DNA of 63,848 nucleotides, the filler included, from Hyphochytrium catenoides (taxonomy: Eukaryota > Protista > Hyphochytriomycota): the NCBI GenBank assembly GCA_900088475.1. It is 12 parts of 12 records of this genome, joined end to end, with 100 filler letters (N's around TTAATTAATTAA, not from the genome) between each part and the next. Parts side by side here need not be neighbours in the genome. Positions count along the whole stretch, not along the records: positions 1 to 18,152 come from FLMG01002697.1; 11 more parts are not named here. One strand, written 5' to 3'. The notes below the pieces were generated by a model, which saw only the letters and a list, made by a program, of their open reading frames with translations, did not search any database and had not been told where the DNA came from. Below, piece by piece: positions 1 through 63,848 of the stretch; within the stretch, counting starts at the first letter, position 1, and each line of letters starts with the position of its first letter. Both the position numbers and the translations under genes were made by a program.

Positions 1-44
1 CCCCCCCCCCCCAATGGCGTGCTTCTCTTTCCATTGCCACTTAC

Positions 45-686
45 CGAAGCTTCCTCTCATCCTCTTTGATGGGTCCCCGCTCTGATATCCAATCATATAG
101 AACAAGAAGCCCAAGGACCGCAAGACACCAGCCGCAGCAGCAATCTCAGGGCGAAAGATACTAAGATGACATAATGCATGGGGGAGCGAGAGTGGAGATA
201 TTAGTGGACGAAAGAAAGTGCAAATCAGGCGAAATCCTATTGACTTACGAGCCTGCAAGTAGCAAAAAGATATGCTGAGGGATATTCTCTAATACATTCT
301 GGTGCGCTCTTTGGTAGCAGTTAAAGGCTTTGTGATTCTTGTTGGAGGCCTCAGCGTACATCTAAGCGAGCATACACAGCGAAGTGGAATTAGTGAGAGT
401 AGTTCGTTATAACCTTAATGACAGAGGGAAGGGGAATACATAGAACCAACCGCAGCAGAGAGTATCACAAGAACGATGAATGCCCAACTGTAGAGGTAAT
501 ATGAGTCCATCAGGAAGAAGATAAGCTCTTTATGCTACATGGGTCCAGTCTTACCGTGGGATAGGGCACATCGTACTTCTTTCTAGCCTTGCCCACTCCA
601 ATTGCTCCGTAGGCGGCAACCACAAAGGTGAAGATGCCGCTGAGAACAACAAGGCCATGCCCAGGTTGTAAAAGTACGAGAGACAT
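45..686 (-). CDS. MGST3: Microsomal glutathione S-transferase 3 (MAPEG family); exons 686-555, 361-249, 160-45; last exon lies outside the window
   Basis: Manual splicing at canonical GTAAG/AG sites gives MSLVLLQPGHGLVVLSGIFTFVVAAYGAIGVGKARKKYDVPYPT-MYAEASNKNHKAFNCYQRAHQNVLENIPQHIFLLLAG-SIFRPEIAAAAGVLRSLGFLFYMIGYQSGDPSKRMRGSF. It carries the MGST3 signatures ARKKYxVxYP, FNCxQRAHQNxLE and GYxxGxPxKR. Confidence 0.93.
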
Positions 687-1923
687 ACTAGAAGGAAGGT
701 CAAAAGGTTACGCTCACTACCTGGGCCCGGAAAGACTAACTTTGCAATGTGTAGTACCAAGGAAGATGGGAAATGAGCTAGGGACAGAGGTCCAAGGGAA
801 AGAAGGACTCAAGAAGCGGTTTGACGCCGAGGAGCATCTCAGTCATCAAGAACCTTCCGATGATGATCAGGCCGTAGACCTGCAGGTAGAACCACCACCG
901 CAAAAGCCATTGGATCAACGCAGCGCCACCCTTCCACTTCGTGCTTTCGCCATCTCCAGCGTCAAGCAAGCTGCTAGGCAGATCCATCATCATCTCTCAA
1001 GGTGATGAGGTTCTATGGATGAAGGAAGAACAGGATCGAAGGTGAGCTGAAGCTTGGAGACATCACTTTTGGATCTCATCCGTGAGCAAGGAGGTAAATC
1101 TAAGAGTAACCTCTCATCTATAAAACTCTATGATATATAAGGATACGGTTAAGGATCAGGTAAGGATGGCGAAGAAGGAGGGTCCTACCTCCTCTCCTTT
1201 GTCGTCACCAACGCCACTTGTCAAGCACTTGAACCTTCACCAGGAACACAACAACCCTTCAATCCGCTATTTTACAGTTCCGAATAAGGGATAAACTCAT
1301 GGGAGTCGTCCTTGTGTTGGCTTTATAAATCGAAACTGTCATTTTGCGTCTTGAAAGGACCCTTTCTTCAAAGCGCTATAACGATCTAGAATTGGAGATC
1401 TCCCAAATTAGACGGTTTGGCACCGCACGTCAGAATCCACATCGGTCCCCCAAGAGAATCAGATGTTGATTCTCCCAGAGTCTTCAGTCTTTTACTCTAG
1501 CACTCTGTCTCGCTCTCATTCTGTCTGTCTCCTCCTCTCTGTCTCTTCTCTGATGGTTAGTATCCTAGCCCTACTACATTAACAGGTCTGTCTCTATCAT
1601 GCTCTCTGTCTCTCACAATAACTTTTTTCCGGAGCTCGTTTCTCTTGCCTGCCTCCAATGAACTTCATGAGTCTCTGAGCTTCATAAAGCTTCAAGAGTC
1701 AGGACGCAGACCTGTGACAGAGAGAGTGTGAGACTCTCTAGATCATAACGAAGAGGAAATAGCGAAGCAACGAGGCCTGGCGAAGCACTAGGGTTAGGCC
1801 AGTGGCCATGCCTGCTGTCAAAGGCAGCATTTCCTCTGATATGCGTGCACTCAAGCGGTGATGATCTGCGTAAGCTCCTTCGGAAGGTGAGGTAGTTGCG
1901 AGTTCGCTGGCTGGCGGCAAAAG

Positions 1924-7478
<5,555 letters not shown>

Positions 7479-9357
7479 GATTCTAAGGGGTTCTTCCCAT
7501 GCCGTCGCTGGGAAATCGGAACCTGCCCACCTTCAGTTGTCTCATGACATTGTAAATAGAAACTTCTTTCTCTGCTATAGACTTACGGAAGCTAGAGCTG
7601 AAGAACGCAGTCTTCCTTTCGTCTACGACGTCTCGATTTGTTAGACTTCCGTGAAAAGGTTTGAAAGCTTTACTGGCACGATGAGATGAGAAGGACGAGC
7701 ACATGTGCGGGCGTCACACTCGCCGACATGGAGGAGCCCGTCTGCTGTGCCAAGCGTTGATGGTTGCCTATACCTTTAGATCATGTTACCTTTCAAGGTG
7801 CTACTGATGCTGATAAGGTAAAGAAGAAAGAGGCATGAGAGTAGAAGGTCATGGAGGGATAGGGAGAGAATAAGTAAGAAGAGGGATAGAAGAGGAAGAG
7901 AAGATAAGAAGAGAGCGCAAAAAGGAAGATAAGATAAGAAGAGAGAAGCAAGACCTATATCTCTATTTTTGCAAGGACAACAATCAACAGACTTTGAGAC
8001 AAATTAGTCGTCTGACCTTGGTCTGACATAATGGAGGCAACGGACAAGAAGGGGAGGACTCCTTTCTGCTATACCCGTCGCCTAGAGAGGCAACCAACTG
8101 AAGAGTAGACTGTGGTTGCACTATCTTCCTTACCCATTTCAGAGGTATAGCCTAGCACGAGAATGAAGAGTCATCCTCTCTCATCATCTCAAGGCCGAAA
8201 CCTGTGCATCATCATCACGAAGACCTTTCTTACCCTTTCCCATCAGAAGGAGGGGAAGGCAGGACATTGGACCGAACAACATAGATCAAATAGAGATGTT
8301 GAAGGAGGAACAGTCCCACTAACGTTCTTAGCAAAGCCTGCTATTGCGTCATAGCGGACGAGGGCGATAAGCTTGTGTGTGAAGTGATAAGAGAGAAGTA
8401 TCGCAGGGATGACCCAGAAGCTGAAGATGTTCAGGGAAGAACCAAAAGGGCAGCAGCAGCCAGGACTGGCTATCGTGACAAGGGATGCGCTACAGAGAAC
8501 TTGGCATGACCACAATCCTTCCACAGCTCGTCACAGGCTTCGTCCTCTGCTGAAGACATTCGTCGTAGTAGAAAAAGTGGGCGCTGCTGGCCTAAGCAGG
8601 TTGAGAGGTGGAAAAGCGCTAAGCGGCGCGGCCCTGCCGGTACTCCTTGTGTCTTCCTCTCCCCATCCAACAACATTTGTTCCCAGCTGCTCCTTAGAAG
8701 TCGTTCTCCTCTTGATTGTCGTCTTCTCTCCCCTCACAAGCTGCATCTTGGACTCATACTCAGTCACTTACTTCCTGCCATCCTGTGACGCCTTTCCAGT
8801 ATAGGCTGGTGCGCAGGCAATCGGCCCACACACGACAGGAGTACTCTCCGCTGGTTTCTTTGCTGGACTCCATGAGTAGAGCGATGACATCACAAAGAAA
8901 CTGGCAGAGCTCAAGTCAGAATATTTTCAGTCGACTTACGATTAGTCGCATGCGGTTCAATGGGTAGGTCAGCCCAACGCCCCTCTGAACTGATAATAAA
9001 GTCATTCCGGCGCTTCTCATGGGGACTACACGCCATTGTGGATGGCATTGCCTGGGCTACTACTAGTGATGTTATGTGCTGGGCGGACCAAGGGAAGAGC
9101 CACGATGTATTTACTACTCCGCCATTGCAACGCTAGAAGAGCTGAAGTTATCCCGTTCATGAAATGGTGTCCTCCAAAGGGTGCGGGGCTGTTCCTCCTT
9201 GTCAATAATAACGTTGATTGAAGCTACTACGCCATATCCCTTATGTCTTCGCTAAACCGAGCTCTTGAACGGCTGGCGAGCCTATAGGTAAGGTGTCAGA
9301 CCATCAGGCACTGTCCCGCAGATTTAAGGAAGGCGGTGCCCAGTCTGCGGACAACTC

Positions 9358-12300
9358 TCATAGCAGGTGGGGCCGACCTCTCTTCTTTTCGTTACTTCGA
9401 ACCAAGAAGCATGATGAGTTCTCCATCATTAGGGATAGAGCTGGTAGGTGCTTGTGCTTGGGCTGAATAAAGCTAGGATTATTTGGTCCATTGTTCGAAA
9501 GTGATGCTGTGATCACTTCATCTGAGTCCAAGTAGGTCCGAACTCCTGCAAGGAGCACATCGGGAAAGAACCACGTACTGGTAGCACCTTCAAGTGACGA
9601 CGGTGAAGATATCTCTCCAAGCTCCGGGTCCAAGGGTATGACGTGCTCTGCAGGGATGTTTTTGATGGCACTGAGGTACTGACCGGAAACCCAAGCGTAG
9701 CCTTCAGAGATACGAGCCAGCTTGAAGGGCAGGATTGTCACCAGGGTTCCACCTCTCAGCTGTCCAGAGCGAAAGGACTTCTTCGCTGTCCTATCTTGAA
9801 TCAGATCTAAAGCTCCAACAAAGAAGGAGTAAGCCACAGGGTGTCCGTGACCCCCCTTTGTTTTGAATAAGAAGGCTATAGGATCCCCGCAGTCAGCATG
9901 TGGGCAAGAAGACCCCTCCTCTTCTTGCTGAATAGTAAGATCCAGTCCTGCAGGCACGTCTTGAGGCACGTTTCCAAACTCTGTGTAGCCTCGGACCCTT
10001 CGTAGGCGGTCAGTAGACAGAGCTTTGTGGAAGCTCTCCTCCAGCATGAGCCGTACCGCGGTTTGCTTCTTAACGTTCACACCTTCAACTGAAACAAAAG
10101 GATCAATTCCTGCAGCCGTTGAGTTATGGGATGCATCAAGTAGCGCCTCGTCAACCTCCAGTCGCTCCTCATCCTCCTCGTCGGCAGGATGATTGAGAGC
10201 TGATTGATATCGCTATCATTTGGGCGAGTTCCTACCGAAGAGGAATTAGCCTCTGTCGCACCGGCTCTAGAAACCTCTACCTCCTTTTGATCATCCAAAC
10301 CTTGAGCTTCTTCTTCACTAAAGCCATCCTCTTCACCACTGCTGACTCCCACAGGCGCGCCAAAGGGCCTTAGCAGACTAACTCCTTCTTTCTCAGCTGT
10401 GTCCCACAAGCCGTCTATCATTTCATCGAGGTTTGCTTTTCTGAAAGCCAGGTCACAACGGTCACGTCCAAAGTCCCACATCTGCCGTACATCCGCTGAG
10501 GATGCGCTCACCTCTCCTTTCCAAGACCTGGGGTTTAGATGACCAATGCCATCCTCAAAAGCAACCTTGAGATGCTTGTGTCCACGGTCTAAATCTGGGT
10601 ACTTTTGAAAAATGCGCAGCAGCTGGGCGGCACTTGCTAGATTGGATCGCAGCTGAAGAATGTCCATGTTGGGTGCGTGGTTGGTGGTACGAGCCATGCT
10701 GAAGAGTACCTCTTCCAAGTCCGTGCCCAGAAGGAAAAAGTGAATAGGCAAGCTAGGGTTAACAGCTTGAGCTTTTAGTACAAAGCTAAAAAAGGCTCTA
10801 ACCAGAACCTGCAAGTCGTAGTATAGCTGCCCAGGAAGAAAACTCGTCTTGTTCCAGCGCCAGCAGACAAACATGATGTGGGCTGCTGTAGACATTTCAG
10901 CCAGTTGTTCCGCCAACGTCATCGTGACGTCTATCAGTGGCCTTAGTAGCGCGCTTACCAGACGACTCAAAATCGTGAAGGACGGCAGCATGGCTTTTAG
11001 CGAGAGAGCATTATGTCCCGGCGGTGTCCTAGAAGTGTTAAGAGACTCGTTGAGCTCCGCCAATGAGGAAGTGGAATGACCAGCAACCATTGCAAAGAGC
11101 TGAGTGCAGATCTTGACGTTCATTTTGTCATTCACGTCTAATAGGGACCTAAGCTTTGACGGACTGTGTCCGAGCGCCACTAACAGTCCAGTCAGTCTAA
11201 ACTTGTCAAATGAAGCACCACTAATTCTGACTCCGACAGAAGAGCACAGTCTCGTCCGCAATCTCTTCAGATCATTCTTCGGATCAGTACCGAACTCGGT
11301 CAAATTGCCATCACCATAAGCAAGATCTAGGAGATTGAGACGGCGAAGAACCTTGTAGACGCCAGCCATGGGCTCAGACTCTGGAACGGCTGCACGCTCA
11401 TCTAGACTTCGTCCATTAGCGTCTATGATGCTAAAGTTTGAGTGCCTTCGTCGGGAGTCCCCATTTGTAAAGTCGCCAGCATAGACTGCTCTCCTACCTT
11501 TCAGCTTGGCGACCATCACTTTAACAATGGTCTCCGTAACTTTCCTGTGAAAGGCCGCATCATTCGCTTTGCAGGAAGGGAATATGAGTACGGGTCTGGC
11601 TGCATAGTTATGGCCGTCCATTATAGATATGGAGACCACTGTCGCTTCCACAGCTTGATGATGGCGCCCACTTCTGAGAGCGTTCGTGAAAGTGTTAAGA
11701 TCGTATTGGGTGCGGAGTTCCCTGCAAATACCGTCCCCATGCTCCGTACAGGCACCCCAAATCGCGTTGTCTGCTGGATCATATCTGAACCGCTGCCAGA
11801 ATTGTAAGATGAACAGTAAGCTGCCCTCAGTAATATCATCGTGGCTGTGAAGAGGAAAGAATTACCTTTGCCAACGCAATCTCATCCCTCATGGTGAATA
11901 TAAGCACGTTAGCAAGATTCAGGCTCTTGTCAAGAACGAGGTCCAGATTGTATGCCAAGTCCGCGTCTAGACGCTCCAAGCTCTGCGTTGCCCTAAGGTC
12001 CATCTTGGCCCCTAGCTGGTAAAGCCACGACAGCTGAGGCAAACCGCACATTCGTGCTAAAAGATGGACCATCATAGGAGCACCAATCCTTAGCACCAGC
12101 ATCCCCAAATCAACGTCCTTCTGGTCGAATCCCTTGGCCTTGTATCTATACTCCGCAGCCTTGCCTAATTTCTCCACAATATAGCCTATGCTGCGCCCTT
12201 CCCGTAACGCCCCGGCAACAACATGTCTCAGCCTTGGGACGTCATTGCTTGAGATAGCTAGTACCATCTTTTTGTAGATATTGAGCTTCTTAGCCTGACG

Positions 12301-13305
12301 CAAGTTATTCCTTCTCGCAGTCAGCAGTCTTAGTCTCTTCGTCGCGGCTTCAACTGCTAGCTTGTCCTTGCGCTCCTTCAACTGAGCATACGTCCGATAG
12401 TTGTCCGCTAGATTTGGATGCTCCTCATTTGCGCGCCTCTCAAGGTTCACGACAGTGCGCAGATATTTCAAACCGGAACAGGGTTTACAGGATAGTGCCG
12501 GAGAAGCCACAATCTTTTTGCAGTCACTTGCTAAGATGGCATCCTCAGTGAATTTGAAAGATCGTTGGTTAGGCGGCAGGGCGAAGGGAAGGTTAAGGTG
12601 CACCGGCTCAGGCACTTGCGGTTTGTATCCATTGCAGTAAGAGAACGCTCCATGCCGAATGCCGTCTTCAATTCTTGTCCTAATAGCCTCGAGAAGGCAT
12701 GGCGCCACTGCAATAGGTTGAGACAGAGACGGCGAAGATCTGGTGGGTCGAAGCTCAAGCGATGCAAGTTCTGGCCCGTTACTAGTGTTGTCAGGATGAA
12801 CTTCCTCTGCGGCAGACAATACTTCATCAGCATCCGCGCCGTCGCTGTCGGAGCCGATAATCGTTGCACCACCGCCCTTCTCCAAAGCTTCTCCTCCACC
12901 ATCACCTCGGCACCTTAGCTCTTCTCGACTATGCTTTGGCTTCTTCGCGAAAAAGCGGCCTATCTTGGGAACAGAGGCCATCATCACACGACGGTTTCTT
13001 TCCATGACGGCGGTCTTATCTTCACATGTTTTCATGTGTCGATCTCTGTTGGCAACATTGTCATAAGGCCCGAATTCCCTCTTACAGTGAGGACAAGGAT
13101 CCAAGGCAGGTCTCTGCTTCCACTTCTTGCCTGAACAACCTACAGCGCCTTCCACGATGAGAATGGCGGAAAGAAGATCAACAACAATGAAAGAGGCAAC
13201 AACAACGAGGAAGGTAGTGGTGCAGTGCTCCTTGCCAGCGGTAGAAGAAAAGGTCGGGGCCGATAGAACTTGGTAGTATCGACCTATCATCAGAAAGGAA
13301 ATCAA
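9358..13305 (-). mobile_element. P-element-like (DDE, DxxH-type) transposase gene, intron-containing, probably catalytically impaired
   Basis: Three long collinear minus-strand ORFs, with a phase-0 73-nt intron (11865-11793) joining the first two. Motifs in order: CPHC..H..C zinc knuckle, coiled coil, GLPxLSWL, RDEIAL, TNGDSRRR, DPKNDLKRLR, DKMNV, GTDLEEVLF..R, STDRLRRVRGY. These parallel P/THAP9 motifs (DEM, DG, DxxHxxK, DKMxV, DxLExxF). No TIR or TSD located, and the start codon is uncertain. Confidence 0.72.
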
Positions 13306-13401
13306 ACTCGATTTTTGTGCTCAACAAGACGAGACTGGAACTCTCGAAATCTGCTTGCTGCTTTCCTTTTATTAGCGCGCCATTCTAAAAACGAAGGGCT
13401 A

Positions 13402-13580
13402 AAATTCACTTCTACAGTGGGGAAAAGTTGCGAATCTGGGGGGCCTCTAGGAATATTAACTATGGGGTTTCGGATGAGAAAACTCAAAAGGGTTGGGAGG
13501 TCTGGGGCTCCGACAACTCCATAGATAATATTCCTAAAAGGCCAGATTCGCATCTTTTCCCTACAAGTAGGAATGAATTT
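13402..13580. repeat. Imperfect inverted repeat (fold-back), ~73-bp arms, 34-nt loop
   Basis: 13402-13474 is the diverged reverse complement of 13509-13580. The mirrored ORFs MRIWPFRNIIYGV (-) and MRIWGASRNINYGV (+) in the track reflect this. Confidence 0.92.
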
Positions 13581-13801
13581 CCTGATAAGTTAGCTCTTCG
13601 CCCTTATAAATTAACTGAAGAAATGGCCTAACCTTACCACAGGCTCCTAAATATNNNNNNNNCTTTGGCAGACTACAATAATAACCCCTTGGAGTCCTCT
13701 CTGCATCACAGCCTCACCATCACCAGAAAGAAGCATGCTATCATCCCAGATCCATTTTTTTTTATTTGTTAGAGAAAAAATGTGCCTTTGAGACTGGATA
13801 A

Positions 13802-15075
13802 CTACTAAGAAGATGAAGGATGAAAGAAGAAGAAGAAGGAGGAGGAAGAAAAAAGAAAAAGAGAAGGAAGAAGAAGAAGAAGAAGAAGGAAAGGAGGAAG
13901 GAGAAGAAGAAGAAGAAAAAAGAGGAAGAAGAAAAGAAACAAGGAAAGTTATGACGCCTTGGTCTCGTCCTCCTCAACCTGATCTCTTCCCATCATCAGT
14001 AAAGGAAGAACCATAATTGATCTCGTCCGTGATAATAAGGGGAGAAGCAGGAGGAGGAGGTGAACCATCGACCACAATGTCATCATCATCAACTTCAAAC
14101 GTCGCGAGGCAAGCAAGAGAAGGGTCCAACTGCTCAAGAGGAATACGCTTCAAGATCTGAAGCGCATTTTCCTCATAAATCGCCATAAAGTTCCTCGCTT
14201 TTTTAGCGAGCAATGATTAAGGAGTGACTAGTAGACTACTGTTTAGAAAAGAAGATATGAAAAATGTACCGCGAACAAGAAGAACAAGAGCGAAAACTAC
14301 TAGTAGGCCAGAAAAAAGGAAAAGAGGAAGAAAGCGGCTCCATCATCACCCGACCACCAAGGGCGGCGGCCGGGGAGGTTGTTGGGTAGGAAGCGAGAGC
14401 TGCGGGGACACTGAGGAGGACGCGGAGAGATCATCTTCCTCACCAATAATGCGGGAGAGGAAAAGTTCTTGATTCTCCCCTTGAACATCAATAGGATGAC
14501 GAACAGGAGCCGGGGCGGTCGTAGGTTGAGAAGAAGAAAGAGGAAAAGAAAGAAAGGGAGAAGAAGAAGAAAGCGGAGAAGAGTGGAAAGCAGCAAGAAA
14601 AGGCGTAGAAGGGTCAACCGGGAAACAATCATTCGGGCTGCCTCCTCGCGCAGAGCCAACAAGGAAACTTGCCTGATCAAGCGGTGCCGAAGGAAGCGTA
14701 CATCGCGTTCAGCTGCGACCGTTCGATCCGCTTGGGCCGCACAGATGGTGTTGATAAAGCCCGACGAACACATCGAATTTCCCCTCTTTATTTTTTTTAT
14801 TATTGATCTACTAAAATCTACTAAGAAGAAGAAAAAGATGAAGAAAGAAGAAGAAGAAAAGGAGGGAGGAGAAGAAGAAGAAGAAAAAAGAGGAAGAAGA
14901 AGAAGAAGAAACAAGGAAAGCTATAACCCCTTGGTCTCGTCCTCCTCAACCTGATCTCCTCCACACTTATCATCAGTGAAAAAAGAATCATAATTGATCT
15001 CTATCAGTAATAACAAGGGGAGAAGGAGGAGGAGGGGGAGGTGAACCATCAACCACAATGTCGTCATGAGCAACC
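13802..15075. repeat. Diverged direct repeat pair (~260-290 bp; 13802-14095 and 14818-15075) containing (GAA)n tracts
   Basis: Shared blocks CCTTGGTCTCGTCCTCCTCAACCTGATCTC, CATAATTGATCTC and GGTGAACCATC.ACCACAATGTC. Confidence 0.88.
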
Positions 15076-15285
15076 TGGAAAAAAATAATAAAAGAACAAA
15101 TCAGACCTGGATGATCTGAATATTTAGTTATCAAGATTCACAAGAAAAAGATATTTTCAATGTCAGCTATAAGCCCGTTAGCGGCTTGCGCACGAGGAGC
15201 AGGACAGCGGTTACAGTGAGAGATCAAAGCTTTTCATTGGAACAGGAACAGTTACAGAGAGGGCAGGAGGATAGACAACCGAGAG

Positions 15286-15363
15286 CAAGACAGAGAGACA
15301 GAGAGAGAGAAAGCGAGAGAGAGAGCGAGAGGGAGAGAGAGAGAGCAAAAGAGAAAAAGAGAG

Positions 15364-15402
<39 letters not shown>

Positions 15403-15438
15403 GAGAGAGAGCAAAAGAGAAAAAGAGAGAGCGAGAGC

Positions 15439-15485
<47 letters not shown>

Positions 15486-15830
15486 GAAGAGGAAGAGAAG
15501 AGAACCATGATGAAGTGCAATGAGTCGAGGAAAAAGTGAGAGGGAGGAGGAAAGGGACAGGAGGAGAGAAGAGAGAGGAAAATCAGAGAGAAAATAGAGA
15601 GAAGAGAGACACACAGAGAGACGAGAGAAAGTAGAGAGAGAAGTGCAAAGCAGGTGAACCTAAGAGAAACTTGAGGAGAGAGCAAGAAGGGGAAAAAGAA
15701 AAGAGGACGAAGTTTAAGAAAGAGCAAGAGCAAGCGAGCAAGAGCGAGAAAGGAGGAAAACGAACAACAAGAGAGAGAAGGAGACCAAATGACGGCGAGA
15801 GAGAGACAGAGAGACAGACAGACAGAATGA
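15286..15830. repeat. (GA)n microsatellite-rich tract
   Basis: Long interrupted GA dinucleotide runs. Similar tracts occur at ~18437-18540, 29100-29170, 30350-30890, 31094-31320, 35156-35210 and 59410-59523. Confidence 0.95.
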
Positions 15831-16115
15831 GGGGAGAGGCTTTCATAAGCTCCTTCCTCGTGTTGACTGAGGCTCAAGAGTGAGAGCGGGGAGGAGAGCA
15901 ACAAAGCCACAGGAGGAGCGCCTCAGCAGGTCCCAATCACCCTGACACTGTCCTCTCTTTCTCCTCTTCCCCTTTTCTGTCGTAGGTAAACTCTTGATTC
16001 CCTCCTTCCTCCTCTCTCTTCCCTTGTCTCTCTCCCTTTCTCCCTCTTTCTCTCTCTCCTCTCTCTCTCTCTCCTTCTTTCTTTCCTCTCTTCCTCTGGC
16101 TGCGATGGGCTTTCA

Positions 16116-17196
16116 ATGAAGACACATACTAGCCGCCGAGTCCCGTTGGAAGATGCTTCTGATGGTCACATAGCGCCGTTCACTCTCGTCCACCCTCCGC
16201 TCAGGCTGGCTGGGAACTCATGGAGAGGAGAGAGCGCACCACGAAGAGAGAGACAATGCAATCAAGAGTCGGCGACGAGGCTCTTTCTCTCCTCTAAACC
16301 ACCAAGTTCCCATTCTTCCCTGCAAGTGAATGGCAAGATGACCCAGGAAGAGCTTCGTCCCGCCATTCCTGCCGATGGCACTCCTTCGTCTAAGATAAAG
16401 ATAGGAACAAACACCCAGGAGAGAGAGGGAAAGGGAACAAAGGAGGGAGAGAGAGCGGAAGAGAGAGACAAGCCTCTTCTTCTCATTGTAGACGTGGTTA
16501 TCGCAGAGGGACGAACAGCTCCTCTTTTTATTCATGAAGGAGATGATCCTATAGCTTTGGCTCAGCAGTTTGTGGGGCAGCATGGCATCAGAAAGGGCAT
16601 GGTCGGGCCCATTGCACGGCACATTCTTTCTCAACTAGAGCTTCTCCCATCGGTCTCTCTCTCTGAAGCAAAACAGGAGAGAAAGAGAAGCGAAGAAGAG
16701 ACAAGAACAGGGAAAGGGAGGTCTGCTGTGGAGAAAGAATGGCAAGAGCGGAGAGACAACAGGAGAGAGACGGAGACAAAAGAGGTAGTTCCATACAAGG
16801 AGAGAGAGGGCCTGGTCTCAAAAGAGAGAGAGAGAGATGGGACGGAAAGTAAGAGATGGGAAAAAAATCTGCCACGGAATGGAGAAGGTCCCGCGGTCTC
16901 TCTTCGAGAAAAAGAGGAACAGAGAGAGGAGAGATTAAGGGACCACGCTAAAGCTACAAGAGAGAGTCTCTTTCCTCGGGGAGAGCTTCTGATTGCTTTA
17001 GAAGCTCATGGAGCCTTTCAAAGCTTCTTTGCTGTTCTCAGCGAGGAATTGTCTCTTGAGCTCTTTGAGAGCGAGGAGAGAGCAGAAACAGATGAGGAAC
17101 CCGCCTTCAGGCTGCAGATAGAATCAGGTCGTCTCCTTTTTCTTCTCCAAGTGAAGGCTGCGTTTTCGTTTTTAGAGTCTCTCTCCCTCTCCCTCC

Positions 17197-17229
<33 letters not shown>

Positions 17230-18152
17230 CTTTTCTCTCTATTTAACTTCTTCTATCTCTTGATCTTTGCCCTGTGTGTCTGTTTCTCCTTTTCCGGTCG
17301 CCCGCCTGCCCTATGTCTCCCTTTGTCTCCTGTCTATCGCTTGCTGTGTCTGTACCTAGTCTCTTGTCTCTCTGACATTCTTTTCTCTCTCTTTTTAGTC
17401 TCCACTCGGTTCAGCCGCAACCCTTTCAACTTCTCTCTAGTCACCGCGGACAAGGAGGTGCTAGAGTGCATGGCCACGGACGAGACCAACTATCGCCACT
17501 GGGTGAGAGGCTCTTTCCTTCTCAAGGCCACACCCTACCTCGTTCTCTCTCTTTCTCTCTCTCTCGTTTCGTCCCGCTCTTTTTCTCTCTCATCCTCTTC
17601 TTGTATCTTCTTGTATGTCTCCGTCAGGAGCCTTAGCTCTCACAGATCTCTCTCTCTCCATTTACGTCTCTTCTTCTTTTCTCATAGCTTCTAAGGTTTA
17701 GAATTACTGACGTCGACCAAGACGCTGTCTTTCCCTACACCTGTGGTTCTAGCTCAAAGCTCTCTCTCTCTCTCTCTCTCTTCCACCTCTTCTCTTGTCC
17801 TTTTGTCTCTCGCCTAGGGCCTTCTCGCCTCTCTTTTCTGCTCACCCATATCTCTGTCTGTTGCCCCGGAAGTCTCTGCCTCTTTTTGTCCGTCTGTCTT
17901 TGCCCCTTTATGACTCTTTCTCACCCCTCCTCTCTTCCTGCTGTTTCGCAGATCCAGGCACTGAAAGGAAGTTCAGATGGAGAAGATAGAGAAGAAGAGG
18001 AAGACACAGGCTTTGAGCCTGTCAGACCAACATCTTACTCGATCTGCAGTGACGGGGAAGAGAAAGAGGGAGAGAGAGAGAAAGAACGAGAGGTGGACGA
18101 TCTAACAAGAGAAGAGAACATGGAAGAGATATATGCTCGCCTGCAAGTCGAG
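16116..18152 (+). CDS. Multi-exon hypothetical protein with a conserved protist module and a probable C-terminal PH domain; truncated at contig end
   Basis: LLIVDVVIAEGRTAPLFIHEGDDPIALAQQFVGQHGI module, then PH-like segments RGELLIALE..FFAVL..LELFESE / FSLVTADKEVLECMATDETNYRHWV(R)GLELL in exons separated by CT-rich introns. Confidence 0.55.
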
Positions 18153-18252
18153 NNNNNNNNNNNNNNNNNNNNNNNNNNNNNNNNNNNNNNNNNNNNTTAA
18201 TTAATTAANNNNNNNNNNNNNNNNNNNNNNNNNNNNNNNNNNNNNNNNNNNN
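18153..18252. other. Artificial contig linker N44-TTAATTAATTAA-N44 (also at 21201, 28003, 31886, 33841, 42789, 47814, 49560, 53287, 59805, 62185)
   Basis: Identical 100-nt spacer with stop codons in all six frames, present 11 times. Confidence 0.98.
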
Positions 18253-18436
18253 GGCGTCCTCATTTAACCAGCTCCCTTCTTTTCTCTCCGTCCCTTCTCC
18301 GGCGAGCCTCTCCCCTCTCTCTCTTACATCTCCTCCTACTGCATTTCCTTGACTTCCACTCTGACTGACGCTCCTTCGACTTATATTTATAAGTGTATCC
18401 GCCTATCGAACAGTCTCTTGCACTTTCCCCTCCTTC

Positions 18437-18498
<62 letters not shown>

Positions 18499-18846
18499 TT
18501 TCTCTCTCTCTCTCTTTCTCTCTCTTTCACTCTCTCTCTCGCCCCTTTAGCTCGTCTTCCTCTCTGTCTCACACTCGCCCGCATGCTCTTTCTTCCTTCC
18601 CCTCTTCGGGACTAAAGACATTGTCTCTCGGCTTATCAGTCCCACTCTCAGTCCTCCCGTCACAAAACTTTTCCCTTATTGCCTCTGTTCTCCTTTCTCT
18701 TTACGGCGCTGCGCCGGACCCAAAGAGAGAAGAGACCACAAGGGAGACGCAATAAGCAGTCTCCCCCTCATGGAGTGACAAGAGAGAAACTTGAATAACG
18801 AGAGAGAAAGAAAGAGAGAGAGAGATTGCGCCTTAGGAGCGTGTCA

Positions 18847-21200
18847 ATGGCTGGCAGCACTTGTTTGTCTGTTGATCAGCATCAGCACCGCCCGCCACAG
18901 CCCAACAACGCAGAAGAGAGAGAAGAAGAAGAACTTACTTCTGTACCCCCGTCTTTCTCTCCTCATCTCCCTTCCTCTCCCTTTGGAGTCAAGTCTACGA
19001 TGAAGAAACTCTTTCCTTTGATGGCGGAGAAGAACTCCATACCAGAGAGTGCACCGATGGAGTGTCTCCCCAATCCTCCTTCTCTCTCTTCTCTCTCTTA
19101 CGACTCTCTCTCTCCTCCCACGCCTTCTTTCTCTCCTCCCAAAGGAGGAGGAGGAAGCCCTGCCGACCGCATCGCCCAGCTTCTCCATAACAGCGCTCTC
19201 TCTCTCTCTATGAAGACGTTCCGCTTGAGTTTGAAGAGATCCGCTCGCTCTCCTCCTTCCTCTCGCTCTCCCTCTCTCTTCCACCGGCGTCAGTCTCTCT
19301 CACCCAGTAAACATAAAGAGAAAGAGAAGAGTAAAGGAAGAAAGTCTCTCACTGGTTTTGGAGACAGTAAAGGAGGGATATGGAAGTGGAGAGAAGGAGA
19401 GAAAGAGAGAGAAAGACACAGTCCCTCTTCTCTTCCTCTCTCTTCTCTCTCGCTTACGCCTCTTACCCGTCTTGTAGATGGGAAGACTGGCCGAGCATCG
19501 GTAGTGCAACTGCTTCCTCCTTCCTCAAGAGAAGAAGAAAGAGAAGAGACTCCCGAGGTGAAAGGAGGAGACCAAGGAGAAGAGAAAGAGAGAGGGCCCA
19601 CAGAGAGAAGGGAGGGCGATGGGAGAGCGCAAGATGCGTCTTTCCTCACGTTGAGAGAGGAGCTGGAAGAATTCTCTGTCCTGAATCAAGCTTCGGCTCT
19701 TATCTTCCCTGCATATCTCTCTCTTGAAGAGAGAAGAGACATCAAGGAGATTGGGAAGATGTTGGGCTTCCTCGTACAAGACGACGGGGAAGGGAAGCCG
19801 ATAACAGTGAGAAAGGAGAAGAAAGAGGGAGAGGATGTCTCTTCTCTCTCCTCTCTCCCGCCTGATTGTGAGATATCAATAGGAGGAGAGACAGATGATA
19901 TCTATATTAACATCCCGGACTTAGCGGCCAGAAGACGGAGAGAGAAAGAACATATAGGAAAAGGAACATCCACTGATCCTTCTCTCTCTTCCTTTCCATC
20001 ACCATCTCTCTCTTCTCCTCTCTCTCTCCCTTTGTCTCCCACCACCAGCGCCTCTTCTTCACCCTCTCTCCCTCTCTCCCCTCAGGAGCAGGATGTGGAG
20101 ATGCTTCTTCTCTCCCTTCCCCCTCGACAATGCAGAACGCAACGCCTCCACTCTTTCTCAGGAAGAAAGAGAAACCTCTTGAAGGATATTTTGGACTCCG
20201 AAGAAGAGAGGGGAGAGAACACTCTTCTCTCTGTTGAAGAATGTGAGGGAGGCGTCTATGAGTTGCAAAGAGGAGGGAAGGAAAGAGAGAAAGAGGGAGA
20301 CAGAGAGAGAGAAACAGTGGCAATCTTTAAGCCTCTAGATGAGGAAGGATTTGTGAGAGAAGGGCTCACAAAGGGCGAAGGCGCAGTCAGAGAACTTGCC
20401 GCCTACCNNNNNNNNNNNNNNNNNNNNNNNNNNNNNNNNNNNNNNNNNNNNNNNNNNNNNNNNNNNNGTGCAGCGCTATATCCGCACAACAATGGGAAGC
20501 CTGGCAGACTTCGGGATGCCTTCCTCTCTCTCTGAAGCCACAGCGTTTCTCCCCGTGGAAGAGGTGCAGAAGGTTGCAGTGCTGGACCTTAGGCTCTTTA
20601 ACACGGACAGACACCTGGGGAACCTTCTCTTGGAGGGAGAGAGAAAGCCTTTCCGCCTTGTTCCTATTGATCATGGATGCATCCTCCCTTCCTGGTACAA
20701 TCTAGCAGGTATGAAGGAGACAGAAGAAAGAGCAGGCTTGGGGTGATCGGCCACGCTGCCTTTCTTCTCTCTCTCTCGTTTCTGCCGCTTCGTCCCTCTG
20801 TCTCTCTTTCTCTCTCTCTCTCTCTCTCTGCCTACCTTGTCCTTTTTCTACCTCTCTCTTCCTCACTTTGTCTTGCCTCTTCTCTCGGTTATTATCATTG
20901 TTGCCTACTTTCGCTCAAGCTCTTCGTCTCGCTACGCTTGCTCACTCCATCCCCCAGACCTGTTACATGCGCAAGCGAACAACCCTCTCTCTTTCCCAGT
21001 TCCTTTTCTCCTCCTCATTGTCCCAAGCCCCTGCTGCTCATCTTACCGTTTCCTCGTCTCTCTCTTTCTTAAGTCTCGGCACTCACTCTCCTCTCTCTTT
21101 TGCACAGAGGCTCGCTTTGACTGGGTAGAATGGGTTCAGTCCAGAGAACCTTTCTCTCCCTCTGTTCTCTCTATTATCAAGAAGATCAACGCGGAGGTTG
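18847..21200 (+). CDS. Type II (gamma-like) phosphatidylinositol 4-kinase with an upstream R3H-like module; internal N-gap, 3' truncated
   Basis: GGVY..VAIFKPLDEE..GEGAVRELAAY [gap] QRYI..EEVQKVAVLDLRLFNTDRHLGNLL..LVPIDHGCILP, then after an intron (20709-21107) EARFDWVEWVQSREPFS. Confidence 0.88.
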
Positions 21201-21733
21201 NNNNNNNNNNNNNNNNNNNNNNNNNNNNNNNNNNNNNNNNNNNNTTAATTAATTAANNNNNNNNNNNNNNNNNNNNNNNNNNNNNNNNNNNNNNNNNNNN
21301 TGCTCTCTTCCTCTTACATCCAGCCTTGCTCCTCATCATCGTCATCACCTCATCCCCTCAAGAGAGGGGAAGTTGGATGGGAGACGCCTGTGAAAGCACT
21401 CAATCAATCTGAATCTCATAGTCCATGCTTCTGATGTTCTGATGGCATTTCCAGAGCTCCTCCTGTACATGAAGGGCGTTAGCGGCTCTGAGCGCGGTGG
21501 TCTCCACTCAACACTCGATGATTGATGATGATTTGGGCCAGATGGTTACTCACTCATTACATGGGGAATGGGGACGGCAGAGGACCTGACAATGCCAGCA
21601 TAGCAGGACAATCGCAGAGTCATCTTCCAGAAAGAAGTCTGGAACTGCCTCGAACTTGTTATCGGGGTCGTCCTCTGCATAAGCCCTTATACCTATCTAC
21701 GTCGAAGGCCGTGCCGTTCGGTTTTCAGGAGTG

Positions 21734-24700
21734 ATGAAGGGCAAGAAGGGTAAGGGAGGCGCGAACAAGAGGGCCAGAGGCGGTGGAGGAAGAACAGGCA
21801 AAAAGAAGCAAAAGCTTAACTCATGGGGCGAGGCGAAGGTTCATGGTGCGCCAAAGGAAGACTTCGAGCCGGAAGACGAAGATCGTCATGGTAAGTGCAA
21901 CTTCAGTATCTGTCTTTCATCTTGGGCTTAGGGCTGTTCGCAGTCACCTTGTCTTCGGGACGACGCATCACCCTGCTGCAGCAGATGAAGCAGAGGAAGC
22001 TTGAGCTGCGGGCGCTCAAGCGGCAAGCCGAGGCGGAGAAAGCCTTTAAGCGCATTGTTCCAAAGAAGAAAAGGAAGTTTGTAACCAAGAAGATGTTACA
22101 ACAAGCAAAACTACAAGAGCAACGGCAGGCAAATCGGCAGTCCATTCATGAAGAAGCGACCGATAGTGATGATGGCAGCAGCGATGACGTGGGGAACGAT
22201 TCACTTGGAGCCTACCGGTCGCTTCTTTCCCAGCTTGAGAACACTCGACCCGTGGAAGAGCCTGTCACAGAAGATGAAGCAGAAGACGATTCTTTGGAGG
22301 ATGAGGAGGACGAAGAAGAAGGAGACGAAGAAGAGATTGAGATGACAGAAGCTGAATTCCTTGAGTACCAAAGGAAGCACAAGGGGGAGTTTGAGATAGT
22401 TGAGGCACCAAAAGAGCCTGCGCAGCGATCTACTCATGAGGCAATCGATGAGGAGGAAGAGCAACCAACTGATGAAGAGCTCGAAGAAGAAGGACCAGCA
22501 GGGGACCGGATCAAGGGCGGTAAGAACCTACCAGTAGATCTTTTGCCCATGAATATGCCTTGTTACTCACGACATGCTGCAGAGAAGGAGAAGTTCTACG
22601 CTAGCGACGACGAGGGGTTGGATGAAAGTGACGGCGAAACCGGTACCGAAGATGAGCGGAATAGCGACGGAAAACAAGAGGAAGGTGAGAAGGCAAGTCA
22701 GAGCCTTTTCATGGGTCGCTACTTTTCAACGGAGCTAAGCGATGACGAGGTCATGAAACTGGAGAAAGAGCAAGGGTCTCGATTCGTCACGGAGACGAAG
22801 GCCGATGTTGTGGTTGAGGGCAAAAAGATGACGTTGGAAGTTTGTCGTCAGGTCGATGAGCCCGTTCGTAACCCCCTTCATAAACCTGAGGAGCTTCTCG
22901 AGGTACTGAGGCCCAAGTTAGCGGACAGATGGAAGGAGCTGCGCGACAGTGAGTTGTCGTCTCTTCAGAAGGCTCTGGTACCGACGATCTTTGGTTATCA
23001 AGACCTTCTCCATTGCGCGGAGGATAGTCCGGACCAGAAGAAGGAGCTAAACACGCTGATCGCGACTCACACCTTGAATCATCTTATTAGCCGCCGGAAC
23101 GAGATCTGGAAGAACAATCAGAAGTTAAAGGATCTTGGTTTAAGGAAACAACAAGCTAGGAAACGATTGCACGAGCTTGAACAAAGTGGAGATAAGAAGC
23201 AAAAGAAATCCATCCCGGTGACTCAAGGTGACGAGCTGGATAAAGAGATTGCAGAGTGTAAGAAAATAATCGCACAGGAGTTGGACTGCAAGGATCAAGG
23301 CTTCACGAGGCCAAGTGTTCTGGTGCTTCTGCCGCTGCGGAGCTCTGCCTTGGCTTTTGTCGAGGAGCTACAAAGGTTGCTGCCTACTACAATGAAGACT
23401 CTACATCACAAAGATCGCTTTTATGAGGTGAGACTAAAAGAAGCGCTCGCACACTAGCTCCTTGGCTCTTTTTAACAACCGGCACTCGACTCTCACTCAC
23501 ACTTGATGCGTAGGAGTTTGGGCATGAGGACGAGGAGGAAGAGCCCATTAAGAACAAACCTGCTTCGTGGATGGAGCTTTTCTCAGGGAACAACGATGAC
23601 TGCTTTGAGATTGGCATCAATCTGACGAAAAGGGGTTTAAAGTTCTACTCACGGTTCCTCAACTCCGATCTCATTATTGCGTCTCCTCTGGGCTTGAGAA
23701 TGACGATTGGCGGGGAGGGCGACAGCCGCAGGTTGGTGAAGTATCGGGAATGACGCTAGAAGAAATCAAGAGCATGCAAGAGCGAACGTTTTCAAGGGAG
23801 GGAAGAAGTTTACATAGCGGTTCCGTTATATTGTGGGAATGAGCCTATTCCAGCCTAGTATACGCAGGTGCACGTGTTGCTAACGCTGGGCACATTCTCC
23901 TCCTCACGTATAGGGAGTATGATTTCCTCTCTTCGATAGACCTGCTCTTTATGGATCAGACGGATTTGTTTCTAATGCAGAACTGGAGCCATGTTGTGGA
24001 CATCATGAAAGTGTTGAATAGTATGCCGAAGGACTCCAGCAGCACCGACTTCTCAAGGTAAACCATTACTGGCAATTTCTCAGTCTCAGAGATGCTCAGG
24101 CTGAGCTATCCCTAACACACTATTTACGTTTTTGTTGGATTAATCCCACCTTCCCAGAGTTCACGACTACGCACTATCAAGTCATAGCCGGTTTTATAGA
24201 CAGACTATTATTCTCTCTCGTCATCAAGACCCTCTGATCAATGCGCTATTCAAGAAACATTGCCATAATATGTTTGGGAAGGTTAAGGTGAGTGTAACCC
24301 TATTGACCTTCTGACATTTGTCCTGAACCCAATACGGCACGTTAAGGTCCTCTCACCCTTATGTCTTCCAGGTCCGCCGCCAGTATGAAGGGAGCTTGAA
24401 CAAGGTTATGGCTCGAGTCCGTCAGGTCTTCCAAAGGGTGCCTTCTACGTCTCTGGTGTCGGTAGACGACGACAGGTTTCAATATTTTGAAGCAGAAGTG
24501 CTGGAGAGTCTATTGCAGAAGCGCCCGAAGCACACTATGATTTTCGTACCTTCGTACTTTGACTTTGTCCGGGTTCGAAACGTGCTGATAAAGAAGGTAA
24601 CGTGCAGCGATGTGGCTGTTTGGTGTAGCGAATACTTGTCGGTCTCCTGAGCTCACGCCTCTCACTGTGCTCTCTACACTTTGCATGTACCCATAGGAGG

Positions 24701-25118
24701 CATCATTTGTTGCTTGCAGTGAGTATACCCCCAGCGGTGAAATAAGCCGAGCCAGAACGTGGTTCTTTCACGGAAAACGGGATATTTTGCTTTGCACAGG
24801 GCGATTCCACTTTTTCCGTCGGTATAAACTAAGAGGAGCGCGGAGTGTTATCTTTTATTCCCCCCCCTTGTATGACTACTCATACCATGAGGTGAGCGCC
24901 TTCAACCAATAGTTCAGTATAGTGATGGCCTTCTCATGACTCACAGAGCGATGCTGCAGGTGCTGAATGCTTTGGATGACGCAGAAAGCCTGTCTGTCAC
25001 AACGACCTCTTTGGTCCTCTACTCCCCGTTTGATGCGTTTGCACTGGAAAGAATCGTGGGAAGTAGCAGGGCGCGAAGGTTGATTGAATCCGAAAAGTCA
25101 ACATTCCTCTTCTCCTAA
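21734..25118 (+). CDS. UTP25: U3 snoRNA-associated protein 25 (Def/DIEXF), about 8 exons
   Basis: Acidic N-terminus, then YQDLL..HTLNHL..KDQGFTRPSVLVLLPLRSSA, FSGNNDDCFEIGI..FYSRFLNSDLIIASPLGLR, YDFLSSIDLLFMDQ..MQNWSHV, MIFVPSYFDFVRVRN, RFHFFRRYKLRG, ALERIVGS. GT-AG introns fit. Confidence 0.95.
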
Positions 25119-25547
25119 GGCAATGCTTTCTTGAGGCGGGTGTTGAGTCTCACATTCATTATCTATAAATGGCAGTAGCCATAGCATTCGACCCTCCCCA
25201 GACTAGATCTTGTACTGCGTCCGGATGGACGGCCAGCAGTCACGCTGCAGTTTGGCCTCCATCCCTACAGCACAAAGCCGGATTGTCTACAAGCCCCCAG
25301 GATGGCTCCTAGCCGCGACAATCAGTTGAAAAAGGAGCTGTATCATTATTTATTAAGATTTTGTACATCCCTTCGGCACCTGTCATCCTCCTAGGTACCT
25401 TCCGCCGTTGGCTGCTATTTGTACATATTAAGCATGTAGCTACAACGCTCCAGATCATCTTCTTCTATCTACATACCTCCCCCAGAGCCCCTGCAAACTA
25501 CCACGATCTCCTTATAGAGCAGGTGGCTCAAGTGTGTGAGTTATCTA

Positions 25548-26167
25548 TCAGCATGAACAGCTATACCGTCCCAGAAAAGGCCTTTCTGAGCGCGTTGGCT
25601 TTCGATCACTAGGGACAAGAACCGGTTGTGACCCTTCCCTGACTTTGTAATCTCTAGAGCTATTGAAGTTGCGCTCGATCTCCTTTCGCAAAGCTTCGAT
25701 GTCATCTGTCCGGAGAAAACGCAAGTCCATCACTAGGGGGTTGCCCACCCGAGATGGCGGGCTCGTAAACGTAATGTCAACCGGAGTTTGCATGCCTTCC
25801 CACTCGAGCTGACATTCATCTTCACTCTCACCCTCCAGAACCAACGTGCTTCTGGGTGAGCTCAGATATGAAGAGGGATAAGAGTTCCCAAGATGGTCAT
25901 TGTCTTGATATTCATCATCCTCCTTCTTGGACCTGCACAGTTGACGTCGGCAAAGGGATTGGAAGAGACCAAGCCATAATGCACTTACCACCCATCGTCT
26001 GAGTCCCGCAATAAAACTTCAGTGGAGACAATTCGCTGTGGCCTCGGAACTATAATATTGCCGTCATAAACGACTTGAGCAACTTGTGGTGACTGAGATA
26101 GCTCGTCTTGACCGTGCCGAGCACCATTCAGATTTGCTTCAGCTAGAGCAATGCTTCTTCGTAACAT
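25548..26167 (-). CDS. Two-exon 187-aa uncharacterised protein (exons 26167-25989 and 25932-25548)
   Basis: A 56-nt GTAAGT..TGCAG intron joins two track ORFs in frame. Contains the motifs IIVPRPQR and FTSPPSRVGNPLVMDLRF. Confidence 0.65.
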
Positions 26168-29124
26168 CTGTTAGCTGCTGCAGAAGGGGGAGGCAAATCA
26201 GATGGTCTGAAAATGAATCGAACTCCTGACTACGCAGCTAACAAATTTGACAACAAAGCGTAAATCAACGTCCGTAGGAGTACGTCTCTTGCTTACGACC
26301 GCCCGCCACTGTGTGACATTCGCATATTCCCCCGTGAAAGTGGTCTTCTGGGGTAGCAGCTTACCTAAAGTAGGATCTGGCTCCTTCAGCGTTGGTAGTC
26401 TCAACGTTAGGCTTTTGATCACGTTGATTATCTCCTCTCTCCTCCTTGGTACCAATATGTGCACTGCCGGGCCTCTCTCCCGCCTAGCTTGCCCTTTCCT
26501 TCTCCCTCTCCCTCCGAGCTGGCCTGGGTATGACCCCGTAAAGAAGAACGCTAGTCAAGGTTCAAGGTACTCCACTTGGACGAATAGACGGAGAAGATGG
26601 TTGATGGTTGGGCCCACGAACAGCCGCCGCCTAAGGCTTTAAATAATCACAAGAGACCTGAGCTGTGAGACGTGAGACGCGAGGCCAGACAGAGCTCGCG
26701 ATTATCTAGTTCTAACATTCACACTATGTATGAGCTGTCTCCCAGGTCTGCATCCCAGGCTGCGCCAGAAATAGGTGCACGGCTTATTATCATGGAGCAA
26801 CAGAGAAAATGGATAGAAACTAAAACAGACAAGAAAGAGAGACTCAAAGACCGCTAAAGTAATAGGGAGCACCGGTAGCGAGATATCCAGTAGAGTATTT
26901 CTATGAACCTGTCCAGAGTACTCTGGTCAGTGAGTGACAAGGACACAAAAGAGGCCCACTCTGGGCTGGAGGAGGAACAGTATTGGAAAAGTGTACTTGG
27001 CAGTTTTCCTAAGCCATACCTCACCCTGGCGGAGCTTCTTTAGGTTAGTGGGGTGGGCGAGTAAAGTGAGCTCATCGTCTACCTCACTACTCACTACTTC
27101 CCCCCCTAAAGCTACCCAAACAGCCCACCCACCCAGAGCGTTTGGCACTTAGGGGTAGGGAGGGTGAGCACCCCACAAACCCCTTCATCGTAGGAGGACA
27201 CAGGGGTAGCAAGTGCTTCTCCTCCCCATAAGGCTTGGTACGCGGTACTTCTGTGTAACTCTATAGACGGAAGTGTGCAAACACCAAACACAAAAATAGC
27301 AATAAATCTATGTTTTGATTTTATTATCTAAAAGGCCTTATGCGAAACACTCTATAACTTACCCACAAAAACTCAAGATGTGAAGAAAGGAAAATAGGGT
27401 GCTAACTTGCTGTTGACGCCTACTAACTAACTCCCTGCTCTGGCACAGTTGTACTTTTACGTACTTCCAACTAATAACTATAATAACTAAATAAAAGTAC
27501 GAGTAGGAACTACCTGCTTGGGAGTGTGAGTGATGTGATGATGGGGCGCAGAACGGCAAAGTTCACACAGATAGAATTGCCTGTAGCAGCGATAACTAGT
27601 GCTAGATTAAGCTAGGGTCCCCTTTAACGATTATTGGGGCTGATATTAGTCCAAGCTTCTGATTGATGGAGCTTCTCATCTGCCCTTCTGGCGCGCGAAG
27701 CACACCTCTGACAGGTCATTCTTGATGGAACTTCAAGATTTGCAGCAAGATCCGCGCTCAACAGCTTAATAACAAGCGGCAAGTTCTACCAGCTGTAACC
27801 CATACTCTGGCGTGTTAGTTCCCATTGCATTAGCATTAGAGTCTTGCCACATCCTTATACCACGGCTTACGAGAGGAAGGAGATTCCGGAGGAGCAATGA
27901 CTAGGAGAAAGAGCAGACATGAGGATAGAGAAGAAGCACACGCACGTGGTAGTCCGAGTGATGGCGAGGATGCCATAGATACGACAAACTTTCTACCCAT
28001 TCNNNNNNNNNNNNNNNNNNNNNNNNNNNNNNNNNNNNNNNNNNNNTTAATTAATTAANNNNNNNNNNNNNNNNNNNNNNNNNNNNNNNNNNNNNNNNNN
28101 NNTCTCTCTCTCTCTCTCTTTTCTCTCTCTCTTGTGTTTCTTTTGCGGTAGTATCCGCATACGTGATCAATGGATTAGAGACAAACATCGCCACTGGGAC
28201 CGGGCTCCGAGGAATCAGATGGCTCAGATCCAACGGAGAAGCGTTCTAAAGACAAAGGAGCAAGCGAGGACAGCAGCAAAGAGAGAGAGAAAGAGAGAGA
28301 AGAGAGAGAAGAGAGAGAATCTGACGAAGCTTCTGAGAGGACAGCAACTTGAAGCAAGAGAAATGAGAGCTCGTCATTTATTTATTCAACTAACTAGACG
28401 TAAGTAGTCAATCACGGAACAACGAGAAGAGGAGAAAAAAAAGAAAGAGAGACACACAGAGAGAGAGAGAAGTTCAGGTTTATATAGAAAGGCTAAGAAA
28501 AAGTAAGAGTCTGACACTAGACGGAGGAGCCGTCATGGATCCCCTTTCTCCTTCAGCTGTTGACTCCTCCTGTCATACAGCTGGACACTGCTCTTGAGAG
28601 GGAGAGAGCGACGAGGAGAGACCAGGGAGAGTAGAGAGAGAGAGGGAGGGTGAGAGAGAGAGACACATACAAAGAGAGGGAGAGCGGGGGCGCGCGCGAG
28701 AGAAAGAGAGACAGAGGGAGAGAGAGACAAAGAGAGAGACAGAGAGTGAAGTTCAGACAGAGGAGAGAGAGGAAGAATTATTACGATAGGGCCAGACAGA
28801 GAAGAGGTAGACGGTACTGATAACTACAAACGGGACCTAGGAGATTACTCCCCTGCACGGTGTGACGCATCTCAGCCTAAGGTATAATATGGGATAACGG
28901 AGTCACGTCACGCGGGCGTTACAGGTTACACTTGCCCATCATGATCGCCCTGTCACTCGATAGTAAGATCTCTTCTTTATTCTCTCTCTTTCTCCCCCTG
29001 GCACGGCCGCGCCTCTCTCTCCCTCTCTCTCCTGTCCCTCCCCGCTCCTCCCTCTCCCTCTCTATTTCGCTCTCTGTCTCTGACTCTCATCTTCTTCCTC
29101 TCTCATTCTCTCTCGCTCTCTCTC

Positions 29125-29158
<34 letters not shown>

Positions 29159-30137
29159 CCTTTCTCTTTCTATCTGCTTGTTCAATGCTCTCTCCCCTTT
29201 CGTTCTTTCCCTTCTCTTTTTCTCCCTTGTAGCGGAAGTTCTCCTCTCGTCTCCCTCTTCGTTTTCAATCATTTCCCTTCCCCTCTCCTTCCTTCTCTCC
29301 CCTCGTCCTCCGTTCCCCTGCAGCGCACTAGCTGGGTCTTCTTTCTCTTCTCTATTGTCGGCCTGGGAGGTTGGATACTCTCTCTCTCCTTCTCCGCCTT
29401 CTTTCCATTCTCTCTCGCTCATTGTCCGATAAATGTCTCTCAAGCGCTAACGCTGAGCTTGGTAGCCGCAGTCACGATACAAGGAGAAGGGAAGACGGGA
29501 AGAGAGAGAAAAGGTATGAAGAGAACCTCTCTTCTCCTTGCAATGGAACGGAGCGGGAGTCATGAGAGATAGGAAGAGAGGTCTAAGCCTTTCTCCTCTC
29601 TGCCCATAGAGCTAGACGAGAAGAAGTGCAAGGCAGAGAAAGAGAGAAATCGGGCCCAAGAGAGAAGAAGGGCAGCAGACACTAGAGAGAGAGAGAGAGA
29701 GAGAAAGAAAGAGAGGGAGAAGATTGGGCGCCGACATAACGGGAGGCGATAGAAGGAAAAGAAGAGAGAGAGAGAGAGAGACCCTGCACCGGAGTCTCTC
29801 CGACACTCGAAATCTGCGCATTCTTCTCCTCCTCCCCCGGCCTGCCGCCGCCTCTCCGGGAGCTCCCGCCACGGCTCCGCTTTTTCTCTCTTCCCTGACT
29901 CTTTTCTCCTTCTACCTTTCCAGCATTGCCTCTCAACTGCCTTTCTTCATATTTCTCTTTCCCTCTCTCTTTTCTTATCTCTCTCTCTCTCTCTCTCCCC
30001 TTTTTGGAGCGTTTGCTCGCCGGTTGTCCTCTTCCCTGCAGGGCACAGGGTTGATAGGGATGGCGCTCTCTCTGTTCTCCCATTTCTCTCTCTCTCTCTT
30101 GTGTGTCTCTCTCTCCCTGTCTCTCTCTCTCTCCCAG

Positions 30138-30361
30138 GATCTCTCCCGCTGCTCTCCCGCTGTCTGCAGTCGCCTCGGCGCCAGCAACTCTTCCTCTTCC
30201 TCTGAGGCCTCAGACTGTCGGTGCCTCTGCGAGCTGAGCGGCGCCTGCAAGTCTTCTCCCTCTGACTGTCTCTCCTTCAACCCAACGTGCAACTGCTTCC
30301 AGTGCGCAGCCTCCAATGATATGTCCAACCCCAACCCCACCAACCAGGTCTCTCTCTCTTT

Positions 30362-30392
<31 letters not shown>

Positions 30393-30855
30393 TTCTCTCA
30401 CTCTCTCTTTCTCTCGCTCGCTCTTTTCTCGCTCTTTTTTTTTCTCTCTCTCTCCCTCTCTTTTTCTCTCTCTCTCTCCCTTTTTTTTATATCTCTCTCT
30501 CTTCCTCTTTTCTTTCTCTCTTTTTCTCTCTTTTTTCATCTCGTCTCTCTAGTTTCTCTCTGTGTGTGTGTCTTGCTGTGTCTGTCTGTCTGTGGGTTTG
30601 GCACTCTTCTCTCTTTCTCGCTTCCCCTGCCTTCGTCTCTCTCTTTCTTTCTCTCTCTTTCTTTCTCTCTCTTTCTGCCTCTTCACATTTTTATGGACAT
30701 CTCTGTCACCTATCAATGTCTCTCTAACATCGTCATGCGGACCTTCTCTCTTTTGCCTGCCTCCCCTCTCTTTCTCTTCTATGCCACACATACACTCTCT
30801 TTCAACATCTCTCCTCTCTCTCTACTTTCTTCTCTCTCTTTTTCTCTCTCTCTCT

Positions 30856-30894
<39 letters not shown>

Positions 30895-31090
30895 CACAGA
30901 CCTTTCCCGCGGGCACCTGGGTGAAGGTTTCCGTGGCGAACTCTCTCTCTCTCCGTTGGAGCAGCGGCGCCGCGCAGGTGCTGCCCTCTGACACTCTGGT
31001 GGAGAGCGGCGCGCTCTGTCTCGACAGCCCTGGCACCGCCAGATATCGAGGCTTCAACGCCCTCACAGCCTCTGTTGAGGGATACATCAC

Positions 31091-31132
<42 letters not shown>

Positions 31133-31278
31133 TGAGTGTGTGGCGGTGATTTCTAAGTGGAGGATCAGGGAAGGGAGAGAGCATGTGGGAAGGATGGTGA
31201 AGAGACAGAGGGGAGAGAACTCTGTTGACACTATCCTAGAAGGTCTGGAGGCAAAGAGAAGGAATAGAGAGAGAGCAC

Positions 31279-31314
<36 letters not shown>

Positions 31315-31538
31315 AAAGAGAGAGTGGCTGGCTCTCGCGTGTTTGCTTCCAACTATTGACGAATGAGCGAGACACTCAAAGTGTTCAAGGTTTCTCTCAC
31401 AGTTTTCTACTGTCTCTTGNNCTGACGCCGCGGGCTCTGTGCGGCCCAGCTCGGGGTCCAACCTTGAGGACAAGAAGAAAAGTGGTGGAGAACCTTCCCC
31501 AGGACTACTCTGCGACGCTAACAGAGGAGTCATTCAGG
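30138..31538 (+). CDS. Fragments of a multi-exon cysteine-rich, possibly secreted protein embedded in CT/GA microsatellite introns
   Basis: Non-repetitive exon-like islands bounded by AG/GT: DLSRCSPAVCSRL..CRCLCELSGACK..CNCFQCAASND (30138-30347) and TFPAGTWVKVSVANS..GFNALTASVEGYIT (30900-31092). Confidence 0.45.
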
Positions 31539-31547
31539 GTACACCTC

Positions 31548-31588
<41 letters not shown>

Positions 31589-32993
31589 GTCTCTCTCGCT
31601 CTCGCTCTGAGTGTCTTCTCCTTTCTGTTTCTTTCCTCTGTTTGCTGTCCCTGTATCTTCCTTTTCTATCTTTCCCTTCCATTCCGTCCTTTTCTGGCAA
31701 CCTCTCTTTCTCTTCTCTCTCTCCCTTCTCTCTCCCTGCTCTCCTGCTCTTACCTTCCCCATTAACGCTCTCTCTCTCTCTCTCTCTCTCACACACACTC
31801 TCTCTCTCTCTCTCTCTCTCCCATTTGTCCTGCTCCTACCGTCCGCCTTAAACTCTTTCTTTCCCTCACTCCTCTCTCTCTCTCTNNNNNNNNNNNNNNN
31901 NNNNNNNNNNNNNNNNNNNNNNNNNNNNNTTAATTAATTAANNNNNNNNNNNNNNNNNNNNNNNNNNNNNNNNNNNNNNNNNNNNCATTCATGTGTGCAC
32001 TCTTTCTTCCCTCTTTCCTGCTCTCGCACCGAGCACATCTATCAACTAAAAGTCGTACAGTACAGTGAGTACAATCCGAGGAGGACAAGACAGCATAAGG
32101 AAGAGAAACAGAAAGAGTTTGAAGGAGGCACCCTTTGCTCACGGTGGGTGGGAGCATCCTGATACTTTAAGCTCAATAGGCAAATCCCGACCGACCACCC
32201 ACCTCCCCAGTCAAGACGGATTGAGGCGGGTGGGGGGACAGTGATGCCCAATCGGAATCCGTACAGCTAACGGACAAGATATTCTATAATGTGAAAAAGG
32301 TAATTCAGGATCAGTACATATTTTGCCAGTTTTGCAGGTTTTTTATCTGGGACAGAGGCCCAACATCATGCGTGATCTTTATGGTTGACTGGCCCAAAAC
32401 TTCAGCTCAGATTTTTGAAACTTAGCGCCAGGAAAAGAGAGAGTGGGTCTTTCCCAAGCTTTGATTTTTCAACCTTAAGGTAGTGAGTTTGAAGAGTCTG
32501 ACAATTTATATAGGTCATGTTCCATACTCCGTGGTGTGTTTGAAGGTTTGAGAGGGTGATGGGTTTGCTTCAATACTTGGTTTGGTCGATTTCAGTTGAT
32601 GTTTTTGTTGAGCTGGAGGGCCAGGATGTCAAGTGTCGCGATTACTTGTAAGACATAGAGATCAAGACAGAGTCTAGGACAGAGAGAGGAAGAGAAAGCA
32701 GGTGGATGGCACAATGCGAAGGACGAGACAGAGCGGGAGAGAGATATGAAGAGGCAGACTGCAGGTACGACCAGGACCTGATAAATCGATAGAAATAATC
32801 TGTGGCCGATAGACAGAGTAACAGACAGAGTGAGTAGGAGCGACACACAATCCATCATGGAACCGTGGGAATCCATAAGAAACCCTAGAGAGGCTGTTTA
32901 CTGCGGGTGAGTGAGACAGAGAGGGTGAAAGAGAGAGAAGAAAGAAACAGAGAAGAGAAAGGTAAAGAAGATAAGATAGAGAGAAAGAGAGCA

Positions 32994-33028
<35 letters not shown>

Positions 33029-34659
33029 AGAGAGAAACCCGCAACACCTTTCCTCAGGATTATTTAGAATTACCGCATGGACTGTTGGCGCTAGCTGCCG
33101 CCGGCTGATTGACCCGGCGGCACAGCAGCTCGGGTTTCGCTATCATTCTTCTCTCTTTTGCAGTTGCGAGCCGTCTGAGATCTTCTGAAAGAACGCGCTG
33201 AGAATGTCCCCTCTTCTCGTCTGGAGGACCTTACAGTGCAAGTGATCTATAGGGGTTGACCTGACACCCGTGTTCTATCTCTGTCGAAGCCTCTTCAGAC
33301 GTGTGCTCTTAATAAGTTATACGAGGTTGCCGAACAGCAGGAGGAAGCTCTCCGTCTATCCGTCGAACGTGTTCTGTGCCAAGGAGAAGCCGGAATGTAC
33401 ATGGTAACTCACGTGCTACGCGCCTCATCTTTCTTCTGGCTCCCATCACTTTTGGCATCACCGACGGCAGATGGAGTGGGACCTTGAAGTATGCCTCCCA
33501 TCTTCACCCTTAACAACTATAACTGCACGTGCGCTATCAGCCCGATTCTGTTATCTTTATGACTTCTATTACTCCCCATCCATGGCCTCTGCGTCTAACA
33601 TGATCCATCTCCAGGTCTTTCATTTGCTAAAGTGAAGGGGTTGCGTCCCTCAGGCTAGCTTCCTATTGAATTGCACGATTAGAGAGGCTACTGTTAATCC
33701 TTTCACGCTCAAAGAACAGCAAGGATGGGAAAAAACGGTGCCAAACAGACCAGCAAGTCTCCCAAAGCTGGAAGCAAGGCTCCGTCGTCTTTCCCAGCAT
33801 TAATTGAAGGGGAGGAGAAGGGCCCAAAGCCCAGCCTTGTNNNNNNNNNNNNNNNNNNNNNNNNNNNNNNNNNNNNNNNNNNNNTTAATTAATTAANNNN
33901 NNNNNNNNNNNNNNNNNNNNNNNNNNNNNNNNNNNNNNNNAGAGAGAGAGAGAGAGAGTCTAGAGTCTACCGAGGGAGCCACAAACAGTCAATGCCATAA
34001 GACCGAAGAAATAGCAGGAGGAGGCCAAGGAGGAAGGGGCTCTGCCCGATGGAGGAGAAGAGGAGACTCCGGCTGGCGGGTACATATTTTTGTTAGAGCT
34101 ACCTCCTCCTCTTCTCCTTCAGTCTCTCTCCTGTTATGGGGCAGTCGTTCTTCTTTTCCTTTCCTCTTCGCAGACAGCTGCGGTCGCAGCCAGCCGTGCT
34201 CCCAACGGTGAGGAGCAGGAGCAGGAGGAGAGAGAGAGGTCTCTGGCATTTTCCTTTTCTCTCTTTGCCTACGTTCGAGATTATTCCCTCCCCTACTGTT
34301 CTCTTTCCGCTCTCTCTCCCTCTCTGTCTGTGTGACGCTGCCCTCCGTATACCTTCTCTCTATGTCGCTCTCCTCTTCTCTGTCTCTCAGCTGCTAAGTT
34401 GTTTGGTTGGGCTCAGTCAGCTTTGAGAATCCAACAACCAGCAGGGAGCAAGACAGAGAAGTGAGAGAGGGAGTTGGTGAGAGATTCTTCAGAAGAAAGC
34501 AATCGTTTAAGGTAGGACGAGGTGAGGAAGAGCGAGAAGAGAGTGCCCATGAAGACCTTTCTTCAAAATCGTGAGCTCATCGCTCTGCCCAGCATCTCCA
34601 CAGCTCCCTCGCATAATCTCTGACACGACCTGAACATGGCGGGCTCTACAGACTGGAAG

Positions 34660-34702
<43 letters not shown>

Positions 34703-35153
34703 ACAACAGAGAACAGAGTGACGAGAGGACACAGAAAGAAAGAGCGAACAGAAAACAACTGGTAGCGAAAACCCGATAAAAAGACTGGAGAGATAAAGAG
34801 AGAGAGAAAGGGAGAGAGAGAGAGAGAGAGAAAAAGAGAGAGAGAGAGAGATAGGGAGAGAGCTTATGGGCTGGGGGAGAGAGGAAGAGGTGCAAACTCT
34901 GTTCATATGTTCCGTTCCACGGCTAGACCCTGATATATTCGCTATATGCTAAGTCCCAGGGCCCTACCACATGTCAAACCCTCTAGAAATGGTTGGCTTG
35001 GGTGTAAAGTCTGGTTTCTGGAAGATTATCATCCTTTTATTGTCGCTCCGCGGACCAGAAGGCATACAAGAGCAGAGAAAAAACGGCTGGGCATCTGTTA
35101 GAGGGACATGCAGGTGGTACCTTCCATGGTGTAACGGAAGGGAAAAGGAAGGG

Positions 35154-35213
<60 letters not shown>

Positions 35214-38200
35214 GAGGTGAGAAATGAGAAAGAGGGAGAGGAAGAGGAAGAGGAGTTGGAGAGAAAGAGGCAGAGATGGGACAACTGATAAGAGAGGAGG
35301 CTAATGTGAGAAGCCATGTCCTTTTCTCTCTCCCACAGTTTCTGGAGAGGAAGGCACCGGCGGCGTAGTAAGGCCGGGCAAGGCAGGGAAGAAGCTGCGA
35401 AAGAACCGGGACCGGAAAGTAATATGACCAGAGAGAGAGAGGGCAGAACGCAGAGGATCGAGGTGGAATGTGGGACCGGAAGCTGTCCGACCAGGGGAAG
35501 GAAGAGAAACAGGGAAATGGCGAGGAATATTGAGGCTCTAACGAGAGCTGCCACGTCTCTCTCAGGAAATGTATCAGCTTACCCACGGCACTGATGGCTC
35601 TCAGTGCGGGCCAAGAGAAGAGGAAGACTTTAGGAAGCTATTTATTCCTTGAGGAAGGACTTTATGACCTGATTATTGCATGGCGCGCGCGATAACGACC
35701 TGCCTCTCTGCTCTTTGGAAGCCCTCTCCACCCTTGCACCTGCCCTGTTCAGCTTGTTATACAGCAGAGAGCGGATGGTAAGAAGGGAGTGACTTCAGCG
35801 GGTTCAGGCGCCGCGCCAAGAATACTATTCATGGACCCAAGGTTCTTCTCCCCTTCAACCGATCCCTTCCATGCTCTCTCCCTGAGAAACTGCTACGCTG
35901 AACTCTGTCGTCCCTGCTCCTCGCTCAACATCGGCCACCTGCGAGAGAGCAGTGAAGAGGAGGAGGAGGAGCCCTGTCGTGTTAACATCGACAGGGAAAG
36001 CCCACGTCCTTTGGAGGTTCCGCAAGGTCACAAGCTAGTGGAGGACAAAGGAGGAGGGAAAAGGACCTACAACTGACGGCACTTTGACGGTAGTGCAGGA
36101 GGAACCAAAAGGGCTGAGGATGCTCCAACTGAGGTTATTATTCCTTCCAGGCCATTGGTTCTTCTGCAGCATGGGCCGGCCACTGTTATCACTTTGCCCT
36201 GCCTCGCTGAACAATCATAAAGGAGAATGTGCTTCTCTTCTTTAGCTTCGATTGCTACTTTGTCTTATGAAAGGTGACCAAAAAGGGGCACTACCAGGCT
36301 CAAGTTTCTTGGCTCGGTGTTGTCGTGATCAGATGGTAGTTCTTCAGTTTTGGGGCAAGGGCTATCGCTGTTTCCTCAGCTATATCCGTGTATCATGGGC
36401 CTCCTTCTTCTCTCATTCCCAAGAGCCATGGCGGCTGCGGCGTCCGTTGGAGGAAGGAAGAATGAGCTTGACTGCTTTCTTTCTTATGAGACGCCTACGG
36501 AAGGATCGTTGCAGCAGGGGCACCGATGCACGCCTAGAAGAAGGGAGTGCTGAGGATGAAGTGTGCTTGGCTTGCACAGTGCGACTTGTTGTTCTTGCTG
36601 GCTGCCACTTTCGTCTCACATTCTTCACATCCTAGTCCCTTCTGGACACTTTGGACTGATGAGGCAATTGACGAAACAAAGGGAAGGAAGAGCAGGCAGG
36701 AGAAGCTCATCGCTCGTCTTTAGTTTCTCGACATCACCGGCAGGCAGACTCTTCCCCGTTATAGCCTTAATATAGTTAATCTCCTGCTCCATCCTCATCG
36801 TACTACCACTGGTAGCTCCCCCCGTCTCACGTGTAGCGATGCTTGAGCGTCAATGAACGGTAGACGGACGGCGGTGATAGAGGATAAAATAGTCTTGACG
36901 CTGTTGTTAATCATCATCGGTCACAGAGGGACAGCCTACAATTGGCAGGCCAATGAACCAATAAACCGGCTGTCAGTTGACCGTTTTCATCTTCCGCCTC
37001 CTGCCTTCTTCCCTCGTCCGGTCTTCTCCTCTGTTAGTTAAAGGATCATCCTTGCCACAGGCTAGTTCTTGCTGCACTACTTGCAGGAAGGGTCACATTC
37101 TTAGGCTGCGATGGACTCAAGGATGGCACGTGACCTACTGATCCGCTTATGTGTCAGGTTATGTGGGCGACCCAGCCAACGCTCGCTAAGGCATCAATGA
37201 AAGATCTATCAGCCTTGCCCACTTCCTACTGCCCGTTCTCTCCTGGTTAGAGGAGGACCAGGAGAAGTGGGTCTTCAAGCAGACGCGGGAGGTTGCCTAG
37301 GGAGGTGGCCACTCTTCTGCTGCAGAGCACAGGGTTCTGAAAAATTGCCGCTGCTTCATCCGTTCTTTTCCCTGCTAAAAGCAGCTTTCTGCTGCACTTT
37401 CTCTACGTCGTGTTGCGCATTCTTGCCCTTCTGCTATTAAGTTCTCGTACCTTTGCTGACAGCATTACTCCGCTGCCTGCATCATCCCTGGCTTAGCCGA
37501 GGTTGCTGGGTGAGGAAACTGATCGGGTGCGGGCATACAGCCAGCTTGCTGATAGTCTTCTCCTGTCCTGCTCCCTCATCGGACGTAGAAGGAGAAAGAA
37601 CCAGTAGCGGCTCCACGGACCTTAGCGTTGCTATCCTAGCAGCAGCAGGCTCTATTCTCTCTCCCAGGATGGGCTGGCTTCATTACCCCTTTATGGCTGT
37701 TTCCATCATCCAGGGAGAGGCTGATAAAGCACCAACAAAGAAGGTCGCCAATGCACTTCGCTGCAGCTTCAACTGCTGCTCTGTCCCAGTCCGCCGCCAT
37801 ATCTTCTTCTGTCGCTCTTGCCGTGACTTTGCCGAGCTAAGAAGAAAAGGAAAACTATCGCGTGTAGATGTACAGCAGGGCAGCCTAGGTTATGTCACTA
37901 AGCAGATAATGTATCCGTTCTCCTCAACCTTCCTTAGATTGTCCCTGTTCACTCCTTGCTCCTGGCCTTCCGGGAAGCAGCATACTGCCACCAATTGCCC
38001 GGCTCTCCTGTCTCTTGGCGTTGCTGGCACATCAAGATTTAAAGACTTTTATACTTCTCATCGTCCTTCTTCGCTCTCTCCTGCTATATCTAAACAGCGT
38101 AGCACGCACCAGCTGATTCATGATAGAGCTGTCTTCATTGTCATTACTTTAGACCTAGTCACTAATCAATCCACTGCTGTCCGGCCGCTGAGCAGATGAC

Positions 38201-38631
38201 TTTGCAATAAGCATTGTTCTTCGTAGCGATAAGGATAGGGCGAGAGAAGAGGAGAAGTTTGACAGCAGAAGGGAAGCTGTAGCACTAGCTGTCGCTGAAG
38301 AATGTATTAAATAATGGGTCAGCTGGTGAATGATGCTAAGGGTGCTTGGGGCTGCTTTCTATGTGGGTCATGGACTGTGTATGAGTCACACTGCGCCACC
38401 GTCTTCCTCTATCCTCTTTGCTGACCTACACGGCAGATGGCTAGACAGCTCACTGGGCACTACCTATAGAGCCCAGCCCTAGCCAGCCAGTGCCGAAGAA
38501 GCTCTGTTACTTTAGAATACACTTATACATTTGCCACACATATCGTCGTGTGTCACAGGTTGGAGAGGTTAGCTTTGCTGTTGGGCTGGGCCTATAGCTC
38601 GAGCTCTTGACGCCGCGGGATGTGGAAGAGA

Positions 38632-39570
38632 TCACGATGCGGCGACTTCTGGAGCATCAGCTTCTATCGTGTCTGAGGGCTCCATGGACAATCCCTGCGT
38701 TCTGGAGAAAGGTGAAGGCACGTCCCGCGGAGATAAGGAATCCTTCTTAAGGGCATGAAAGTGTACCAGACAGTTGTCTTCCTTCTTTGCAAAGCGATCG
38801 CATCCTTCCACCGCACAGATTCTCTGGTCCTTGGCCCTGCTATGGCCAATGCAAAGGCCTTCCTTCTGAGCGTACTTCCCGCACCCAGGAGCAGTACATC
38901 GCCGCACCACAGCCCCGTGGCTGATGCAGTACCCATTGTTGACCACCACATTGCTGCAGTTCTCAGCCTTACAGCGTCGCACTTTGGCACCGTGAGTCAC
39001 ACATACACCACTGTTCACCACCTGACGCTGACATCCCGCGGCGCGGCAGCGCTTCACCTTGGCGCCGTGGCCGACGCAGACACCTCCGATCTTCGCTGTC
39101 TTCGTACAGTTGGGGATTTTGCACCTCCGACTCCTGGCTGCCCTCTTCTTCACTGTCTTTGTCTTGTTCTCGTCAGTTGACGGAGCTCTAGAGCCAATGC
39201 CGTCATGATGTGGGGGAACGCTGCTAGAACTGCCTGTCCCGCCTGTGTCAATGGCAGTGTGGCGGGCTCCTCCTATCACCGAGAAATCGCTTGGTCTTGG
39301 CATCGAATAGCTCCTACGCTCGTCAGAGTAGACGGCCTCAGCTGTTGGGCCTCTCACGTGGCGACCATCTCTGGCTCTGAGTGCAGGCTGGAGAATGAGC
39401 GACAAGGAACAGTTCGACTTAGAAGATGGCCAATGGAGTACGCGCTCCCGCACACTTTGGACATTTCTATCTGGCGAGCTGTTCAAGCTTACCAATGAAG
39501 GAGAGCCCATACTCTGATCCAGCACATAGGCATCCTCACCGTCGTACTGCTCTCCGCCATAGTAAGCCAT
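38632..39570 (-). CDS. Protein with five C-x4-C-x9-C-x2-H repeats (WRKY19-like zinc-finger repeats)
   Basis: CKIPNCTKTAKIGGVCVGHG, CRAAGCQRQVVNSGVCVTHG, CKAENCSNVVVNNGYCISHG, CTAPGCGKYAQKEGLCIGH, CAVEGCDRFAKKEDNCLVH. Possible in-frame 66-nt intron near the 5' end. Confidence 0.85.
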   Translation of the reverse strand: MAYYGGEQYDGEDAYVLDQSMGSPSLVSLNSSPDRNVQSVRERVLHWPSSKSNCSLSLILQPALRARDGRHVRGPTAEAVYSDERRSYSMPRPSDFSVIGGARHTAIDTGGTGSSSSVPPHHDGIGSRAPSTDENKTKTVKKRAARSRRCKIPNCTKTAKIGGVCVGHGAKVKRCRAAGCQRQVVNSGVCVTHGAKVRRCKAENCSNVVVNNGYCISHGAVVRRCTAPGCGKYAQKEGLCIGHSRAKDQRICAVEGCDRFAKKEDNCLVHFHALKKDSLSPRDVPSPFSRTQGLSMEPSDTIEADAPEVAAS

Positions 39571-41224
39571 CCTCCAGGCAATCTCTGCTGCTTCTTCCCA
39601 GTCCCTTGTTTGAGAACTTGAGAGAGGACTCTGTACGATAATTAGCAAGGACAGAGAGTGTGGAGGAGCAACAAGTCAATGTCACAGTCCAGGCAAGGCA
39701 ATCAGTTTCCCACTGACCTGGCTACTGAGGCTGCTCCGACGGGTGAGCGCCAAAGGCATGAGGACAGGCACGTCCAAACGCCGATCTTTTCTTCTGTTCT
39801 CGTCCGTCCTGCTGCTGCTTTGATAATAATCTTCTGTAGCAAGTAGTGCCAGTCTAGGAGCCTCCTCGCCACGAATGGCAATAGTAGAGAGAGGAGGAGC
39901 TGGCAGACATCCCTCAAGGAAGCCCGTCACTGCTGTCCAGTCCTGATCACGCGGCAGCCTGGCTGCATAATGATGATAAGCACCCCGAGTGGCTAGTATT
40001 CCCGGCAGACAATGCTCTCGATCAGTTCTTAACAATCTGCTGAAGTCTTTGAATCTCCAATAACTTTCTGCTGCTGCTAAAGTCCCAAGTTGGTGGCTCT
40101 TCTTACTCTGCGCAGTGGCAGCGCACTTGAAGTGGGAAATGTGATGCCGCAGGAGGAGGCAGAGAGAGGGAGAGGAGAGGGAGAGAGGAAGCTAAAGGGC
40201 TAAGAAGTGCAAGAGAGTCAATAGACGTCTCTCTAGGCGTCTCCTTTAGAGTAGATAAGGAAAAGTCCACACCCAGGGAGCGAGACTACTTTCCTCCAGT
40301 GGACCATAAAAGAAGCAAATGCGGAGTTGACCAGTGAGCAGCGGCGGAGGAGGACAAAGGAAGAGAAAGCGAGCATAAGACGAAGGGATTGACGAAGGGA
40401 AGGAGAAAGGCCATGTAATGGGGATACCTCGGCTGGCTGCAGCGGCTCTGGCCTCAGGTCTGCTGTGTTAGCGATCTATTGACTTGTAAGAAGCAACGGG
40501 CTTCCTCTCTCACCTCAGCCGCCCGACACCCGTTTGCTATCTGTGTTGTCTACCCTGATGAGCTTCAGTCTGTCCTCTTCTATCTTCTCTGCCTAGCGTT
40601 CCTCTCTTATCCTCCCTTTGGACCTTCCTCTCTGACATTCTTTGCTTCCTTTTCCTCTCAAGGAGCGGCTCTCAGCAGCAGCCTCTCTACTGGGCCAAAG
40701 CCCGTCATAACAGCTTCCTACCAAGAGGCTCCCTTGTGGAGAGAGAGATGACAGAAGAGAGGCGCAGGAGTGGAGTCAACAATGGCCCCTCGTCCTTCAA
40801 CCTCACTCTCTCTCTTTCTCCGTCTCTTTCTCTCTCTCTCCCTCTCTCTCTCTCGCTCGCTCTCTCTATCTCTATCTCTCTTCTTGGGTTGCGCTTTCCC
40901 ATTATTATTCGCCATCTCGACGGACGTGTAAAAACCATGCCACTCAGAGCCAGACCACAGCTTTCGGCAAGAGGGAGACATAGAGAAGAGGGGAATATAC
41001 AAGGGACGGGATATTCTAAGAGGAAGGTTAAGATGGAGGCAAGCAAGGAGAGAGTGGGGCCTTTTCACACCAGAAAGGAGGCGAAGCAGAGCGAACCAGC
41101 TGGGATGACGGTCAATCGGCTCTGTCCCACAACCGCCGCAATGCTCCTTCAAGCATCCTAGAATACTTGGGGGTGTGAGCAAGGGATACACAGAGAGAGA
41201 AAGAGGAGGAAGCGAGAGGGAAAG

Positions 41225-41257
<33 letters not shown>

Positions 41258-42950
41258 GGACGGGGCAGGACAAGAATAGCGGGAATAATGGCCCCAGAAC
41301 CCATCCTCACCTCTTGCCCTACAGGCACACACAAAACCTTTGACCTCTCTTCCTGGGCCACACAGCTTTCAATAATACAATTAGTACCCTTGGCCCTTTT
41401 AAACAGATGCGCTCAACTTGTGGGGTTAGAGTTGCACTGATGACCGTGGGAAACGTAGAACTTGACAAGTTAATTAGGACAACCCTTCTAGCATTCTTAT
41501 TAGTGCTGTTGTTCTACTATGCTGTTATTCTACTATAAAGGACCTGGTCCCTATTTATGTCTTGTACGTCCGACGCCTAAGAAAAGCGACAGTCCCTGAA
41601 GTTACTGTCGTTCGACCACCATCACAGGGAGAATAACAGCTGTTTGCGAGTGTTGGAGAAAGGAAGGCAGGAAGGAAGGAAGGAAGGAAGGCACTGCAGA
41701 GAGAAGAGACCAGAAGTTGTAGGAGGTGACATAGTTTGTAGAACTATGGGACAGCGAAAGGAGGGAAGAGAGCGACGCCTTGGCAACATAAACAGGGACA
41801 AACGACAGAAGGGAGTTGGGTGATCCCCTCCTTTAGCCTATCCCCGAATGGGCTAAACCTGCTCTCTACAACCAGAGAGAGAAATAGGCCCCCTCTCCTC
41901 TTGTACACCACGCATCACCAACTCTTCTGTAAAGACAGTAACACGGCCCACCCACCCTACCAGAATTCATTCGCTCATGTGTTCGATGTTCAAGGTATCC
42001 CACCCACTTCTATCACTCTTTTTCTGCGTTTGGCTGTGACGGTGCTGCCCTGTCTCTGCACCTTCTTACTAGCGAAAAAGGTGAAGTCGGCCCGGCCCAC
42101 CCACCCTTGTTCTATAAAGAGAGTGGAACTATGGAAGCCCGTCCACGGGACTCTAGTCATGACTGTTTTCGGCATTAGACCTTTAATTTGGGTATTGGAC
42201 CAGAACACCTATGTACACCTCATCAATCAGGTGCTCCGTCCTCTTTTCGGGCATTTTTAGGATGGTTCTAGAACTAATTTGTTCTTTCTCGTGTTGAAGG
42301 CGAAGATGAAAGGGGGTCAGGGGGAGAAATTTCGGCGCCTGTCTGTTGCTGTTGGTGGGTTGGTGGGTTGGTGGGTTGGTAGTGCTATGGTGTGACAGGT
42401 GCGGGCCAGCCGCCGCTGCTGCTGCTGCTGCTGCTCACCAGCCCTCCTCCTGTCGTCCGGAGCAGCATGTCCGCCTGCTGAGTCCTTTACAGGCCTGCTG
42501 ACCGTCCTTAACGGCTCACTTCTGTTTCTTCTTCTTCTTCTATTTCTTTTAACAGAGTTAGTTCAGTCCTCCTCACCTGACCAGCAGCTGAGGATTGGTG
42601 CGGAGAGGCGCGGGGAAGCGGGGCCGCCGCCTGTTGTGGCGCTCCCTCCTACCTGCTGCTTGTGGCCACTGCCGCTTCCCACTTCTCTGCTAGCTGCACT
42701 CAGGGTGTTCCTCTTCCTTAATGATAATGATCTACTTCCGTTCTGTCTTGGTGATGTCCTGCCGGGCGTGGAGTCCCTTTGTACCTTTNNNNNNNNNNNN
42801 NNNNNNNNNNNNNNNNNNNNNNNNNNNNNNNNTTAATTAATTAANNNNNNNNNNNNNNNNNNNNNNNNNNNNNNNNNNNNNNNNNNNNAGAGAGAGACCA
42901 AGAGAGAGGGAGAGAGAGAGAGTAAAAAATTTTGAGGAGCGTTTGTAAAC

Positions 42951-43296
42951 CTGTCAGGGAGCGTTTCTTGCTCTGTTCCTTATCAGTCTCTTCATGATCT
43001 TCTTCTCCCTCCGACACCCCGTCTGCGCTTTGACTTGCATCTTCTTCCTCTCTCTCTTCGTCCTCATCTTCTGACTGCAGATCTACCGGAACTGCCTCTC
43101 CTTCGACGGCCCAGTCATCCGCCAGATCATCATCAGTGCGCAGCGTGTCTCCTTCCGGTCGCTCTTCCATAATGTTTTCTGCTGCTCCTGCGCTTCTCTT
43201 TCTCGGCTCCTCTTCTCCTTGTTCTCTCCTCGTCACTTTGCTCTGTTCGCCCTCCAATTCCTTCTTTCCCGATGCAGCCTTCTTGCCGCGCGCCAT
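42951..43296 (-). CDS. First exon of an acidic/basic low-complexity, nucleolar-type protein (weak CMSS1-like DDLADDW motif); truncated
   Basis: ATG MARGKKAASGKK..DDDLADDWAVE..acidic tract, ending at an AG|GTTTAC donor before the linker. Confidence 0.4.
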
Positions 43297-43560
43297 TTGA
43301 ACCCTGTCCTGCCAGTGATTTATTGAGAGGAACACCTTTCTCCCTTTTGCTCTCTCTCTCTTGGGTGCCCCTTGCTTTAGCTCGCACGTTCGGATCTGAG
43401 ACAGTTGCGGTCTGCAGTCCGTTATCTGCAGCAGTCTCCGCTGACAGCTTCATGTCTCTGTTCATTTCTACGTCCTCCTCTCTCTATGCTTTTTCCTGCC
43501 CCCAATCTCCCCCTCCCCTCTGTCTCTGTCTTACTCTCTCACTGTCTGTCTCTCTGTCTC

Positions 43561-43591
<31 letters not shown>

Positions 43592-44445
43592 TTCTCTTTC
43601 TCTCTCTCTGTTCTGCAGCACCTGTCGTCCCTCCTCAGATCCAGCCATCTTCAGAATCCCCTACCATCCGAAAATAGTGTATAGCTGCACCAGGCTGTTG
43701 GGGATTATAGGCTACCTCCTTAACACCAGCCACTCACAAAGAAAGGAAAAGGCACAGCCGAAACTAACAGAAAAAGCTCATATTTAAACTCCTCGGGGAC
43801 GCCTTGGCCAGATTCTCTTCGTGCAAACGTCGTTAGATTCGGAGTTTGAGGTCTTTATTCGTTAAGAAATCTCAATCTTTTGAAGCTCTAATAAATATCC
43901 ATCCAGAGTCTCTCTCCATCTGGAAATCTTTGACTGAGAGTTCCTAACGATCGGCGGTCTCGGCAAAGAAGAGCTTTAACGGTCAGCAACGTTGCCTGGG
44001 TCGTACAGCTTCTACACGTTGCATTGGTGCCCTGCATGTATCTGTTAAGGAAAAGCGGAAGAAGGAGATGAAGGGACGCGCAGGCGCATGCAGAGTTCCT
44101 GAAGGAAGAGCAAAGATAATAAGCAGCAACGGGGGAGCAACAAGTAAGAGGGAAGAGAGACAAAGAGGGTAATAAGGGAGAGTAGAGGAAAGGAAAGTTA
44201 AGAAGAGCAAAGAAAGAAGGAGGGAGTTGATCCTTTTGAAGGATTCAAAGAGGGTGGGGTGAATCCTTCGAAGAGAGGTGCATATGACCGCCTTTCGGTG
44301 ACAGGTTAGCCAACGAGACTGCTGCTGACTTTCCTTAGCCCCACAGATACGAACATTGGTATAGACAAACCAGCATTACCTCCATAGATAAATGCCTACA
44401 GACGCTTCACTACGTGAAGCTAGCAACCGCCTAGTGGACACAATA

Positions 44446-45519
44446 TCATCGGCAGTGTCTAGCGGCCGTGACCCGAAGATGTACTTTACAACGTTCAGGC
44501 CCCTCCTCTCCCTCCTCCTCTCCTTCGCCTACACTGAGGTGGGATGCCAAGGTGCTATCGCTACATGAGCCTTTGCATATGGCACTGCCAGCTTTCTCTA
44601 GAACAAGTCGCTGAACAGACCCACTCCCAATCCTCGGGCCCCAGCGTAGATCCATGAAGGAAAGCTGTGGGTTCTGGAGAAAGAGGAAAGAAATGCTCCT
44701 CTCAGTGAGACGAAAGCAGCCAGCAAGCGCTATTCTGGTCAAGGAGGAGAGTGGCTGGAGGGAGACCAATCCAGCGTCAGTTATCCTAGTGTAAGACAAA
44801 TCTAAGTCTTCCATACACTGCAATCCTGCAAGGGCCTCCACACCAACATCGCTAATCAGAGAGCAGCAAAGTAACCTCAAGCTTCGCAACGAGCTAGCGA
44901 GAGAGCTGGCTATCACTTTACACGAGCTATCGGTGAGGCGTAGGCAGTAAGAGAGATCTAACGACTGGAGTCCTTGCTGACTCCTTACCAGCACTGTAAC
45001 CGCCTTATCGGTCACCTGATGGCATCCCGCCAGGTTCACGTGATGGAGGCATGCGAAGCGTTGGCTCAGAGCCCAAACTCGGGTGGCGCATGTGCCAAAA
45101 GAGTAACTAAGGATAACCTTTGTTACCCTATACAGCGCCCACTTCCCAAAATCCGAGCTCTGTTCTGCCCTCCGCATTTTCCTCCGTTTCTCTCTATTAT
45201 TTGCCTCGGGCCAGTTATAGTGCTTCCACTCGGTATGGCTGAAGTCTAGTTCTACGCAAGCGCCAGTGACATAGCGCCGCAGCCACCAACTTACCTGCAC
45301 CATCGCCAGAACATCAGAGCCTCGCAAGAAGGCACAAATGCCCCTCATAAGGTCTTGCGGAAGGGTCCGGATCGCTTCTCCGTCATTGTTCGAGCAAGTC
45401 CTCTTAGCTGAAGCTTGTTTTGATGAAGATGTTGCTGGCATCACTATCGTGCCCTGCATCGGCGCACTTGGTGCTAGATCTGAACTGAAGGTCTCTGGCA
45501 ACCTCGAGACAGGATACAC
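44446..45519 (-). CDS. F-box / cysteine-containing leucine-rich-repeat protein
   Basis: F-box LPQDLMRGICAFLRGSDVLAMVQVSWWLR, plus LRRs LHHVNLAGCHQVTD, LQSLDLSYCLRLTD, LRSLRLLCCSLISD, MEDLDLSYTRITD, LTRIALAGCFRLTE. The ATG is probably at 45459. Confidence 0.88.
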   Translation of the reverse strand: MYPVSRLPETFSSDLAPSAPMQGTIVMPATSSSKQASAKRTCSNNDGEAIRTLPQDLMRGICAFLRGSDVLAMVQVSWWLRRYVTGACVELDFSHTEWKHYNWPEANNREKRRKMRRAEQSSDFGKWALYRVTKVILSYSFGTCATRVWALSQRFACLHHVNLAGCHQVTDKAVTVLVRSQQGLQSLDLSYCLRLTDSSCKVIASSLASSLRSLRLLCCSLISDVGVEALAGLQCMEDLDLSYTRITDAGLVSLQPLSSLTRIALAGCFRLTERSISFLFLQNPQLSFMDLRWGPRIGSGSVQRLVLEKAGSAICKGSCSDSTLASHLSVGEGEEEGEEGPERCKVHLRVTAARHCR

Positions 45520-46434
45520 CTGAACAGCGCTTATCGTCCTATGGGCTGTCCACGCTTACTTTTGAACTCCTACTCTCTAGCAACAAAACCGACAACCGCA
45601 ATAGACCCCATCGTAGGCTCTGTTGCTTGCTTCTCCAAACTCCTACAACCAGCATGAAGGCTACCCTTCACTGAACTCACTTCGACTTAGATTCCCTGAC
45701 CAAAGTGAGACGAGACAAGAGCTCTTACGAATGTGGCGTCGGCGGCCTGGCTGTTATTCATTTCTTAGCATCTCTGTCATGCACAGCTCTGAAGACATTG
45801 AAAAGAGGCGGCGACAGGGCTTTAGGCTGCGTCTGAGAAGTTTGCCATCAAGTTCCTAACGCTTCTGATGGTCATGACAACCCGTATTACCATTCCCTAG
45901 TTTAAAGGGGATTACCTTACAAATTGGCGACTTATTATTTTTGCAGAGACAAGTTTCGAGGAAGTTTCGTCATTTTTGATTACTACAATTGGTAATCACA
46001 CAACAACCAGAATTACTAGTAACCAATCCTGTGATCTCTGTAGCGGTTAATCGTGAAGGGGGTTATGGAAGTTTGAAAAAGGGGATTGGCTGAAAAGGTG
46101 ATAGCAGTTCCTCGGTCTTCGCCATCATTCACGACCTCCTCTCACCTCTCACGCCCGCAGCGCCGCAGCGCCTTGCCCAGCAGGCCCAGCAGACCATCCT
46201 CCTCTCTCTCCACCTCCACGACGGATGTCTTCAGCATCAGGAAGACCAGGGGAAGAAAGGTTGGCATACGACGGCGCCAGTTGGGTTGCGATCGTCTCTT
46301 GGCCATAGGTTGACCGTGAATCAAACTGAAGCCTCACGTTACAGCGCTCACGAACGATCCGGCTAACTTGGCCGCTAGGCCTCTCGATAGGTCACCGGAG
46401 GAGGGCCCAACCTAACTGGACGTATCCTGCCACA

Positions 46435-47721
46435 ATGAACAGTAGAGCTGAGGATGCACTAGAGCTGGTGCGGGAGCAACTGGAGAACTTAGGGTAAGTG
46501 CTGCCACCCTGAAAGCCTTTGCTTCCTTCTGAAGAAAATTGGCTGACCATACACCCTGCTAGCTTCCGAACCGACGTGCCTGATGAGGTGCTTATAAAGC
46601 TCTTAGAAGAACTTGAAGCGGAATCCACCTCCGACCCGCCCCTCCAGGACCAGCCCCAGCTAGTAACACCTCGACCCGTCAACACCTCACGCAACAGGTA
46701 ACGCCGTCTCACTCTTCGCGTCTGAGATGCCAGGTGTGGGCTGACGGGTCTCTAGACGACTCCCAGGTCCCAGAGGCTCTAATGCAAAACCCCTCTCTCC
46801 ACTTCGAGAAGAGGAAGAGTTGGATAGTTCAAGCAGCTCGGGCGGTGAAGATCCGTACATTCAGGCAGTCTCTGGCTCAACCTGGAGCAAGAAACCTTTG
46901 AGAACCGGAGTGTCTATCAACACTAAGCGGTTGTCCGAGTCGTCCTCAGGGACGGGGGGAAAAAAGATCGATGAGACAACGGAAACGGAGAACCTGGACC
47001 CCAATCAAAGAAGGAAAGGCGGTAGTGCCGGACCTGGACGGTCTCTTATAGGGACTGGAGCAATGAGAGTGCATCACCGCGCTACCTCGTCTTATCAAGA
47101 AAATGCACGGCTCCCGGTCGCTCTTGACGAAGTCATTGCTCCCGTGACAAAACAACTACGTCCACCCCTAGGTAAGGCACTTTGAGAATGCATGTGTGGA
47201 GAGAAAGGAGAGCGCAAGAGGGCAAGAGAGGAGGAGAGAGCAAGAGAGCAGGAGAGGGAGAGTAAGGAGGAAGAAGAAGCGGGGGGCTGATAAAGGCCAA
47301 CATGGATTGACAGAGCTGACTGTGCCAAAGCAAGAAGATAACTTTTCCGTCTTCGCCTATCTTCAGCCCAGAAAAAGACTCTATTACGGGGTCGCGTAGA
47401 GAAGGTCGAACGTCTCGCCAAAGATCTGCCGTGCAAAGAGGGGCGAAGAGTCTTGTCACCGACCGCCTATCGCCATCCGTGGGAGCTGGATGAGGTTGAG
47501 GCGCTGGACTCGGCAGCTTGTAGTGCAGGATCGGAGAGAGAGGCCGAGGAAGAAGATGCGAATTCACTGGAAGAAGAGGAGACAAGCCAAAGTTATTGGC
47601 CAGGAGGTTGCGCACTGAGGGAGAGCCAGCCACCGCTAGAGGCTTCTGAGTCCTTCCATAGTAGCCGCAGACTGCAGCCGTCCAGTCGAGATATTAGCCA
47701 GGAGTCTCACAGCCACCTCAA
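46435..47721 (+). CDS. Multi-exon, largely disordered protein with HYLS1-like N-terminal motif; 3' truncated
   Basis: Four exons join in frame at GT-AG sites. The N-terminus LELVREQLENLGFRTDVPDEVLIKLLEEL resembles the N-terminal box of centriolar HYLS1, but the diagnostic C-terminal box is not in the contig. Confidence 0.5.
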
Positions 47722-48036
47722 GGTAGGCTGCCGCTTCGTCTTCGACGGTTTTTATTGTTTCTCTCTATTTAAAGGCTTGCTGCTACTAGCCACAACGGAG
47801 AAGGCACGATCCCNNNNNNNNNNNNNNNNNNNNNNNNNNNNNNNNNNNNNNNNNNNNTTAATTAATTAANNNNNNNNNNNNNNNNNNNNNNNNNNNNNNN
47901 NNNNNNNNNNNNNAATCTCTCTAACAGAGCTCAGTTGAGAAAACGCAATTCATCGTGCCAGTGCTCTTTTCATAGCAGTGACTAACGAGAACATCTCTGT
48001 GCTACTCAGCCCAAAGACTCAACTCTGTTCTCTATA

Positions 48037-48800
48037 TCAACACTCTTCGCGTGATTGAGAGAACACAATGATATCATCCAGGTAGATGAAGCAGATCTTG
48101 CCAATGTATTCTCCCAGAACATCATACATGATACGATTGAAGATGGCAGGAGCAGACTTCAGACCCATAGGCATGACGAGCCATTCGTGCGAGCCGAACA
48201 AAGGTGTGTTGAACGCCGTTTTGTGCACGTCTGACTCCGCCACTCGCACCTGATAGTACCCCTTTGTCAAATCAATGCTGCTGAAAACCTTGTTTCCATG
48301 CGGTTTGGAGACAATGGCATCGAAGGATGGCAAGGCAAAGTTAAATTTTTGGCTGACTTGATTCAGCGCTCGGTAGTCCACGCAGAAGCGGAACTTGCCA
48401 TTCTGCCTCACCATCAGCACTGGGGCGCCATAGGGAGAGAGAGAGGGCCTGATCATGCCCTTCGCCGTTAGATCCTTCAGCGTCTTTCGTAGCGCCTCCA
48501 ATTCTTCTGGTCCAAGCTTGTATGCGGGGCGGAAAGGCGGCTTTGATCCAGGGGTGATAGGGATGGTACAATCAACCACACGCTCCGGAGGTAGCTCGGG
48601 TGGCAGGGGCCCTTCGGGGAAGAGATGAGAGTACTTAGCGTATAGAGCTGTTGCCTCCTTAGGTGCCTCGTATGGCAAATTGTCGGGAAAGATCTCCTTA
48701 AACTTAGCCAACACTTCCTTCGCTTCAAGAGAGTGCAACTCTGTTCCGTGTGCTTTCTCCTCCTCAGGGCGCATGGACAGCAGAAATAGCTCCGGCTCCT
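48037..48800 (-). mobile_element. Ty3/Gypsy LTR-retrotransposon reverse transcriptase fragment
   Basis: LPPELPPER..IRPSLSPYGAPVL..RFCVDYRALN..SIDLTKGYYQVRV..HKTAF..VMPMGLKSAPAIF..YLDDIIVFS; breaks off before the thumb and RNase H. Confidence 0.95.
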
Positions 48801-48829
48801 CGTCGCGGTCCAGCAGATTACTCAGTTGA

Positions 48830-49559
48830 TAAACTTATCCTTAAAACGTATCAGAACGCACAAAGGCTCTTCTATTGGCCCAGGATGAACAAGTTTATCA
48901 AGAACATTGCCCGATGCACAACGTGCCAGAGAACCAAACCTTCGACACAGGCAACCCCAGGTCTACAACAACCTCTCCCTATTCCCCCCCGGCGCTAGGA
49001 CTCTGTGTCTTTGGACTCTATTATGGACCTACCACGCACCACAAAAGGACACGATGCGTTATTGGTGGTGGTAGATCGGCTATCCAAGCGCGTCATTCTC
49101 ATTGCAACGCACACCCAGGTTACCGTGACCGAAACGGCACAATCTTCTTTGATAACGTCTTTCGACACCACGGCCTGCCAAGCTCGATTGTATCTGATCG
49201 GGATCCCCGCTTTACCAGTCGGTTCTGGTCCCACCTCTTCACTCTCGTCGGGACCAAGTTATCACTCTCCGCAGCCCAACACCCACAGACCGATGGACAG
49301 ACGGAACGAACCAATCGTACTTTGTTGGAACAAACGCTCAGGGCCTACGTCCATTTCAACATGGACAACTGGGATGAACTGCTGACGGCTGCTGAGTTCG
49401 CTATAAACAACGCCACCCACAGCTCAACGGGATTCTCTCCTCTTGAGTTGGACACCGGACAGAATCCGCGAGTGCCCATGGACCTCATCACCCCAACCGC
49501 ACTACCGGCGGTAGAGAAATTCACACGCAACCTAGATGTATTGCTGAAACGTGCACAGG
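48830..49559 (+). mobile_element. Ty3/Gypsy integrase, pseudogenised (in-frame stop and frameshift)
   Basis: FYWPRM..CTTCQRTK..GLQQPLPIP, stop, SLDSIMDLP..VVVDRLSK, frameshift, HHGLPSSIVSDRDPRFTSRFW..HPQTDGQTERTNR..AEFAINN. Confidence 0.93.
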
Positions 49560-50532
49560 NNNNNNNNNNNNNNNNNNNNNNNNNNNNNNNNNNNNNNNNN
49601 NNNTTAATTAATTAANNNNNNNNNNNNNNNNNNNNNNNNNNNNNNNNNNNNNNNNNNNNTCTCTCTCTCTCTCTCTCTCTCGCTCTCGCCCTCTCTCTCT
49701 CTTGGCTTCCTCATCACCGCTCTAACTCCATCTGTTCCTCTGTTCATTGCCTCAGCTCGTCAACAGGGAGCTACCAGGGGATAACGCGGCAACAGCAGTG
49801 CCGCGCTAGGGGAGCTAACTCTTACCGCTAGCAGGAAGAAGAGTAGACGAGATTCTTCCTAGCGTTTTTTGCTGCTTCAGCAAGAGACGGGAGTCCAGGC
49901 TAGTGACAGCGCGGAGATAGGGAAGGAAACCCCTTTCCTGCTGTTTGTCTAGCACCCTTCTCTCCCTTCCTTAGTCTCCTCGCCCTATCATCGCGCGTCT
50001 GCTGGTGCCGCCCGCCCGCAGTGCTCGGCTCCGGCTACTGCGGCTGATCTGTATTACTCTCTCCTCTCCTGAGCCACCTGCTGACTGCTTCCCCTGCTGC
50101 CGCTGCCTTCCTTTCCCCACCTTATCTCCGGCCAGTGCCGCCCGGCCCATTTCCTTCCATCACCACGCGCTGCCTGCCGCTGCTGTCCCAACAGCTTTTC
50201 TGCTGGTGCCGCTCGTTCTTGTGCCATCCATCCTACTGCTGCCGCTGCTCTCCTGCTGTTGCTTCCCTTCCTCACTCTGCTGCTCGCGCTTACTGGCTCA
50301 GTACTCAGCTGCTGACTGATGTTCCACTACCATGTGGCTTGTCTCCAGCAGCTACGGCAGGCACATCGATTGAGGCACATCGTAATGGTGGTGGATATTG
50401 AGTTTGGAGATATGCTTGACTATGTAGGGGATCTACAACCCCACGCTTCTCTTTTGCCATCGCCATCAGAGATCATCAGAAATCATCAGGATCAGGGTCT
50501 CGGATACCCTGCAGCAGCAGACTTCATCCCTC

Positions 50533-50566
<34 letters not shown>

Positions 50567-51414
50567 TCAGATCGTTCCCATCATCACTCAGCTGACTGCC
50601 ATTACGCACCGTAGTCAGTAAATGCAGCACTGACACTTGTCCTTAGTTAATTTTTCAGACGCAGTCTGTCGAGTCCACGCTAGTTCATGGACAACAAGAG
50701 ACAACGAAGGAGGCGGCGCGACCCTTCCTATGACGAAGAGGACTCTGGAGAGGATAGCACACAAAGACGACTCGGACACCAGCCTCAGTGATGTGGGGCG
50801 GTGATGTGTCTGAGGACGATACGACGGACGCCTCTCAAGATGGACGAGCGTCACCTACCCTTGAAGACGAGCTTGACCGGCCAGGTGTCTTCGTGGAGGG
50901 CCAGAGCAGTGCGACGATTGAAGAGTAACCACTGATGGAAGAAGCGACAACTTAGCCTCGTGATAACGATAATGATCACGAGTCTCAGCGCCAGTCGCCG
51001 CCCTGGGTTACGATGAAAGGCAAGCGCGTTAGCTTGTACCCATGACATCGGTGATATGTCGAGACTCCGTGGGGGAGACGAAGACGACTGGCGCTGTCGG
51101 CCGAAACAAGCCCTCCGGGGAGAATGTATCTGCCCGAGGTACTCTTCAGGATGTTACTCGCGCTCCAGGTGAAAAAGAAAACTATCTCAACGGCGTAGCT
51201 CGCTGATACACTACAATCGGTGGCCAGCTTACGACGACGCACGACCAGATCACCGGAGGTGAACACGAGCTTGCCTGGCTTCAGCTGGATAGTGTCATAA
51301 GCAGCAAGTACCATCTGGGATCATCGGAACACAGTCCTCCACACCTCCAACTTCTTCGCGATGGCCAAGGAAAGCGATTCTTTACTTAACAGCAAAGCCC
51401 TGAAGGAGAAGTTG

Positions 51415-51932
51415 GAAAGCTCCTGATGATGATCTGTAGAGCGCTCGTCCTGGCAATTATCAGCTTATTACCTAATGCGACGTCTCTAGCTGCCGAAGAA
51501 GTCGCTGGGCGGTCTTTAGTCGCTGAAGGAGCCACGGGAGGCAGAATTGGGGACACAGACATCAAGCGACGAGCAACCTGAACGGCGCGACAGCGATCCT
51601 CCTTTGGGACCGACACACGTCACTGAAGCACATGCAGCTAAGTTAGAGCGCTCAGCTTCGCATGCTAGGCAAATTAAAGACTATGAAAAGCCCTTGATGA
51701 TGATCTGTAGAGCGCTCTTCCTGGCAATAGTTACTTTATTAGTCTAATGCCTCATCTCTAGCTGCCGAAGAGGTCGTTTCAATCGCTGGACGAGCCACGG
51801 GAGGCAGAAGGGGAACACAGACATCGGAGACTAGCGGCATGGCTGACGGACTAAGCGACAAGCAACCTGGAGCGTGCGACAGCGATCGTGGGACCAGCAT
51901 ACGCCATTGAAGCACATGCAGGTCAGCTGAGC
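51415..51932. repeat. Diverged tandem duplication, two ~240-bp copies with ~270-bp period
   Basis: Shared blocks TGATGATGATCTGTAGAGCGCTC, TCTCTAGCTGCCGAAGA, GAGCCACGGGAGGCAGAA, GCGACAGCGATC and TGAAGCACATGCAG. Confidence 0.9.
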
Positions 51933-52390
51933 AAGAAGCCGTCCCCAGCCTGGTAAGAAAAAACACTCGTCAAGGGTTACGACCGACAGTCACAACCGAC
52001 TTCAGGCTTGTTACTTTATTTCGTTCAATGCATGTGGGATGGACTTGACTGAGAGTTGCTTGTGGGAAGCGAGTGCCTACGGAGAACATACCAGTTGTCA
52101 TGAGCGTGAAAGAGATCAGCCAGGAATGTGAATGACACCGGGGCTGGTGAGGAACGTAGGAAAGACCATGATGGTTAAGTCCAAGCTCTCTAGTTCTCAA
52201 AGCTGTCCTTTTGAAGCTCGAAATGCATTAGAGGAAACTCCAGAAGGCCCTGACGCCGCTGGCCCACGATGTAAGAGTACTACGGGAAGATTGGCCTGCA
52301 ATACTCCTCACCCGTCAGCTGCTACTCACAAACAACATTTCAGGAACAGAGCGGGAGCAGCGAAAGTTCTCCGCAATCCATTTATATCCC

Positions 52391-52836
52391 AGAAGGGGTC
52401 TTCGCTCAAACCCCTAACATTGTAAGTCAATGGTCCAGAGATGGCAGAACGGAGGGAAATAACACAGAATGGAGAGCAACGAAAGGCATTCTATTCGCGA
52501 AGACCGGGTAGGCGCACACTTCGAAAGGTGGAGACATAGGTGGAGATACGTCCACGTCAGGTGTGACAGTCTCAGTTCTAATGTACACCTGCAGGTTCAA
52601 AAGCACGGACATACATAGCTCGCACAACATAGCAGGTGTACAGTTCGAACTGAGACTGTCACACCTGACGTGGACGGTATCTCCACCTATGTCTCCACCT
52701 TCCGAAGAAGTCCTAGTTGTGCGCCTCCGTTCTTCGCGAATGCCTTTCGTTGCTCTTCATTCTGTTGTTTCCCTCCGTTCTGCCATCTCTGGACGATTGA
52801 CCTACAATGTTAGAGGTTTGAGCGAAGACCCCTTCT
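52391..52836. repeat. Long imperfect inverted repeat, ~200-bp arms, 39-nt loop (MITE/fold-back-like)
   Basis: 52391-52592 pairs with 52632-52836, including a perfect 29-bp block GTCCACGTCAGGTGTGACAGTCTCAGTTC. Confidence 0.93.
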
Positions 52837-53386
52837 TAGCTCTGACTCTAGACTCATCCATATTGGTGGAACGCTCCTGAGCCATTTGACTCCGCCATGA
52901 GTAACATCCGTTCGTTCTTCATAAACGCTGGAATAATTCTTGCATCCCCAAAGCCTCTGAACAGGGTAGGCAACAGTTTTATGACCGAGTAGGACATGTC
53001 GCATCTGAAGCTCAGAAAGATAGAAGCAAGTGGCGTTGATTAGTTCAAGGTGGCGCGAGAGGAAGACTAGGTCCCAGGGCCTACCTCTTTGCATTGTTGT
53101 AGTATGTAAGAAGAGTGAGTCAATGGGTTTCGCTAAGTCTTCGCTTCGGCTAGCCAGGCCTCAGCTCCGACAAAGCTCTGCACAGGAAGACTTCTAAGGC
53201 GACTCTAAGGACTTTTCTCTTAGATCGAACTTTATTGACTCATTTACATTGTGAGTAGAAGCAAACCGATCTCAGGAAGAGCAGAGNNNNNNNNNNNNNN
53301 NNNNNNNNNNNNNNNNNNNNNNNNNNNNNNTTAATTAATTAANNNNNNNNNNNNNNNNNNNNNNNNNNNNNNNNNNNNNNNNNNNN

Positions 53387-53845
53387 GTAGAGCAGAGCTG
53401 TGGCGGGCGATGGAAGGTGGAGCTGGTAGAGCTCTCGCTCCTCCACTTCAAGGATCAAGTCGCCCTTCTCTCCCGCACTGCAGTGCTTCTTTCTGTCTAT
53501 GGTTCGGACTTGACAAATCTTATCTTTTTGCCTCCGGGTGCTGTTGTTATAGAGCTTTCCGAGCCCCAACTTCCATCTAAGCTCTTTGAGGGTGTTGCTG
53601 CTGCCTCTGGGATCCCTTACTTCCAATACCTGGCCAAAACAGAGGAAGGCGAAGTTGTCTATCAAGATGAGGGCTGGAGAAAAGGTGCATATGTCCAACA
53701 TTCTATGTCAGCTTGTCTCTCCTCTGCCTCCTGTTCTAAGGGCAAAAGCCTCTACGATATCGCGCTGAACCTTCCGCGCTTCACCAAGTTCATGCAGTGG
53801 CCCCTGCGGTCGGCGCTTGCAAGTCGTCCACACATGATTTCATAA
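53387..53845 (+). CDS. C-terminal fragment of a glycosyltransferase family 61 (DUF563-type) protein
   Basis: LHFKDQVALLSRTAVLLSVYGSDLTNLIFLPPGAVVIEL matches the GT61 pattern Qv.l...a.vl...HGAgltN.lfm.pg..viEl. The 5' end is lost at the linker. Confidence 0.75.
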   Translation, partial: VEQSCGGRWKVELVELSLLHFKDQVALLSRTAVLLSVYGSDLTNLIFLPPGAVVIELSEPQLPSKLFEGVAAASGIPYFQYLAKTEEGEVVYQDEGWRKGAYVQHSMSACLSSASCSKGKSLYDIALNLPRFTKFMQWPLRSALASRPHMIS

Positions 53846-54024
53846 ACAAACATGTCGCATCAGCAATTGGAACAGGACAGCTGCCGCCCTGTCACGGCCC
53901 TCTGGGCTCAACCCCCTGTGATATCCTTCTCGATATCTATTCGTCATGCTCTCCGCTGTCACTTCCACTTCCTTGGCAACTTTAATCTCATATGCTGCTT
54001 CGTGGTGTTCTCATGTGAGTCTAA

Positions 54025-54480
54025 GTTTCGAATGAAGAGAATGAACTTCACCGCCGTATTGGTGGCCTCATCATCATATCATCGTCTGCATCCGGCTCAA
54101 AGGTAGGCAGGATGTGGTGCCGTACTGTCTAGTTTGTACGCTGGTCTGACGGCTATTGATTGGCTTGATTTGGCTTCTCTTGTAAGCCTTGGTTTTCAGC
54201 TTTTTTCATCTGCTCAAAGAGCTCAGTAAACTGACAGACTCTGTCTCCTAGTGTTTGCGACGAAAGATCTCTTTGTCTCAATGAATAGTCCGCAGAGCAC
54301 CTTACTTTCATCTCCGCCAGGGTTTGCTGAAAACCGAGGCTTACACCAAGCCAAACAACAGCCGTCAAACTAGCGTACAGAGCAGACAGTACGGCACCAC
54401 ATCCTGCCTACCTTCGAGCCGGATGCAGACGATGCGATGATGAGGCCAATACGGGTGAAGTTCATTCTCTTCTTCAAAAC
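54025..54480. repeat. Long imperfect inverted repeat, ~155-175-bp arms, 125-nt spacer
   Basis: 54025-54200 pairs with 54326-54480, including a perfect ~30-bp block AGGTAGGCAGGATGTGGTGCCGTACTGTCT. Confidence 0.93.
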
Positions 54481-55024
54481 AACAACTTCAAGGATACCAT
54501 CAACCATACGCATCCCCACCTAACATCTAACAGACAGCACAAAGAAGACTGAGTTGATAAGTCGTCTCAGAAAGCACGTAAACCATGAAGGGTTGATCTT
54601 TAACGAGGAGGACATCGCGGATCTCTCTATCCTGGCGAATGCATCCTGCAATGCACCATGACATAATAATAAGGTGAGAAGCGCTGGGAAAAAGTCGGAA
54701 TGATGGCAATGACGTTACAAGGGCGGCGCTCTCTCTAGCAATCTCATTCTGTGTTCTGGGGGGTGTCTGTACAACCGAAGTACCTTGGTCAACGCAACTT
54801 ATACTCCTGGAGGAGAGTTGAGGCTCGAAGAGTAACCTTGCTCCAGGAGGAGGACTGGTTTGATTATGGGTGGAGGAGGTTATGGAAGGAGAAAGGAAAG
54901 CGGCGTTCCGATCGCGGCTCCAAAACCGATGAGCCGAGCTGCATGGACAGATCTGAGCCTCTGCAGTCTGCAGCCCGTCTCCGCGCCCACATAAGCCTGT
55001 GCTGACCGCACACTAGCGCGAACC

Positions 55025-57955
55025 ATGGACCAGGGGCTCTCCCTCAATATCACTGTCGGCGAAGGGCGTAAGGCCAGTAAGAAGGAGAAGCACAAGTCTA
55101 ATAGCTTCTGGAAGAACCGCAAGGGACTGCAGCCTCGAAAGTCCAGCCAAGGTCGCTCTACTCCCGGGCCACCTCAAACAAAGACTTTCGAGGCCAGAGG
55201 AAAGGATGGCTTCGACAACAAGAATGGGAACAAGCCTGCCCAACGGTCTCAACCGACTTCTAGATCGAGAGAGGAGATTGATGGCCTTCAAGCCAAGAGC
55301 ACACCGGGAGTGCCTAATGGCAGAACACAGAGCCAACGAAAGCGAAACGATAGCAAAGCAGCCGTTCCTACATCGGTCGCGGAAAAGAACGATGCTCAGG
55401 CTAAGACGTCAGACGACCAGGGCGCTGCTAATTTAGACACAGAGAGTTCAGTTCCTAGGCCATTGCAGGAGGGGCCACGGGCGCCTTTCACGCCGGCTAA
55501 CGGAGCAGAGGCTCAGAGGAAGGACCCAGGTGTGGGATCGAGCACGAGTCAACTGTCCGCCAGCCCTATGAAGTCTTCAGCAACTGCAGCGACGCTTGAT
55601 GTAGGGAGCAAGCCGTACGGGACAAGAAAGCAACCGCGAAAGATTGATGAGCATCAGGCACTGGCGGAGACTCGAAAGGCACAGGCAAAGGTTTTAGCTA
55701 TCACAAGGCAAGCGGAGGAGCTGCAGAGCTCAGTGAAGAAGCGGAAGAGAGAGCGATCAGAGGGCTCCATCACCGCGAGTGCTCAGTTGCAAAGCTTTAA
55801 GGATCTAGATCTTCATCCGTGGCTTGTGAAGCTCTTAGAGTCTCCCGTCAGCGACGGAGGCTTTGGATTTAGCCTGCCCACCAATATTCAATCTAGGGCT
55901 ATCCCTTCGCTTCTTCAAGGCCAGGACGTTCTCGTGAAAAGTGAGACTGGCAGTGGGAAGACACTGACCTTCCTCATCCCCATTATTCAGGATTTACAAG
56001 GGCGGCAGCCACGTGTGCAGCGCTCGGACGGTACTCGAGCCCTAATACTTGCGCCTACCCGAGAGCTATGCCAGCAGATCGCTGCGGTTCTCCAGAAGAT
56101 CGTCCGTCCTTTTGTGCATATCGTGCCTGGCAGTGTCTTTGGCGGAGAAAAGAGAAAGAGCGAGAAAGCTCGTCTAAGAAAGGGTCTCACGGTGCTAGTG
56201 GCGACTCCTGGGAGGCTGTTGGACCATCTGCAGAACACGAAGTCTTTTGAGGTCTGTGCTTCTCCAAACTCGGTAGATGACTCAACCCTTCCCTTCCTCC
56301 CGTTTGTCTAACGATCCTCTCTACTCTCTCCCTCTTGTATCTCTGCTGCGGCAAAGGCCATGATTTTTACCTTGCCAGGGCAACATTGGTCTCTGTAGGG
56401 GACCTCTTGCACCGCCCCAGCCGACTAGACATCCTGGCTCTTGTGACTTACATCCTACGCCTGACCCTCTAATCCCCTGCCCTTTATTCTTTTCCTGGAA
56501 CTGCAGGTTGGAATGTTGCAGTGGTTTGTGCTGGACGAGGCTGATGTTCTGCTGGACATGGGCTTTGAAAAGCAGATCCGAGAGATCCTTGAGCACCTGC
56601 AGAAGATGCGCGAACTAAGAGAGAAGAAACTCAAGAAACAAGCTCCTCCTCCGCAGCACGTCCTTCTCTCAGCAACAATCACCAAGGAAGTCAGTACGCT
56701 CTCATCTTTGATTCTGAAGAATCCACGCTTTATAGACGCGTCCAGCGCGGAGGATGCTGATAATGGAACTACTGCAGGAAGTAAAGGAGAAGAGCAGCAG
56801 GAGGGGAGGTCGAAGACTTCGGCTATAAAAGAAGAGACATTTGTCACTCCAGAGCATCTAGAGCAGTACTTTCTTGTAGTTCCGCAGAAGCAGCGGCTTA
56901 TGGGCCTGGTGACGTTCCTCCGCGGCAAGCTGGAAGAGAAGAAAAGCAGCAAAATCCTCGTCTTTTGTTCAACTTGCGACTCGGTAGACTTCCACTTCGA
57001 ACTCCTGAAGCGATGCGAGTGGCCACCAAAGGAAGTCAAAGCAATGGCCGGACAAGAAGTCAATGAGGAGGAAATCAAAGATGCTGCAAAGAAGAAGGAG
57101 GAACAGAGCAGCTGCGGCTTACTATTCGGCTCTCAGCCTCTCTTCAAGCTTCACGGAGACATACCACAGGCAGAGCGCACAAGGGCGTTCCAGAGCTTCT
57201 CTTCCTCGTCATCTGGTGTGCTGATATGCACAGATGTTGCTGCAAGAGGGCTGCATCTGCCAACAGTTCAATGGATTGTCCAGTATGATCCCCCGACAGA
57301 GATCAGAGATTATGTGCACCGTGTTGGCCGCACAGCTCGAGGAGGAAAGTCAGGAGCAGGTGTGCTCTTCCTTCTTCCATCAGAGGTAGAGGTGCTGGAG
57401 CTTTTCATCAAAAATGGGTTGAATCTCTCTCCATTGACTCTGGAGTCCATTGTTGACGCTCTCTTTGGGCCGCCGAACTCGGCCTCGCGGAAGAAGAAGG
57501 TAGAAACCTTCCTCTCCAGCAGCTCCAAATATGGCCAGAGGCACGTAAAGAAGGTATTAGAAGGGCGAGAGTCTCTCCTACAGCGCCTCTATTCTGAACT
57601 GCAGTTCTACATGGAAGAAGTGGTGCTAGCAAATAAAGAAAAGCTTCTCTCTCTCGCCAGAGCAGCCTTCACCTCCCACATCCGCTCGTACGCTACCCAT
57701 TCCGCGGAAACAAAGCACATCTACAATGTTCGAGGGCTGCACTTGGGTCACGTGGCAAAAAGCTTTGGGCTAAGGGATCCGCCCACCTCGGTCAGTGGCG
57801 TGGCGAAGAAGAATGGCAAGGCTGCTGGAGCTGGGACGAAGAGGAAGAGCCACCAAGGAGAAGATGGGAAGATGGGCTCTAAAGGACCCGCTAATCTGAG
57901 AGGAAGTGCGAGGAAGAAGCTGAAGAGTCTGCAGCTCTCAGAGTTCGTGGGCTAA
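55025..57955 (+). CDS. DBP7: DEAD-box RNA helicase DBP7/DDX31, two exons (intron 56252-56506)
   Basis: ETGSGKT, APTREL, the subfamily signature GGEKRKSEKARLRKG, ATPGRLLDHL, LDEAD, LSAT, TDVAARGL, HRVGRTAR and HLGHVAKSFGL. Confidence 0.95.
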
Positions 57956-58281
57956 AGATTGTCCTTACTGGCAGTAGGGCTATCTCTGAGGCATGCCTCA
58001 CCATCCAGAGAGAGGCAACAGATTGGCGCCTTGCGAAGCGTGATCAATGGCTGGAGTCGTGGCAACGAAGAGAGAAGGAGAAAAGGACGGTGGGCCAGAT
58101 GGAGGGTTAGACTCTCTATCTCCATACTATATTTACTAATAATATTTATACGCTGGCCCACAGATGACATCTCTTGGTGCAGCGGGCACCCGTTAAGGGC
58201 ATTGCCAGCAGAAGAGTTAGCTCAGAGAGTACGTACAATCGTCCCCATGGTGGGCCATCTGATCCGGCATTTGCACCTCAG

Positions 58282-59296
58282 TCAGTCCGCCAAGACCGCC
58301 GTGTACTCTACACTGGAGAAGAGAGAGATCAGAAGGTCTGGATGCTGGCGGGCGCTTAAGAAGCTGCGAGCTGTATAAACAGACAGAGAAAACAAAGAAT
58401 CCGCAGCCAGGCTGAGGGTCGAACGCTGGAAAGCGACGCCCAAGTCAGTGCCTGCGAGCAGCGGAACGGCCCCCTCATCCCAGATAACCGTGAGATAAAT
58501 GCCAGAGAGCCCTTCGAGGGTGAGGAGAGCGAGGCTCGTCCAGGCAATCCACCGTCCTCTCTCTTTCACAGGAAGGATGACGCTGTCTTGAACTAGGAAA
58601 GACGTAACCAGAGTTCCAAGCACGGAGCCCACCACATAGCACCTGCAAATGAGAGGGTTTTAGACAATAAGACCAGGTGAGCTCTGTCCATATGATAGTA
58701 GAAGGAATTAATCAAACGAGGTGAGATCTACCATGGGAGACGGGGAGGACGATTGAGCGCAGGCAAAGGAGACGGAACCGCAAGAGGGAGGCAGAAGTCG
58801 AAGAGAAGGACGGCAAAGACCAGTGAGGACACGGTAGATCGACGGAGGGATAAACACGCGGGCAAGAGACCAAGTCAGACGAAAGACATGCAGACCTCAT
58901 ATCCCAGCGCAGGATGGTGCAGGTGCAGTAGAAGAGCTGGCAGACCGTGTAGCCCGCGAAGAGCATGTCGAAGCTGCGGAGTAGCCGAAAGAGCAGGCGT
59001 GGGGCCGCTCTGCTGAGGAGAAGGAGATTGGCCAGCCCTGAAACCAGCAGAGATGTAGCGAACGCGGCTGGAAATCCTTGGACTCTCTCCATATTGAGAA
59101 TCAACAGCAGAATCTGGGCGGCCACGCCTACGAAGCTTAGAACGGTCAGGAGAGAGTGCTGGGCCGCCAACCGGCGGATACATTGGCAAACTAGCGGAAG
59201 CCCAATGCGACAGGGGGTGAGCGGGATTTCCTTTCCTCCTCTCTTCTCTCGGCTTGCTGGAAGCAGCCATCCCAGGAGGTCATCCTCTAGATCCAT
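58282..59296 (-). CDS. Two-exon multi-pass membrane protein (intron 58895-58643)
   Basis: The splice AG|GTCTGC..TTTGCAG|G joins two hydrophobic ORFs in frame (..LLRSFDMLF..WDMR-CYVVGSV..). Several TM-like segments; the start is uncertain. Confidence 0.6.
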
Positions 59297-59482
59297 GTCC
59301 CAGGTGGCTGCCAATGGGCGGATTTGGAACTTTCTTCGTGGTCTAAAGAATAGAAGATCAATTGATTAAAGTTCATAAAAAAAAAAGACAAGGTAGAAGA
59401 GAGAAGACTAGAGAGCGAGAGACAGAGAGAGGCACACACACAGAGAGAGAGAGAGACACGCACGCTCAGAGAGAGGGAGAGA

Positions 59483-59523
<41 letters not shown>

Positions 59524-61365
59524 NNNNNNNNNNNNNNNNNNNNNNNNNNNNNNNNNNNNNNNNNNNNNNNNNNNNTTCCTCCATAATAGGCAACAAGGAC
59601 GGCCTCAAGAAGAGGAAGGAAGGATGAAAGACCGAGAACGCGTGGCCAACGTAAGGGCAGAACGAAAGCGCAGGAGATGGAACGTACCGCCTTTCCTTTC
59701 CCTCAGACTTTCCAGCGCTCTGCCCAACCTGATGAGTCTTCGCTATGTTCTCTATCTGGCCTGCTGAGCACAGCCCTGTTCTTCGTGCTTCTTCCTCTCC
59801 CAGCNNNNNNNNNNNNNNNNNNNNNNNNNNNNNNNNNNNNNNNNNNNNTTAATTAATTAANNNNNNNNNNNNNNNNNNNNNNNNNNNNNNNNNNNNNNNN
59901 NNNNATCTGGGTTTGCCAGCGCAGGGCTATCAGCGATCTGTGCATTTGTTGTAGATTCCTCCCTCCCCCCCCAGAGCCCCGCGGAATATATGGCGGCAAG
60001 GTAGCCCATATGCCACAGGGAACTGACAGGAAATTTGATCGGTATTGGTAGAGGTGACAATTCTCCCTCCGCTGCTTTGTTTCTCTGGACTTCAGCACTT
60101 CCATCCGTTACCCTTCCACTCATCAATGGCAGAGGCCGCTTATTACCGTTCAGACTTGATCTCTTAATCCCATTCAGCCACAGCCAACGTTTTCCCGACA
60201 GCGCCGCTCAAGATCTTCTTCCTTCGCCTGGAGGATGCAAGGAAGAGCATCTCCTTTAGCAGGGGTACTGGCCCTCCTGCGTCAAGAGAGTGGCTCTCAG
60301 ACAGGATACATCTCTTTTTTCTCTCTCCGCCTTGCTTTCTATCTCGCTGAATCCCCTACGACTAGCTTTTTTCATAAGATCTCTCTAGCATGTTTCTCTT
60401 TCTATCTCTACACTCTCCTCGTGAGACTGACTCTTTCTAGGAGACTCTCCTCCCCTGATCTTCTTCCATCCTTAGAAAGCTGTAGAACTCTTGCTGCTGT
60501 GCGCTCCCTCCTTCCTCTACAAACAAGTCTTCCTCTCCTTGATGCTTGCCTGAGATGAGGGTTGGCTAGGCAGGTGGGAACCTAGAGTACCTTGACAAAC
60601 TCATCTAGCTTCGATACCTCTTGCTGTACAGCCTAACCAGAAGTGTGAGGCCCGCTCAGAGAAGAGGAGAATGATGGTGCATGCACCCAGTTCTAAGGTT
60701 GCCCTTTTTGCCTTTCTGTCCTACGACGGTTGGGACGACATGATCTTTGATGATGTTGTGGGCGGGGAAAGAACAGAAGAGTGATGGTCACCTCCAAGTG
60801 GACATCCTGCTGAAGATGCCATCAGCTCCCACCGCTATGCGCAATCTGTCCAGACAGGAAAGAGGATAGGCATCATTCGTCCGTTATTTATTCTGAACCT
60901 TCGATAGTGTCGTTTCACTTTTTATTGTGAAGCCGAAAGATCTTCTTTGTTCTTGCTACAGAGAGAAGAGAGCAGCAGTGGTCAGCAATCTTCTTCATGA
61001 TTATTGTTGTTCATTGACATCAACTAGGAAGCACCACAGGGTGACGGTCCCTCTCTCTCTATATATATAATGACTGAAGAGAGAACGAGGCGTGTACCAT
61101 CAAAGGGAAGCAAGAGACTCGTTGACGGGGCTTGGTTAGCTCTCCTCTTCATTCATCATCCTCCTTTTTACCGGCCGCAGCACAGCTCAAGACAAGCTTT
61201 TGGCTGCTTATAGAGTACTGTCGCCGACCGGCAAGCACATCAATATAACAAAATAGCACCAGACTACCTCCGACAATAGAAGAAGGAGCTCAGTATCAAG
61301 AAACCATACCTCTTACCTTGGACACCACCCCTTAATTGTAGACATCATCATTCATCTGTAGTAGG

Positions 61366-62172
61366 ATGGCAGCAGCAGCGAAAGCAGGGGTAAAAGCCGA
61401 GGGCCGACTCCCATCTGCGGCACCTCTTCTTCATGAGAGCGTGGCTGATAATCCTCCTGCTGCTTCCGATGCCTTCATTGATAAGAACTCGATTCCCTCT
61501 CCAGCGCCACCTGTACCAGAGGCTGTGGCTGTTGCATTGGTGGTACCCGACGAAGATGTTCATCATCCGGAAGATCAAGGAGCTTCAAGAACTCCCACTA
61601 CCGTTTTCCGGCAAGTGGGTGCTCCGGAAAATGGGGGATGGCGAGTACATCGACCTCGAAGCACATCGAAGCGCGTTATTTTGCCCTTCATGTCAGCCAG
61701 ATGCTGCGAACCTGGTACTGGGCTACCAAGGGGTCAAGCGCTTCCAGAGCCACTCGCCGCCCGTGGTGTGACTGCTGCCTATTGGGAAAATATGTTAACT
61801 CGTCTGGAAGAGGAAGTTCAGACCAAACAGCAATCGGTTGCCTGTCAAATACTCTGCTGGGTAACTCTGGTCTTCGTCCCCATTCTATGCTACCAACAGG
61901 CGGCCTACAACAGAGAGCTGCAGAGATGGCTGGACGACCTCAATGATGACCTAGCTCCTCGAGGAATGTATGCGAAGATTCAGAGCAATGAAGTTCATGA
62001 GAAGGACTACCATGAGATGATCAGTTGGCTGGCGATAGCTACTACGCCGGAAGAGGTGCAGAAGCTTCAAGCAGAGCCTGTGGTGTACAGACCCAAGTTC
62101 TGCTCAACCGTAATGGTTCCTTCCTGCGCTCAAAAGGTTGGCTGTTACTGCGGCCCTTATCGAGCAGTCTAA
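61366..62172 (+). CDS. Single-exon 268-aa protein with an ERF4/GOLGA7-like module and Cys-rich tail
   Basis: LPEPLAARGVTAAYWENMLTRLEE..hydrophobic Cys-rich segment..LQRWLDDLNDDLAPRGM. The ORF has a clean ATG and stop. Confidence 0.6.
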   Translation: MAAAAKAGVKAEGRLPSAAPLLHESVADNPPAASDAFIDKNSIPSPAPPVPEAVAVALVVPDEDVHHPEDQGASRTPTTVFRQVGAPENGGWRVHRPRSTSKRVILPFMSARCCEPGTGLPRGQALPEPLAARGVTAAYWENMLTRLEEEVQTKQQSVACQILCWVTLVFVPILCYQQAAYNRELQRWLDDLNDDLAPRGMYAKIQSNEVHEKDYHEMISWLAIATTPEEVQKLQAEPVVYRPKFCSTVMVPSCAQKVGCYCGPYRAV

Positions 62173-62391
62173 CTCTTCATCAGGNNNNNNNNNNNNNNNN
62201 NNNNNNNNNNNNNNNNNNNNNNNNNNNNTTAATTAATTAANNNNNNNNNNNNNNNNNNNNNNNNNNNNNNNNNNNNNNNNNNNNACAAGCAAGAAGAAGC
62301 AAGGGCAGTAGCAGCCCCAACAAGCATTTACCAAGGCAGGCAACTAACAGCAGAAGAAGCAAAGCACCGCAATGTAACTGCTCGCTTACGC

Positions 62392-62827
62392 TCAGCGCCA
62401 TCCATCCCGTCGCGCAGCGACGGGTCCTAAGAATATGTGTGTATGTGTGTGCACGTCCAAAACACACCTGTGGTGCGCTTCATCTCCCACTCGAAGCGTG
62501 AAAGGGAGATACGTACGCACCTGCTTTTCTCCAAAAAAGTTCGCTTCTGACACATCCATAGTGCGCTTATACACCTTATTTGAACCCAGTAGGTCAATTA
62601 CGCACGTGACTTGCATAACACGTTCGCCGCTGACACATTCGTAGTGCGCGACAACCCCTTAGATGAAACCAATGCAGGCCATCTTACGCACATGCCCTTG
62701 CATTTTAAGATCACTTCCAGCGGCGTGTTCTACAGAGTTCTGACAAACGAAATTGAGTGTGTGTAAATAAAGGCCAAGGGCCCTCCGGCACCGCGATAGC
62801 GGGCCTGCTACTTATTATAAAATAGGA
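62392..62827 (-). mobile_element. Candidate non-autonomous Helitron-like element with three degenerate ~85-bp repeats
   Basis: Minus strand reads 5' TC-CTATTTTATAATAAG, three repeats, a (CA)-rich tract, the GC hairpin CCCGTCGC-TGC-GCGACGGG, 10 nt, then CTGA (CTRR). The A|T insertion context is not preserved. Confidence 0.35.
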
Positions 62828-63848
62828 AATATTCCTGAGCATAAAATTCGGCGCTTCTGTTTATTGATATGTGCGCTTCAGGACCGTTCTTATGTGTCTG
62901 TGCACAGGAGCTGTCATCACATCGTCAGCATGGGAACCAAGACGACAGGAGAGCTGGGTGGGCGAGGCAGCACCAGCAGCCTTGAGGCTTCTCATCATTG
63001 TCGTCTCTTCGTCGCGCCTCTTCGCTCAGGTGAGGATCATCCTCAAAAGAGTGGAAAGGGGGCAGCTGCCTGTCAATCTTCTGCTGCTTACGGTCACGTA
63101 GGAGGATGGCTCAGGCGTTGAACATCATCTTAGCAATCCTAGTGCTGTTAGTGGGAGGACTTTTCTTCTAACAGAAGTTTGAAAGTGGGATCGCCTTTGC
63201 TCGTGCTCCGCTCTATAGCCTGCATCTTGCGGGTCTCTTAAGTACGACAGATAACGGAGTAGCAGCTTACAGCAGCGCCACTGACAAGGGTTCAATAACG
63301 CCTCCATGTACGGATTGAGCAGGACAGGCAAACCATCCGCGCCAAATGTTCCGAGTGGCGTTTGTCATAGCATTTCCGGACTAACTGGGATGGAAGCAGC
63401 AGGATAGTTGCTGGGCTGATTAACATCTTGTGTGGGTGTTAGATCTCTTTCTCATCAGCCATCAGACCACACCTTTTGCAAGCGCTCCGCTAGCTGATCT
63501 CGTCCTCTGGAATCTGCGCTCTTATATGTTACATGCGGCTCCTTTCCCACGCCTATAGACACCACTAGCTAGCAGGAAACTTCATGATGATGTTCTGCTG
63601 GTCCAGCAAGTCCCTAGTAACACAAGCACTTGTACGATTTGCCCACTGCTTGTCTGTTATGGGCTACCATGATACGCGGATTAGCTAGCTCAATTTGCTA
63701 TCGATTGAACGCAGTAGCGAGTAGCAAGCCTTCGGATCTAACTTGACTCCATTTGATCTTGCTATCGCTCCGACAAGCTAATTGTACGGTCACAGGATCC
63801 ACGTAGGACGTAGCGTCCACGGGCCTTCATCGTAGGTAGTTGATTCGG

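Follow-up and report, generated by a model that had tools for sequence, protein, structure and literature searches.

Two questions are raised by three neighbouring minus-strand ORFs of Hyphochytrium catenoides: do they form one gene for a large transposase resembling that of the P element, and does that gene still belong to a mobile element? The ORFs lie in the window, the 63,848-nucleotide stretch of DNA analysed here. We consider it very probable that positions 13290-9358 (minus strand) hold a three-exon, single-copy nuclear stramenopile gene that stems from a P-superfamily cut-and-paste DNA transposase and has since lost its mobility. The host is probably a stramenopile, H. catenoides, as judged from a different contig in the assembly: the cytosolic HSP70 encoded there is closest to those of oomycetes and other stramenopiles (83-89%), which supports the protist host named in the preliminary description. 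For the published H. catenoides assembly, a screen for contaminating sequences had been carried out (PMC5795050).

Three ORFs form one gene

The ORFs span positions 13305-11836 (489 aa), 11651-10077 (524 aa, in a frame that stays open upstream as far as 11792) and 10080-9358 (240 aa). As the preliminary description had proposed, they belong to one gene: their matches to the family profile are collinear and abutting, and homologues run uninterrupted over both junctions. A search of the whole 61-Mb genome with this profile returned three matches only, all in the 9622-12420 region of the window gene, where positions 11866-12420, 10254-11795 and 9622-10194 correspond to profile positions 7-195, 195-686 and 688-874, respectively.

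The first intron is exactly where it had been placed, and its removal joins RDEIALAK in frame to RFRYDPADNAIWGACTEHG. At the same point, relatives read DE(I/L)xxExRxRxD without a break. It was the only intron described, and it accounts for the first junction alone: ORF3 is offset by one base from the frame of ORF2, and the two can be connected only by another intron or by a frameshift. The profile match of exon 2 stops at 10254 and that in the exon 3 frame starts at 10194; an acidic stretch and an F..V.G..V.K pattern in the latter frame resemble relatives. The simplest second intron is 59 nt long, but since many GT..AG pairs inside 10280-10165 also restore the frame, its borders are not fixed. 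The junction is thus probably a short intron, or else a frameshift.

Exons were joined in scripts to count stops and enumerate splice options, whereas exon products were searched and folded singly and the full core was studied via a contiguous homologue, P0002. The gene model is as follows:

11866..13290, minus strand: exon 1, 475 codons when counted from its first ATG at 13290, in a frame already open at 13305
11793..11865, minus strand: intron 1, 73 nt, from GTAATT at 11865 to the end of GGCAG at 11793, read directly from the sequence; profile matches abut at profile position 195
10236..11792, minus strand: exon 2, 519 codons; rest of the predicted RNase H-like core with its alpha-helical insertion domain, acidic linker at the end
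10177..10235, minus strand: probable intron 2 or frameshift site, 59 nt, GTAGGA...GACGAG; alternatives within 10280-10165
9358..10176, minus strand: exon 3, 272 codons and the stop; acidic stretch, DRLRRVRGY and predicted beta-rich C-terminal domain

The spliced model has 1,266 codons (475 + 519 + 272), close to the product of about 1,250 aa announced for this locus, with a stop at its end only. Some 1,270 codons free of stops are far beyond chance. Exon 1 aligns along its length with the N-termini of 17 full-length fungal relatives, among which D469 and E470 are invariant.

Motifs and predicted organization of the protein

[quoted passage not shown] The core is predicted to be split by an all-helical insertion domain, placed where the Drosophila enzyme has its GTP-binding domain, and the part of P0002 equivalent to the C-terminal region folds in the models as a confident beta domain. 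The following features, all on the minus strand, were located:

13095-13024: C2HC zinc knuckle, C-x2-C-x15-H-x4-C, exon 1
about 12639-12469: second Cys-rich module, exon 1
12396-12253: predicted coiled coil, from the sequence pattern alone
12045-12022: GLPQLSWL, the end of the helix-turn-helix region, exon 1
11889-11866: DE motif RDEIALAK with the first catalytic Asp, exon 1
11477-11445: GDFTNGDSRRR, exon 2; family form SDGExxRR
11285-11256: DPKNDLKRLR, exon 2; family form DxKHxxKR, the D(2)H motif
11129-11115: DKMNV, exon 2; family form DKQDV
10727-10701: GTDLEEVLF with the catalytic Glu, exon 2

The knuckle, which the preliminary description had noticed, is conserved across relatives and gives a weak match to zf-C2HC_2 (E 0.045). 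All additional motifs listed there were located as well (AISSNDVPRL at 12258-12229, YPDLDRGH at 10601-10578, HLNPRSWKG at 10541-10515 and DRLRRVRGY at 10011-9985). The claimed P-like core motifs fared less well, as two of them are altered in the window copy: DxxH..K reads DPKNDLKR, with His replaced by Asn, and DG reads GDFTNGD.

The final ~88 codons (9621-9358) have no match to the family profile. A segment of ~200-245 bp overlapping the 3' tail of the gene (9396-9640) is duplicated on another contig, C2215. There, the duplicate adjoins a zinc-finger module that resembles the C-terminal module of long fungal relatives and is absent from the window gene. The KKRGRP motif common to the gene tail and to the C2215 module is oriented the other way round from the DNA duplicate, and we therefore treated it as an AT-hook-like coincidence.

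The predicted fold is that of P element transposases

A P-like structural match had been set beforehand as the test of superfamily membership. Using models derived from alignments made in this analysis, Foldseek and VIA-align put the Drosophila P element transposase alone on top, both for exon 2 of the window gene and for the full-core homologue. The structural alignment with this enzyme begins at chain residue 159, and the models display an RNase H-like domain, an all-helical insertion between beta5 and alpha4 and the overall fold of the Drosophila transposase (DmTNP). In the modelled secondary structure of the family, D79 is in beta1, D197 just past beta4, D245xxH248 just past beta5 and E421 in the helix following the insertion. 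The signature string of P transposases consists of D in beta1, D at beta4, [C/D](2)H right after beta5 and E in alpha4 (PMC8230255). The clade displays the same string, with a near-invariant Asp in the DE motif, the SDG Asp and D170 in 69 of 70 sequences each, H173 in 68 and E361 in 66.

Comparison of the profile with the PDB gave 6p5a as the best match, a weak one (whole-hit E 0.038) in two collinear stretches. The first covers a P-type HTH, '..lPS..TL.R' at DmTNP 121-196, where the window protein reads GLPQLSWL. In the second, DxxHxxK is aligned to D339 and KQxV to K398-Q399-V401. V401 and D528 of the P transposase contact GTP (PMC7776569), and D358-x-x-E361 of the family is spaced like D528..E531. 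On sequence grounds, the family thus appears to keep two GTP-pocket positions; the window protein has Met in place of Gln.

Pfam searches of the three exon products yielded nothing usable, and none of PF21787, PF21788, PF21789, PF12017 or PF12596 reached its gathering score in the window exons or in 17 long relatives. PF21787 matched 9 of these 17 relatives below threshold (best E 0.0014, under 24.6 bits) and did not match the window protein. No Pfam match to the THAP zinc finger was found in the window or in the 17 full-length relatives, and single-sequence searches of the PDB with the exon products gave no match. A search of the H. catenoides genome with PF21787 had no match, but as none was obtained in 14 control genomes either, it is uninformative. 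The top ESM-Atlas clusters bear PF21787, PF21788 and PF21789. With no Pfam threshold reached and 12-13% identity to 6p5a, membership rests mainly on predicted structure, and we regard descent of the protein from the P superfamily as supported by the match between the modelled fold of the clade and that of the P element transposase.

The Drosophila enzyme (PDB 6P5A/6PE2) comprises a THAP domain, a zipper, an HTH, an RNase H domain split by a GTP-binding insertion and an acidic tail. The window protein mirrors this order except for its first and last parts: its N-terminus has a short C2HC knuckle and a second Cys-rich module rather than THAP, and its family has a large, predicted beta-rich C-terminal domain. 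Family proteins are also larger, 1,200-1,750 aa as against 751, and the long fungal members carry extra C-terminal zinc-finger modules.

Relatives are abundant mobile elements of mushroom-forming fungi

At E<=1e-3 the family counts 3,686 representatives, and at E<=1e-30 still 1,174. The preliminary description had likened the protein to unnamed basidiomycete proteins, and indeed all named relatives are from Agaricomycetes. No Pfam family reached threshold, all 17 sampled relatives with a named source are deposited as 'hypothetical protein', and our literature search found no name for the family. The relatives thus apparently form a very large clade that has no formal name.

Related loci were found from the alignment of a tight 8-member clade. 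Four relatives are elements of ~6-8 kb in soil or root metagenome contigs, with 14-17-bp TIRs starting with CAAGGGG, a family trait in comparison with the P element, and perfect 8-bp TSDs (AAGAAACT, CAGATAGC, ACTACTCT and CAGATCCT):

L012, 3347-9433: element with CAAGGGG.. TIRs and a perfect 8-bp TSD
L014, 7886-15767: element with CAAGGGG.. TIRs and a perfect 8-bp TSD
L027, 3874-10227: element with CAAGGGG.. TIRs and a perfect 8-bp TSD
L055, 8430-14432: element with CAAGGGG.. TIRs and a perfect 8-bp TSD

A TSD of 8 bp is the P-type value (PMC7776569). The relatives on Agaricomycete-type contigs are real mobile elements, and such jumping genes are abundant in mushroom-forming fungi. Locus L023 has TIRs as in L014 with no matching 8-bp flanks. 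At locus L066, two apparent TIR and TSD pairs were rejected, since both fall within a long inverted duplication and have palindromic 'TSDs'.

Fungal P elements described so far, from Pucciniales and Allomyces, were found with Pfam P models and considered rare, with 11 copies and 'single occurrences' (PMC5751038). Like them, the present elements are P-superfamily DNA transposons of fungi. Unlike them, they escape the Pfam P models and are very abundant in Agaricomycetes, with the 3,686 members counted above as cluster representatives. Being outside current models, the clade would be missed by TE surveys based on Pfam domains, and databases list its proteins as hypothetical. A group of transposons viewed as rare in fungi is thus represented by thousands of sequences in mushroom-forming species, to which the window locus led.

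The H. catenoides copy is single and altered in its core

The preliminary description had called for a genome-wide search for copies, which found one family core in 61 Mb. Within several kb of the gene, we detected no perfect inverted repeat of at least 10 bp with a 2-10-bp TSD. CAAGGGG occurs at chance-level frequency, never paired across the gene. A MITE-like repeat upstream was considered as a non-autonomous partner and rejected, as its ends (GGGCGAAG..) and its TA/TTA-like flanks do not fit. Searches for a close relative or orthologue in other species found none (protein word search up to 999 aa; JGI metagenomes).

The window copy keeps 27 of 40 family-invariant residues, a set defined from purely fungal sequences, versus 86-100% in every fungal sequence. 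Two alignment methods agree on the changes H173N, Q224M, E77N and D417G, which are thus robust. The residues retained are the first Asp, the catalytic Glu, D170, K176, D222, V226 and D358. At the position of the second catalytic Asp, MAFFT and the register of the model give Asn110, whereas HMMER aligns Asp107 and treats FTN as a 3-residue insertion, with a low posterior. The fate of this residue is thus alignment-dependent, and the catalytic triad may be intact. In the tree, the terminal branch of the window gene is 1.64 long against a median of 0.5, and the gene branches between two large fungal clades, not inside either. Its codon use correlates with that of host genes as well as those correlate among themselves, and a PEX6 gene is on the same contig. 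Given the single copy, the missing terminal repeats and the loss of several invariant core residues, the window copy is probably not the transposase of an active mobile element.

Origin and fate of the gene

The ancestor would have been a P-superfamily DNA transposon, of which the window copy is now devoid of ends and of a second copy. In its core, the SDG motif with the second catalytic Asp would have been disrupted, the His of D(2)H replaced by Asn and DKQDV turned into DKMNV, and the gene would no longer move. It may have persisted as a domesticated host gene, either DNA-binding or nuclease-derived, like THAP9 in vertebrates, or may be a young relic. We consider immobilization of the window copy most likely and its domestication possible.

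A decaying pseudogene, with a true frameshift between ORF2 and ORF3, a lost C-terminus and open frames not yet broken, is unlikely. The one-base offset of the two frames fits it, as do the weak GAG acceptor of the 59-nt intron with its many alternatives, the last ~88 codons, which are not family-like and partly duplicate the C2215 segment next to the zinc-finger module that the window gene lacks, and the many substitutions at invariant sites on a long branch. Nevertheless, identity to the nearest relatives is ~28%, too great a divergence for ~1,270 codons to have stayed free of stops without selection. Moreover, the exon 3 frame is still homologous to relatives past the junction, and intron 1 is clean.

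We find it quite improbable that the locus is a P-like transposon that remains autonomous at very low copy number, with TIRs that escaped notice because they are short, imperfect or lineage-specific, and with residue changes that stem from the age of its stramenopile lineage and not from loss of function. The single copy in 61 Mb, the missing inverted repeats and paired CAAGGGG, spliceosomal introns, host-like codon use and the loss of the D(2)H His and other invariant residues all argue against autonomy. Yet the unbroken 1,266-codon frame would also fit a recent, still active arrival with unrecognised ends, the residues listed above as retained include the first Asp and the catalytic Glu, Asp107 can be aligned to the second catalytic Asp by HMMER, and the conservation set is purely fungal.

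Recent acquisition of the contig or gene from a basidiomycete, or contamination by one, is hardly credible: the named relatives are all from Agaricomycetes, but the sampled fungal proteins are all only 24-34% identical to its product, the gene sits on a long branch between two large fungal clades rather than nested in one, codon use is host-like, PEX6 is on the contig and the published assembly was screened. Assignment to another RNase H-fold superfamily (hAT, Transib/RAG1-like or KDZ/Plavaka/CACTA) seems just as far-fetched: hAT (Hermes) and Transib/RAG1 likewise have an RNase H fold with an insertion between beta5 and alpha4, hAT in addition shares the 8-bp TSD and a [C/D]xxH motif (CxxH), and RAG1, Transib and Hermes appear lower down in the structure lists, but Hermes is not the best structural match and no Pfam transposase domains of KDZ, Plavaka, CACTA or hAT were found.

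Returning to an immobilized P-derived gene, its closest parallel is vertebrate THAP9, likewise a single-copy host gene of P-type origin with a long intact ORF and no transposon ends. The window gene also stands among host genes, as expected of a domesticated sequence. THAP9 retains its DDE triad and cuts DNA (PMC8230255); in contrast, the window gene departs from the family form at SDG and D(2)H, and it would represent an independent stramenopile event. We tentatively propose, aware that it may well prove wrong, that a P-type transposase was domesticated independently in hyphochytrid/pseudofungal stramenopiles, and that an ancient unnamed P branch spans stramenopiles and fungi, with a massive expansion in Agaricomycetes. 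The stramenopile copy would then carry the clade beyond fungi and be a candidate for THAP9-like independent domestication. As two GTP-pocket positions are apparently kept, the clade could serve to test the ancestry of the GTP-dependent P mechanism. If Repbase or Dfam already label these elements as P, what is new narrows down to the protist gene with its changed core. Features of the proposed branch would be a C2HC finger in place of THAP, a large beta-rich C-terminal domain, CAAGGGG ends and an 8-bp TSD.

Gene structure

The transposase gene comprises three minus-strand frames:

13305-11836, minus strand, ORF 1
11651-10077, minus strand, ORF 2 (frame open from 11792)
10080-9358, minus strand, ORF 3

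In the sequence from 11920 to 11560, the first frame reaches GTAATT at 11865, and the second is open right behind ..GGCAG at 11793. Intron 1 thus spans 73 nt, and the peptide across its junction reads RDEIALAK/RFRYDPADNAIWGACTEHG, both exactly as in the preliminary description. That the three ORFs form one gene also stands, given abutting profile pieces and relatives that span both junctions, whereas the one-intron account needs a second intron or a frameshift, ORF 2 and ORF 3 being one base out of frame. Upstream of its listed start, the ORF 3 frame stays open for some distance, through an acidic stretch. Removal of a 59-nt GTAGGA..GACGAG interval (10235-10177) brings the two back in frame; many alternative GT..AG pairs in 10280-10165 mend it equally, and as far as the sequence tells, this junction might be a true frameshift instead of a second intron. 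Without both intervals, the model is 3,816 nt long and its sole stop is terminal; its product from the first ATG (13290) would have 475+519+272 = 1,266 residues. The exons were joined only for stop counting and were queried one by one. A decaying pseudogene would account for the offset as a real frameshift; with a reading frame that intron removal keeps open to its end, we consider this rather unlikely.

Relatives and copy number

With exon 2 as query, a word-index protein search limited to lengths of 314-999 aa, which could hide full-length orthologues, gave five relatives (Tulasnella, Suillus and three others), 25-28% identical. Their alignment is continuous over both junctions, with DELSLEERPRYHxATNAVxGICREHG and later SDRLRRVRGY. 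The family is very large: in an exhaustive HMM search, 3,686 cluster representatives passed E<=1e-3 and 1,174 passed E<=1e-30, the longest having about 1,750 aa. As anticipated in the preliminary description, the source-named members sampled (17/17) are basidiomycete 'hypothetical proteins', all from Agaricomycetes (Pleurotus, Psilocybe, Gymnopilus, Hericium, Amylocystis, Arthromyces, Tulasnella, Suillus, Sistotremastrum, Earliella, Ceratobasidium, Rhizoctonia, Tephrocybe and Mycena). A 2017 survey knew fungal P elements only from Pucciniales and Allomyces, with a Pfam-based count of 11 copies (PMC5751038). No name for the clade was found in the literature searched, and we provisionally regard it as unnamed.

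When the whole genome (61 Mb, 4,759 contigs) was searched with a profile of 70 family members, the window locus was the only match, in three collinear pieces with abutting coordinates (7-195, 195-686 and 688-874). Neither protein nor DNA searches against the genome revealed a second copy of the core.

Assignment to the P type

No Pfam match reached threshold for any exon or relative. Of 17 full-length relatives, 9 gave a sub-threshold match to the TNP-like RNase H N-terminal domain (PF21787), the only family to recur. The Drosophila P element transposase ranked first in a profile-versus-PDB search, matching in two collinear stretches (an HTH with ..lPS..TL.R, and DxxHxxK plus KQxV), and the ESM-Atlas neighbours are P-transposase clusters. 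These concordant signs hint at a P type, and comparison of the predicted structure settles it: with the exon 2 model, Foldseek matched P element transposase at a probability of 1.00, all other matches being at <=0.21. Membership of another superfamily is very improbable beside this match.

In the model of P0002, a contiguous full-core homologue, nearly invariant family residues occupy the places of the P 'signature string', as defined in PMC8230255:

D79, in beta1
D197 (SDG motif), directly behind beta4
D245xxH248, directly behind beta5
Helical insertion of about 170 residues, behind D245xxH248
E421, in the helix next after the insertion

The family KQxV aligns to K398-Q399-V401 of the fly enzyme, and a family D-x-x-E is spaced as its D528..E531. 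GTP-contact residues include V401 and D528 (PMC7776569), which hints at a predicted nucleotide pocket conserved in the family.

Domains outside the core

Exon 1 can be aligned over its length to the N-termini of long fungal proteins. It encodes, in order, a C-x2-C-x15-H-x4-C knuckle, where the P element has a THAP domain, a second Cys-rich module, a heptad-rich stretch, an HTH and the invariant DE. The exon 3 equivalent is predicted to be a confidently folded, beta-rich domain with no assigned kind.

The end of exon 3 lies outside the family profile match. A segment there, at 9396-9640, recurs once at the DNA level, inverted, over about 200-245 bp at 77-79% identity, on contig C2215 of this genome (locus G000:C2215:5043-5825, L091). 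Adjoining the duplicate, on the minus strand, is a single-copy Cys/His module with one frame change (C..C..L.PH.AAHIL.D...CGFCG, then N.P..CPEC...W.Y...H..H). In tblastn with seven queries (E 0.002-0.06), it resembles the C-terminal zinc-finger module of fungal relatives 1,600-1,700 aa long, a module that the window gene lacks. Duplicate and module may be left from an old rearrangement, or from a second copy of which most has been deleted.

Fungal relatives as mobile elements

We analysed metagenome contigs that code for close relatives of a single fungal subclade. Loci L014 and L023 are 88% identical, and their similarity breaks off sharply at ends CAAGGGGGCACCGG in inverted orientation. In a systematic scan, four elements proved to have CAAGGGG.. 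TIRs, 14-17 bp long, and to be flanked by perfect target-site duplications (TSDs) of 8 bp:

L012, 3347-9433, 6.1 kb, TSD AAGAAACT
L014, 7886-15767, 7.9 kb with nested insertions, TSD CAGATAGC
L027, 3874-10227, 6.4 kb, TSD ACTACTCT
L055, 8430-14432, 6.0 kb, TSD CAGATCCT

The P element and zebrafish Pdre likewise have 8-bp TSDs (PMC7776569). The relatives are real transposons of P type.

L023 has TIRs as in L014, but no flanking 8-bp match. Compared with L023, L014 has two internal insertions (8170-8726 and 14399-15711), which suggests nested repeats. At L063 and L066, the family ORF lies within a long inverted duplication (470-bp reversed match), which gives false TIR/TSD calls; two further matches at L066 were rejected as such artefacts.

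Departures of the window copy and its host

The window gene is not flanked by any inverted repeat with a TSD of 2-10 bp, and CAAGGGG occurs at chance frequency, with no pair spanning the gene. Among the 40 positions covered by the window and conserved in >=90% of 69 fungal sequences, the window copy retains 27 (68%), versus 86-100% for each fungal sequence in leave-one-out comparisons. The changes on which MAFFT and HMMER alignments agree are H173N (D(2)H loses its histidine), Q224M (DKQDV to DKMNV), E77N, D417G and L360E. With GDFTNGD as its SDG motif, the window protein has likely lost the second catalytic Asp: MAFFT and the model register place Asn110 at that position, and HMMER alternatively places Asp107, with FTN inserted, at low posterior. 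A cryptic active element would be in keeping with the uninterrupted frame; given the altered core and the gene's lack of paired ends, we hold it to be unlikely, somewhat more so than a pseudogene.

The host is a stramenopile, in agreement with its description as a protist: a complete cytosolic HSP70 of the assembly is closest to those of oomycetes (83-89%), with xanthophyte, chrysophyte and brown-alga sequences next. In the maximum-likelihood tree, the window branch measures 1.64 versus a median of 0.5 and lies between two large fungal clades, inside neither. Its codon usage correlates with that of host genes at r 0.53-0.61 (0.58 among host genes themselves). A fungal contaminant or recent transfer, which the fungal affinities might evoke, is hardly credible next to this placement and codon usage.

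The window gene is best explained as either a candidate domesticated gene or a young relic. A P-superfamily-type transposase gene would have shed its transposon context in a stramenopile and would persist there, spliced and in single copy, its catalytic core altered.

Surroundings of the gene

About 70-110 bp upstream of the gene start, some 230 bp form a MITE-like foldback repeat (13372-13603; outer ends GGGCGAAGGGCTAA.. / ..TTAGCTCTTCGCCC; inner palindrome 13417-13564). Other contigs of the genome carry at least 15 copies, 70-92% identical. As its flanks look TA/TTA-like and not like an 8-bp duplication, the repeat probably has no relation to the P-like family. At 13930-15075, a tandem duplication (period about 975 bp, blocks 86-93% identical) is set in GA-rich (GAA/GAG)n low-complexity sequence, with strong purine skew on to about 16000. 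On the plus strand, an ORF at 1924-3531 codes for the N-terminal domains of peroxisomal biogenesis factor 6 (PEX6) and the start of its AAA ATPase domain; the gene presumably runs on downstream via introns.
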